Shown: piece by piece, positions 1 through 35,442 of the stretch
How positions within the stretch are numbered: position 1 is the stretch's first letter
Layout of the letters: each line of letters opens with the position of its first letter
IMG/VR virus record: IMGVR_UViG_3300031260_000108
Coordinates: 1-35,442 of that record
From: a virus
Length of the DNA stretch: 35,442 nucleotides
Strand: one strand, 5' to 3'
Made by a program: the position numbers and the translations under genes
Notes under the pieces: generated by a model
Told to the model about the DNA's origin: nothing
Databases searched by the model: none
Seen by the model: only the letters and a program-made list of their open reading frames with translations

Positions 1-101
1 CCCTCAGTGTAAGGGTTATAGAGGCTTGTTTCGATCCTTGAGACTACTCTGCTCCCATTCGCCCTGAAGGCCTCGAATCCGAGCACTATCTTATCCGTCA
101 T
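1..101 (-). CDS. Gene after the tape measure, 3'-truncated by the window edge (probable distal tail/baseplate protein), N-terminus MTDKIVLGFEAFRANGSRVV
   Basis: ATG at 101-99 overlaps the tape measure TGA (ATGA); open frame runs off position 1; product inferred only from position. Confidence 0.6.
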   Translation of the reverse strand, partial: MTDKIVLGFEAFRANGSRVVSRIETSLYNPYTE

Positions 102-3100
102 CTGCTACCAGTCCTCCTCGCATCATTCACAGCGTACCGCCCGTACTCCTCATCGAATCTGCGGAGGAAGACGGGGTGGCTTGTGAGGCGCTTAATCGTC
201 TTATGATCCGTGATAGTCTCCACTATCCTTGCAGCTAGTTTCTCCTCATCCATACCAGCCACTCCTTTTATCTCAACATTGATGTGAACATCCCCAGCAT
301 GGTGTTCAACCCTTGCAGGGCCCTCAATACCTATATCAGGTTTCAGTGGCCCGCCATATCCAGTGACGCGTGGACTTCTCCAGCCATATCCCTGTTGAAA
401 TGCTGTTGTGTCGAACCACATACCAGCGACGTTCGCTGCGCAGTGTGGTATTCCACCCCAGCTCAAGCCGCAACGAATGCTTGCAGGGAGACCGAATGCC
501 CTTGCGAAGGCTACAACAAGCCTCGCACCATCATAACAATTAAATGCGCCGGCCCTGAGGAGTTCAGCCGGAGATAATCCACTATCGCCATAATAGAACC
601 TGTAATGTGTCCGGCCGATGACGCTTGAGATGAATGGGATGAATTTAGCGAGGTTCCCTGCAAGTCCCCTCGGTGGATACGTTGAGAAGTCCCCTGCCCT
701 GAGAGTGATCCCTGGGAGCCAACCTACACGGTACCTGTCAACTGTCCGGTTCACCCATCCAGTCATCCTCGTTGAGTAATCCCAGCCAGCACCATAACAT
801 GAGGGACAGGATAACATCCTGTAGTATTCCTCTGCAATCTTCTGCAGGCGGCGCGCACCCCTCACAGTATATGCTTCCGGGCCTGTCAGTGGTGCTGTGG
901 GTGTCAGGGCCCGTGGAGGGCCTCCTGCTCCAAGTCTTGTGAGGCTGGGAGTTGTGAATACTCTCCTGGAGGGTCCTGGGCCTGCTGGGCCTCCTGCCCC
1001 TGGGTTCATGACGAGGTTGTAGAATCTGCGGATGTTGCTTGATAGTGTGTTCAGATGACCTGTGACCCCAGTCTTTGTGCGACTGGCGGCTGAGACTACT
1101 TCACTTTTCATTGAGTTGAAGCCTGTCTTGATGTGGGTCATTGTGGTCTTTGTCGTGTTACTCATCGTAGTCATAGCGTTTCGTGTGATATTCACTGAAG
1201 CATTATAGGAGTCACGTGTCTTCTGTGTTGTTTCCTTGATACCGCTCCATGTATTCACGATGCTCGTGAGCCCAGACCTTGTAACTCCATGCATGTCAGT
1301 GATGGCCTTCCTTGTCTCATCCACAGCCCCCGCTACAGGTGAAGCCTTTATGGTGGCGTCAATAGGTACGTTTGCACCTGCAACATCCATACCCTCACGT
1401 ATACCCTTCGCATACGTGCTTGCAGCAGCCCTTGCAGAGCTGGCCATGCTCCTGAATCGCTGATTCACGAGGGCTGTGTCTGATTCTATCTGTTTATAGA
1501 TGATACTGGGACTCTTTATGTGCAGCGCACTCTTGATACCGTTCCACACGTTCTGACCGAACTGTTTCGCCGCGTTATAGGCGTCATTCACTTTGTTCTT
1601 AATCGCGTTCACCACATCCCACATCACCTTACTCACACGTCCAGGGAGTCCAGTGATTCCTCCAATAAGTTTTGAGACAAAGTTAGAGGCAGCCTGGCGG
1701 GCCATCTCCCTGAGCTTGTTTGCCCATGCGATGATCCTCTGCACTACGATGAGGAGCATAATCCAGAGACGTCCAGGTAGGCTCCTTATGAATGATAGGA
1801 ATGAGTTAACGAATCCTAAAGCCGCTGCCACAGCTTTCCCGATCAACTGTGCCCCGAACCTGCCCACTGCGAGGACCACCTCGAGGAGTATCCGGCCAAC
1901 CGTGGCCTTGAACAGGTTCCAGACTATGCTCATGAACTGGGAGAAGGTGATATGGCCACTAATCAGCATCTGGAGGGCCTGACCGAATTTCGTGAGGAAT
2001 GTGATCACGTTCCAGACCACCTGCCCGATGAACACCATCACCTGTATCACTGCGGATATGGCGAATCCAATGGCCTGGAAGACAGGGACGAGGTAATGGA
2101 TCCACTCCGCCAGTATCCTGATGGCTGGGACCACCACGTTCGTGAGGATCCATGCGAAGGCCCGGATGATCTCCACGAAGACCTGTATCGGGCCGGACGC
2201 GGAGGAGGCGCTCTTACCAGTGGACTGCACAGCCCTGCTGGTCTCCTGGACCGGGAACAACGCGTTCTTGAGTTCATTGAACGCTTCCCCGAGTGCCTTG
2301 AAGACCGGTTGCAAGGCGGCCCAGACCTCACCGAACGCAGCCTTCAGCTCATTGAACGCCGCTCCCAGCTCGGCGAAGACCCTCTGGGCCTCACTGGTCT
2401 TGCTCCATGAATCCCAGGCTATCTTCAGTTGTTTCACGTATTCAATGACTGTCCTGATTGGATTGATGGCGAATGATATCGCCAGGCCCAGGAAACCGAA
2501 CCTGGAGGCCATATCATCCACGAACTTGAACGAGAAGAAGACGTAATAGATGAAACCAGCTAATTGCTTGAGACCACCCATAATCCAGTTCAACGCACCG
2601 CCAAGAGCCCCCTGAATCGCTGAACCAACCCCAGAGAGAGCACCCTTCAGCGCATTAAACGCTCCAAGGAGGTACCCATAGATAACACTACCAACCCACT
2701 TAAGACCTTCTGCAAACTTGTTCACAGCATCCGTAACTGGCTGATAATTATAGTAGAGATACACAAGGGCTGCTGCAAGAGCAGCCACAGCTAAGACGAT
2801 CCATGTGATCGGGGAGGCTGCGAGGGCCGCGTTCCAGACCCACTGAGCCGCCGCGAGGGCATACGTGTAGGCGGTCGTCGCAGCCGTGACGATCCGCTGC
2901 CAGGCCAGCGCCGCAGTGTACCTGAGGGATGCAAGGATACCCATATTCTGGGCCTCCGTGTCGACCGCCACAGCACCCGCGTGGGCCATCGCAGCCCCCA
3001 CCGCAGTCTGCAAGGCCGCGGCTGAACCATACGTAGATAATATGAGGGCCTGGTTCGCGACAGTGTTCCTCACAGTCGCAAGAGTGGATGTTACAGTTGC

Positions 3101-4516
3101 TGCTGTCTTTGTTGTCTCAGCACCAGCCTGGGCCTCTGTCGCCACGGTGGATGTGAAGAGTGCCTTTGCCTTCGCAATCTCTGCGAGTGTCTGAGTGTTC
3201 GCTGCAGTAGCAACAGCTGACTGGTACGTCTGATAGGCCATATATGTACTCACAAGACCCCCAATCAGGCCCCCTACACTTAGGATCGGGGCGATTAGCC
3301 AGCTGAACTGAATACGGAGCTTCTCCACACCCTCCTGGAGGCGCTCATATATCGTGACATTCTCTTTCATTATCTTTGATTTCTTTTCGATACTCCCAGA
3401 GTACTTTGATGTCATCGCGGATGCTCGGCTGAGGAGCCCTGGCTGCAAGCCTAACTTTTGTTCGAGGACTGAGAGATCTCCATTACACTCCTTGAGCGCC
3501 CGGCTCATACCAGTGTACGCTGCACGACCACCACCAAACTTCTTCGTCGCTGCAGCGATGAGGACAACAGTCTGATCCACTGTGAGCCCTAACTCCTTAA
3601 ATGACGCGTCAAACTTCTCCATCCACTTGATATACGTACCAAAACCGCCCACGATGTTCGCCTGAGCATATGCGATAGCATTATAATGTTTAGGGATCTC
3701 ATCGAGGCGGACACCCATAACAATCAATGAATTCGTAAACCTGATAACTTCATCTCTATTCACGCCTGTAGCAAGGCTGAGGTCATTCAGAGCATACACA
3801 CCACGACGTAACGAGTCAGCACTCTGAAGTCCGCTCTGTTTCAAAACCTTCAGGTAGGCGAGGACATCCTCAAGTGGTAGTCTAGCGCTGATGAGAGATG
3901 CTACGAAGCTTCTCACAGCTGGTTCTGGCATAGTGGCTGAGGCCATCTTCTGGAAGGTAGCGTTAAGGTTGGTTGCTTCCCTTGCAGCTATTTCCATCCC
4001 AGCGGTTAGTGTGCTCAGGGCCGCCGTGATGGCTGCAAGGCCGAGAGTACTCTGACCGGTGTTCTCTACTTCCTCCTTAGCCTCCTTAGTCTTATCACTT
4101 AATCTGTTAGCGGCATCAGCCGTTTTATCTAGTTCTGTTCCAAGGTCACGGATGCTGGATGTGGCGGATACAAGGTCACTCGTGTTCACATTAGTCAGAC
4201 TGGTTGAAAGGTTTTCAGCGCTTTGGCTTGTGTCATTTAATGCATTACTTGCTTCATTCGCAGCCCCTGAAACCTCGCTGATTGGCGCTGAATTTATGGA
4301 TGATGTGGAGCTTCCAAGTTCCTCTGCACCACTTGATGCTTCACTCAATGCTTGCCCTGCCTCTGTCGCTGCAGAGCCCATCTCTGATAATGATGATGAT
4401 GCTGAATTTACTGTCGATTCAAGGCTTGAAAGAGCAGACTCTGCGGTGGATACCATCGATGACAGGTTCCCACTGAACTCGTCTAATAGTCTTACAATTA
4501 CACTTATCTCATCCAT
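98..4516 (-). CDS. Tail tape measure protein with C-terminal transglutaminase-like cysteine protease domain
   Basis: 1472 aa; Ala/Ser-rich helical N-terminus, Trp/Phe-periodic amphipathic repeats; follows tail tube and chaperones; C-terminal FNCYDG...PHCAA...WFDTT triad. Confidence 0.92.
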   Translation of the reverse strand: MDEISVIVRLLDEFSGNLSSMVSTAESALSSLESTVNSASSSLSEMGSAATEAGQALSEASSGAEELGSSTSSINSAPISEVSGAANEASNALNDTSQSAENLSTSLTNVNTSDLVSATSSIRDLGTELDKTADAANRLSDKTKEAKEEVENTGQSTLGLAAITAALSTLTAGMEIAAREATNLNATFQKMASATMPEPAVRSFVASLISARLPLEDVLAYLKVLKQSGLQSADSLRRGVYALNDLSLATGVNRDEVIRFTNSLIVMGVRLDEIPKHYNAIAYAQANIVGGFGTYIKWMEKFDASFKELGLTVDQTVVLIAAATKKFGGGRAAYTGMSRALKECNGDLSVLEQKLGLQPGLLSRASAMTSKYSGSIEKKSKIMKENVTIYERLQEGVEKLRIQFSWLIAPILSVGGLIGGLVSTYMAYQTYQSAVATAANTQTLAEIAKAKALFTSTVATEAQAGAETTKTAATVTSTLATVRNTVANQALILSTYGSAAALQTAVGAAMAHAGAVAVDTEAQNMGILASLRYTAALAWQRIVTAATTAYTYALAAAQWVWNAALAASPITWIVLAVAALAAALVYLYYNYQPVTDAVNKFAEGLKWVGSVIYGYLLGAFNALKGALSGVGSAIQGALGGALNWIMGGLKQLAGFIYYVFFSFKFVDDMASRFGFLGLAISFAINPIRTVIEYVKQLKIAWDSWSKTSEAQRVFAELGAAFNELKAAFGEVWAALQPVFKALGEAFNELKNALFPVQETSRAVQSTGKSASSASGPIQVFVEIIRAFAWILTNVVVPAIRILAEWIHYLVPVFQAIGFAISAVIQVMVFIGQVVWNVITFLTKFGQALQMLISGHITFSQFMSIVWNLFKATVGRILLEVVLAVGRFGAQLIGKAVAAALGFVNSFLSFIRSLPGRLWIMLLIVVQRIIAWANKLREMARQAASNFVSKLIGGITGLPGRVSKVMWDVVNAIKNKVNDAYNAAKQFGQNVWNGIKSALHIKSPSIIYKQIESDTALVNQRFRSMASSARAAASTYAKGIREGMDVAGANVPIDATIKASPVAGAVDETRKAITDMHGVTRSGLTSIVNTWSGIKETTQKTRDSYNASVNITRNAMTTMSNTTKTTMTHIKTGFNSMKSEVVSAASRTKTGVTGHLNTLSSNIRRFYNLVMNPGAGGPAGPGPSRRVFTTPSLTRLGAGGPPRALTPTAPLTGPEAYTVRGARRLQKIAEEYYRMLSCPSCYGAGWDYSTRMTGWVNRTVDRYRVGWLPGITLRAGDFSTYPPRGLAGNLAKFIPFISSVIGRTHYRFYYGDSGLSPAELLRAGAFNCYDGARLVVAFARAFGLPASIRCGLSWGGIPHCAANVAGMWFDTTAFQQGYGWRSPRVTGYGGPLKPDIGIEGPARVEHHAGDVHINVEIKGVAGMDEEKLAARIVETITDHKTIKRLTSHPVFLRRFDEEYGRYAVNDARRTGSR

Positions 4517-4546
4517 ACATGCACCCTAAAAAAAATGAGGAGTGGT

Positions 4547-4807
4547 TTAGACCCGTTGGGCCATCCTCCTCGCCTTCCGTTTCATAGACTCTGAGACTCC
4601 TCCACCCCCATCACTAACCTCCGCGCCGAGGGCCTTAGCGAGGAATTCGCGCTCCTCCCTCAATTCGAGGTAGTATGCGTGGGCTAGGAAGACTCTTTGT
4701 TTCTCGGTTAGGTCTGATGCTCTGTCACATATACGCGCCCCTGAGTTGTGTAAAGCCCAAAGGATACGTCCTTCATCTTCTTCAGCGAAATTGGTTGAGT
4801 GTGTCAA
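4547..4807 (-). CDS. Second tail assembly chaperone ORF (T-like; possibly a frameshift extension of the upstream ORF)
   Basis: Lies between first chaperone and tape measure; overlaps upstream ORF in the +1 frame; only a TTG start. Confidence 0.65.
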   Translation of the reverse strand: MTHSTNFAEEDEGRILWALHNSGARICDRASDLTEKQRVFLAHAYYLELREEREFLAKALGAEVSDGGGGVSESMKRKARRMAQRV

Positions 4808-5225
4808 GTTCTTCCTCTGAAACGCTACTGATCTCCATGACCTTCAAGAACAGGTCATTCAGGACACGGTGAGGGAGCCTCTGGATTATCTCCATCGGGG
4901 TCTCTGAGGAGTAGGCCACCGCGGTCATTTTCACCTTGGCCCTGGCCTCCTGTGTCTTCGCGAAGTCAAGTTCTTGTTTCAGTTTCTGTGTCTGGTCCTT
5001 CACAGCTGCTCTGCGCTCACCTGAGGACATGTTCATGAGGCCCTCTATATCGATTGTGGCCTTCATCCCCTCTTTCTCTATCTTCTGCAGTTCCAGTATC
5101 TCAGAGCATGTAAGTGGTCTTAGTTTCACTGGTCTTTCAAGACCCTCAACCTTGTGTTCAACGTATCCTTCCCTCCCTTTCAGGAGTTCCTCAAATAATT
5201 GGATGTTCTCCTTGTTTTTGCTCAA
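4782..5225 (-). CDS. Tail assembly chaperone (G-like)
   Basis: 147 aa acidic helical protein between tail tube and tape measure; VKLRPLT motif typical of such chaperones. Confidence 0.75.
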   Translation of the reverse strand: MSKNKENIQLFEELLKGREGYVEHKVEGLERPVKLRPLTCSEILELQKIEKEGMKATIDIEGLMNMSSGERRAAVKDQTQKLKQELDFAKTQEARAKVKMTAVAYSSETPMEIIQRLPHRVLNDLFLKVMEISSVSEEELDTLNQFR

Positions 5226-5247
5226 AACTAATTCCTCCTATATCATT

Positions 5248-6231
5248 TTAGGTTGATACGCTTGTCTCGGAGTTCACTATCTTGACATAGCAAGGTGTGG
5301 TTACTTTTGTGGTGCCATCATTGAGTGTTACTTCATCTTCAAGGCATCCGAGTTCTACTTGTGGTTCCCTGGGCTCAGCACCCTTAATTGATGTGTCAAT
5401 CTTCTTGTAGTAACATTTAGGGAATGTTACGGTCATAGTGCCTGCTGAGCCGGCGTCGAATGTGGTGACAACCTGGAATGTGGCGGGTGAGCTTTCACTA
5501 GCACCTGAACTGTCACCCCAGAAGGCTTCAAGAATAGAACTGTCATCGTCCTTCATCTTCAGGGTGAGGCTACAGGACTTATCCCCTGTATAGAATGCGT
5601 AGGGGAACCTGGATCCGAATCCGCGACCAGAATCCTCCTTGATACCATTATCATATTCAAGCTCCCAGGACTTGATCTTAGGGGATTTATCAGTGCCTCC
5701 AATCGATACGTTCACCTTGTAGAACGCTATTGGGAATATCCCGCTCGGCTCATTCAGGGTTGTCCTTATATTATCCTTCTTATCCTTCTTAGCGAGGAGA
5801 TCCGTCTTCATCACCGCGACTTCATCCTCTACTGAGACGTTCATCTTGTTCACAACAGTCCCCAGGAACACGTGCTCAAAGGTGTCCTTACCCACACGTG
5901 TCGTGAATGATGGTAGCGTCTTGGATTGGGAGGCATAGAATTCGTGTGTGTTGTTTGGTGTCCCTGAAGTGAAGGTATAACCTCCCATACCAAAGTAGAG
6001 GAGGTATCCTATCGTCTTGATATCTATTGGGTACTCGAATGAGCCCTTGTTCGCGTAGTACCCTGCGATTTGTCCGCGCGGGAACGCGGATAATGTGGGT
6101 AAAGGTATCACAGGGTCATCAGGGACATCAAGGCTGACTGACTCTGCTATCGTGATATCATACTTGGAGCCTGTTGCCTCAGTCCCGAAGCTTGTTTCCT
6201 TCTTAAAACCAAAATATCGTACTGGTGGCAT
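5248..6231 (-). CDS. Tail tube (major tail) protein
   Basis: 327 aa beta-rich; RYFGFKKETSFG N-terminus, PSFTTRVGKD motif; canonical position; RBS GAGGTGA. Confidence 0.85.
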   Translation of the reverse strand: MPPVRYFGFKKETSFGTEATGSKYDITIAESVSLDVPDDPVIPLPTLSAFPRGQIAGYYANKGSFEYPIDIKTIGYLLYFGMGGYTFTSGTPNNTHEFYASQSKTLPSFTTRVGKDTFEHVFLGTVVNKMNVSVEDEVAVMKTDLLAKKDKKDNIRTTLNEPSGIFPIAFYKVNVSIGGTDKSPKIKSWELEYDNGIKEDSGRGFGSRFPYAFYTGDKSCSLTLKMKDDDSSILEAFWGDSSGASESSPATFQVVTTFDAGSAGTMTVTFPKCYYKKIDTSIKGAEPREPQVELGCLEDEVTLNDGTTKVTTPCYVKIVNSETSVST

Positions 6232-6260
6232 GTATTCACCTCAAAAAATGTTTTATAATC

Positions 6261-6692
6261 TTAGTAGGGTTGTCTAACGTCGTGTTTGAGGGTGTATATT
6301 ATCGTCGTGTAGAATGCTTGGCCAACGGCTCGGGGTATGTACTGATATGATTCTATGCTTGTCATGCGTGTCGCGCCCTTCACTGTATACCAGTCCTTGT
6401 CACTGTTAAATTTCCCTATGATCGTTGTAAGGTCATCCATGGCCCTATCATAACTCTCTGGCTTTGTACCGCGATACACTGCGAATACAACTGACTTAGC
6501 CTCTACTGGTATGTTATATGACCCCATAGTGTTCTCAAATGAGCCCTCAGTCGTGTATACAGTTGCAACAGCTCTCTTAAACTGCGGAGTCTTCTCTGGG
6601 ACCCCTAACCGTACATCATCAAACAGTTTTGTTGATTCGAGGAGATCAACAAGGTTTGAACCTATATCCTTGATGTAGGAGTAATCAGGCAT
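6261..6692 (-). CDS. Tail terminator/completion protein
   Basis: 143 aa immediately upstream of tail tube in head-neck-tail order. Confidence 0.6.
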   Translation of the reverse strand: MPDYSYIKDIGSNLVDLLESTKLFDDVRLGVPEKTPQFKRAVATVYTTEGSFENTMGSYNIPVEAKSVVFAVYRGTKPESYDRAMDDLTTIIGKFNSDKDWYTVKGATRMTSIESYQYIPRAVGQAFYTTIIYTLKHDVRQPY

Positions 6693-6693
6693 A

Positions 6694-7125
6694 CTATAAT
6701 CCTCCTAGGAGGAGTGAGAGGTAGTTCTCGATGTGGCTCGTGGGGTCAGCGTTCTCCATCACATCCTTCATCCACGGGTTAGGCTGAGTCCCAGGGTGAT
6801 GAACCCTCCTCGCGAACCTGCCATCAAAGAACAGGGCCTTCGCATGGACAGGCTCAATGATATGTGGACTGGTACCCTCATGGACAAATACTGCGTATGG
6901 GGCCTGGTTCGTGTCAACAGTCAGGACACGGGTGAACTCATCAGGAGCATAGATCACATGACTTGCTCTGAGGTTCCCCGTCCTGATCGGAGCGCTGAAT
7001 TTAGCATCTGACTCAAGGCTCCTCATGAAATCGTCGAGGCCGGCGATTATGTAGTCCTTCACCTTATCCGCGGCCCCTGCAAGGGCATCAAGAGCGCCGC
7101 GGTCTATCTCGATCTCAAATACCAT
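6694..7125 (-). CDS. HK97 gp10-like neck/tail completion protein
   Basis: APIRTGNLRAS, YAVFVHEGT and HHPGTQPNPWM motifs. Confidence 0.85.
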   Translation of the reverse strand: MVFEIEIDRGALDALAGAADKVKDYIIAGLDDFMRSLESDAKFSAPIRTGNLRASHVIYAPDEFTRVLTVDTNQAPYAVFVHEGTSPHIIEPVHAKALFFDGRFARRVHHPGTQPNPWMKDVMENADPTSHIENYLSLLLGGL

Positions 7126-7155
7126 GACACTACCCCTAAAAACATTCTATCCTTT

Positions 7156-7545
7156 TTAGTACCTCGTATTATACTTGTAATCTGTTTTAGTGGCGGATAT
7201 GGGGCTGGTTTCAGGGTTCAAGGAGCCTTCATCGAGTTCACTGATCAGTTCACGTATCAGACGATCCCCTCTCTCCATGTAGTACCTGACCTGTTCCTCC
7301 CCTGACGAGTCATTAGCATTGTAGAGTGCCCTGATAAGGTCTGCTATCGCGTAGAACTCTATAGCCACTCTGTATGTGTCCTCAGTGTACCCATCGAGTG
7401 AAGTCTCATCGTAGCCTGCTGTGCGCAGTGATTGAAGCGCTGTCTGAGTAGCGTTATCCACCGCACCATTAACGAGGGTATCTGAGGGAGTGTCGACGTA
7501 GACGCTCACCATCTCGACGATCTTCTCAGTGTCAACTGAAACCAT
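7156..7545 (-). CDS. Head-tail adaptor/connector
   Basis: 129 aa helical acidic protein downstream of capsid genes; positional inference. Confidence 0.6.
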   Translation of the reverse strand: MVSVDTEKIVEMVSVYVDTPSDTLVNGAVDNATQTALQSLRTAGYDETSLDGYTEDTYRVAIEFYAIADLIRALYNANDSSGEEQVRYYMERGDRLIRELISELDEGSLNPETSPISATKTDYKYNTRY

Positions 7546-7567
7546 TCATACACCCTCTTACAGAGTC

Positions 7568-7930
7568 TTATTTCTGCAGGATGAGGTAGTAATCAGCAGA
7601 TCCTGTTACAGTCACCTTCACAGTCGTGTTTGTTTTAGCCCCTACACTACTTAGCGCCCCTCCCTCCCCAGGGACTGATGCAAGGGCAACAACAACCTTT
7701 GTTGGAGCTACGCCGAGAGTGTGAGGCACTGTCTCCTCTTCACCTGTCCCTGTCCGCGGCCCGATGATCTCAACGGATTTGTTCTCCACAGCAAGAACTC
7801 GGTTATTGAGGGTAGAGACACTGCCACTGATCTCAGAGACATTGTCAACGAGATCAAGAATAAGGTCGTTGAGGCCCTTAATAGGGCCTCCTTTACGTCT
7901 AAGAAGTCCTATGAAACCCATAACAGTCAC
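7568..7930 (-). CDS. Putative minor virion protein (head fibre/decoration)
   Basis: Directly after the capsid gene; short coiled-coil then beta-rich C-terminus (VPHTLGVAPTKVVV). Confidence 0.45.
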   Translation of the reverse strand: MTVMGFIGLLRRKGGPIKGLNDLILDLVDNVSEISGSVSTLNNRVLAVENKSVEIIGPRTGTGEEETVPHTLGVAPTKVVVALASVPGEGGALSSVGAKTNTTVKVTVTGSADYYLILQK

Positions 7931-7931
7931 C

Positions 7932-8849
7932 CTATGATCTGATAAGTTGTCCTGTCATGAGGCTTCCAGGTTCCCTGCTATTGTATCCAATGTCAACCCA
8001 GAGTTCAAGTATGTTCCTGTGAGGATATGTGTCCTCCTTAACCTCGTTAATGTTAATAAGGGCCGGTGGGACTCCAGGGGCTGCCTGACCGCTTAAGTAT
8101 GAGTATTTTGGGCTCACATACTTCTCTATGATGCCTGGAGGGGCCTTAGAGTCCATGACGATCATGTCCTTCGTGTCATCGAAGGAGTCACCAACGTTCT
8201 TGATCATCATACCATCGACTGACATGTTCTCCTCATCCACCTCCTTATCGAAGCTTAGGAGGTACTCCTGGATCTTATAGTATGGATCAAGTGATAGGAG
8301 GACCATATCAGCCTGGAATAGGCCTGTTTCTTCCCTGAATTTCTTACGTATCTTGAGGAGGTCTCCGCGGGGATCATATTCATCGAGGGCCCAGTCACTG
8401 AGGTCATCTGGGGCGGATAGGCCTGCTGTCCTAACGAGTTCTGATGCGATGTACTCGTTCAGGAAGTATGCGAAGCCTGCGATCATCCTCTGAGTCGCTA
8501 ACTGTATATCAGCTGTGAACTGGCCTCTCTCAGCGTCCTTGTCAGTGTATACGAGGCTGTAACCATATGAGACTGTGTTCCCAGAGACGACCTTCCCTGC
8601 CTGCAACTGGATCGTGGTGAGGTCTGAGGCCTCACTAGCAAGGCCAGGAAGTCCCTGCTTCCCATCCTTGATATCAGCGACCGGGTTCATAGATTCCACG
8701 ACACTGGTGAACTCCCCTGTCGTGTTATCAGCTGTTGGGAGTATGTTGAGGAATGGGACCTCAGGTATGAGTTTCTCAGTTATATAGTACTCCAGGTTAT
8801 GTTTCCTGAGGAGGGCCTCAGGTGGCATTGTGGTTGTTATAGCGGGCAT
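7932..8849 (-). CDS. Major capsid protein (HK97 fold)
   Basis: 305 aa; position after protease/scaffold and decoration gene; size and composition fit. Confidence 0.8.
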   Translation of the reverse strand: MPAITTTMPPEALLRKHNLEYYITEKLIPEVPFLNILPTADNTTGEFTSVVESMNPVADIKDGKQGLPGLASEASDLTTIQLQAGKVVSGNTVSYGYSLVYTDKDAERGQFTADIQLATQRMIAGFAYFLNEYIASELVRTAGLSAPDDLSDWALDEYDPRGDLLKIRKKFREETGLFQADMVLLSLDPYYKIQEYLLSFDKEVDEENMSVDGMMIKNVGDSFDDTKDMIVMDSKAPPGIIEKYVSPKYSYLSGQAAPGVPPALININEVKEDTYPHRNILELWVDIGYNSREPGSLMTGQLIRS

Positions 8850-8858
8850 ATTATCACC

Positions 8859-9368
8859 TTATTTGTAGTAGTAGCCTACGAGGACTGGTATCTCAGCGCC
8901 ACTATTGGCGGATGCTGATTTAAGGGCTATCTTATCAGTAGGGTCAGTTGACTTGTCTATAGTCTGCCCATCAGAGGCGACTTTGATGTAGTCCCCTGCA
9001 GTGATCGCCGCGTTTGATGACGTGAGTTCCATTTCCCTCACAGCAACACCGAATAGTTTGACCGCTGCGATCCTGTTCGGGTAGTTCCCGTAGGTAGCGT
9101 TTGATGATGGTGGCTGGCCCTGGAATTGTGGTTCATCCTCCAGGACGCCGATGGGTTTCCCTGACACTCCGCTTCTGAGTTTTTCGACTAGGAGGTCTCC
9201 TGCAAGGGCCATGATATCCCCTTTCTTGGCAGGGTACTGGAATGTTGCACCTACCTGTCTGCCCTGTGGGGTGTTAACCTCGGAGACTGTTAGGTTCCCC
9301 TCTTTGAGCTCCATGGCAACCCCGGGGCCTATTTCACCATAATTGTATTTCACAACCATCCTTATCAC
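8859..9368 (-). CDS. Capsid decoration/cement protein
   Basis: 169 aa beta-rich, Gly/Ala-rich (AITAGDYIKVASDG; IALKSASANSG) between scaffold and capsid genes. Confidence 0.6.
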   Translation of the reverse strand: MIRMVVKYNYGEIGPGVAMELKEGNLTVSEVNTPQGRQVGATFQYPAKKGDIMALAGDLLVEKLRSGVSGKPIGVLEDEPQFQGQPPSSNATYGNYPNRIAAVKLFGVAVREMELTSSNAAITAGDYIKVASDGQTIDKSTDPTDKIALKSASANSGAEIPVLVGYYYK

Positions 9369-9844
9369 CTGTGGAATCTTTTACGGTATTCTTCATACGT
9401 GTAGAACTCTTTCTCCTTCATATCAGCCGGGTTCCTGGACATCCTTGACATCTCAATGACCTGGGGTGCTTCATCCATGATCTTAGAGTACTCAGCTGGG
9501 GCTTTCATCGCAAGTTTGATGTGGGCCTCTGTCTCCGCGGGTTTCACTTTACCTTCCTCAATGTACTTCTCGACGAGTTTCTTAGCGTTTAGGGCTGCTG
9601 CCTTCTCTTTCAGGTCATCTGCAAGGTTCTCTGCGATTTCCTCCGCCGGAGCCTCTTTACCATCCTCAACTGGTTGGAGTTCCTGGATCCTGGTGATCAT
9701 GGCATCGAGTTCATTTATCAATTCATTTATTCCGTCTATGAGGTCTGGGAGTAATTCCACTGTGTCTCCCTCGCCTCCATCTTCCGGAGGAACTTCTTCC
9801 TGAGCTTTTACCTCGGATTCAGTTATTTCATCCTCTTTTTTCAT
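9365..9844 (-). CDS. Nested in-frame scaffold protein (internal start)
   Basis: GAGGTGA-tata-ATG at 9855-9842 inside the protease ORF, exactly where the acidic region begins. Confidence 0.55.
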   Translation of the reverse strand: MKKEDEITESEVKAQEEVPPEDGGEGDTVELLPDLIDGINELINELDAMITRIQELQPVEDGKEAPAEEIAENLADDLKEKAAALNAKKLVEKYIEEGKVKPAETEAHIKLAMKAPAEYSKIMDEAPQVIEMSRMSRNPADMKEKEFYTYEEYRKRFHR

Positions 9845-10423
9845 TATATCACCTCTTGGCGTGAACTTCATCTGGATTCTCAGCTTATCATTTGATGTGT
9901 ACGCATTGATGCGGTAGACGAGGCAGGATGGGCAGGCTGGTTTTTTCACTATGCTCACACCTGTCACGTCCCTGAAGCCTATGATGCGGTACCCATCCTC
10001 TACGGGTTCGGTTTCAACCTCTGCTTCTATACTGAAGGCCCTCATGAGGCCATCTTTGAGGAGTTGTGGGATGGCCTCTCCGTCAAATGTTATCTCTGTT
10101 GCGTGTACTCGTCCATTGCGGAGTTCAACCCCTGTAACCCTTCCAACCACGCCGTACCCGAGTTCCTTGAGTATCTCCAGGTCGTCCTGGTCCAGGTGGT
10201 CTATGGTGATGGGGAGGCCTCCGTCCTGGACCCTTGCAAGTATCTTCTCGTACACTTCATCTGCGAGTTCCTTGTCAGCGTAGACTTTCCCTGGTGTTCC
10301 ATCCAGGAATGGGTATATGACCCCGGGGGACCACATCACAGCATCAACTTTCATCCTCTGTGGCTCCCGTGTCTCTTCCTCGACTCTTTCTTCGTCTTTA
10401 ACGTCTTCAGACAATAGTATCAC
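9365..10423 (-). CDS. Prohead protease fused to scaffold
   Basis: N-terminal AFSIE and VSIVKKPA protease-type motifs; C-terminal acidic coiled coil. Confidence 0.75.
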   Translation of the reverse strand: MILLSEDVKDEERVEEETREPQRMKVDAVMWSPGVIYPFLDGTPGKVYADKELADEVYEKILARVQDGGLPITIDHLDQDDLEILKELGYGVVGRVTGVELRNGRVHATEITFDGEAIPQLLKDGLMRAFSIEAEVETEPVEDGYRIIGFRDVTGVSIVKKPACPSCLVYRINAYTSNDKLRIQMKFTPRGDIMKKEDEITESEVKAQEEVPPEDGGEGDTVELLPDLIDGINELINELDAMITRIQELQPVEDGKEAPAEEIAENLADDLKEKAAALNAKKLVEKYIEEGKVKPAETEAHIKLAMKAPAEYSKIMDEAPQVIEMSRMSRNPADMKEKEFYTYEEYRKRFHR

Positions 10424-11141
10424 CTCTTACAGTGCCAAGGACCTCCGCCTGGAGTTCTGGTGGCAGGTCGAAGACACTTGGCCAGTCCACTACGCACCTG
10501 CAGTTAGGGTGGAGTGGTGGGAGTTTATCCACTTCATCGGCTCTGAAGAATGATTCACCGTACCCGTAGAGTTCTGCGCAGTCTGGGCAGCAGTTAGGAT
10601 GGCTTATGACGCGGTAGTACTGGTTCGCGGGGTCTGCAAGGCCTCGCTGGTATTCGACCATGTTCCCTGCTCGGAGCATCTCTGTCCTCACGATAGTCCT
10701 TGACCTGAAAGTGGAGAGAGATTCATAGCGGCGTGGCAGTTCTGTCATCATCTCAGTGTAAGGTTTCTTCTCAGAGACCATCCTTGACATATGCTTGAGG
10801 ATGTCATCGCCAACCTCCCTGTTCACCTTCGCCATGTACCCTGAAATATCAGATTTGAGGACTTCATTGAAGAGTTCCTTCCTGAGGCCGAGTGGCATGT
10901 CATATGCTGTGAAGGCCCTCCCAACGCCGCTGATAACTTCTTCAATGCCTTTAACTGAGTATATTGGGTTAACCGCCTTCTTGAACACTTTCTCAATGAA
11001 TTCATCCTCGGTTTCGCAGCTCCTCAATTCTTTCTCCCATCGTTCAGCAGCAGCCTTGAAGGCCTTTTTAAGTTTTTTCTCCATGTCTCCGGTCACTGCA
11101 CGGACATGCAGCAGTTCTCGTCTCACCATCCTGCTTTTCAC
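10407..11141 (-). CDS. MuF/SPP1 gp7-like minor head protein
   Basis: RSRTIVRTE, CCPDC and PPLHPNCRC motifs; directly after portal. Confidence 0.9.
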   Translation of the reverse strand: MKSRMVRRELLHVRAVTGDMEKKLKKAFKAAAERWEKELRSCETEDEFIEKVFKKAVNPIYSVKGIEEVISGVGRAFTAYDMPLGLRKELFNEVLKSDISGYMAKVNREVGDDILKHMSRMVSEKKPYTEMMTELPRRYESLSTFRSRTIVRTEMLRAGNMVEYQRGLADPANQYYRVISHPNCCPDCAELYGYGESFFRADEVDKLPPLHPNCRCVVDWPSVFDLPPELQAEVLGTVRGDTIV

Positions 11142-12502
11142 CTGCCAGAGCCTTGCACGTGCCTCAGTAGATCGTCAAGACGTGATTCCATCTCAGGTAA
11201 ATCGCTGGCTGGGAGGTCCTCCAGGTCATTCACCGGTGCTACGCGGGTCTCAGGGGATAATGGGATTGATTCACCGGTAGCGTCCTGTATACTGTACTCG
11301 ATGAGCTTCTTGAACCACTCTGAATCAGTGTCAATCAGGAGGCCGGTCGCATAGCCCTGAAGGGCTTGCAGCAATTCAATCGTGTGTCTATCAGTGAACG
11401 TCTCAAACTCTATAAGCGGAGCAGATTTAACAGCATCCTCACCGAAATTGTACTCAACAAGGCGGAGGATAACTTCATTAATGGATCCGGCGATGTCCTT
11501 ATGTATACCCTCCAGGGCTGTCCTGAGAACAGACTCTTGGGTCATGGACTGCGCATAACTGCCGCTCGCCTTGTCGGATTGACCGAGCAGGAGGGTGCCT
11601 ATAAGGAACTGGCGGAGTATAACGTTATCATTGTACTTAATAAACTCAAAGAAGGCGTCACCATTCTTAGATGATTCAACAAGCTCGACACTGTCATCCT
11701 TACCCACAGTAATCTTCGTGAGGCCCTCATCAATCTTCTCCAAACTCCTCAGGAGGTCTTCCTTATTAGCAGGGTTGGAGACCTTCCCAACGAGGGTGGG
11801 GTTCTCATGTTTCTGCAAGAATATGAGGAGCCATCGCATCGCGTCCTCTTTGAATTGGACGTTATCATAGATCCCTGCAAGGATGCTCCGCCCACGAGGA
11901 TCATTGAAATGTGATTTGAAGCTGAAGAAGAGGAGTTTCTCCCGTGGGATGTACTCAGGGACATCCTCTTCATCCTGACGATGGTATGGGATGTTCTGTT
12001 TTAACCCCAGGAACTCGCCTGTATCATCATCGAAAACGAATGAATCATCATAGTAGACTGTTTCAGGGTGGATTGGCACAAGGTCGTCGATTGTGAGCAC
12101 AAGTTTCCCGTTTATCTCCTTTGTCGTGTAGATGATCTCATGGGCACTGAACCCATACAGGATGGCTGTGTAAATGTCGCGACGTAATCGCCTCTCAAAT
12201 CCGATGAGTCTCTCATAGATGTCTGAAACGAATGACTCAACATCCCCTCCCATATCCCCACGATCTTCACGACGATTCTTTTTGAGGGTCATCTGCCTGG
12301 AGAGGAGGAAGCTCTCAAATAGATGGTATGCTGTCTCGACCTGGGTGTCCCTCATCACATACTTTATCTGTTCAAGAGTCAGCTCCGAACCCATGATTGG
12401 CGGCCTCTCCCCACGGTACCCTCTAACACGTAATGGGGCGTCCCTTGAGTCCCTGCTGGTCACAGACCCGATAACAGACTTTATAGTATCAATAAAACTC
12501 AA
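11138..12502 (-). CDS. Portal protein (Mu gp29/DUF935-like)
   Basis: 454 aa after terminase; YGFSAHEI, PRGRSIL, SGSYAQS motifs. Confidence 0.9.
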   Translation of the reverse strand: MSFIDTIKSVIGSVTSRDSRDAPLRVRGYRGERPPIMGSELTLEQIKYVMRDTQVETAYHLFESFLLSRQMTLKKNRREDRGDMGGDVESFVSDIYERLIGFERRLRRDIYTAILYGFSAHEIIYTTKEINGKLVLTIDDLVPIHPETVYYDDSFVFDDDTGEFLGLKQNIPYHRQDEEDVPEYIPREKLLFFSFKSHFNDPRGRSILAGIYDNVQFKEDAMRWLLIFLQKHENPTLVGKVSNPANKEDLLRSLEKIDEGLTKITVGKDDSVELVESSKNGDAFFEFIKYNDNVILRQFLIGTLLLGQSDKASGSYAQSMTQESVLRTALEGIHKDIAGSINEVILRLVEYNFGEDAVKSAPLIEFETFTDRHTIELLQALQGYATGLLIDTDSEWFKKLIEYSIQDATGESIPLSPETRVAPVNDLEDLPASDLPEMESRLDDLLRHVQGSGR

Positions 12503-13875
12503 TATGTCACCCCATAACCTTTATAACGCCTACCTGAAGCCCCATACGGATCACCTGATGTTAAGTCAGCGACCTGGAGGTAGGCCCCGCTTAGAGCGTC
12601 CACCTGATCATCATGCACACCAGTCGATGGGAATGAGAGCAACTCCCTCGTGAAGGTGTAGAGCCATGGAGCATCCCTCTTAAGCCTTAACTGGGATGTC
12701 CTGAATGCTGGGAGGAGAGCCCGGGCCCGATCCAACTTACTTTTACCCTGGACAGGGGATCCGTCAAAGTTCACCCCAGCCAGGCGTCTGCGGAGGGATT
12801 CCATCACATACCTTGCAGAGGCTCCTCCCTCCAGTTCAGCCCGCGCCATGTATTTCTCCCTATAAACTTGAAAGTCGTTACGGATCGTTTGAATGATCAT
12901 ATCCTCAGCCTCCGCGGGTGAAAGCCTGAATCGGATGATATCCTCAAGGTAGAGGCTCCCTGAGTTGTCGAGGATTAGGAGTGCGCCTACTGTCCAGTCC
13001 GCACCACCACTTATAGAATCATCATTCTTGTCAGGTGTGGCTGCCAGGTCCCAGTACCTGACCGCGAGGCTGGTCTGTTCTGGTGTCGGTGTCTCATCAT
13101 AGAAGTCGATGATATCCTCAGTGAAGAGCCTGCCCTCTATCGTTGCTGACCAATCTCCATATTTGAGCTGTCGACGGGTGATCGGGTCGAGGAGGTCAAG
13201 GCTTTCCTCATAAGAGGCGTCGAGGTAGGGATTCTCAGTGTAACTGGATGGGAGGAATGGTGATGGGCCCTCAATGAATCGCTGTTTCACCCAGTCATGG
13301 CCCACACCTCCAGGGTTCGTAGCGGCCCTCGTCCTCAGCGGGACGGGGTTGTCCTCTGTCTTCCTGTTCCTGCTGAAGAGGAAGGTGTACTGTGACTCTG
13401 TGAACTCTGTGAGTTCATCAAAGCCTATGAACTGGAACTCTGAGGACTGGTATCGGCGTTTATCCCTCTCATGTTCAAGGTACCCGAAGGTGAGGGTCGC
13501 GCCGGATGGGAATTCCCATGTCTTGTTCTCAGCATTCCATTCAGCATCCGTTGGTGTTAACCATTCATCCGCACGATCCATGAGGGCACCTGGGAGAGCT
13601 AATTCCTTGTAAGTCCTCCTGAGTAGGAGTGCATGGTAGTCCGGGTACATGACGTATTGCAGGGCTGCCATGAGGAGGGCGTCAGACTTCCCTCCACCAG
13701 CCTGACCACCGTAGAGCAGTTCCCTGTCAAGCCTTGTGAGGAATATGGCCTGTTTGAGGAAGGGTTTATGTGGAATGTAAGGGTTCTTAAGGACTGTCTC
13801 AGTGAGGAAGTCTTTCTCAGCATCAGTAAATCCCCTCCGCGCCTTGATCCTCATCCGCACCATCCTCCAGTCCAA
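12499..13875 (-). CDS. terL: Terminase large subunit
   Basis: Walker A YGGQAGGGKS, Walker B IGFDELT, ATNPGG, RNase H-like YWDLA and HDDQVDALS. Confidence 0.96.
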   Translation of the reverse strand: MDWRMVRMRIKARRGFTDAEKDFLTETVLKNPYIPHKPFLKQAIFLTRLDRELLYGGQAGGGKSDALLMAALQYVMYPDYHALLLRRTYKELALPGALMDRADEWLTPTDAEWNAENKTWEFPSGATLTFGYLEHERDKRRYQSSEFQFIGFDELTEFTESQYTFLFSRNRKTEDNPVPLRTRAATNPGGVGHDWVKQRFIEGPSPFLPSSYTENPYLDASYEESLDLLDPITRRQLKYGDWSATIEGRLFTEDIIDFYDETPTPEQTSLAVRYWDLAATPDKNDDSISGGADWTVGALLILDNSGSLYLEDIIRFRLSPAEAEDMIIQTIRNDFQVYREKYMARAELEGGASARYVMESLRRRLAGVNFDGSPVQGKSKLDRARALLPAFRTSQLRLKRDAPWLYTFTRELLSFPSTGVHDDQVDALSGAYLQVADLTSGDPYGASGRRYKGYGVTY

Positions 13876-14347
13876 GTTCCTCCTCTAATTCTCTGAAGTA
13901 CTCCTCATAGTCCTCTATCTTCTCCCTGTTCACTTGCAGGACGCTGCTCTCAGTCCTGCTTGTGGCCTCGCCCTGGAGGAGGAGGGCTACTTTGATTACT
14001 CTTTCGAGGTCTCCGACGTCACGTATCATGACGACGCCTCGGCCCTCACGGAATTCCTCTATGGCCTGGTCGATGAGGTCGTTGAGAAAGGCGAGGTATT
14101 TGGTCTTGAAGTCTATGATGATTTCATGATTCCGTTCCTTGAATGTCTGTTTGATCTCGTAGCTGTCTATTGCCTGTCTTTCATCCCAGTTGAACCGTTT
14201 CTTCCAGTTCCAGATTGTTGCCTCTGATACGCCAACTCTTCGGGCTGTTTCTTTGACGCTGACGGTCTTTGTGTACCCTGCCTCGATGTGGGCGAGGTAA
14301 TGGTCGTATGCCTCCCTGTGCTTCTCTCCCTCACCCTTCATAACCAC
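13823..14347 (-). CDS. terS: Terminase small subunit
   Basis: N-terminal HTH (SVKETARRVGVSEATIWNWKKRFNW) directly upstream of terL. Confidence 0.8.
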   Translation of the reverse strand: MVMKGEGEKHREAYDHYLAHIEAGYTKTVSVKETARRVGVSEATIWNWKKRFNWDERQAIDSYEIKQTFKERNHEIIIDFKTKYLAFLNDLIDQAIEEFREGRGVVMIRDVGDLERVIKVALLLQGEATSRTESSVLQVNREKIEDYEEYFRELEEELGLEDGADEDQGAEGIY

Positions 14348-14383
14348 ACCTCTATACTTCGCTATATCAGGATATAATGAAGT

Positions 14384-14692
14384 TCAAAGCAGGATAGCCC
14401 TGAACCCGTAAACAGCCAGAGTAGTGAAAACAGAGATTATCACAGCCACATTAATCCGATAAAAGAGTCTAAGAGTCACATTAAGGCCATAAACCTCCTC
14501 ACGGAGACTTACAAGGTCATCATGGAGTCCATCGAGGCGTTCATAGATCTCATCATCAGTCTTCTCAAGGTCCTCGATACGCTCCTTCGTGAAGCCATTC
14601 ATAACATTCTTCTCCCTGAGAATGGCCTTAACCTCGGCGAGTTCCCTGCTAAGTCCTTTAACGTCATCGCATCCAATGTGATGGCTCCCCAC
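14384..14692 (-). CDS. Coiled-coil protein with C-terminal transmembrane helix
   Basis: Heptad pattern followed by hydrophobic INVAVIISVFTTLAVYGF. Confidence 0.65.
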   Translation of the reverse strand: MGSHHIGCDDVKGLSRELAEVKAILREKNVMNGFTKERIEDLEKTDDEIYERLDGLHDDLVSLREEVYGLNVTLRLFYRINVAVIISVFTTLAVYGFRAILL

Positions 14693-14708
14693 TCATCACC
14701 ACCCTTAA

Positions 14709-14930
14709 TCAGGCCTCATCCTGGCCCCCAATGTCTGAGGATTCCTCTCTGGGGAAGAAATAGTCATATGTGAATGCAAGTATCGAGAGCACAAGCGGAC
14801 TATATCCTGCAAGGCCCATTTTAGCCATGAAGGCCTCAATCAGGGCCGGATTACTCAGAAGGTACCCGTATACGACGACAACAACTCCTATGAGGTACGT
14901 GCTTAGTCTTCCATGGTCAACACTCATCAT
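14709..14930 (-). CDS. Small two-TM membrane protein (holin-like)
   Basis: Two hydrophobic segments and an acidic C-tail; RBS GGGTGAG. Confidence 0.55.
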   Translation of the reverse strand: MMSVDHGRLSTYLIGVVVVVYGYLLSNPALIEAFMAKMGLAGYSPLVLSILAFTYDYFFPREESSDIGGQDEA

Positions 14931-14947
14931 ATCTCACCCTACAAGAA

Positions 14948-15226
14948 TCAAATTATGGGTTCCCTGACACCCCAGTTCACATAGTTCTTCATGAAGACCT
15001 CGAGTATCAGTGGGAGGTACTCAACAGCATCCTCATCAATGTAGATGCAGACACCACCCCACTCATCAGGGATGAAACAGACGGCCACTCCGACAATAAG
15101 GGCCCCAAAGTTGAGTATGTCGCAGACCTCCACAGCGTCACGCTCAACCCACCCAAAACGATCCATAAAATCGATGAGTGCGGAGTTGAAGGCATCTAAA
15201 TGTTCCAGGATATCATCACTCACCAT
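14948..15226 (-). CDS. Hypothetical acidic protein
   Basis: 92 aa ORF with GGGGTGAG RBS, collinear with neighbours. Confidence 0.6.
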   Translation of the reverse strand: MVSDDILEHLDAFNSALIDFMDRFGWVERDAVEVCDILNFGALIVGVAVCFIPDEWGGVCIYIDEDAVEYLPLILEVFMKNYVNWGVREPII

Positions 15227-15243
15227 ATCTCACCCCAACAGAA

Positions 15244-15393
15244 TCAGAGGAGGCCCTCAGGTAGATCCATTCTCAACCCAGCAGTGTATGGATACACAGC
15301 GGCGAGGACAAGGCCACAGTCCTTGCAGACCATGTACCCATCCTCAGGGACATAATCCCTCCTCTGGGACCCGCATTGTGGACAAGGAGACAT
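15244..15393 (-). CDS. Stand-alone TFIIB/TFB-type zinc ribbon (start revised to 15393)
   Basis: CPQCG-x15-VCKDCGLVL matches TFB zinc-ribbon spacing; GGTGA RBS precedes the ATG at 15393. Confidence 0.75.
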   Translation of the reverse strand: MSPCPQCGSQRRDYVPEDGYMVCKDCGLVLAAVYPYTAGLRMDLPEGLL

Positions 15394-15403
15394 AACCTTC
15401 ACC

Positions 15404-15424
15404 AGGGGACTTGAATAGTCCCCT
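15404..15424. promoter_or_regulatory. 8-bp inverted repeat AGGGGACT-tgaat-AGTCCCCT upstream of the zinc-ribbon gene
   Basis: Seen directly in sequence; function unknown. Confidence 0.45.
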
Positions 15425-15462
15425 CCTACACTATAACGTAACACAGTCAAGGGACACACCCA

Positions 15463-15873
15463 CTACCGGGATAAGGAGGCCTGTATAGGCATATTCATAC
15501 GGTAAATCTTGAGGAGGTTCCTCAGGACCGCCGCGTATAGACCCACATCCACCCCATACTCTTTGAGGATACGATAATCCTCAAAGCGGATGGTGTAGGG
15601 GAGCCGGGACTCCAGGATGAAGACTGTGAGTGCAAGGAGCACCTGCTCCCATGAAGCCCTCCGGTGGAGGTCTGAGAGTTTCACCCTCTCCACGATCCAC
15701 ATCACCTCCTCCACATCACCCCTTGTGACCGGGAGGCTTGTCTTGGCATCGGATTCAAGGAATCGGCGGTACTGTGATAGTCTCCAGGACCTAACACCTT
15801 CCTTAGAGGAGTTCTTTGAGTTCCACTCTACAGGGGTGTTATTGTTCTTTGAGTTTGCTCTAGCATCCTTCAT
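15463..15873 (-). CDS. Protein resembling a single TFB cyclin-fold repeat
   Basis: LHRRASWEQVLLALTVFILE resembles the TFB repeat motif (L.RGRS.E.V.AA.LY..CR); adjacent to a TFB-type zinc ribbon. Confidence 0.45.
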   Translation of the reverse strand: MKDARANSKNNNTPVEWNSKNSSKEGVRSWRLSQYRRFLESDAKTSLPVTRGDVEEVMWIVERVKLSDLHRRASWEQVLLALTVFILESRLPYTIRFEDYRILKEYGVDVGLYAAVLRNLLKIYRMNMPIQASLSR

Positions 15874-16709
15874 TTAGCAGCACACTCCTCTGCAGCGTAG
15901 ATTGGGGTGTAGTAATACCCTGACTTGCTTTTCACTCGTTTTTTTCCTGTTTTCACCACGCCATCCACGCCACGTATGATTGCGGTGAATGCGTTGCGTT
16001 TCATGTACCTTGACTTTGAGAATTTAGCGTTATAATTGTTTAGCACGACCTCCTCGTAGATTTCTAAGGCTGTGGATGGCCCATTACATTCCAGGTAATT
16101 CCTTATGCATCCCTCAAAGTCCTTCCTGCTTGTGAGTGGTTGTAATTCAATGTAGTTGGTGTGCAGATCTTCAAGTATCTCTTCTGTTGTCTTTGTCTTG
16201 AATATTGCTGGTTTCCTGGGGTCCTTTGTGTTCCCTATGACGATCCAGCCCTTCCAGAACCAGCCCACCCTCGTGGAGCATTTGCGTGTGATCCAATTAT
16301 AGAGTGTGTGGTATGGTACCTTCACCTGCCGGGCGAGGGTTTTTGTAGTGTATCTGTCTGGGTTGTGATAGGCATCCCAGTGCCTTGCAAGGGTGTAGAA
16401 GGGGATTCTGTCAAAGACTTCCTGTATTGTCTTCGAGTCGGCCTTGTGGAGTGGTTTTTTTACTCTGTGTTTAGATCGTCTCAGGTATAGTACAGGTTCT
16501 TTATGAGGCTCTGAGGGTGGGTATGCGTCTCTTTTGATTTTCTCAGCGTATTCATAGATTTTATCCTTATTATCTATGAGGATCTCTCTTATCATCCCAG
16601 AGATGGGTGCTCCTGTCTCCTGTTTCACGTTTTTAAGTTCGTCGAGTAGCGTTTTAGGTAGTGTTATTGATATTAATGAGTACATCCAGACCCGCCCCTT
16701 ACACATCAT
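15870..16709 (-). CDS. Multi-domain DNA-binding protein (RHH + HTH + winged helix)
   Basis: ISITLPKTLLDELK..ISGMIRE (RHH); TKTLARQVKVPYHTLYNW (HTH); C-terminal wHTH-like segment. Confidence 0.7.
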   Translation of the reverse strand: MMCKGRVWMYSLISITLPKTLLDELKNVKQETGAPISGMIREILIDNKDKIYEYAEKIKRDAYPPSEPHKEPVLYLRRSKHRVKKPLHKADSKTIQEVFDRIPFYTLARHWDAYHNPDRYTTKTLARQVKVPYHTLYNWITRKCSTRVGWFWKGWIVIGNTKDPRKPAIFKTKTTEEILEDLHTNYIELQPLTSRKDFEGCIRNYLECNGPSTALEIYEEVVLNNYNAKFSKSRYMKRNAFTAIIRGVDGVVKTGKKRVKSKSGYYYTPIYAAEECAAK

Positions 16710-16887
16710 CCTCTCTGAGGTATTGTTCTTCGAGGTTCACGTAGCTGATGTAGTATTCGATCGAGTCTGTGATTATCTCGCTCATGCTTAGCTTCACATC
16801 TTCATCCTTAGCCAGTTTCACAATCTCCTTCATGTACTCGTAGAGGTACTCTGGGATTGTGACTGTTGTTCTCACCTTCTCCATCAT
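16699..16887 (-). CDS. Ribbon-helix-helix transcription regulator
   Basis: RTTVTIPEYLYEYMK...SMSEIITDSI. Confidence 0.8.
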   Translation of the reverse strand: MMEKVRTTVTIPEYLYEYMKEIVKLAKDEDVKLSMSEIITDSIEYYISYVNLEEQYLREDDV

Positions 16888-16915
16888 ATCTCACCCCATT
16901 AATTTCCTTAGAGGT

Positions 16916-17623
16916 CTATCCCTCCATATCAGGGTGCCTGTACTCTGGCCTAAGCACCCCATCAACATATGATGCCCCCAGATGATCGAATTCACTATCA
17001 AAATAGGTAACCCACCTCGTCTTATCATACCCGAGAAGCCCTGAATAATCATCATAATGTCTGAGCAGAGGCAGGCCTTCATGGTATATGTATGCATATA
17101 TGTCCTCAAAACTCCAATCCCTTAGAGGGTAAGCCTCATGGGGGTCTCTGCGCGTGTCCAGGATCCTCCTTGTTCTTTTCCATCGTTTACGTGATTCATC
17201 AGCCCTGAAACCGAGGAGGACGAGGTCGAAGCCGTTGGCATCTATCAGGGATTTAAGTTCCACCCAAAAACTTGGGGGGATGCCTGGGATTTCCCTCTGG
17301 CTCAGCCTCCAACCTTCCTTCACCTTGAGGACTTTAAGGTTCTCTTTTTTCGCTCCGATCTTCATAGCATTCCTGAGTATCCTGTCCTTGATGTTGCGCG
17401 GGACGAATGCTGGGCCCCAGTCAGTGTGAACAACGTCAACGTCCTTTTCTATGAGGAGGGTTAAATGGAGGAGGACTGTGCTGTCCTTCCCTCCGCTGAA
17501 TGCAACGTATGGACGCCTGTAATCTTTGAAGAGTTTCTTGATGAATCTGAGGGTTTGGGCTTTGAGTTCCAGGAACTCGTCCCGGGTTGCGTAGATCTTC
17601 ATGGCTTCCTTGAATTTCCTCAT
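16916..17623 (-). CDS. cysH: CysH/PAPS-reductase-like adenine nucleotide alpha hydrolase (type IV-B accessory)
   Basis: PP-loop FSGGKDS, GFRADES and YPLRDWS motifs; no Cys residue in the protein. Confidence 0.9.
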   Translation of the reverse strand: MRKFKEAMKIYATRDEFLELKAQTLRFIKKLFKDYRRPYVAFSGGKDSTVLLHLTLLIEKDVDVVHTDWGPAFVPRNIKDRILRNAMKIGAKKENLKVLKVKEGWRLSQREIPGIPPSFWVELKSLIDANGFDLVLLGFRADESRKRWKRTRRILDTRRDPHEAYPLRDWSFEDIYAYIYHEGLPLLRHYDDYSGLLGYDKTRWVTYFDSEFDHLGASYVDGVLRPEYRHPDMEG

Positions 17624-18270
17624 CTTAGACCATTCATCCTTAGGTTAGTCATTAATTCTGCTATCTGTTCGAATTCCTTTTCTATCGCGTAGCATACGGC
17701 TCCAAGGTTCTCCGCGGCCATTATAGTAGCCCCTGAACCTGCGAATGGGTCGAGGATGATATCCCCAGGGACTACATAATGGCTGAGGAGGTGAGTTATC
17801 ATCGCGGGCGGTTTCGCCCATCCCTGATGGACATGTTTCATCCTCGACCCACCAGGTTCGTTCAGGTAGTAGGATTCGTTCATGGTTGAGTATAAGGGTT
17901 TATCAGTTCTGATGTGTTTTCTGCCGCCATTGAGGTGTACGATGTGGTATGAGTTAGGTATGGGTGTGAATATGCGCTTATTCGGTTTAGGCTTCATTAT
18001 TATCGTGTAATAATAGTTAACATAGTCATAGAATTCCTTTGTCAGGACTTTAACCTGTTCTGTTGATAAACAGATGAATGCAGCCCACTCATCATCCATG
18101 CACCTGAGGGCCTTGTTAAGCCAACTGAAGTCGTAGAGGTCAAATGGTGGGTCTGTGAAGAGGATGCCGGCCTTCTTATCATTGAGGAGAAGCTGGTAGG
18201 TGTCATCGTTGAATGCATCGCCATGTATGACCCTATGATCCTTGATTGGTGTCACAGCACCTGTTATCAT
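17620..18270 (-). CDS. DNA amino-methyltransferase (N6A/N4C, beta class)
   Basis: Catalytic motif IV DPPF precedes SAM-binding DPFAGSG; KP motif (WAKPP). Confidence 0.88.
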   Translation of the reverse strand: MITGAVTPIKDHRVIHGDAFNDDTYQLLLNDKKAGILFTDPPFDLYDFSWLNKALRCMDDEWAAFICLSTEQVKVLTKEFYDYVNYYYTIIMKPKPNKRIFTPIPNSYHIVHLNGGRKHIRTDKPLYSTMNESYYLNEPGGSRMKHVHQGWAKPPAMITHLLSHYVVPGDIILDPFAGSGATIMAAENLGAVCYAIEKEFEQIAELMTNLRMNGLR

Positions 18271-19016
18271 AGGGCCTCCCCTACTAGCTGATTCTTGGGG
18301 GCTATGCAGAGGTCTATGTTCCTCTTGTCCCAGTATGGTGGCTTATAGGCCATCTTCATAATCACCTGGCCCGCCCCTACAGGTAGGGGGACCTTCAGGC
18401 TTGTGGGGATGGGCCTCATCACCCCATACTCATCATGGTAGAAGCTATGATCCATCTCCGTCTCCCTGACCTTGAGTTTGAGGATTTTACCGCCGCCGAT
18501 GCCTGTCTTCTTCCCCAGGTGTGTGAGGTGTTTGAGGAGCCTCTCCACCTCCACTATGTCGCCACAGCCATAGAAAGTCACGGTGTCAGTGACTATTATT
18601 GGGTAGGTGATCATATGGTTCTTGTAGTGGCCGCTGCCTATACCATATGACCTGTTGAGTAGTTGAGGATGGTTCTCGATGAAGTAATCCTCGAAACGCT
18701 TATAGATGCGGGATGTTCTGAGCCTCGGGGCCCTATAGACGCCGACGCTGGCATGATACACGTCCCCCGTCCGCCTCAACGGGAGCTGCATGGAGCTGAA
18801 GTCGAATAGGTGGTTGGTGGGGATGTCATAGAAGTCCCCGCCGAGGGCCTCCCTGGTGCAGAGGTACTGGATGATCCCGTCGAGGTAGATCCATGCGTTC
18901 CCTGTGAATACTGGTGGTTTGACCCTGAATTCCGCCTTGAAGGGTGTGTGTGCATCCCCTCCTGGTTGGTAGGCGCTGATTTTATCCTGGATCCTGGCAG
19001 CAAGAGACATGATCAT
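18267..19016 (-). CDS. csf3: Type IV Cas5-family RAMP Csf3
   Basis: YHAS, FYGCGD, Gly-rich loop LGKKTGIGGG, RPIP and YKPPYW motifs; follows csf2. Confidence 0.88.
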   Translation of the reverse strand: MIMSLAARIQDKISAYQPGGDAHTPFKAEFRVKPPVFTGNAWIYLDGIIQYLCTREALGGDFYDIPTNHLFDFSSMQLPLRRTGDVYHASVGVYRAPRLRTSRIYKRFEDYFIENHPQLLNRSYGIGSGHYKNHMITYPIIVTDTVTFYGCGDIVEVERLLKHLTHLGKKTGIGGGKILKLKVRETEMDHSFYHDEYGVMRPIPTSLKVPLPVGAGQVIMKMAYKPPYWDKRNIDLCIAPKNQLVGEAL

Positions 19017-19858
19017 CGCCAGTTTGCCTGTAATTCATCAAGAAACTCTCTGATCAGGTCAGCCTTCTCCTCGACATACGAGAGGTATGTTGCCTCAGCA
19101 TCAGGGTCATAGTCATAGCGGATATCCAGTTTCCCGTACCCTGAACCGCTCTTCCCCCCGAGGTAGGGGCGTTCGCTCCACAGGTTCAATGCCCGGATGA
19201 AACATGATTCCTCAACAGGGTCAGTGTCTGTGAGTGTGAATTCATGATAGAACTTCGCACCCTTCACGATGACTTCGAACTCGTACTTCATCTGCGTCGC
19301 CTGCTCTCCATCCTCTCTGTCCTCCTTGTACTCCCTGAGACTATCAAGGCGGGTCCCGAAGTCCCTCGCCTTCAGGGAATAACTTGAAGGGCCATCGATG
19401 TCACAGTACTGTTTCTGCTGCCAGTAAAGTTCCTTGCAGATCGGTTCTGCAAGGTCCACCTTCAATTTGCCCTGGAGCATCTGATTGCCCAGGGCAGAAC
19501 CCCAGAGACTTGCTGGTGGGATGTACTTGCGGATCCCTGATTTGAGTTTCACGTCAATCATACCAGAGGATTTTGTGTTAGCCTCCAGGAGGCCCCCTGT
19601 GAAGAGAAAATGGTAGATCTTCGCTGATTTGAGGTCATAATCGAGTTGATCCAGGAAGTCCTGCATGACCAGGCGGCGGAGGTACCCCCTGATCGCATTC
19701 CCATGGATGTAGGGGACGTCCTCAACCCTCATCCCCTTCTCATCCTCTATGAGTGTGGGGAGTGTGAGTATGGGTTTTATCGTCCCATAGACTTCAGGGC
19801 CGCCGTGATGGATAGGTGTCCGGGCAGTTAACACTCCAGGGTACTTAACAGTCCTCAT
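19013..19858 (-). CDS. csf2: Type IV Cas7-family RAMP Csf2
   Basis: TARTPIHHG, GNAIRGYLRR, LFTGG, LWGSALGNQM and LGGKSGSGYG motifs. Confidence 0.93.
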   Translation of the reverse strand: MRTVKYPGVLTARTPIHHGGPEVYGTIKPILTLPTLIEDEKGMRVEDVPYIHGNAIRGYLRRLVMQDFLDQLDYDLKSAKIYHFLFTGGLLEANTKSSGMIDVKLKSGIRKYIPPASLWGSALGNQMLQGKLKVDLAEPICKELYWQQKQYCDIDGPSSYSLKARDFGTRLDSLREYKEDREDGEQATQMKYEFEVIVKGAKFYHEFTLTDTDPVEESCFIRALNLWSERPYLGGKSGSGYGKLDIRYDYDPDAEATYLSYVEEKADLIREFLDELQANWR

Positions 19859-20202
19859 ACTTCATCACCTTCATCCTCTGCTTTCTTCATTTTGAGTTTC
19901 TCAACAACTTCCAGGGCGAGTAGGACTGCGTAGTTGGTCTCGTGTCTGAGGAGGTTGAGTGCTTCGTCTTCGTTCTCTTTGAGTGTGTTTATGTCTTTGA
20001 GGCTGTGCTGGGTGAAGCTGACACCGCACATCCTGTTTAGTTCTTCTAGGAAGGATGTGATGGTGCTCATGCGGCTTGCTGCGCGCACACGGTCTGTGAA
20101 GTATGTGTACGCTGATTTCACACCAACTTTCTTCCATTCAATGTTCCTATACGTCATCGCAAGGCACTTTGCGAGGGCGTTTTCAGTCTTCTCATCAGTC
20201 AT
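19855..20202 (-). CDS. cas11: Cas11-like small subunit (start revised to 20202)
   Basis: All-helical ~115 aa between csf1 and csf2; GGAGGAGG RBS before the ATG at 20202. Confidence 0.7.
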   Translation of the reverse strand: MTDEKTENALAKCLAMTYRNIEWKKVGVKSAYTYFTDRVRAASRMSTITSFLEELNRMCGVSFTQHSLKDINTLKENEDEALNLLRHETNYAVLLALEVVEKLKMKKAEDEGDEV

Positions 20203-20203
20203 C

Positions 20204-20335
20204 CTATACGCCTCCTCCAAGTATTGCGGATATTAGGCCCAGGACTACGAAGAATAGTACTATTCCCAGGCAGATCATGGTCACCCATACCCCTATCCTG
20301 ACGAGGATGGGTGCCGGGTTCTTCTTTTGGGTCAT
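20204..20335 (-). CDS. Unannotated 43-aa membrane peptide MTQKKNPAPILVRIGVWVTMICLGIVLFFVVLGLISAILGGGV
   Basis: Translated by hand; GAGGTGA RBS; fills the csf1-cas11 gap; stop 1 nt before the cas11 ATG. Confidence 0.8.
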   Translation of the reverse strand: MTQKKNPAPILVRIGVWVTMICLGIVLFFVVLGLISAILGGGV

Positions 20336-20356
20336 CCCTTTTTCACCTCTCTAATA

Positions 20357-20980
20357 TTATGCCATGTCTATGAGTAACTCCCATGTGGGGTTACCCTTCA
20401 ATTTGTTTAGGGTGATGTTCAGGTTCCTGGCTTCCCTGACGGTCATGTCCTGTAGTTTCCCTAGGTTCACATCACCAGTCTTCATCTCCGTCTTACTGAT
20501 TCTGTATTTTTCTCTGAGCTCGTTAATCCATTCTATGGTCTGGACTGCTAATTCACGGCTTAGTGTATGTGTTTCCATGTCACAGGCTAATCTGATGATC
20601 TTCTGGTTGGGTTGGTTCAGGAGGCCGTCCATGATTATCCAGCCTATCTTCTTGTACGTCCTTGTCAGGTAGAGGTAGTATGGTTTGTCTGGTGGTTCTT
20701 TGAGGATCTGTGGGAGTTCTGGGCGTTTGAATGGGTGGAATTTGTCTTCTGTGAGGATCCACATTGTCCTGCGGAGTTTGTTGCTGTCTTTTTTGAGTGT
20801 CATGCAGTAGGGGCAGATGACGTCTCCTCTGCTTGTCTGGTCTGTTGTTGTGAAGGTTGTGCCGAGTCTTTTTTTGTGTCCTTGTCTGGTTTGTTGGTGG
20901 CATATGCAGCACGTTCCTTGTTCTTTGCCGGGGCTGGGTTCTTGTTTTGTGGCTTTGGTGTACATTGTGCTGAGTTTCAT
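20357..20980 (-). CDS. csf1: Type IV large subunit Csf1 (Cas8-like, Zn finger)
   Basis: CCICH...ICPYC zinc finger, RRTMWI and PPDKPY segments; first gene of the csf cluster. Confidence 0.82.
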   Translation of the reverse strand: MKLSTMYTKATKQEPSPGKEQGTCCICHQQTRQGHKKRLGTTFTTTDQTSRGDVICPYCMTLKKDSNKLRRTMWILTEDKFHPFKRPELPQILKEPPDKPYYLYLTRTYKKIGWIIMDGLLNQPNQKIIRLACDMETHTLSRELAVQTIEWINELREKYRISKTEMKTGDVNLGKLQDMTVREARNLNITLNKLKGNPTWELLIDMA

Positions 20981-21077
20981 GTTTTATCGTCTTTTTGTTC
21001 TGCTATTAAAAGTAAACGAGGAATAGAAAAGTATATATATTAGTATCCAGAATAAGGTATATCATGGAGTGTATAGG

Positions 21078-21110
21078 TGGAGGGAGGAAAACATTTATAT
21101 ACTCCCTCCA
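21078..21110 (+). promoter_or_regulatory. BRE/TATA promoter of the + strand early operon bracketed by a 9-bp inverted repeat
   Basis: TGGAGGGAG-gaaaacatttatata-CTCCCTCCA. Confidence 0.65.
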
Positions 21111-21126
21111 ACAGAATACACTCAAC

Positions 21127-21154
21127 GGGGTACAGGTGAAAACACCTGAACCCC
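21127..21154 (+). other. Stable hairpin GGGGTaCAGGTG-AAAA-CACCTGaACCCC
   Basis: 11 paired bases with one A-A mismatch, about 25 nt downstream of the TATA box. Confidence 0.6.
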
Positions 21155-21176
21155 ACAAGAAAATGAGGTGAGGTAG

Positions 21177-21887
21177 ATGGTGAATATGCGAAAAGAGATC
21201 GCGCATGGGGCCCTTCTCAGGGCCTCCATGGGAGACACCGTGGAGGCCCTAAGGGCCATCAGCGAATACAACCAGGATGGGGAGAACCCCTTCCCCATCC
21301 TCGAAGAGATCTCCATTGTGGGTGGGGAAGAAATACTCCACCCACAGGGGGAGGAGTTCTGGGAGGTCCTCTGGGACCTCTCAGACTTCCAGGAGGAGGA
21401 CGAAGACCTCCTCGAGGAGCATGCGGTAGACCTCTACCGCATAGCATTCGACCTGGCCCAGGCAGGGGTCCAGGTCGTCCTCGTCGCAGGGTCCTGTGGG
21501 CTCTGCGACGAGGAACACTTCTGGGTCGCCGCCCCGGCGGCCCAGGTTAGGGCCCTCCTCAGGAGGGTCCAGGACGGGGAGGTCCAGGATCAGGATCTCC
21601 CCGGACTCGGACGCATACCCGGCGTCCTAGTCGAATACGGGTTGGAAATCCTCCTACGGAGGATTCCCAACCCTGCGGGCGGCTTCTATGAGGAAGTCGC
21701 CAGGCCCATCACGGTCACTATAAGTGGCCGTGAGGAGGCCAACGGCGTCCACAGATTCGTGGACGTCGTCAGAGACGCCCCCTGGCAGGTAGGGGGCAAC
21801 TCTGGGGCGGCCAGGAGGCTCTGGGCCTCCTCAGAGTTCGAGGAACAGGCTGACTGGGGTGACATCCAGTTAGCCTGGGGGAGGTGA
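21177..21887 (+). CDS. Hypothetical acidic early protein
   Basis: 236 aa, GAGGTGAGG RBS, GC-rich codons; no recognised family. Confidence 0.8.
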   Translation: MVNMRKEIAHGALLRASMGDTVEALRAISEYNQDGENPFPILEEISIVGGEEILHPQGEEFWEVLWDLSDFQEEDEDLLEEHAVDLYRIAFDLAQAGVQVVLVAGSCGLCDEEHFWVAAPAAQVRALLRRVQDGEVQDQDLPGLGRIPGVLVEYGLEILLRRIPNPAGGFYEEVARPITVTISGREEANGVHRFVDVVRDAPWQVGGNSGAARRLWASSEFEEQADWGDIQLAWGR

Positions 21888-21893
21888 GGACAC

Positions 21894-22451
21894 ATGAACC
21901 TCACCATCCTAAAAAGAGAGGGTCAAGAGTTCCTAATAAGGCCAAAGGAACTCGCCGAAGCTATTTCTTTTGAACCCCACCCCAACGCTAAGGGGTGGGA
22001 GATCGTAAGGGTCGGAGGCATAGCCGCCGAGGATGATGTTGATTTTTACCAGCCCTACATGGGGCTGGGTAGGATACTTGTGGCTGCGGAGGTAGAACGG
22101 TGGCACTGGACCGGGACATGGATCCGGGAGGGCCTCTACCTGTACCGCAGGAGGGATGAAACCCTCACAGTTATCGCTTACGTCGAGTCCACTGGGAGGG
22201 TTGTGCCACTGTACAGGGTGGAGGGCCCGGTTGATGAAGGCGTAATAGCCTTCATCGAGGACTTTTATCGTGGGGTTCTCAGGTACGAAATCGACAGAAT
22301 AATCCACGCCCCAGGGCTCACCACCCTGGGGAAGTATAGGAAGCTATGCGGATGGCTCGAAGCACGGGGTCAGCTTAAATGGGCTGACCCTGAATATGTT
22401 GAGGAGGCGATTAACCTCCTCGAAGAAGAACTTGAAAGGAGGGAGGAATAG
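21894..22451 (+). CDS. Hypothetical early protein
   Basis: 185 aa, GAGGTGAGG RBS. Confidence 0.8.
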   Translation: MNLTILKREGQEFLIRPKELAEAISFEPHPNAKGWEIVRVGGIAAEDDVDFYQPYMGLGRILVAAEVERWHWTGTWIREGLYLYRRRDETLTVIAYVESTGRVVPLYRVEGPVDEGVIAFIEDFYRGVLRYEIDRIIHAPGLTTLGKYRKLCGWLEARGQLKWADPEYVEEAINLLEEELERREE

Positions 22452-22453
22452 TC

Positions 22454-22711
22454 ATGAAAAGAACAAAAGAGGAGCTGGAGATCATCCAGCTCGCCAATGA
22501 ACTCAAAGATGAAATCCTGGAAGAATACGAGGAAGCTGAGATGGCCTTTGAGGATGCCCTCAAACTCGTTGAGGACTTCTACTACCCAGAGGAACTCGAC
22601 GAAGACTCAGTAGCCATCCACTGGCTCAGCTATGAGGATGGTCAGACCGCAGAGGAACTCTTCGACCGCGTCATGAAATACATCGACGAGAGGGGTGGTG
22701 AAGGTGACTGA
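22454..22711 (+). CDS. Small, very acidic protein (DNA-mimic candidate)
   Basis: About 29 of 85 residues are D/E (hand count); GGAGG RBS. Confidence 0.75.
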   Translation: MKRTKEELEIIQLANELKDEILEEYEEAEMAFEDALKLVEDFYYPEELDEDSVAIHWLSYEDGQTAEELFDRVMKYIDERGGEGD

Positions 22712-22838
22712 GTTCACCTTCACCGCCAAACCTGACAGGCAGGGGAGGATATCAATCCCCATAGCCGTCAGGGAAGCACTCGGCATGAAGGATGATGAAG
22801 CTGTCCTCCTCGAGATCAGGGTGAAGAGGATAGTGTAG
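22704..22838 (+). CDS. Unannotated 44-aa AbrB/MazE/SpoVT-type DNA-binding protein
   Basis: Hand translation (GTG start) TEFTFTAKPDRQGRISIPIAVREALGMKDDEAVLLEIRVKRIV; D..GRI.IP..VR..LG motif. Confidence 0.85.
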   Translation: MTEFTFTAKPDRQGRISIPIAVREALGMKDDEAVLLEIRVKRIV

Positions 22839-22857
22839 TTTTATTGAGGTGAGATAG

Positions 22858-23043
22858 ATGAGTACAGAGAAAAGGTTCAGGTTATCCCATATTCTTGGGA
22901 TGACCTTGAACAGACACGAAATAGTGGACAAGATGTCCCTTGATGAGTTCCTCAGGGAGTATGACATCACTCCCGAGGAATTCACAGCTCTCCAGAAGGC
23001 CCTTGTCCTGGGCCGGTGGAGAGTCCTTAGGAGGGAGGAGTGA
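22858..23043 (+). CDS. Hypothetical 61-aa protein
   Basis: GAGGTGAGATAG RBS; collinear with operon. Confidence 0.7.
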   Translation: MSTEKRFRLSHILGMTLNRHEIVDKMSLDEFLREYDITPEEFTALQKALVLGRWRVLRREE

Positions 23044-23059
23044 TCCGTGGGGTGGTGCT

Positions 23060-23197
23060 ATGAAATTAGAGGTGGTGATACATGACTTCATAGACAGTAT
23101 TTATCAATACTACTATGATGATCCTGATATGTTAGACTATGTTGCCATCTTCGCAGAAGCGTTAACCGATTTTGATATACATATCGAGTATCTGTAG
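23060..23197 (+). CDS. Hypothetical 45-aa acidic protein (start revised to ATG 23060)
   Basis: GGTGG RBS before ATG; followed by a T-tract. Confidence 0.6.
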   Translation: MKLEVVIHDFIDSIYQYYYDDPDMLDYVAIFAEALTDFDIHIEYL

Positions 23198-23221
23198 TGT
23201 TTTCCTTTTTCTTCTTTTTTC
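23198..23221 (+). terminator. Oligo-T archaeal terminator
   Basis: tgttttcctttttcttcttttttc directly after the last + strand early gene. Confidence 0.7.
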
Positions 23222-23233
23222 CCCCCATCTGTT

Positions 23234-23263
23234 ATAACTTATAACTTGTAAGTTATAAGTTAT
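23234..23263. repeat. Perfect 14-bp inverted repeat built from tandem heptamers (ATAACTT x2 - gt - AAGTTAT x2)
   Basis: Seen directly between convergent operons. Confidence 0.85.
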
Positions 23264-23266
23264 GAA

Positions 23267-24355
23267 TTAAAAGGTTCTAAGAACAGCATCGGCTACACAT
23301 TCTCCAATAGCCTTCACAGAATCATCTAAGTCAATATAGATCTCTACATCATTATAATACCCTGTAATATCCCCCCATCCTACCTTATATACATCAGAAC
23401 CTATTCTATCCCAATAAGCTCCAGCATCTTTTTCTTTCACATTCGGAGCCGCTCCATCTCCATAACCCTGTTTTATCCTCACCCCAGTCTCTGCTATACA
23501 TACAAGCAAATCAACAGCATTTATAAATCGTGCTATTATCTCCTTATCAATGCGACGATGCAACAAATCCATGACCACATTGTCTTTAATAGAATCTATC
23601 TTACCAAATATCTTCTCTACTCCACCTATATCAGCACAATAATCAATGTTATCAAACTCTTTAAAGAAAACCTCATCTTTAATATACTCAAATTCTGTCT
23701 TTATTTCCTCCCCAAGCAACCCTTCTACCTCTATAAAAACATCCCGTATTAACTGTTCATAATTCTCCCTAAATACCTGACATTTAAAAGAATATGTCAT
23801 CTCTTCAACCTCATTTAACACGATTACATCACTGATCATCTCCCTGATCACAGCCCTCACAGAATCAACAGTTTTAAGATCCTCCATTGTAACCTGACGA
23901 TCCAATTCACAGATAACCATGTTTATATCTTTATTTTTAAATTCCATAGTAATCACTCCATCTTTAGGGTCATAGGCAAACCTGTACTCTCTTTCTTCCC
24001 TGTATTTAACTGGTTTTAACTGTAATGAAGGTATATCATCCTCTCCCCTGTATATCGCCTCGGCAATCTGTTGTATCCTCTTGTCACAGGCTATAATGTC
24101 CCTGAGTTTCTCATGGACATATACCTCTGGAACATATTTATCACCAATCCCACACATTTTAAGTTCATCAACAATCCTATCCCTGACATCATCTATACCA
24201 TAATAATCTATCTGCTCCTCTTTAAGATCCCTAATATCCTTAGAAGAACCTAAAAGAACATCTAAATCATCATAGATCTGCAGACGGTCTTTTAAGGTAT
24301 CAAACCTTGACAAACGATACATTATAGCTTCCATCTTTTCATCCATACATATCAC
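23267..24355 (-). CDS. Hypothetical acidic protein, low GC; C-terminal half paralogous to the upstream ORF
   Basis: 362 aa ORF; by-eye alignment with 24352..24768. Confidence 0.8.
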   Translation of the reverse strand: MICMDEKMEAIMYRLSRFDTLKDRLQIYDDLDVLLGSSKDIRDLKEEQIDYYGIDDVRDRIVDELKMCGIGDKYVPEVYVHEKLRDIIACDKRIQQIAEAIYRGEDDIPSLQLKPVKYREEREYRFAYDPKDGVITMEFKNKDINMVICELDRQVTMEDLKTVDSVRAVIREMISDVIVLNEVEEMTYSFKCQVFRENYEQLIRDVFIEVEGLLGEEIKTEFEYIKDEVFFKEFDNIDYCADIGGVEKIFGKIDSIKDNVVMDLLHRRIDKEIIARFINAVDLLVCIAETGVRIKQGYGDGAAPNVKEKDAGAYWDRIGSDVYKVGWGDITGYYNDVEIYIDLDDSVKAIGECVADAVLRTF

Positions 24356-24768
24356 TCCTCAACAATACTACTATTAAGACGACCCATCTTCATATCAATG
24401 CCCGCCTCAGCCATATCATAAATAAAACTTACACAATTCATAAAAAACACGATCAAATCAACATCCACAGCCATATCCAGGAGACAATTAACAACCCTGC
24501 CACTCATCTCATCAAACCTACTCAGAATCATATCCTTTTCACGAAGCACCACCTCACTATCAAGACCCAAATCAATCATATCCAACTCATCAAAAACCTC
24601 ACCACTCATAATATACTCCATCTCAAACTTCAACCCATCAGGAACCAGACCATACACCCGCCTAAAAATCTCCTCAACAAACTCATCCCTATCCCCCCTC
24701 AAAAATATATCATACCTTTCATCAGAAACCAGACTATTAACCACACTACTATCAATCCTCTCATTCAT
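24352..24768 (-). CDS. Hypothetical acidic protein, low GC (start revised to 24768)
   Basis: Overlaps downstream gene by 4 nt; GAAGGTG RBS before MNERIDSS. Confidence 0.75.
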   Translation of the reverse strand: MNERIDSSVVNSLVSDERYDIFLRGDRDEFVEEIFRRVYGLVPDGLKFEMEYIMSGEVFDELDMIDLGLDSEVVLREKDMILSRFDEMSGRVVNCLLDMAVDVDLIVFFMNCVSFIYDMAEAGIDMKMGRLNSSIVEE

Positions 24769-24770
24769 AA

Positions 24771-25094
24771 CTACACCTTCACACAATCAATATCTTCAAT
24801 CTTCCAGATCTCACCACCAAACTCCCTAACCTGCTCCAGAGACAACTCCCTACCACGAAACTCCCTAGGAACACGAGGCAACACCACATGATAATACTCC
24901 ACACCCTTACGGAGCAACCTCTTGATGAGGTGGATGGGGAGGATGCCGTAGACAGCATCCCCCTTCTTCATGCGCATGATCATCTCATTACTAAGATGAC
25001 CTGCCACGAAGACGTCCCGGTCAAGGCCTTTACCATTCAGTTTAGCCCTCACCCAATCCACAGTACCCTGATGCCTTGTGATTATGTAATTCAT
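24771..25094 (-). CDS. csx16: Csx16-family CRISPR-associated protein, candidate cyclic oligoadenylate ring nuclease (start revised to 25094)
   Basis: IITRHQGTVDW, GHL, GDAVYGILPIHL, VEYYHVVLP and RGRELS match the Csx16 signature (SRHxGA.EW...GD.V.GTLPVHL...RG.ELS). Confidence 0.85.
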   Translation of the reverse strand: MNYIITRHQGTVDWVRAKLNGKGLDRDVFVAGHLSNEMIMRMKKGDAVYGILPIHLIKRLLRKGVEYYHVVLPRVPREFRGRELSLEQVREFGGEIWKIEDIDCVKV

Positions 25095-25351
25095 CACCAA
25101 CCACCACCTCTCTGCGCTATCTCCATCAGCACAGCCCAGCAGTGCTTGCAAACGAATGATGCCTCCGCCTTAAACCAGCGGTACTCATAGTCAGGGCAAT
25201 TACACTTGATCGTGGAATCAGTCACAAGGACACTGTACAGGTTATCCCCTGATTCTACCTCATAGAGACGACCCTCATCACATTCACCCTTGAATGTGGC
25301 CTTAAGCCTCCTCGCATTCCTAATCTTATTCATCCGAGTCAAAAACAACAC
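25094..25351 (-). CDS. SWIM zinc-finger protein
   Basis: CNCPDY...CKHCWAV. Confidence 0.85.
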   Translation of the reverse strand: MLFLTRMNKIRNARRLKATFKGECDEGRLYEVESGDNLYSVLVTDSTIKCNCPDYEYRWFKAEASFVCKHCWAVLMEIAQRGGGW

Positions 25352-25358
25352 CCTCCCT

Positions 25359-25380
25359 TCGTTATATGTTTATATAACGA
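25359..25380 (-). promoter_or_regulatory. TATA box inside a 9-bp inverted repeat, upstream of the SWIM-csx16 operon
   Basis: TCGTTATAT-gttt-ATATAACGA. Confidence 0.65.
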
Positions 25381-25402
25381 TGAATAAGGGCCCACTCAGA
25401 GG

Positions 25403-25978
25403 TTAAGGGCCCTTACGGTCGCCATGGTACTCATCATAGGCCTCCCAGACCTCATCGAGTTCCCCTGCACCATATGCTTGTATGTACCTCCTGACAGTCA
25501 TGTATCCGCCACCGAGGATCTTCATGAGCTTCAGGATACTCCACCCCTCCTCAACGTGTAGCTTGTAGGCTTTATGGAGCTCAAAGATGGTGAAGGGGCG
25601 GGGATGTTCCCACCCCACCTTCAAGAATCTGCCTTCCCTGTTCACACGCCACCTGTAAGGATAATCAAGTTTCCTCACGAGTTGACGTACAGACTTCTCA
25701 CTGATCCTCAGAGTCCTCGCGATCTCAGGGATGGTGTACCCATTCTTGTAGAGTCTGTGAACAGTCCTGGTGACCTTATCCATGTCCTTGAACTTGTGGA
25801 CTAGGCCATGCTTTGACAGGACTTTCCACACTCTCCCACGGCTTACTCCGAGGGCATCACAGATCTCCTTATATTCATAGCCCTCCTCTCTCAGCCGGAC
25901 TATGGAATCCTCGATCCTCTCTGATTCTCTCTTATTCAGCTCCCACCATTCTTTTGAGGCGAATTCAGCTGTGATCAT
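25403..25978 (-). CDS. Protein with three tandem HTH motifs
   Basis: YKEICDALGVSRGRV, TIPEIARTLRISEKSV and SILKLMKILGGGYMTV. Confidence 0.8.
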   Translation of the reverse strand: MITAEFASKEWWELNKRESERIEDSIVRLREEGYEYKEICDALGVSRGRVWKVLSKHGLVHKFKDMDKVTRTVHRLYKNGYTIPEIARTLRISEKSVRQLVRKLDYPYRWRVNREGRFLKVGWEHPRPFTIFELHKAYKLHVEEGWSILKLMKILGGGYMTVRRYIQAYGAGELDEVWEAYDEYHGDRKGP

Positions 25979-25984
25979 CCCACA

Positions 25985-26554
25985 TCACCTCAATTCGTGT
26001 TGTCTGGGAGCGTTCAGGCCGTGTTCGCGGTAGCCCCAACGACGGCCACCCCCACCTGATTCATCCTCTTCAAGGTAGCCCTGACAGGAGAGGGGTGATA
26101 TGACTCTTGTCACATATTCTTCCTCGGTGAGGTGATGGCCCTTGTACTTCCCATGGTCTGTCAGGACTTCGAAGAGTTCATGTGCTGTGAGTGGCTTGTC
26201 AGAGAGTTTAAGGGCCCTGATGGTGTCAATGTATAGTTCCGCCCAGACTGTCCTGGGTGCGGGGCTCTGATGGACTTGAACATTGACGTGTGGTTCGAGA
26301 CTGAATCTTGGACCTCTTGTAGTGTTATCCACCCTCACCATACCTTCACGTTTCAGTTGTGAGAGCGTGTATGCTACCATCTTCCTGGTCGGGGAGGATC
26401 TACTGTGCATCAGGCCTTCTTCGATGATCTTTTCGCAGATACCATCACTTGAGAGGCCTATCTCATCCCCGTATTTATCGACGATGTATAGGACGGCGTT
26501 TTTAAGGTTTCTGCGTCTTAGTTTCACGTTTGTGTTGATGTGGACTGTTGTCAC
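25985..26554 (-). CDS. Tandem winged-helix DNA-binding protein
   Basis: Two wHTH-like segments (VAYTLSQLKREGMV; KPLTAHELFEVL). Confidence 0.6.
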   Translation of the reverse strand: MTTVHINTNVKLRRRNLKNAVLYIVDKYGDEIGLSSDGICEKIIEEGLMHSRSSPTRKMVAYTLSQLKREGMVRVDNTTRGPRFSLEPHVNVQVHQSPAPRTVWAELYIDTIRALKLSDKPLTAHELFEVLTDHGKYKGHHLTEEEYVTRVISPLSCQGYLEEDESGGGGRRWGYREHGLNAPRQHELR

Positions 26555-26570
26555 GACAAATCCCTTCCCT

Positions 26571-27335
26571 TTATTCTCCTATGATCCGTGGGGCGAGAAG
26601 GAGATTCGCCTTAACCCCATTGGACGAGTATTCTAATCTGATGGGTTTCTCATTGTCGATATGGATTGTGACGGTCTCAAACCTGGGTAGGATGAGTGGT
26701 TTGAGTTTTTCTATTGTGAATCGGCTTAAGTATTCTCCATCCACTCTCTCCCCATGCACATGGCGGAAGATGACCTGGAAAGGATTGTAATCATTGCATG
26801 TCTTGAGATGTAGATAGTCCTCATCAACTTTTATGTCTATACTCTCTGATGATGTGAGGGCTGCGTCTTTGAAGAAGGATGTGATGATGTCTGTGTTGAC
26901 TGTGAGGGTTGCGTTTAATTGGAATGTGTCTATTTGTGCTGTTGGTGTGGCGTATTCTGTGTCAGGGCAGGGTATTGTGAACCTGGTTTCGCCTTTCTCT
27001 GTTGACCTGGTGATGATGAGGGATGTGGTGTTCTCTTCATCATCGGTTTTGTTGGTGATGGTGATTGTGTCTTCTCTTCGTGTGAGTTTCAGGATGTTGT
27101 TGAGTTCTTCAACAGGGATTATGATTTCTTCTTCCTCTGGGACTTTGTATGTTGTGAAGAATTCTGGTGTGATCTCTATGTTGTAGTAGGTGATGTGTGA
27201 GCCGTCCATTCCGGTTATGGTGAGGGATTCTGGCGTGGCGTGGATGGTGGCGATGTCAACGTTTATCTGTGTTAACATCTGTGTTATGCTGTGAAGGTCT
27301 GATGGGTTGTCTGTCTCGAGTTTTATGGCTTTCAC
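26571..27335 (-). CDS. pcna: Viral PCNA sliding clamp
   Basis: 254 aa; ITGMDGSHI, PIRLEY and terminal LLAPRI are PCNA hallmarks. Confidence 0.92.
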   Translation of the reverse strand: MKAIKLETDNPSDLHSITQMLTQINVDIATIHATPESLTITGMDGSHITYYNIEITPEFFTTYKVPEEEEIIIPVEELNNILKLTRREDTITITNKTDDEENTTSLIITRSTEKGETRFTIPCPDTEYATPTAQIDTFQLNATLTVNTDIITSFFKDAALTSSESIDIKVDEDYLHLKTCNDYNPFQVIFRHVHGERVDGEYLSRFTIEKLKPLILPRFETVTIHIDNEKPIRLEYSSNGVKANLLLAPRIIGE

Positions 27336-27622
27336 TGGTTCATCCCTCCTATGAGGAGGTCTTCTATTGTTATTGTGTCCATTATCTCCTTTATCTTCTT
27401 GATTGACTCTGTTCTTGTCCTGTATACTCCTACTTCGAGGGTTGTCTGACTCATCCCACCGGTTGTGGGTGTGAAGTGGGGTTGGAATTCTTCGATGACT
27501 GCAATGCTGACTTTGTATCCTTTCGCGATTTTTTCGAGTGTGGGTTTGACTTTGATTGAGTACCCAAGATAGTGGGTTATTTCTTTAAATCCCCATAATC
27601 TCTCTTTTGTGTTTTTATTCAT
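27332..27622 (-). CDS. Hypothetical protein
   Basis: 96 aa, GAGGTGAGATAG RBS, overlaps pcna start. Confidence 0.7.
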   Translation of the reverse strand: MNKNTKERLWGFKEITHYLGYSIKVKPTLEKIAKGYKVSIAVIEEFQPHFTPTTGGMSQTTLEVGVYRTRTESIKKIKEIMDTITIEDLLIGGMNQ

Positions 27623-27660
27623 CTATCTCACCTCTATATATGTTTTGGCTTGTTCTTGTC

Positions 27661-27950
27661 CCGGTAACCCGGGGTTTAACATCTTTTTTGTGGGTTTCCG
27701 GGTTATTGGAGGATTCTAATGTAAAGTAACCAAGGTAACCAAGGTAACCTATATATAAAAGGTAACTTGGTAACCAAGGTAACTTAGGGGTTTGACCAAA
27801 ATTTTTTTGGTATAGGGTATCACCCCTCAGGTTCAGGTTACCTTTTGAGGAAATCGCAGAGAACTCCTTTTTACTGAAAAAAAGGCTCTCCAGGCCTCTA
27901 AAGGTAACCTCATGGTTGAGGTTACTTTGGGTTACCTTCAGGTTACCTCT
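27661..27950. repeat. Iteron-like array, probable replication origin
   Basis: About 12 GGTAAC/GGTTAC units, 9-bp tandem periodicity at 27726-27785 around ATATATAAAA, with oppositely oriented copies at 27836-27948. Confidence 0.75.
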
Positions 27951-27959
27951 TAGGTTCAC

Positions 27960-29918
27960 CTAAAAATCCTCCTCTTTTTCTAACATTTCACTTAAATCAA
28001 CAAACTTAACAAACTCATCAAAACAGATATGCATACACTTCATCACCCTCCCTGACACCTTGACAGAACCATACATCCATTCCTCACCCAGGATGTCAGA
28101 GAGGCCTTTCAACGTCAACGACAGACCAAGCGCCCTGTTCACAGCATCCTTAAAACCTCCTGTAAATACAACACGCCGCCCCTTATACCCCTCATGTAAG
28201 ACCATATAGGGTATAAGTCCATTCAACAGGACATTCTCAGCCTTCTCAGCGAAAGAGACCCTGAAAGACCCTGAAAGATCCCTTTGAACATTATATTCTT
28301 CACTGTCAACCCATTTAGCCTTCCTGACCTCATTGTTGATCTGCTCCATAATGAAGATCCTCACCTGTTCCCTGATATCATCGTCCACATCCTCAAGACT
28401 CTCTGTCTCTGACCAGCCAAGCAACCACTCAGGAGGCTCCAGGCCAGCGTCAGCATAGAATCTCAGGATGATACTGTTCGCAGCGGCCTTCCAATCATCT
28501 GTGCAGAGCTCCACGTCCTCGATGAACTCCCTGGCAGCGAATGCCCCAAGATTATTCAGAACCATGAGCGGACTCTTATGTGGCGTGTTAATCCTGAATT
28601 TCTCGTTAAACTCCTTCGAATCCTCATCATTCTTCCGCTCTGACTGGACGAAGTTAATAACCTCTAATCGTCGCAGTAATGCGTCATCTGGTGGCAGGTA
28701 ATGGTTTGAAGTGAATATGACTGGTGAGAGGCTGGGTATGTTTTTGAATACTTTACCTTCATGTCTCCCGCGTCCTATCGTTGATTCGACCATCACCTTG
28801 ATCATCTCAGCAGTGCTGGGACGATCAAAACAGGCTTTTGGTTCATTAACGATTATAGGGAATGTTGATTGGCTGATCCTATGACCTACCCTTGCTACTG
28901 TGTCGAAGCTGGATCCTCCGACATCGTTTTCACTTGTGGGGTAAGTGTAAACGTATTGACCTATCCTCGCGACGCTCGTTTTCCCTGAACCTGAAGCCCC
29001 ATAGAGGTACAGGTAGGGGAATAGTGGGGCGCCGACTTGTTTACGCACATAATTGAATGGTGCTATGATACACCATTTCAGGACTGTTGCCAGCTTCACA
29101 GGGTCATCAAAGTATTCTGAGAGACTTGAGAGTAGATCTGCACATGCCTTGATATCCTCTGCGGTGACGTCTTTGATATCATATTTGACTGAGTATATCT
29201 TTCCCTCGTTCTCGTTGTAGTAAAATCCGGGTGTGTCAACTCCCCTTTCAATCACTGCGTTTCCATTGTAGGCCATCCACCCTATTATGGTGGCCAGGAC
29301 ATCCCTGCAAACGTTGTGATAGAATATACGCCCTGATTCTTTGAGTGTTTCAATGTGATATTCGAATGGTGCTGGGCCTTCCGTGAATCTTTGTTGTGTT
29401 GGTGATATCCATTGTATCTTGATTTGTCGTGTTTCGCCTGGGAGTGGGGATTCATAGATTGATATTCTTTCAGGGTAGGCGTCTATGACTATTCTTTCCT
29501 CTGTGATTGATTTACCCTTGATGTTGATTGTCTTAATGAGCAGCACCCGGTTGTCCTTGTCGTCAAGATAGATTTCGCTGTCTCCATGGAAGGGTATGGA
29601 GATGACAGGGTCTGGTTTGTAGGATTTAATAGATTTGAGTAGTTTATCTGTTCTTTCGTCGCCGAGTAGTAGTTTGAGTGTTTTCACAGGATCCCCATCT
29701 TGGGTCTTTGATTTGATAGTTTCCTTCACAAGGGCGTTGATGTGTTCTTTTTTTGTGTATGGTTTGTTGTAATACTTTTTTATGGGTATTAAGGCATTGG
29801 TTATGTCTGTTTCTGGGATGTTATGGTCGCGCGCGAGTTGTGTGACTGCGATGATGAAGTCTTCTGAGTCAAGTGATGATGAGAAGTAGTATCCTTGCAA
29901 GGCTTCCTTGAAGTTCAT
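27960..29918 (-). CDS. Replication protein with C-terminal P-loop helicase (DUF927/SF3-like) (start revised to 29918)
   Basis: Walker A LYGASGSGKT, Walker B-like IIVNE, IFTSN and ALLRR arginine finger; next to pcna and iterons. Confidence 0.75.
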   Translation of the reverse strand: MNFKEALQGYYFSSSLDSEDFIIAVTQLARDHNIPETDITNALIPIKKYYNKPYTKKEHINALVKETIKSKTQDGDPVKTLKLLLGDERTDKLLKSIKSYKPDPVISIPFHGDSEIYLDDKDNRVLLIKTINIKGKSITEERIVIDAYPERISIYESPLPGETRQIKIQWISPTQQRFTEGPAPFEYHIETLKESGRIFYHNVCRDVLATIIGWMAYNGNAVIERGVDTPGFYYNENEGKIYSVKYDIKDVTAEDIKACADLLSSLSEYFDDPVKLATVLKWCIIAPFNYVRKQVGAPLFPYLYLYGASGSGKTSVARIGQYVYTYPTSENDVGGSSFDTVARVGHRISQSTFPIIVNEPKACFDRPSTAEMIKVMVESTIGRGRHEGKVFKNIPSLSPVIFTSNHYLPPDDALLRRLEVINFVQSERKNDEDSKEFNEKFRINTPHKSPLMVLNNLGAFAAREFIEDVELCTDDWKAAANSIILRFYADAGLEPPEWLLGWSETESLEDVDDDIREQVRIFIMEQINNEVRKAKWVDSEEYNVQRDLSGSFRVSFAEKAENVLLNGLIPYMVLHEGYKGRRVVFTGGFKDAVNRALGLSLTLKGLSDILGEEWMYGSVKVSGRVMKCMHICFDEFVKFVDLSEMLEKEEDF

Positions 29919-30064
29919 ATATTTACACCCCAACTTTTATCATGTACATTGTATTGTTTTATGTTCACATGACTTGTTGGAGTGGTAGAAACATTTATAC
30001 GACGTAAAACTAATGTAGTACTGAGGGTGGGTGGGAACTCAGTTTTCTCTGTAATCCTACTCAT
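29915..30064 (-). CDS. Unannotated 49-aa ORF MSRITEKTEFPPTLSTT...
   Basis: GGGGTGAGATAG RBS; its TGA overlaps the helicase ATG (ATGA). Confidence 0.5.
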   Translation of the reverse strand: MSRITEKTEFPPTLSTTLVLRRINVSTTPTSHVNIKQYNVHDKSWGVNI

Positions 30065-30108
30065 CTATCTCACCCCACAAACTATTTCTTTTAGATCCAT
30101 GTTTCCTC

Positions 30109-30297
30109 CTATATCAAACCCTTATTCTTTAGATATTTCTCTACATCCATATCCTCAAGGATATTATCCAGGCCATCCCTGAGGAGTTCCTGGATAGATA
30201 TCGTGACGCCATACTCATCCCTTGCAGAGTCAACTATGGCTTTTAGTTTTGAGTACTGGCTTGGCAGGACACTGACACTCGACGTTATTCGGATCAT
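30109..30297 (-). CDS. Ribbon-helix-helix regulator (start revised to 30297)
   Basis: RITSSVSVLPSQYSKLK...SIQELLRDGL. Confidence 0.65.
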   Translation of the reverse strand: MIRITSSVSVLPSQYSKLKAIVDSARDEYGVTISIQELLRDGLDNILEDMDVEKYLKNKGLI

Positions 30298-30458
30298 ATT
30301 CCCTTTTCTCACTAAATTCACCTCCTGAACAGCTTTAGTATCGACTATGACCGTGATGCATATAAATGTGTGCAATATTCCCTATGTTTATATATATCAA
30401 CCCCAATCTTAATATAAAGGCCTAAACAAATGGATATGGGCCTTGAGAGGTGAGATAG

Positions 30459-30599
30459 ATGAGATTGGAGAAAAAAACAGGGTATAAGTGCAATTGCGAC
30501 GTCGAAGCAGTGAACATCATCACAATAATATTAATTGTGATGATGATGACAGCCCTCTTCCTCATCCAGATTGAGGGCACATCAGGGGTGGTCCCATGA
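30459..30599 (+). CDS. Unannotated 46-aa single-TM peptide MRLEKKTGYKCNCDVEAVNIITIILIVMMMTALFLIQ...
   Basis: GAGGTGAGATAG RBS; hand translation. Confidence 0.7.
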   Translation: MRLEKKTGYKCNCDVEAVNIITIILIVMMMTALFLIQIEGTSGVVP

Positions 30600-30733
30600 T
30601 GGCAACTATCAAATTCGGTTTAGAATGGGGAGACAAGGTCTCACTCAAAATGGACCCGCACAGGATCATCTCTCACATCCTCCGACTGCAGGATAAAAAT
30701 GCTAAGACTCCTTCAATGATAAGGGAGGAATAA
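30596..30733 (+). CDS. Unannotated 45-aa hypothetical protein
   Basis: ATGA overlap with previous ORF; stop abuts ATG at 30734. Confidence 0.6.
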   Translation: MMATIKFGLEWGDKVSLKMDPHRIISHILRLQDKNAKTPSMIREE

Positions 30734-31501
30734 ATGATGACAAACCAACCCAACCTGCCAGAGAAACCAAGAACCACCAACCTGTTCGCCTTCGAATCAC
30801 CTGAGATGATGGTTAACACAGCGACGAAGATATCCAGGACACTCACAGATATAATAGAGGGCGCGAACCTCTACGTGGACATAAAAGGGAAAAAATATGT
30901 CACTGTAGAGGGATGGACAACCCTTGGATTCCTTGTCGGGGTCTATTCAGTCATTGAGGAGACCGAGAGGCTTGAGAGGGAGCCTCATAGTGGCCGTAAA
31001 AAGCCCGAAATAATATACAGGGCCAGGGCCACTGCAAGACGCCCTGATGGGACAGTGATAGGTGCTGCGGAGATGATCTGCAGTAGCTACGAAAAGAACT
31101 GGTATGGGAGGGATGAATATGCTATTCAATCAATGGCTGAGACGAGGGCTGTGAGCAAGGCCCTCAGGATGCCTCTTGGGTGGATCGTTAGCCTTGCAGG
31201 GTATGCTCCTACACCTGCAGAGGAGACTGACATCCTGAGGAATACGCGTAACTCTGAGACGAAGCGTAACGCGAAGACAAAGAGAGAGCCCGCTGTAGAC
31301 GCACAGGTCGTTCCAGAGATCGAGGATGAACTCTCTGACGACGAGATTGAGAGAATGAAGAAAACCCCCGCTCTCCTTGGGGTGATTGAGATACTTGAGA
31401 AGCAGGGCCGTCCTGTTACTCGAGGGAATATGAGGGAGGTGATCATGAAGAGAAATCTGAGTGATGATTACCGCGCGAAACTCCTTGCTATGTTAGAATA
31501 G
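30734..31501 (+). CDS. Probable single-strand annealing recombinase (Rad52/RecT-like superfamily)
   Basis: GKKYVTVEGW and SMAETRAVSKALR motifs with an acidic disordered C-tail. Confidence 0.55.
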   Translation: MMTNQPNLPEKPRTTNLFAFESPEMMVNTATKISRTLTDIIEGANLYVDIKGKKYVTVEGWTTLGFLVGVYSVIEETERLEREPHSGRKKPEIIYRARATARRPDGTVIGAAEMICSSYEKNWYGRDEYAIQSMAETRAVSKALRMPLGWIVSLAGYAPTPAEETDILRNTRNSETKRNAKTKREPAVDAQVVPEIEDELSDDEIERMKKTPALLGVIEILEKQGRPVTRGNMREVIMKRNLSDDYRAKLLAMLE

Positions 31502-31602
31502 GGTGATCTGGGGGCCTTATGGGGGGGGATGGGTAAAATGAGGGGCCCCCAAGTCATATAACCCAATTACATTTTTCAGCTATTTAATATTACCTATTCT
31601 AC

Positions 31603-31917
31603 TTATTCATGCTCTTCTCTGATTATATCTTCAATGATCTCCCTGTACTTTGACTCTATCAATCTGAAATCGTCATTATGCATGCTTTCGCTATTGTTTT
31701 GATGATAGTATTCGTATTCTGCTAATTCATGACAGATGAGTTCAGCGAGACCATATCTCTCCAGGCTTGCAGGGTTCCCCTCTACAATTATCAGTTTCAT
31801 TTCAGGGTAACAGTACGCTGTAGGGAGGAAGCATCTCCTCCTCTCAAACTTAACAGTGACCTCATCTAAAGATGGGATGTCCAGTTTACTCCTCAATTGC
31901 ATGAAGCGATTCATCAT
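31603..31917 (-). CDS. Small putative zinc metalloprotease-like protein
   Basis: ICHELAE...HNDDF resembles a degenerate HExxH + H..DF zincin motif. Confidence 0.5.
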   Translation of the reverse strand: MMNRFMQLRSKLDIPSLDEVTVKFERRRCFLPTAYCYPEMKLIIVEGNPASLERYGLAELICHELAEYEYYHQNNSESMHNDDFRLIESKYREIIEDIIREEHE

Positions 31918-32690
31918 TATCCTACACCATCACCACAAACTAATAGATCAGGCCTCCTTTCATGTATATGGAACGGGTTATATGAGATAAAGCAGTCCTT
32001 GTTCAGGTTACACACACCAAACCCTTCTGGACTATATGTGAGGGCACCAGCCTCAGCATAACCTGACCAGTACTTCATGAAATGACCTGACAGGACATAA
32101 ACCTTCTGAGAGACGCCCTCAGGACTCCAATAGAACTCCCTGTACGCCCCAGTCATATGGAGGTGCCCGTAAAGATACAGGTCAGCCTTAAAATTCCCAA
32201 GCTCCCTCACCAACTTCCCATACGCGAGGTAGGGTGACCTGCTACTCCCCTTTCCATGATACGCCATCACCTTAAACTGACGACCATTTACAAGGAATTC
32301 GTCATGGCACTGATACCCATACCCCACCCCAAAGTCCTCAGCAAGCAGCCGGGTCAGGTCAAGGTCATACATCCTAATAAGGCGCTCCTCATGGTTTCCC
32401 CTGCAGAAGAAAACAATATCATCACTTATTGGCTTCAAAAGATCCCTGATAAAGCATACCTGATCATCGAGGCTCATGTCCTGCTCAAAGACACTGCCAC
32501 CAACACGTTTATCAGCAGTCTCCAGGAGGTCGCCCATCATATACACACGTTTAGGGCCCTTCAATTGATTAATCGTCCTAATCGCGTACTCAATATAGTC
32601 ATAATTGCAATTCCTCGCCCCTACATGAAGATCCCCGAGTGGTATGATATGAAGGCGTCGTTTATGGTGGAGTTCATACTGATCTACCAA
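31917..32690 (-). CDS. Calcineurin-like metallophosphoesterase
   Basis: DLHVG, MMGDL, GNHE, YHG and GHLH motifs in canonical order. Confidence 0.92.
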   Translation of the reverse strand: MVDQYELHHKRRLHIIPLGDLHVGARNCNYDYIEYAIRTINQLKGPKRVYMMGDLLETADKRVGGSVFEQDMSLDDQVCFIRDLLKPISDDIVFFCRGNHEERLIRMYDLDLTRLLAEDFGVGYGYQCHDEFLVNGRQFKVMAYHGKGSSRSPYLAYGKLVRELGNFKADLYLYGHLHMTGAYREFYWSPEGVSQKVYVLSGHFMKYWSGYAEAGALTYSPEGFGVCNLNKDCFISYNPFHIHERRPDLLVCGDGVG

Positions 32691-32705
32691 TAAGACCCGC
32701 CTCCA

Positions 32706-33446
32706 CTACTTTATTAGGAGTATGCTGGGTTGTGACAGGTTATTTATCGCCTGAACTACTTGTCCTTGAGTGAACTCTCGAATCCCCTTCGTTGGGTCAG
32801 CTATCCTCACCACTCCCTTCTTCCTGTTCACGCCGACGAGGTAGACATAGTGACCGAATGCTCCACGCCAGACCACCTGACCATTCACATCAGTATCCAG
32901 GCCGGGCCTTGTGACGAGGTGGATGATCACCTCCCCACCGTTCTCGATGTGTTTGATGATTCCGGGCCATCCAATGGCGCTGAAGTACTTGAACACTGCT
33001 GTGATGTTCTTCTTGCACTTCTTCGCCGCATAATTCACCGCTTTGAGCATCCCCTTATGTGGTGTGCCTGAGTTGAGGGTCCCGGCGGCCTTGGCCAACT
33101 CATCCTCCTTTACATTGCAGCCGAGGGCGGATAGGGCCATCTGCAGGCTGCTGGGCCCGCAGGTATGGTCAGTGTCCTGGAAATCCTGCTTGAAGTACCC
33201 TGTTGTTGTCCACTCATCGCTAACCGTATCTGCCTTCACCCTGACAAAAGAGGGCTTCCTCCCAGTGGACGCCACGAAACGTTCATATCGTATCACCATA
33301 TCATTAAACACGTCCCTTGGGATCTTCCCCCCAGCTCTATCAGTAACGTAGTTAGGTTTTCTGCCCTTCTGGACCCTGAACGCCTCCCACCGACGCTTCA
33401 TATCCAGGAACTCATCTAATTTGTATTTATCCTTCATCCATCTCAC
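32706..33446 (-). CDS. Pseudomurein endoisopeptidase-like lysin (two pseudomurein-binding repeats + C39-like peptidase)
   Basis: Two N-terminal F.DM..RYE.F....GRKP.YV repeats; QDTDHTCGPSS, GHYV and IADP catalytic motifs. Confidence 0.88.
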   Translation of the reverse strand: MRWMKDKYKLDEFLDMKRRWEAFRVQKGRKPNYVTDRAGGKIPRDVFNDMVIRYERFVASTGRKPSFVRVKADTVSDEWTTTGYFKQDFQDTDHTCGPSSLQMALSALGCNVKEDELAKAAGTLNSGTPHKGMLKAVNYAAKKCKKNITAVFKYFSAIGWPGIIKHIENGGEVIIHLVTRPGLDTDVNGQVVWRGAFGHYVYLVGVNRKKGVVRIADPTKGIREFTQGQVVQAINNLSQPSILLIK

Positions 33447-33464
33447 CCCAATCTTCGTCTGTCT

Positions 33465-33854
33465 TTATTCCATACATACCCCATATTCATCGAGTATATC
33501 TTCTGGGGCCTCCCTAAGGCCCCTTGTTAAGACGTCCATCGTCGTGTTACTTAGAGACGTGATAATCATCTCCATCTCCTCAGAGTCTGCATGGAAGTAG
33601 GCATGATCTATGAGTCTGTTCGCTGCGTGGATAAACCACAGACGGTGGATCGTCCCATGCCAGAATAGTGGGGCTTCTTTTTCAAGGCGCTGGATGATAT
33701 CATTGAGAGTCATGTAATCAAGTTGATAAAGAACTGTCCTTTCAATATCAATCCAGATATATGACGTTTCATCTTTAACAAGTTGTTTCTGAAGATCATC
33801 AATGAATCCAGCTATCCTATCTATCTTCCTATACCTTTGACCTGTCAAACTCAT
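33465..33854 (-). CDS. Hypothetical protein
   Basis: 129 aa, GAGGAGG RBS, between fibre and lysin. Confidence 0.7.
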   Translation of the reverse strand: MSLTGQRYRKIDRIAGFIDDLQKQLVKDETSYIWIDIERTVLYQLDYMTLNDIIQRLEKEAPLFWHGTIHRLWFIHAANRLIDHAYFHADSEEMEMIITSLSNTTMDVLTRGLREAPEDILDEYGVCME

Positions 33855-33860
33855 TCCTCC

Positions 33861-35442
33861 TCATTTGATGAATACGAGTTTTCCGCGGCTTGTGACGTCC
33901 TTACTGAGGACGTGCCACACATTCCCCGTGGAGCCCATCATCTTCACACGCCCCGAAACCCTGACAGGATAAGACTCCGTGTTCCTGTACTTCACTACGA
34001 CCTTATCCCACTCATTCACCTTCGATGAATCCATCAGGGCCTCCTTCAGGACATTCAGGTCCCTCTTATTGATCCAGTTGTCCCCGCGCAGCACCTGCAC
34101 CCGTGGAGTGTACGGCATCTCTGCTGACGTCTTATCCTTCCGTATCCACGCCGTCAGGACCAGGGTCTCGCCGGGATCCAGGACACCGAGGGGCCGGCCC
34201 ACCACCGCGGGGCTGTAAGTGGATGTGAGGTTTGTTTTATGGCTGTACGTGCGTCCTGGTGCGGGGATGTCTGTGACTTTGAGTGTGACGCCTCCGTACT
34301 GGTAGAGGCGGTAGTCTCCGGGGACCTGGTTGTGGTTGAAGGACTCCAGGACACCCTCCAGTGTAGCCCCCGCATAATCGATGCTGATGGTGGGTGCAAG
34401 GCAATCATAGAGCCTATGATGATAATGCAGCCTATTAACTGGCGTGTATCCGCCGAAGTCCATATTATAACATGTTATACGATGCGGGAAGGAGCCATAT
34501 GCTCCACTTTGAAGGTTACGGGCCTTGCAGGATCTGTGCTGACTGAAACCATAACCCAAATCGGTGTTTTTATATACGACTGCATGGGCGTTCTGGAACC
34601 AGCAACCATCGAATAAGGCCCCGGCAGGATAAGTTAGGAACCCATTGGCTGAGTCTTCCCTGTGGATGAAGACACAGTTCTTAAATGTTGTATTCTGTGA
34701 CCAAGACACGCTCGTGTTGTAAAATGTGCTGTTCTGGACAGTATAAGGAGAACCATATCGCCCCCCATACCTTCCTGAAGAAATAATTGTGCATTTATCT
34801 GCAAGGACTCCGTCAGCCAACGGCATATTAAGTGTGGATGTCCCCCCGATACTGTTCCTGATTGTCGCGCCTTCAAAACGATAATAACCATGAGTATACG
34901 ATTCAAAGGACGAATCTCTTACTGTATCGAAGAATATTGTCCTGTTATATACTCCTACGTAGTCTCCTGCCAGCCGTCCATGGCCCAGGGCCCCGGTGAG
35001 GGTCACAGTCCTCGTAGACTTGTCATAGCTGGACACGGTGTACACTCCCTTCGCAGACTCCGTCATATAGTCGTTCACAGTCCCTGCCCCGATGAGAATC
35101 TGGTCCCCGGCCTGCAGGTTCATATCCTCGGAGAGTACGACCTGTGTGGCCCCGGCTGAGGCGTTGGCTGCGAGCGTGGTCCTGTTCAGGCGTTCATCCC
35201 ACCCATAGGCATAAATGTTAGGTGTTGTTATCCTGCTGTTGGATCCTTGCAGTTTTATCGTTGCCCTGACCTGTGACTCCTGCGCGGGCCTCTGCACACG
35301 GTTATCTGGTCTGCCAACCTGTAGGGTGCCCGTACCACCAATATTGATATCAGTGGCCATCTTGAGGTACGTTACGGTGTCAGTCTTCCATGATAAGACC
35401 CCATCCACTGTTAAACCGGCCAGTCCTGATGCGAAGCTGGAC
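33861..35442 (-). CDS. Tail fibre/receptor-binding protein, 5'-truncated (beta-helix-like plus C-terminal beta-sandwich)
   Basis: Frame stays open beyond 35408 to the window edge; repeated short beta-strand motifs; Thr/Gly/Asn rich. Confidence 0.65.
   Translation of the reverse strand, partial: SSFASGLAGLTVDGVLSWKTDTVTYLKMATDINIGGTGTLQVGRPDNRVQRPAQESQVRATIKLQGSNSRITTPNIYAYGWDERLNRTTLAANASAGATQVVLSEDMNLQAGDQILIGAGTVNDYMTESAKGVYTVSSYDKSTRTVTLTGALGHGRLAGDYVGVYNRTIFFDTVRDSSFESYTHGYYRFEGATIRNSIGGTSTLNMPLADGVLADKCTIISSGRYGGRYGSPYTVQNSTFYNTSVSWSQNTTFKNCVFIHREDSANGFLTYPAGALFDGCWFQNAHAVVYKNTDLGYGFSQHRSCKARNLQSGAYGSFPHRITCYNMDFGGYTPVNRLHYHHRLYDCLAPTISIDYAGATLEGVLESFNHNQVPGDYRLYQYGGVTLKVTDIPAPGRTYSHKTNLTSTYSPAVVGRPLGVLDPGETLVLTAWIRKDKTSAEMPYTPRVQVLRGDNWINKRDLNVLKEALMDSSKVNEWDKVVVKYRNTESYPVRVSGRVKMMGSTGNVWHVLSKDVTSRGKLVFIK

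Follow-up and report, generated by a model that had tools for sequence, protein, structure and literature searches.

[quoted passage not shown] Here we asked what such a set does in a virus of a methanogen. The window (the whole stretch of DNA analyzed, 35,442 nucleotides, IMG/VR record IMGVR_UViG_3300031260_000108) had been predicted from its letters to carry csf1, cas11, csf2, csf3 and a cysH-like gene.

An array-less type IV-B operon in a Methanothermobacter virus

The five genes were found where they had been placed, on the minus strand within 16916-20980 in the order csf1-cas11-csf2-csf3-cysH. HMM searches, proposed at the time as a check, returned type IV models as the top PADLOC matches of Csf1, Cas11, Csf2 and Csf3 throughout, and the cysH-like gene matched PF01507. 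However, the prediction did not name a 43-codon ORF between csf1 and cas11 (cas11 itself starts at 20202), and an unnamed methyltransferase (MTase) gene separates csf3 from cysH, which had been taken to adjoin each other. The features are as follows:

20981..21176, no strand assigned: putative AT-rich divergent promoter region with TATA-like boxes on both strands
20357..20980, minus: csf1 (Cas8-like large subunit, Zn finger), 207 aa; PADLOC Csf1_0_IV, 3.7e-28
20204..20335, minus: hydrophobic ORF of 43 aa with a ribosome-binding site, between csf1 and cas11
19855..20202, minus: cas11 small subunit, 115 aa; PADLOC Cas11_0_IV, 1.1e-23
19013..19858, minus: csf2 (Cas7 backbone), 281 aa; PADLOC Csf2_0_IV, 9.7e-69
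18267..19016, minus: csf3 (Cas5), 249 aa; PADLOC Csf3_0_IV, 1.1e-46
17620..18270, minus: predicted beta-class amino (N6-A or N4-C) methyltransferase, 216 aa; PF01555, 8.6e-14
16916..17623, minus: cysH-like (CasCysH) PP-loop protein, 235 aa; PF01507, 9.4e-16
24771..25151, minus: Csx16 ring-nuclease homolog, a separate gene; PF09652, 1e-30

The predicted chain of ATGA overlaps from cas11 to cysH is present with the MTase as one of its links: all four junctions (cas11/csf2, csf2/csf3, csf3/MTase and MTase/cysH) overlap in this way, the MTase sharing 4 nt with each neighbor, relative to 6 of 45 junctions elsewhere in the genome (chance of the operon's 4/4, about 3e-4). The operon stands at the head of a strand that runs on into the terminase and virion genes. 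Upstream of it, a 9-bp inverted repeat flanks the plus-strand TATA box in 20981..21176, and a similar repeat surrounds the same TATA motif in the related locus L038; from these elements we infer a putative promoter role for the region, for which the scan that was used, of the bacterial-promoter type, is uninformative. L012, L013 and L018 have the hydrophobic ORF intact, L006 and L010 have it with a frameshift, and L128 and L133 lack it. The ORF is therefore no stable part of the cassette, and we rejected it as a membrane subunit of the complex.

The core subunits resemble solved type IV proteins. Csf1 carries two CxxC pairs whose four cysteines are invariant across 31 homologs, and its model (pLDDT 94) matches the IV-A Csf1 7xfz_A end to end (Z 12.3, rmsd 3.8, 191 residues aligned). 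Csf2 matches Cas7c of type IV-C (PDB 11fs, 4e-23) ahead of the IV-B Csf2 (7jhy, 5e-10), and Csf3 matches the Csf3 8rc3 (2.6e-10). No conserved Asp was found in Csf2 at the position of the catalytic Asp of Csm3, based on loop columns placed by eye. In the CysH-like protein the SGGKDS motif is invariant (33 homologs), while the protein has no cysteine at all and its homologs no conserved cysteine column. A true PAPS/APS reductase or a DndC sulfurtransferase was excluded on these grounds and by scores far below the NCBIfam cut-offs. Roles in sulfate assimilation and phosphorothioation were likewise rejected because the protein has no cysteines.

These results confirm that the operon is an array-less type IV-B set: it has the csf1, csf2 and csf3 core, cas11 and a linked cysH-like gene with a PP-motif but without the catalytic cysteine that is also absent by definition in this subtype (PMC8175902). 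Subtype IV-A was rejected, as cas11 is present, dinG, cas6/csf5 and an array are not, and the scores against TIGR03114-6 (34.5, 54.1 and 67.7) are below the cut-offs of 140, 130 and 140. [quoted passage not shown] As had been predicted, searches of the genome found no Cas1, Cas6 or DinG-type match (cas2 had no separate search) and no repeat-spacer array, nor did they find a copy of the host repeat; an exact-repeat scan of the window and of loci L001-L076 gave no array or mini-array. Aligned without gaps, the host repeat fits the window best at a ribosome-binding site, with 10 mismatches (11-13 in shuffles). There are no Rfam matches in the window and no tRNA genes in it or in eight related loci, and the genome yielded no candidate for a viral guide RNA.

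The virus is a tailed siphovirus of the thermophilic methanogen genus Methanothermobacter, in agreement with the original prediction. It has terminase, portal, tape measure and pseudomurein endoisopeptidase-like genes, its TerL is 47% identical to those of psiM100 and psiM2, and 11 of 494 host CRISPR spacers match it, mostly with a CCN motif. CheckV puts the completeness of the linear record at about 99%, although with relatives as long as 36-40 kb it may lack a few kb. We considered that the operon might be a neutral or non-functional passenger, or an assembly artefact. No Csf2 match was found in the cultured relatives psiM2, psiM100 and PhiF3, and a near-identical virus, L036, lacks window positions 16488-18967 (csf3, MTase and cysH) through a 4-nt microhomology. 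However, contigs of several samples carry the cassette at 89-99.8% identity, with four different downstream neighbors and two head-module types, which rules out the chimeric join that had been raised as a possible objection; 174 Csf2 homologs were found, all frames are intact, and csf2, csf3 and cysH are under purifying selection (dN/dS 0.11-0.17). Selection and recurrence thus largely refute this reading, which we regard as highly improbable. The IV-B module is common in viruses of Methanobacteriales. A single Csf2 query found no match among viral contigs whereas a Csf2 alignment found 10 loci, and the Csf2 tree was built solely from relatives found in this analysis.

Similar sets have been described, array-less ones in archaeal viruses among them, and the implied novelty does not hold. 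The Methanoperedens virus Mp_virus_41kb_42_49 carries csf1, cas11, csf2, csf3 and a non-canonical cysH without a nearby array, and an anti-CRISPR role was proposed for them (10.1101/2023.08.02.551345); no methyltransferase was described in that operon, and the virus studied here infects a cultured thermophilic genus of Methanobacteriales. Fuxiviridae, viruses of Bathyarchaeia, also bear an effector and a CysH-like gene in a cassette targeted by a host spacer (PMC10541130, PMC10848311), but they have a mini-array, their CysH adjoins csf3 and their DNA methyltransferase stands alone elsewhere in the genome. Mycobacterium sp. JS623 has the same four subunits (PDB 7JHY; PMC7937560), homologous in Csf2 (E 5e-10), and a CysH without the catalytic cysteine; in contrast, its system is plasmid-borne and distant, has no coupled MTase and shows a putative catalytic Asp42 where we see no conserved Asp (by eye). 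Finally, the IV-C1 system of Pyrococcus abyssi (PDB 11FS; PMC13676074), the best solved match of Csf2, has Cas11 and uses crRNAs from distinct arrays, but includes a Cas10-like HD nuclease subunit whereas the Csf1 here has no nuclease domain. The operon of this window has a methyltransferase built into it, and in relatives the slot that it occupies is filled by various enzymes.

A methyltransferase between csf3 and cysH

The MTase has DPPF (motif IV, residues 40-43) before DPFAGSG (motif I, residues 174-180), both intact and in beta-class order. Its model (pLDDT 86) matches M.MboIIA (Z 20.7; 1g60, rmsd 3.9, 187 residues aligned), CcrM and M1.HpyAVI, which share its motif order and spacing, and scores are higher for DNA methyltransferases (Z 17-21) than for the RNA enzymes METTL3 and METTL4 (Z 10-12). 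Motif order and predicted fold both place it among the beta-class amino DNA methyltransferases. No cognate endonuclease adjoins it, its neighbors being csf3 and cysH, and a Type II restriction-modification system was therefore rejected.

The MTase corresponds to the stand-alone catalytic domain of a family of viral ParB-MTases (PF02195 + PF01555), orphan methylases found near terminase genes, in the same genomic region as the operon. Unlike them, it has lost the N-terminal ParB-like domain, has a long branch and sits as a coupled gene within a Cas operon. Among 1.84e9 protein representatives, its closest relatives (its own cluster, P0127 and P0128) all lie directly after csf3 in IV-B loci. Its dN/dS of 0.14 indicates purifying selection as in the csf genes and cysH, and MTase and csf3 diverged together (dS of about 1.1 each). 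The proposal that the enzyme is too small to recognize a target was rejected: motifs IV and I are 135 residues apart, relative to 122-134 in free-standing relatives, so the recognition region is no shorter and the MTase need not depend on Csf. In addition, of 80 related viral contigs without IV-B genes, 13 carry ParB/MTase-family genes on the upstream side of the terminase, and positional capture of a resident gene is therefore possible. A complex prediction of Csf3, CysH and MTase scored the MTase at 0.00, with the mark set at 0.32, and provides no answer.

We found no paper discussing a methyltransferase inside IV-B operons. The legend of one figure lists an N6-MTase among the neighbors of type I-E and IV loci (10.1101/270033), so a methyltransferase beside type IV genes may have been drawn before.

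The slot after csf3 in related lineages

Across 30 Csf2 lineages, the slot after csf3 holds an intact methyltransferase in 8, an IbrA cassette (also with ParB and GNAT genes) in 4, cas6 in 2 and a decayed copy in 1; it is empty in 15. The methyltransferases belong to two beta-class subfamilies or to an unrelated RNA-type SPOUT fold (TM 0.74 to SpoU; L024, L053, L057, L129 and L130), and a single cluster of Csf2 at 80% identity presents four different methyltransferase sets, or none. The enzymes of this window and L038 and those of L033 and L115 fit either one origin or two (AU P = 0.44). Since half of the slots are empty and the copy in L030/L031 is decayed, the MTase is dispensable for the core.

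The relatives constitute a natural series within one host genus: MTase with CysH (this window), CysH only (L128, Csf2 67% identical, slot empty), MTase only (L133), an MTase in decay (L030) and loss of the distal half by deletion (L036). The L133 lineage is a sister virus with conserved synteny (TerL 46%, capsid 43%). Its operon has the order csf1-cas11-csf2-csf3-MTase, with the MTase on 15 contigs, and cysH is absent from the whole stretch between the capsid gene (included) and a point some 2.9 kb upstream of csf1. These patterns provide hints that IV-B helps to mark nucleic acids chemically.

One way of marking would be RNA-guided methylation or silencing. Host-processed crRNAs would be borrowed, as in type IV-C, matching double-stranded DNA bound through Csf1 and Csf3, and MTase and CysH recruited to the bound site, which could lie in a viral protospacer, a competing element or a host gene. 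The retained fold of the DNA-binding IV-A Csf1, the use of crRNAs of distinct arrays and the dsDNA binding by the complex of the closest solved Csf2 relative (PMC13676074), and an MTase coupled on both sides without a ParB-like domain are all in line with this. But likeness to IV-A Csf1 is no proof of DNA binding, the genome has no array, solitary repeat or cas6, and neither the full-sized recognition region nor the lineages without MTase fit well. We judge this reading improbable, and we are just as doubtful of a general platform in which host crRNAs direct exchangeable enzymes (CysH, beta-class or SPOUT methyltransferases, IbrAB), this virus encoding a natural RNA-guided DNA methyltransferase and CysH being replaceable by a methylase.

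The SPOUT-fold proteins, the GNAT genes of other slots, the weak reach of the CysH profile to the tRNA-modifying PP-loop enzymes TilS and QueC, and the binding of mixed small RNAs by Csf2 (PMC7937560) would rather suit an action on RNA alone. A Csf filament would then present small RNA (host tRNA or another kind) to CysH and MTase, shielding translation from the anticodon nucleases of the host or adjusting it to the late genes. The closer likeness of the MTase to DNA enzymes, its family's place beside terminase genes and the lack of tRNA genes in the window and related loci speak against this, and we consider it unlikely.

Proposed marking of viral DNA and the defenses of the host

The families involved suggest a mechanism. 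Csf1, Cas11, Csf2 and Csf3 assemble on small RNA, PP-loop enzymes without cysteines adenylate their substrates, and beta-class enzymes methylate N6-adenine or N4-cytosine with SAM as donor. We propose, with a probability of about 0.4, that the operon is a viral counter-defense module, a Csf ribonucleoprotein with swappable modifying enzymes that most likely marks viral DNA before packaging. The complex would load any available small RNA, host crRNA or other, and bind nucleic acid without cutting it; the Csf complex, CysH and MTase would form one pathway. Its likeliest substrate would be newly replicated viral DNA, which would thereby be spared by host restriction and CRISPR nucleases. The MTase may be an optional plug-in that has shed its ParB-like loading domain and probably keeps its own recognition of a short or relaxed sequence. 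RNA would be the second option as a substrate, because one lineage has a SPOUT RNA methyltransferase in the slot. Modification of bound nucleic acid by CasCysH is an earlier hypothesis (PMC8175902).

The hosts have large arrays together with Cas3 or Csm1, which is also compatible with a bundle of separate anti-defense functions: Csf would be a crRNA sponge starving host type I and III-A systems, and the MTase an independent orphan anti-restriction methylase sharing the promoter for timing. Several observations favor it, namely the spacers matching this virus, cas6 adjoining cysH in several related loci, a solitary near-perfect host repeat in L128, an optional MTase with a normal-sized recognition region, and the frequency of pre-terminase MTases. 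The virus also encodes a Csx16 homolog, of a family that degrades cA4 (10.1101/2024.09.24.614671). Hosts G322 and G327 have genes that are 81-82% identical to it in nucleotide sequence, and the start codon of the viral gene is probably near 25094. However, the nearly constant presence of CysH, the recurrence of unrelated methyltransferases at one operon junction and the MTase in place of cysH in one lineage would be left unexplained. Furthermore, the JS623 complex showed no preference for co-expressed crRNAs (PMC8175902), and a sponge of such complexity was judged unlikely by Pinilla-Redondo et al. We regard the bundle as slightly less probable than the module. Among the three roles originally suggested, modification thus gains most from the MTase and the variable slot, the crRNA sponge is a close rival and RNA guidance found no direct support. 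If the MTase acts alone, the finding would be an ordinary anti-defense bundle.

Methanothermobacter is cultured and genetic tools exist for it, so the rival readings are testable. The mark of the methyltransferase would be readable directly by single-molecule sequencing, and its dependence on csf genes or crRNAs would be informative on the role of the complex.

For the module we counted the position of the MTase's closest relatives, the methyltransferase-bearing slots, the L133 lineage, and the selection and co-divergence of MTase with the csf genes; against it we counted the empty slots, the decay in L030/L031, the pre-terminase MTases, the normal motif spacing and the loss in L036. Two of the host spacers target the MTase gene, without enrichment in the cassette (2 of 11 matches; 1.3 expected). 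The k-mer counts of the virus genome revealed no target for the MTase. Prokaryotes commonly avoid CTAG, and the avoidance in this virus (15 sites observed, 62 expected), also counted for the module, does not identify that target. CTAG is the site cut by the MjaI family and MthZI (PMC11033074), and host G322 has an MjaI-family restriction-modification pair, likewise counted for the module.

Gene content of the operon

The original prediction placed csf1, cas11, csf2, csf3 and a cysH-like gene on a single strand. All five are present on the minus strand (16916-20980), where the operon is composed as follows:

20357-20980, minus strand, csf1 (best PADLOC match a type IV profile, 3.7e-28)
20204-20335, minus strand, 43-codon hydrophobic ORF
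19855-20202, minus strand, cas11 (best PADLOC match a type IV profile, 1.1e-23)
19013-19858, minus strand, csf2 (best PADLOC match a type IV profile, 9.7e-69)
18267-19016, minus strand, csf3 (best PADLOC match a type IV profile, 1.1e-46)
17620-18270, minus strand, DNA methyltransferase (MTase)
16916-17623, minus strand, cysH-like gene

As anticipated, the PADLOC search returned type IV models as the best for all four Cas proteins; against the TIGR type IV (AFERR) models, all four stayed under threshold. The predicted chain of ATGA overlaps from cas11 to cysH was recovered at 4/4 junctions, relative to 6/45 of the other junctions, but the predicted list of five genes was incomplete, the MTase gene at 17620-18270 having been omitted. 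In agreement with the prediction, no Cas1, Cas6 or DinG-type genes and no CRISPR array were found in the window, nor did we find a host-repeat copy, an Rfam RNA or a tRNA there. Based on its sequence, the locus is classified as subtype IV-B and presents all the gene content of this subtype that could be tested. Upstream of csf1 (20981-21176), an inverted repeat brackets a plus-strand TATA box, a layout kept in a distant relative (L038:2700-2760); this is likely where a repressor of the small acidic genes at 21177-23043 binds.

The predicted fold of Csf1 corresponds to that of type IV-A Csf1 along the entire protein (Z = 12.3). The nearest solved structures to Csf2 are type IV-C Cas7c (4e-23) and then IV-B Csf2 (5e-10), and its loop matching the Csm3 catalytic residue (placed by eye) contains no conserved Asp, which makes RNA cutting unlikely. 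CysH has kept the SGGKDS motif and contains zero cysteines, a sequence consistent with the adenylating role proposed for CasCysH, the cysH-like PP-loop protein of IV-B loci (PMC8175902).

Methyltransferases directly after csf3

An array-less IV-B operon in an archaeal virus has already been published (10.1101/2023.08.02.551345), and virus-borne IV-B is also described in PMC10541130. New here are a IV-B-linked subfamily of beta-class MTases and a slot, the position that follows csf3, with swappable methylases. We found no paper discussing this MTase or such a slot in IV-B operons; in one figure legend, though, an N6-MTase is named close to loci of this type (10.1101/270033).

The window MTase is modeled as a complete beta-class enzyme (pLDDT 86), and the model matches M.MboIIA (Z = 20.7), CcrM and M1.HpyAVI. 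Its motif IV-to-I stretch is not shortened (135 vs 122-134) and it lacks a ParB_N-type N-terminal domain; members of the wider family are 350-450 aa long, 15 of the 49 aligned members match ParB_N, and examples lie directly upstream of terminase genes. Among 1.84 billion representatives, the nearest clusters are its own, P0127 and P0128, all directly after csf3.

We surveyed the slot across 31 Csf2 lineages defined at 90% identity, 30 of which were checked. An intact methyltransferase occupied it in 8 lineages and a decayed copy in 1; IbrA accompanied by ParB or GNAT genes did so in 4 and cas6 in 2, and in the other 15 the slot was empty. Its methyltransferases are of three kinds: the window subfamily, which may have entered the slot once or twice, a second beta-class subfamily (DPPW/DSPW) and a protein with the SPOUT fold (TM 0.74 against SpoU). 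Unannotated genes of this SPOUT methyltransferase-like fold (127-166 aa) lie between csf3 and cysH at L024:9248-9748, L053:3470-3949, L129:9646-10029 and L130:9565-10029, and cas6 is also present after cysH in these contigs.

The tree of Csf2 places the window clade together with L038 (MTase), L128 and L040 (none) and L030 (70-aa remnant), which suggests that the MTase was ancestral in this group and was lost repeatedly. The L038/L133 lineage, syntenic with the window virus and belonging to its family, keeps the MTase, and no cysH was found in ~14 kb around the operon; the order in this sister lineage is csf1-cas11-csf2-csf3-MTase (L133:3034-4073, L134-L138). MTase-only, CysH-only and combined operons constitute a natural series, likewise new, in viruses of one cultured host genus. 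As a control, a ParB/MTase-family gene was found in the covered flank of 13 of 80 terminase relatives, none of the 13 with IV-B genes, indicating that methylase genes are common in this genome region. Unrelated methylases at one junction nonetheless appear to recur more than expected from position alone, across lineages that are non-independent.

Recurrence and rearrangement of the cassette

A chimeric join, considered in the original prediction, does not account for the block: the cassette recurs across related contigs at 99% identity (L010, L012, L037) and at 89-91% (L006, L007), next to any of four downstream neighbours and with either of two portal gene types, and is thus not an artefact. 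Relative to L007, dN/dS is 0.11 in csf3, 0.14 in both csf2 and the MTase, and 0.17 in cysH. That csf1 and cas11 are almost identical between the window and L007 whereas csf2 to cysH have diverged shows that recombination occurred inside the cassette. In a near-identical virus known from a single contig (L036, position 8888), an apparent 2.5-kb deletion of window 16488-18967 leaves just the start of csf3 and takes out the MTase, cysH and the RHH gene; its junction presents a 4-nt microhomology (TACC), and the remaining csf3 start is fused in frame to a downstream gene.

An RBS-containing motif is repeated at gene starts (14917-14950, 15213-15246, 16877-16899), and in L012 the 16882 copy is joined to the one at 14939, so that five genes are missing from the stretch that separates cysH from the terminase region. 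Gene order is rearranged (cas11-csf2-csf3-cysH-csf1) in L030, L031 and L039-L043. Two of them have been assigned to bacterial MAGs (Patescibacteria, Synergistaceae) even though a close Csf2 carries the label Methanothermobacter, and may thus be viral contigs placed in the wrong bin. HNH/NUMOD3 homing endonuclease-like ORFs are inserted between cas11 and csf2 at L115:1094-1784.

Hosts and proposed function

The whole record is a linear viral contig, ~99% complete, with terminase, Mu-type portal, tape measure and pseudomurein endoisopeptidase-like genes. Its TerL is 44-47% identical to those of the cultured relatives psiM100, psiM2 and PhiF3, in which no Csf2 match was found. A set of 494 spacers from genomes G321-G329 (Methanobacteriales) includes 11 with a match in the virus at 0-7 mismatches (8 from G322 and 3 from G327; none in two shuffles). 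Nine of the 11 matches have a 5' CCN motif, and two of the 11 fall in the MTase gene. We take these hosts to be Methanothermobacter, partly from the CRISPR repeat and viral relatives. Cas3 is present in G322, and Cas3 and Csm1 in G327. The second contig of G322 (C2; L225:628-2313) encodes a restriction-modification pair, an MjaI-family endonuclease and a 355-aa beta-class MTase. CTAG, the site of MjaI and MthZI (PMC11033074), is depleted in the virus (15 sites vs 62 expected). Elsewhere the virus carries:

24771-25151, minus strand, Csx16 ring-nuclease homolog (PF09652, 1e-30)
26571-27335, minus strand, PCNA homolog (PF00705, 2e-8)
27723-27786, short AT-rich 9-bp tandem repeat region adjoining a 657-aa unknown gene

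The region of the PCNA homolog and tandem repeats is a possible replication origin. The Csx16 gene presents 81-82% DNA identity to the copies of G322 and G327. This family has been shown to degrade cA4 (10.1101/2024.09.24.614671) and is rare in the cited phage survey (only 2/28,114 phage genomes); the viral protein is a candidate anti-type III factor.

Going from the observed gene content, coupling, selection and slot pattern to a function, we tentatively propose (probability of about 0.4) that the operon is a counter-defence module. The Csf complex would carry RNA without cutting, and would act in one presumed pathway with CysH and the optional MTase to mark nucleic acid; viral DNA awaiting packaging is the likeliest substrate. 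That the module acts on RNA only seems improbable, and RNA-guided methylation slightly more so. A close rival, only slightly less likely than the main proposal, pairs a crRNA sponge with an anti-restriction methylase that is co-expressed but acts independently; in its favor, the hosts exert CRISPR pressure, the virus carries Csx16, cas6 is present in related loci, and L128, a close MTase-less relative, has a solitary host repeat. This repeat (L128:4714-4744) contains one inserted base and lies 1.1 kb after cysH; no second repeat occurs before the contig end. The solitary copy is a candidate RNA anti-CRISPR or guide source.

What the first reader, a model, noticed from the sequence alone, without database searches (positions are those of the whole stretch)
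17620..18270. DNA methyltransferase inserted inside the IV-B operon, between csf3 and cysH
Seen: a beta-class amino-MTase (DPPF then DPFAGSG) overlaps csf3 and cysH by 4 nt on each side, so it is translationally coupled rather than a bystander. At 216 aa it has little room for a target-recognition region. Inference: specificity may be supplied by the Csf ribonucleoprotein, giving an RNA-guided or complex-guided DNA modification system (MTase plus CysH-like enzyme). I know of no description of this architecture.
Basis: partly seen in the sequence, partly recalled or inferred. Interest (0 to 1): 0.82.

Follow-up and report, generated by a model that had tools for sequence, protein, structure and literature searches.

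The report
Methyltransferase inside viral type IV-B operon
A virus of methanogenic archaea carries a small but complete DNA methyltransferase gene between two genes of a guide-less type IV-B CRISPR operon; most such operons have no gene there, but several other viruses keep different DNA-modifying enzymes in the same slot, which is an unproven clue to what type IV-B systems do.

Summary
A 216-aa beta-class amino-methyltransferase (18270-17620, minus strand; TDPPF then DPFAGSG) lies between csf3 and a cysteine-free cysH-like gene, with ATGA overlaps on both sides. The record is a 99%-complete Methanobacteriales tailed virus with no CRISPR array.

- The enzyme folds like the autonomous 232-aa M1.HpyAVI.
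- It belongs to a phage family that is normally fused to a ParB_N domain, which is missing here. That family is never linked to Csf or PAPS-reductase genes elsewhere (0 of 80 loci).
- In 32 csf3-then-cysH junctions found without reference to methyltransferases, csf3 abuts cysH in 20.
- 4-nt overlaps are common in this genome (8 of 26 junctions).

However, the csf3-cysH junction is a variable slot. In other loci it holds IbrA-like PP-loop enzymes, ParB-like proteins, a GNAT, glycosyltransferases and a second compact methyltransferase family (DPPW). That second family co-occurs with IV-B genes in 14 of 80 viral loci.

Best reading: an autonomous self-protecting viral methyltransferase carried as slot cargo (about 0.45). 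Main rival: an accessory enzyme of a IV-B/CysH modification pathway (about 0.33). RNA-guided methylation is unlikely (about 0.07). This scan has noted similar IV-B plus methyltransferase/IbrAB operons on other DNA.

The parts
17620..18270 (-). Compact beta-class exocyclic-amino DNA methyltransferase (216 aa, protein P0001). It has TDPPF at residues 39-43 and DPFAGSG at 174-180. It is the only DNA methyltransferase detected in the virus.
   Evidence: Searches give the family matches and motifs. The AlphaFold2 model has pLDDT 86.6. Foldseek finds M1.HpyAVI, CcrM and M.MboIIA as best matches. PF00145 and PF02086 are absent from the record.
18267..19016 (-). csf3 (Cas5 of type IV). Its stop codon overlaps the methyltransferase start codon (ATGA).
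   Evidence: TIGR03116 at 1.1e-18. phmmer hits to csf3 in 32 loci. Sequence read.
19013..19858 (-). csf2 (Cas7 of type IV)
   Evidence: PF03787 and TIGR03115. 53% identical to the csf2 of L090.
19855..20220 (-). cas11-like small subunit
   Evidence: phmmer hits to the gene in the same position in 14 IV-B loci. My own HMM scores 4.9e-50, but the window protein is part of that HMM.
20357..20980 (-). csf1 (type IV large subunit)
   Evidence: TIGR03114 at 1.6e-08, below its cut-off. phmmer hits to csf1 in 16 loci.
16916..17623 (-). CysH-like PP-loop protein (235 aa) with no cysteine. Its start codon overlaps the methyltransferase stop codon (ATGA).
   Evidence: PF01507 at 9.4e-16. Homologues at 34-45% identity. 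Sits in a well-supported 19-row clade of the cysH tree. Zero Cys residues.
15463..16709 (-). Two downstream genes of unknown function (279 aa and 136 aa, joined by a 4-nt overlap), between cysH and the terminase genes. Whether they belong to the module is not shown.
   Evidence: No Pfam match. phrog_30657, of unknown function, for the 136-aa protein. The protein atlas gave only weak leads, scores 0.80 or lower.

Best explanation
The gene encodes a catalytically intact, unusually compact beta-class exocyclic-amino DNA methyltransferase. The DPPF motif points to N6-adenine as the most likely target. It is the only methyltransferase of a Methanobacteriales head-tail virus.

It is transcribed with the array-less type IV-B cassette, just upstream of the terminase and portal genes. 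I infer that it acts on its own on replicated viral DNA, at a short or degenerate motif, so that progeny genomes are protected from host restriction enzymes.

Its position is explained by the csf3-cysH junction being a variable accessory slot of viral IV-B cassettes. On this reading the methyltransferase is cargo of that slot. It is neither a core Csf subunit nor a guided effector.

Shown here: the gene, its motifs, its fold, the operon layout and the variability of the slot. Inferred: the substrate, the autonomy and the anti-restriction role.
For: - The catalytic and SAM-binding motifs are conserved across the family alignments.
- The AlphaFold2 model is confident (pLDDT 86.6, pTM 0.85). Its best structural match is the autonomous, GAGG-specific, 232-aa M1.HpyAVI (TM 0.72-0.81), followed by CcrM and M.MboIIA. 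A sequence profile also finds 5hek first, at 3.3e-17.
- The closest family is phage ParB_N::methyltransferase fusions (phrog_498). The same compact core occurs in hundreds of phages.
- None of 80 IMG/VR loci with relatives of this enzyme has Csf, IbrA or cysH genes. None of the first 50 records has PF01507.
- csf3 directly abuts cysH in 20 of 32 junctions, including members of the same CysH clade. The same is true of Skermania phage SPI1 and the published Fuxivirus (PMC10848311).
- The closest IV-B relative, L090 (Csf2 53% identical), has IbrA+GNAT+ParB_N in the slot instead.
- Phage and plasmid methyltransferases with degenerate or no specificity, used against restriction, are established precedents: M.EcoGII (PMC5778455) and M.EcoGIX (PMC7736820).
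- In Streptococcus phage Javan123 a methyltransferase of this family also lies just upstream of the terminase genes.
Against: - A second compact beta-class methyltransferase family (DPPW) sits in the same csf3-to-cysH slot in other IV-B viruses. It co-occurs with IV-B genes in 14 of 80 viral loci, far above any plausible base rate.
- The slot's cargo is dominated by nucleic-acid-modifying enzyme families rather than random accessory genes.
- This enzyme lacks the ParB_N domain that most of its relatives have.
- Its inter-motif region is shorter than in M1.HpyAVI, and residues 95-150 of the model are of low confidence. Autonomous DNA recognition is therefore not assured.
- The genomic context of the 76%-identical relative (P0003) could not be retrieved.
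Confidence: 0.45

Rival explanations
1. The methyltransferase is an accessory enzyme of a IV-B/CysH nucleic-acid modification pathway. It would work on the same substrate as the Cys-less PP-loop CysH-like enzyme, possibly on nucleic acid held by the Csf filament. On this reading it fills the role that the DPPW methyltransferase of the IbrA/IbrB cassette fills in other IV-B viruses, and the Csf complex may replace the missing ParB-like partner as the nucleic-acid-binding module. No sequence-specific guide is required.
For: - A distantly related family occupies the same slot. The order is csf3|DPPW-MTase|cysH in L324 and csf3|217 aa|DPPW|cysH in L330. In L350, L395 and L398 it is csf3|~310 aa|IbrA|ParB|DPPW|cysH.
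- The DPPW family has a beta-class methyltransferase fold (pLDDT 93.3). It is only a distant relative of P0001 (hhalign probability 97%, 16% identity).
- 14 of 80 DPPW loci carry IV-B genes. 74-77 of 80 carry IbrA-like and ParB-like genes.
- Other slot cargo includes PP-loop/DUF3440, GNAT, ParB_N, GT2 and PD-(D/E)XK proteins.
- Both compact methyltransferase families normally pair with a ParB-like module, fused in one family and as a neighbouring gene in the other. The window and L324 lack that module but have Csf genes.
- The literature already speculates that IV-B is linked to epigenetic or restriction-modification functions (10.1101/780106; PMC8175902).
Against: - Only 2 of the 32 csf3-then-cysH junctions hold a methyltransferase-fold gene in the slot (L244, L261). 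A third locus, L084, has one downstream of cysH.
- The window has no IbrA, ParB-like, DPPW or 'unk300' gene.
- P0001's own family shows no Csf link anywhere else.
- Sharing an operon in a phage accessory region can reflect a recombination hotspot.
- There is no interaction or activity data.
Confidence: 0.33
2. One reading: the Csf ribonucleoprotein supplies target specificity, so this is RNA-guided or complex-guided DNA methylation.
For: The inter-motif region is short and the ParB_N domain is missing. The gene lies inside the effector operon.
Against: - The 99%-complete genome has no CRISPR array, no mini-array, no cas6 and no Rfam RNA.
- The only characterised IV-B complex bound heterogeneous non-CRISPR RNA (PMC7937560).
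- Most IV-B loci lack any methyltransferase.
- The same compact core works without Csf genes in many phages.
Confidence: 0.07
3. It is not a DNA methyltransferase in vivo. It could methylate RNA, such as small RNAs captured by Csf, or a protein, or it could be catalytically idle.
For: The beta-class enzyme M.EcoGII also methylates RNA in vitro (PMC5778455). Weaker fold matches include MT-A70-type enzymes, the MTA1 complex. The published IV-B complex binds RNA (PMC7937560).
Against: All strong sequence and structure matches are DNA N6-adenine or N4-cytosine methyltransferases. The motifs are intact. The protein is conserved at 99% in a cluster of 8 sequences, with P0001 itself seen on 78 contigs, and at 76% in a second lineage.
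Confidence: 0.08

Closest known systems
M1.HpyAVI of Helicobacter pylori (PDB 5HFJ/5HEK; 232 aa; GAGG-specific N6-adenine methyltransferase)
   Same: It is the best structural match (TM 0.72-0.81, Foldseek E about 1e-13) and the best profile match (3.3e-17). Both are beta-class with motif order IV then I, and both are single-domain enzymes of similar size.
   Different: Identity is only 20-24%. The window protein has about 27 fewer residues between the motifs. It has no cognate restriction enzyme nearby, and it sits inside a Cas operon of an archaeal virus.
Phage ParB_N::methyltransferase fusions (phrog_498), for example Streptococcus phage Javan123 QBX14138.1 (418 aa)
   Same: This is the closest sequence family. 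The whole 216-aa protein aligns to the C-terminal methyltransferase core at 25-30% identity.
   Different: The window protein lacks the roughly 160-200-aa N-terminal ParB_N domain, and no ParB_N domain is found anywhere in the virus. Those relatives are not linked to Csf or PAPS-reductase genes.
Subtype IV-B CRISPR-Cas with a cysH-like accessory gene (Mycobacterium sp. JS623 complex, PMC7937560; Fuxivirus, PMC10848311; a Methanoperedens virus, 10.1101/2023.08.02.551345; Skermania phage SPI1, locus L003)
   Same: The gene order is csf1-cas11-csf2-csf3 plus cysH-like. There is no array, cas6, helicase or adaptation genes. The cassette is carried on a mobile element or virus.
   Different: In these systems csf3 is directly followed by cysH. 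In Fuxivirus the methyltransferase is a separate gene elsewhere in the genome. Here a methyltransferase is inserted between the two genes.
Viral IV-B operons carrying the IbrA-like/ParB-like/DPPW-methyltransferase cassette (L324, L330, L350, L395, L398, L325-327, L363)
   Same: A compact (about 215 aa) beta-class methyltransferase lies between csf3 and cysH, often immediately upstream of cysH. L324 has the same minimal layout, csf3|MTase|cysH.
   Different: The methyltransferase belongs to a different family (DPPW; 16% identity at profile level). It is usually accompanied by IbrA-like, ParB-like and an unknown ~300-aa protein, none of which is present in the window.
Promiscuous methyltransferases of mobile elements: M.EcoGII (non-specific) and M.EcoGIX (degenerate SAY site, single-stranded DNA)
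   Same: M.EcoGII is a beta-class enzyme on a prophage, and M.EcoGIX is carried on a plasmid. Both have low specificity and are interpreted as anti-restriction tools (PMC5778455, PMC7736820). They show how an enzyme with a small recognition region can still be useful.
   Different: M.EcoGII is 349 aa. No close sequence relationship to the window protein was shown here, and the specificity of the window enzyme is unknown.

Membership tests
Beta-class N6/N4 amino DNA methyltransferases (PF01555) | Catalytic motif IV, (D/S)PP(Y/F), lies N-terminal to SAM motif I, FxGxG | tested here: met
   TDPPF at residues 39-43 and DPFAGSG at 174-180. D40, P41, D174 and F176 are invariant in the family alignments.
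Beta-class N6/N4 amino DNA methyltransferases (PF01555) | Profile match above the curated cut-off | tested here: met
   PF01555 scores 52.4 bits against a cut-off of 26.7, E 8.6e-14, but only residues 137-204 align. phrog_498 covers residues 11-203.
Beta-class N6/N4 amino DNA methyltransferases (PF01555) | Methyltransferase fold superimposable on solved beta-class enzymes | tested here: met
   AlphaFold2 model with pLDDT 86.6. Foldseek probability 1.00 to 5hfj, 6pbd, 1g60, 1boo and 1eg2.
Beta-class N6/N4 amino DNA methyltransferases (PF01555) | A target-recognition region between motifs IV and I | tested here: inconclusive
   The inter-motif stretch is about 133 aa, against about 160 aa in M1.HpyAVI. 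Model confidence is low over residues 95-150.
Beta-class N6/N4 amino DNA methyltransferases (PF01555) | Methyl transfer to DNA at a defined base or motif | not testable with these tools
   This needs a methylome or an enzyme assay.
ParB_N::methyltransferase fusion family (phrog_498) | N-terminal ParB_N domain fused to the methyltransferase core | tested here: not met
   The protein starts 39 residues before motif IV. The protein has no PF02195 match and neither does the whole virus. Relatives L004, L005 and L001 do have the domain.
Subtype IV-B CRISPR-Cas (the genomic context) | csf1, cas11, csf2, csf3 and a cysH-like gene, with no array, cas6, helicase or adaptation genes | tested here: met
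   Searches identify the genes. No repeats of array type and no Rfam match. A methyltransferase is not part of the IV-B definition.
IbrA/IbrB/DPPW-methyltransferase phage cassette | DUF3440 PAPS-reductase-like IbrA, ParB-like IbrB and a DPPW methyltransferase together | tested here: not met
   HMMs built here for IbrA, ParB, DPPW and 'unk300' find none of these genes in the window; the cysH-like gene itself gives a secondary match to the IbrA HMM. PF02195 is absent. The window enzyme is only a distant relative of the DPPW family.
Type II restriction-modification system | A cognate restriction endonuclease gene next to the methyltransferase | tested here: not met
   The neighbours are csf3 and cysH. 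No nuclease domain was found in the operon, so this is an orphan methyltransferase.

The most novel reading that the evidence does not exclude
Type IV-B Csf filaments are the nucleic-acid-binding scaffold of a virus-encoded base-modification pathway. On this reading the Cys-less PP-loop CysH-like enzyme activates a position on the bound nucleic acid by adenylation, and slot enzymes (a compact amino-methyltransferase here; IbrA/IbrB, GNAT or glycosyltransferase in other viruses) complete the modification. The window would then be the minimal three-part form (Csf + methyltransferase + CysH), with Csf replacing the ParB-like partner that both compact methyltransferase families otherwise have.
Probability: 0.2. 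Interest if true: 0.9.

Novelty: new variant of a known kind. Interest (0 to 1): 0.58.

Why it matters
The function of type IV-B CRISPR-Cas systems and of their near-universal CysH-like partner has been an open question since they were defined. Published ideas include sequestering small RNAs and epigenetic marking, and neither has been tested. This window alone does not answer the question, and its methyltransferase may well be ordinary anti-restriction cargo.

The comparison it prompted is more useful. The csf3-cysH junction is a variable slot that repeatedly holds nucleic-acid-modifying enzymes, including two different compact methyltransferase families. That turns a vague idea into a bench-testable one: compare methylomes and nucleosides with and without the Csf and CysH genes. 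The window offers a small four-Csf plus methyltransferase plus CysH construct in which to do this. It also adds a Methanobacteriales virus to the few archaeal viruses known to carry IV-B.

Tried and rejected
The contigs that carry the 76%-identical relative (P0003) and the 28-34% stand-alone relatives (P0163/P0008, P0009) could not be fetched, so the 'close relatives elsewhere' test is only answered for relatives at 34% identity or less.
The planned Csf3 + CysH + methyltransferase test was not run.
- Single-protein scans of IMG/VR with the methyltransferase, cysH and csf2 found no close relatives. megablast of 12 kb against the phage collection found nothing. tblastn of cysH against phages found nothing.
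- I tested whether this enzyme's own family forms a pre-existing phage methyltransferase-plus-PAPS-reductase gene pair, and rejected the idea: 0 of 50 records have PF01507 and 0 of 80 loci hit the HMM panel.
- I looked for a CRISPR mini-array as in Fuxivirus and rejected it. Only coding-sequence repeats and a GGTAACC iteron-like repeat were found, and Rfam gave nothing.
- I looked for compositional evidence of recent acquisition. GC is 0.458 and GC3 is 0.535, low but within the range of the virus's genes, so this is not informative.
- Literature searches for IbrA/IbrB and DUF3440 returned nothing usable.
- The protein atlas search on the 279-aa downstream ORF gave only scores of 0.80 or lower.

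Full report
**What is there**

The window is an entire IMG/VR virus record of 35,442 bp, and CheckV rates it 99% complete. On the minus strand one operon reads, in order:
- csf1 (20980-20357)
- cas11-like (20220-19855)
- csf2 (19858-19013)
- csf3 (19016-18267)
- a 216-aa methyltransferase (18270-17620)
- a 235-aa cysH-like gene (17623-16916)

Small genes of unknown function follow, then TerS, a psiM2-type TerL and the portal gene. A PCNA homologue and a domain resembling pseudomurein endoisopeptidase point to a Methanobacteriales host.

The methyltransferase has TDPPF at residues 39-43 and DPFAGSG at 174-180. Both of its junctions are ATGA overlaps. The genome has no CRISPR array or mini-array and no Rfam match. 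The cysH-like protein contains no cysteine.

**How much the overlaps mean**

Eight of the 26 same-strand junctions in this gene block are 4-nt overlaps, including protease/capsid-region genes and portal/TerL. The run from cas11 to cysH shows one tightly packed operon. It does not separate a partner from a passenger.

**What the protein is**

- PF01555 passes its cut-off, and phrog_498 covers almost the whole protein.
- An AlphaFold2 model built on a 51-sequence alignment is confident (pLDDT 86.6, pTM 0.85), except over residues 95-150.
- Foldseek places it with solved beta-class amino-methyltransferases. The best match is the autonomous 232-aa GAGG-specific M1.HpyAVI (TM 0.72-0.81), followed by CcrM, M.MboIIA and N4-cytosine enzymes. 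A sequence profile agrees.
- The stretch between motifs IV and I is about 133 residues, against about 160 in M1.HpyAVI. The remark that there is 'little room' for a recognition region is fair.
- That compactness is a family trait. An all-against-library HMMER search found 4,207 relatives, and most full-length matches are the C-terminal half of 350-450-aa proteins. Pfam shows these to be ParB_N::methyltransferase fusions, as in Streptococcus phage Javan123.
- The window protein lacks ParB_N, as do P0003, P0008 and P0009. The whole virus has no ParB_N domain and no other DNA methyltransferase.
- After a 99% cluster of 8 sequences (P0001 itself is on 78 contigs) and one 76% relative, identity drops to 34%.

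**Is this enzyme's family tied to IV-B?**

No. In 80 IMG/VR loci that encode relatives, tblastn and an HMM panel find no Csf, IbrA or cysH gene. The first 50 of those records have no PF01507 domain.

**Is a methyltransferase a regular part of IV-B?**

No. I seeded the survey with an alignment of cysH-like homologues, which is unbiased with respect to methyltransferases. It returned 240 loci from metagenomes, genomes and IMG/VR, and 33 of them carry csf2 and/or csf3.
- In 32 of these loci cysH follows csf3 on the same strand. The two genes abut in 20, and 12 have an insertion of more than 150 nt. Two of the 12 are duplicates of the same contig.
- Skermania phage SPI1 and the published Fuxivirus have the plain arrangement (PMC10848311).
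- In a CysH tree the window falls in a well-supported 19-member clade. Plain and inserted junctions are intermixed in it, and the inner branching is unresolved.

**What the insertions are**

This is the unexpected part.
- The closest IV-B relative, L090 (Csf2 53% and Csf3 43% identical, with an integrase nearby), has three genes in the slot: a DUF3440 PAPS-reductase-like (IbrA-like) gene, a GNAT and a ParB_N protein.
- L246 has IbrA-like plus ParB-like genes.
- L165 has a GT2 glycosyltransferase, and L245 has a weak GT2 match.
- L110/L259 has an HTH protein.
- L244 has a 215-aa protein with DPPW and a C-terminal motif I.

That last protein defines a family of about 215-aa proteins. Its model is very confident (pLDDT 93.3), and it matches beta-class methyltransferases. 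Against the window's family it reaches hhalign probability 97% at only 16% identity, so it is a distinct, distantly related compact methyltransferase.

In 80 IMG/VR loci carrying this DPPW family:
- ParB-like genes accompany it in 77.
- IbrA-like genes accompany it in 74.
- csf/cysH genes are present in 13-14.

Several of these loci place the DPPW gene between csf3 and cysH, and in six it lies directly upstream of cysH (L324, L330, L339, L350, L395, L398). In L339 cysH precedes the csf3-like ORF, so there the gene is next to cysH but not between the two. L325 adds a PD-(D/E)XK nuclease, and L375 pairs the DPPW gene with an SNF2 helicase. The window itself has no IbrA, ParB-like, DPPW or 'unk300' gene.

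**Reading**

Two explanations remain close.

(A) Autonomous cargo. The enzyme has a complete fold like stand-alone enzymes. Its own family is independent of Csf. Most IV-B loci lack any methyltransferase. The slot is evidently a place where genes are swapped. Phage methyltransferases near the packaging genes, with short or degenerate specificity, are a well-known anti-restriction device (PMC5778455, PMC7736820). I put this at about 0.45.

(B) Pathway accessory. The slot's cargo is strongly biased to nucleic-acid-modifying families. A second methyltransferase family recurs at the same place in diverged IV-B operons. Both compact families normally have a ParB-like partner, which is missing exactly where Csf genes are present (the window and L324). 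I put this at about 0.33.

The strict RNA-guided version gets about 0.07. There is no guide source, and the only characterised IV-B complex bound heterogeneous RNA (PMC7937560). An RNA or protein substrate, or an idle enzyme, gets about 0.08.

**Novelty and limits**

No paper in the searchable library describes a methyltransferase inside a IV-B operon. Pinilla-Redondo et al. only speculate about epigenetic or restriction-modification links (10.1101/780106).

This scan has noted similar IV-B plus methyltransferase/IbrAB operons on other DNA. I reproduced that pattern independently on my own loci. I found the L090 and L244 insertions before I read those notes.

As a result the contexts of the 28-76% relatives and any physical interaction remain untested.

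Noticed in passing
window 27723-27786: Iterated GGTAACC / AAGGTAACC repeats flank an AT-rich core inside the replication-gene block. This may be an origin or an iteron site.
   Followed up: no
window 16916-17623: The cysH-like protein keeps the PP-loop motif SGGKDS but has no cysteine at all, so it cannot be a PAPS reductase or a DndC-type sulfur enzyme.
   Followed up: partly
L090:5669-8017: The closest IV-B relative of the window (Csf2 53% identical, GC 30%, integrase nearby) carries DUF3440-PAPS-reductase (IbrA-like), GNAT and ParB_N genes in the slot where the window has its methyltransferase.
   Followed up: partly
L084:7415-7989 and L370:3202-3776: csf2 and csf3 are reduced to ORFs of about 105 aa, while cysH, the unknown ~300-aa gene, IbrA-like, ParB-like and the DPPW methyltransferase stay intact. 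The Cas part appears to be decaying next to an intact enzyme cassette.
   Followed up: no
L165:1520-2371 and L245:6963-7721: A family-2 glycosyltransferase sits between csf3 and cysH in an Actinomycetota MAG. A viral contig has a weaker match in the same slot.
   Followed up: no
L324:2290-10106: In this virus, possibly of Promethearchaeota since P0210 is named from such a MAG, the whole IV-B cassette lies between a gpA-type large terminase and a weak portal-like match. A second, canonical PF01555 methyltransferase lies just upstream.
   Followed up: partly
L363:4411-5307 and 60 other ORFs in L324-L403: An unannotated family of about 300 aa with no Pfam match accompanies the IbrA/ParB/DPPW cassette. 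It gave 61 ORF hits in the 80 loci.
   Followed up: no
window 32706-33446 and 26571-27335: A lysin with an N-terminal region like pseudomurein endoisopeptidase, and a PCNA homologue. Both indicate a Methanobacteriales host.
   Followed up: partly

What the first reader, a model, noticed from the sequence alone, without database searches (positions are those of the whole stretch)
24771..25094. Stand-alone viral Csx16: candidate ring-nuclease anti-CRISPR against type III systems
Seen: a 107-aa protein with the Csx16 signature (TRHQG..DW, GD.VYGILPIHL, RGRELS) in an accessory operon with no type III genes nearby. Established: Csx16 is associated with type III CRISPR loci and has been proposed as a cyclic oligoadenylate ring nuclease; viruses use the unrelated AcrIII-1 family to destroy cA4. 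Inference: the virus captured a host ring nuclease as an anti-type III weapon, a second CRISPR-derived gene in the same genome.
Basis: partly seen in the sequence, partly recalled or inferred. Interest (0 to 1): 0.82.

Follow-up and report, generated by a model that had tools for sequence, protein, structure and literature searches.

The report
Csx16 ring nuclease in methanogen virus
A tailed virus of the methane-producing archaeon Methanothermobacter carries an intact copy of Csx16, an enzyme family already shown to destroy the cyclic tetra-adenylate alarm signal of type III CRISPR immunity. It is most likely an untested anti-CRISPR of a kind that is already recognised.

Summary
ORF 24771-25094 (minus strand, 107 aa) is a clear Csx16: Pfam PF09652 E 5.9e-31, TIGR02620 above its cut-off, PADLOC Csx16 E 6.5e-33. 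It keeps every residue conserved across the family, and its AlphaFold model is confident (pLDDT 94.9) and Rossmann-like.

The window is a roughly complete tailed virus related to Methanothermobacter virus PhiF3. It has no type III genes, but it does carry a type IV-B module.

- Csx16 was shown in 2024-25 to be a cA4-specific ring nuclease.
- The same paper counted Csx16 in two phage genomes.
- Drs3 and PhiF3 already carry annotated copies.
- This scan has flagged viral Csx16 on other DNA several times.

- The gene recurs in many PhiF3-like viruses.
- It is under purifying selection (dN/dS about 0.18).
- It sits behind a conserved TATA-like element.
- It is about 80% identical to an orphan chromosomal Csx16 of Methanothermobacter, which nests inside the mostly viral clade. 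"Captured from the host" is therefore not established.

M. thermautotrophicus Csm6 responds best to A4-type activators, which fits an anti-type III role. No activity or anti-CRISPR effect has been tested. Verdict: a new member of a known kind, of moderate to low interest.

The parts
24771..25094 (-). csx16, 107 aa (alternative GTG start at 25097); predicted stand-alone cA4 ring nuclease
   Evidence: PF09652 E 5.9e-31; TIGR02620 57.4 bits; PADLOC Csx16 6.5e-33; family-conserved R7 H8 H33 D46 G50 L52 P53 R80 G81 L84 all present; AF2 pLDDT 94.9; dN/dS 0.18 against sister virus L009
25094..25351 (-). 85-aa SWIM zinc-finger protein. Its TGA stop overlaps the csx16 ATG by one base, which suggests translational coupling
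   Evidence: PF04434 SWIM E 4.6e-05; 44% identical to PhiF3 ORF3; overlap read from the sequence; absent from sister virus L009
25357..25385 (-). Conserved TATA-like element (TTATATAA at 25370-25377), a candidate archaeal promoter for SWIM-csx16-ORF138-ORF362
   Evidence: Sequence. The same roughly 28-nt element lies directly upstream of csx16 in L009 and upstream of SWIM in L008. Promoter function is inferred, not shown
24352..24768 (-). ORF138, an acidic protein of unknown function. Its ATG lies 2 nt after the csx16 stop
   Evidence: No Pfam, NCBIfam, PHROG or PADLOC match; paralog of ORF362 (BLASTP 3e-11); found only in the window and L008
23267..24355 (-). ORF362, an acidic protein of unknown function and the last gene of the block. 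Its C-terminal half is paralogous to ORF138

Best explanation
The gene encodes a true Csx16-family protein carried by a tailed virus of Methanothermobacter that is related to PhiF3. By homology with the characterised Csx16 enzyme, it most likely forms a small homodimer that binds cyclic tetra-adenylate (cA4) and cleaves it to linear products.

cA4 is the second messenger made by Cas10 of the host's type III CRISPR system when it detects viral RNA, and it switches on the Csm6 RNase. If the virus expresses Csx16 together with its replication genes, it would remove cA4 before Csm6 is activated. That would make it an anti-CRISPR of the ring-nuclease type, comparable to AcrIII-1.

Shown here: family membership, intact conserved residues, fold, viral context, purifying selection, and recurrence in related viruses. 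Inferred: dimerisation, cA4 cleavage, timing of expression, and the anti-CRISPR effect.
For: Family membership. All nearly invariant family residues are present. The model is a confident five-strand Rossmann-like fold.

Virus identity: CheckV 99%; portal, TerL, tail tube and a pseudomurein endoisopeptidase with a PMBR repeat; TerL 44-47% and endoisopeptidase 53-55% identical to PhiF3, whose host is M. thermautotrophicus.

Csx16 is a cA4-specific ring nuclease in vitro and was seen in two phage genomes (PMC12409355). M. thermautotrophicus Csm6 is most strongly activated by A4>P (10.1101/153262) and is listed as cA4-dependent (PMC6755085).

The gene is kept in the sister virus L009, although the flanking accessory genes differ there. 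It occurs in at least six PhiF3-like virus lineages, next to homologs of the PhiF3 left-end genes. dN/dS is 0.18 between viruses.

The gene is tightly packed in a minus-strand block with the replication genes and lies behind a conserved TATA-like element. Short exact-match contigs from metatranscriptome libraries of two studies span the SWIM/csx16 junction (X16) and the csx16/ORF138 junction (X15); a third library covers ORF138 and ORF362. This is weak evidence, because DNA carry-over is not excluded.
Against: No activity, binding or in vivo data exist for this or any other viral Csx16.

The host strain is unknown, so whether it has a type III system rests on literature for M. thermautotrophicus Delta H.

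Methanothermobacter already has a chromosomal Csx16 about 80% identical. A viral copy would therefore help only through dosage or timing.

A ring nuclease does not stop RNA cleavage by the type III complex or any Cas10 HD nuclease activity.

20 of 20 IMG/VR records with a related TerL lack Csx16, so it is an accessory gene rather than a general requirement.

Fold searches gave only generic Rossmann-like matches.
Confidence: 0.6

Rival explanations
1. The viral Csx16 serves tolerance rather than attack. In a carrier or lysogenic state it would dampen the host's type III response to viral transcripts, protecting both the virus and its host from Csm6 toxicity. This is the same housekeeping 'off-switch' role as cellular ring nucleases.
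For: The host genus keeps a nearly identical orphan Csx16 far from any cas gene or array, which suggests a regulatory role acting in trans. Anaerodiviridae have temperate members and proviruses (PMC8651126). Cellular ring nucleases reset signalling (PMC12409355).
Against: I saw no integrase among the window ORFs scanned. PhiF3 and Drs3, which also carry Csx16, are described as virulent or lytic (PMC8540584). The biochemical step is the same as in the main reading, so sequence alone can hardly separate the two.
Confidence: 0.15
2. The protein binds cA4 but works mainly as a sponge, or as a very slow nuclease, sequestering the signal instead of destroying it. This is what has been found for Csx15.
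For: Csx15, a related small CARF-like protein, is a good cA4 sponge and a very slow ring nuclease (PMC13148439). Nothing in the sequence measures turnover rate.
Against: The tested Csx16 fully degraded a 100-fold excess of cA4 in 1 h (PMC12409355). The viral protein keeps the conserved His and Arg residues. Type III systems make large amounts of cOA, which makes sponging costly (discussion in PMC13148439).
Confidence: 0.1
3. Csx16 works with the virus's own type IV-B Csf module, or on another nucleotide signal, and has nothing to do with host type III cA4.
For: Csx16 and type IV-B homologs occur together in the window, L008 and L009. In L029, L030 and L031 they are directly adjacent.
Against: Type IV-B has no Cas10 cyclase, so no cOA link is known (established knowledge of type IV systems). 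PhiF3, Drs3 and three IMG/VR records carry Csx16 without Csf2. The tested Csx16 was specific for cA4 (PMC12409355).
Confidence: 0.07
4. The gene is a passenger or a decaying remnant with no current function.
For: It is an accessory gene, missing from many related viruses.
Against: The frame is intact and all conserved residues are present. dN/dS is 0.1-0.2. It is kept across diverged viruses whose neighbouring genes turn over.
Confidence: 0.03

Closest known systems
Csx16 (PF09652 / TIGR02620), the CRISPR-associated stand-alone cA4-specific ring nuclease (Hoikkala et al. 2025, PMC12409355)
   Same: Same family by three profile libraries, same size (about 100 aa), same conserved residues, and a Rossmann-like single domain.
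   Different: This copy is encoded by a virus with no type III locus nearby. Its activity is untested. It is only 25-45% identical to most family representatives.
Csx16 genes of Methanobacterium virus Drs3 (ORF3) and virus PhiF3 (ORF30), annotated in GenBank
   Same: Stand-alone Csx16 in tailed viruses of Methanobacteriales. PhiF3 is related to the window virus.
   Different: 42% (PhiF3) and 35% (Drs3) identity. Drs3 falls in a different Csx16 clade. In those records the gene lies at a genome end; here it sits between the replication genes and two acidic ORFs.
Orphan chromosomal Csx16 of Methanothermobacter (for example O26561 of M. thermautotrophicus Delta H, WP_048175300)
   Same: 76-81% amino-acid identity and about 81% nucleotide identity. 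It forms a well-supported clade with the window protein.
   Different: It sits in the chromosome between a PEP-utilising enzyme gene and a 286-aa unknown, near HepT/MNT and NERD genes. No viral or cas genes lie within 10 kb. Synonymous divergence from the viral copy is about 0.65, so the transfer is not recent.
AcrIII-1 / Crn2 (DUF1874), the viral cA4 ring nuclease anti-CRISPR (Athukoralage et al. 2020)
   Same: The proposed mode of action is the same: a small virus-encoded enzyme that destroys cA4 to disarm type III effectors.
Crn4b homologs in phages and plasmids (Chi et al. 2025, PMC12830947)
   Same: Another CRISPR-associated ring nuclease family found in mobile elements and proposed, but not proven, to act as an anti-CRISPR.
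   Different: Unrelated fold and broad cOA specificity.

Membership tests
Csx16 (PF09652 / TIGR02620) | Match to the family profile above the curated cut-off over nearly its full length | tested here: met
   Pfam 107 bits vs 25, profile positions 1-89 of 91; NCBIfam 57.4 vs 46.35; PADLOC Csx16 E 6.5e-33
Csx16 (PF09652 / TIGR02620) | Conserved polar residues thought to bind and cleave cA4 (TRH near the N-terminus, a second His, GD, G-LP, RG-EL) | tested here: met
   In an 83-sequence alignment, H8, G50 and P53 are invariant and R7, H33, D46, L52, R80, G81 and L84 are at least 90% conserved. The window protein has all of them
Csx16 (PF09652 / TIGR02620) | Small single-domain Rossmann-like (CARF-like) fold with a five-stranded sheet | tested here: met
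Csx16 (PF09652 / TIGR02620) | Homodimer with a shared cA4 site | not tested
The published model is an AF3 dimer (PMC12409355)
Csx16 (PF09652 / TIGR02620) | cA4-specific cleavage to linear products | not testable with these tools
   Shown for one cellular Csx16 only (PMC12409355)
Csx16 (PF09652 / TIGR02620) | Location in or beside a type III CRISPR-Cas locus | tested here: not met
   No cas10, csm or cmr gene in the 35-kb virus. This is a feature of context, not of the protein
Viral ring-nuclease anti-CRISPR (AcrIII type, by function) | Encoded by a virus or other mobile element | tested here: met
   CheckV 99% complete virus record with capsid, tail and lysis genes
Viral ring-nuclease anti-CRISPR (AcrIII type, by function) | Host has a cOA-signalling type III system whose effector uses the same messenger | tested here: inconclusive
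   Literature only: MtCsm6 of M. thermautotrophicus is activated best by A4>P and listed as cA4-dependent. The host strain of this virus is unknown, and I could not obtain a handle to any Methanothermobacter genome
Viral ring-nuclease anti-CRISPR (AcrIII type, by function) | Relieves type III immunity in vivo | not testable with these tools
   No experiment exists for any viral Csx16
AcrIII-1 / Crn2 (DUF1874) | Sequence or structural match to DUF1874 | tested here: inconclusive
   The Pfam scan at E up to 0.1 returned only PF09652. No AcrIII-1/2J6B row appeared in the Foldseek PDB, VIA-align wide or BFVD lists. Weak matches can be missed

The most novel reading that the evidence does not exclude
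Csx16 is primarily a viral gene in the Methanobacteriales virus world. It would be an old counter-defence gene of PhiF3-like viruses, sometimes placed directly beside a virus-borne type IV-B CRISPR module as a 'CRISPR-parts' anti-defence island. On this reading, Methanothermobacter took its chromosomal orphan Csx16 from such a virus and domesticated it as a regulator of its type III system acting in trans. This would parallel the proposed virus-to-host origin of Crn2 from AcrIII-1.
Probability: 0.3. Interest if true: 0.55.

Novelty: new member of a known kind. Interest (0 to 1): 0.33.

Why it matters
So far AcrIII-1 is the only viral ring nuclease proven to work as an anti-CRISPR. Csx16 would be a second (or third) enzyme family used this way, and the first for viruses of methanogens, where no anti-CRISPR has been demonstrated. 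A 2021 survey found no clear anti-CRISPR homologs in archaeal tailed viruses (PMC8651126).

The virus occurs in anaerobic digesters, sludge and wastewater metagenomes from at least seven independent studies. Its counter-defence genes therefore bear on virus-methanogen dynamics in biogas systems.

The idea itself is already published in outline, and the experiment is straightforward. The value here is a good, well-characterised candidate and its evolutionary context, not a new principle.

Tried and rejected
As a result, contexts of database homologs came from metagenome loci instead, and no dimer was modelled.

Scans that found nothing useful:
- Single-protein scans of viral contigs and genome contigs found nothing.
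- The 83-row alignment was too diverse to scan with.
- The second genome-contig scan returned only a partial hit in a Rhodocyclaceae MAG.

Host genome: I could not obtain a handle to any Methanothermobacter genome. Host type III content and spacer matches to this virus were therefore not tested.

Structure and family searches:
- PDB sequence search with the family profile gave no hit.
- Foldseek PDB and BFVD gave nothing at E <= 0.001.
- PHROGs has no family for this protein.

The 286-aa neighbour of the cellular Csx16 shows no similarity to ORF138 or ORF362 (BLASTP E 0.24-0.27). It also has no tblastn match in any viral locus I held.

Metatranscriptome contigs left 25352-26185 uncovered. With low-depth contigs this says nothing about transcript boundaries.

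Supplementary tables of PMC12409355 are not held. I could not confirm that its two Csx16-bearing phage genomes are Drs3 and PhiF3, nor which Csx16 was assayed.

The bacterial promoter/terminator scanner was not used, because it does not apply to archaea.

Full report
**1. Observation**

- It matches Pfam PF09652 (Cas_VVA1548) at E 5.9e-31, 107 bits against a cut-off of 25, over profile positions 1-89 of 91.
- It matches NCBIfam TIGR02620 'CRISPR-associated protein Csx16' at 57.4 bits against a cut-off of 46.35.
- It matches PADLOC Csx16 models at E 6.5e-33.

A full HMMER scan of 1.84 billion cluster representatives found 553 relatives at E <= 0.001. I aligned 83 stand-alone members. H8, G50 and P53 are invariant, and R7, H33, D46, L52, R80, G81 and L84 are at least 90% conserved. 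The window protein has every one of them.

AlphaFold2 run with that alignment gives a confident model (pLDDT 94.9, pTM 0.85) of alternating strands and helices, a small Rossmann-like domain.

**2. What the window is**

The genome search identifies the window as a whole IMG/VR virus record of 35,442 bp, 99% complete by CheckV.
- It encodes a Mu-type portal, a large terminase, a tail tube protein and a long tape-measure-like protein. It also encodes a C39-like peptidase with a pseudomurein-binding repeat, which is a pseudomurein endoisopeptidase and marks viruses of Methanobacteriales.
- Its terminase is 44-47% identical to that of PhiF3, its endoisopeptidase 53-55%, and its tape measure 36%. 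PhiF3 is an isolate that infects Methanothermobacter thermautotrophicus.
- No type III gene appeared among the ORFs scanned.
- The block 16916-20980 is a type IV-B module by PADLOC: Csf1 3.7e-28, Cas11 1.1e-23, Csf2 9.7e-69 and Csf3 1.1e-46, plus a methyltransferase and a PAPS-reductase-like protein.

**3. Local anatomy**

csx16 lies in a tightly packed minus-strand block running from 29933 to 23267. The gene order is:
- a 657-aa replication-type protein (homologous to Drs3 ORF11);
- two small ORFs;
- a PCNA homolog;
- two HTH proteins;
- a SWIM zinc-finger protein;
- csx16;
- ORF138;
- ORF362.

The SWIM stop overlaps the csx16 ATG by one base, and the ORF138 ATG follows the csx16 stop after 2 nt.

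The only sizeable gap is 51 nt upstream of the SWIM ORF, and it holds a TTATATAA box. The same roughly 28-nt element lies directly upstream of csx16 in a sister virus that has no SWIM gene. It is therefore a plausible archaeal promoter for this cassette. This is inference only.

ORF138 and the C-terminal half of ORF362 are paralogs (BLASTP 3e-11). Neither matches any library.

**4. Relatives of the gene**

*Isolated viruses.* tblastn against 50,697 phage records found Csx16 only in PhiF3 (42% identity) and Drs3 (35%). Both copies are already annotated as Csx16/Cas_VVA1548.

*Near-identical and sister viruses.* A metagenome scan returned 62 loci.
- L008 is the same virus (Csx16 100% identical).
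- L009 is a 35,991-bp sister virus with conserved gene order and Csx16 at 81% identity. It lacks SWIM, ORF138, ORF362 and half of the IV-B module. Csx16 is therefore kept while its neighbours turn over.

*Other PhiF3-like viruses.* Comparing further loci with PhiF3 shows a repeated arrangement: Csx16, then a small ORF homologous to the PhiF3 left end, then PhiF3 ORF1, then ORF2. It occurs in four separate lineages (L005/22/23, L025/26/28, L021, L029/30/31). L019 and L020 are near-identical to PhiF3 in their tail genes.

In L029, L030 and L031, homologs of the IV-B genes lie between Csx16 and ORF1, so the two CRISPR-derived elements are adjacent there. PhiF3, Drs3 and three Csx16-bearing IMG/VR records lack Csf2.

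*Not universal.* None of 20 IMG/VR records with a related terminase carries PF09652, including five that are at least 90% complete. The same search does find the gene in the window. Csx16 is thus a recurrent accessory gene tied to the PhiF3-type early region, not a universal one.

**5. Cellular relatives and direction of transfer**

The closest non-viral relatives (76-81% identity) are annotated Csx16 proteins of Methanothermobacter, including O26561 of strain Delta H. They are seen on complete 1.7-Mb chromosomes.

On two large metagenomic contigs (120 and 248 kb) this copy lies between a PEP-utilising enzyme gene and a 286-aa unknown. CobN, PAS histidine kinases, a HepT/MNT pair and a NERD protein are nearby. 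No viral homolog, cas gene or repeat array lies within 10 kb. It is an orphan.

In a maximum-likelihood tree of 140 sequences:
- The window group and the cellular group are neighbours inside a 17-row clade (SH-aLRT 96).
- The earliest branch of that clade is an IMG/VR virus (L004).
- That clade sits in a 39-row clade (98) made up largely of the viral lineages above.
- Drs3 and L006 fall elsewhere, so viruses hold Csx16 from at least three lineages.

The tree is short (107 columns), built with the quick method, and unrooted. Type III-linked Methanobacteriales copies may be missing from my sample.

With those caveats, the pattern fits long residence of Csx16 in these viruses with exchange to or from the host. 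It does not fit a simple recent capture by this virus. Synonymous divergence between the viral and cellular copies is about 0.65.

An earlier follow-up in this scan reached the same view from the Delta H side (e1-2521366). I reproduced the orphan context and the nesting. I did not reproduce its claim about the neighbouring acidic protein.

**6. Function**

Established knowledge from papers:
- Csx16 was predicted to be a ring nuclease in 2020 (summarised in PMC8284326).
- It was shown in 2024-25 to degrade cA4 completely, but not cA6 or cA3, without added metal. The same study counted Csx16 in two of 28,114 phage genomes (PMC12409355).
- Viral ring nucleases are accepted anti-CRISPRs through AcrIII-1, and the same role has been proposed for phage Crn4b (PMC12830947).
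- M. thermautotrophicus carries a type III system whose Csm6 is most strongly activated by A4>P (10.1101/153262), and it is listed among cA4-dependent systems (PMC6755085).

The messenger specificity of the enzyme family therefore matches the effector of the likely host genus.

The viral gene is under purifying selection: dN/dS is 0.18 between the window and L009, and 0.1-0.2 overall.

Near-identical DNA of this region occurs in sludge, bioreactor, wastewater, soil and mixed-culture metagenomes from at least seven studies besides the probable source sample.

Short exact-match contigs from metatranscriptome libraries span the SWIM/csx16 junction (X16) and the csx16/ORF138 junction (X15); these come from two studies. 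A third library (X18) covers ORF138 and ORF362. This is only a weak hint of transcription.

The most likely mechanism is a dimeric enzyme, co-expressed with the replication genes, that removes cA4 and so keeps Csm6 silent. Dimerisation, catalysis, timing of expression and the in vivo effect are all inferred.

**7. Comparison and novelty**

The protein is a member of the Csx16 family by every test I could run. The only unmet feature is genomic association with a type III locus, and that describes context, not the protein.

It works like AcrIII-1 but is not a member of that family by any test here.

The idea that viruses carry Csx16 is already in print as a count. The Drs3 and PhiF3 genes are annotated, and this scan has reported viral Csx16 on other DNA several times.

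New here are the family-wide picture in PhiF3-like viruses, the conserved upstream element, the turnover of neighbouring genes, the occasional adjacency to a viral type IV-B module, and the relation to the host's orphan copy.

I rate it a new member of a known kind, with interest about 0.33.

**8. Limits**

I could not reach any Methanothermobacter genome through the genome search, so host type III content and spacer matches rest on the literature or remain untested.

Noticed in passing
window 16916-20980 (-): Virus-borne type IV-B module: Csf1, Cas11, Csf2 and Csf3 by PADLOC, with a DNA methyltransferase and a PAPS-reductase-like gene, and no array. Sister virus L009 keeps only the csf1, cas11 and csf2 homologs. 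Homologs of the whole set lie directly beside csx16 in L029, L030 and L031.
   Followed up: partly
window 23267-24768 (-): ORF138 and the C-terminal half of ORF362 are paralogs (BLASTP 3e-11). Both are acidic and match no library. They occur only in this virus and L008, and are absent from sister virus L009. They are candidates for further counter-defence genes.
   Followed up: partly
window 25357-25385 (-); L009 7978-8008: A roughly 28-nt TATA-like element (TTCATCGTTATA..ATATA.CGAAG) is conserved upstream of SWIM-csx16 in the window and directly upstream of csx16 in L009. It is probably the cassette's promoter.
   Followed up: partly
window 25094-25351 (-): The SWIM zinc-finger protein, apparently translationally coupled to csx16, is 44% identical to PhiF3 ORF3 (annotated there as similar to psiM100 ORFA). 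It is a conserved small protein of Methanothermobacter viruses with unknown function.
   Followed up: no
L010 9601-14253; L011, L012, L013: The Methanothermobacter chromosomal orphan csx16 sits in a small island with a 286-aa unknown, a HepT/MNT toxin-antitoxin pair and a NERD nuclease-related protein. The 286-aa neighbour is only 55% identical in L015, although Csx16 there is much better conserved.
   Followed up: partly
proteins P0011, P0015, P0017, P0020, P0024, P0026; P0048, P0063-P0065, P0086: The Csx16 family includes tandem two-domain forms of about 205-228 aa (possible single-chain pseudo-dimers). It also includes fusions to proteins of 400-690 aa.
   Followed up: no
L010 844-943; L011 1-100: An exact 50-nt tandem duplication lies at the start of the CobN gene in the Methanothermobacter contigs.
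   Followed up: no
window 23000-27400: Near-identical DNA (at least 92% of sampled 31-mers) is present in sludge, bioreactor, wastewater, soil and mixed-culture metagenomes from at least seven studies besides the probable source sample. The virus is widespread in engineered anaerobic systems.
   Followed up: partly
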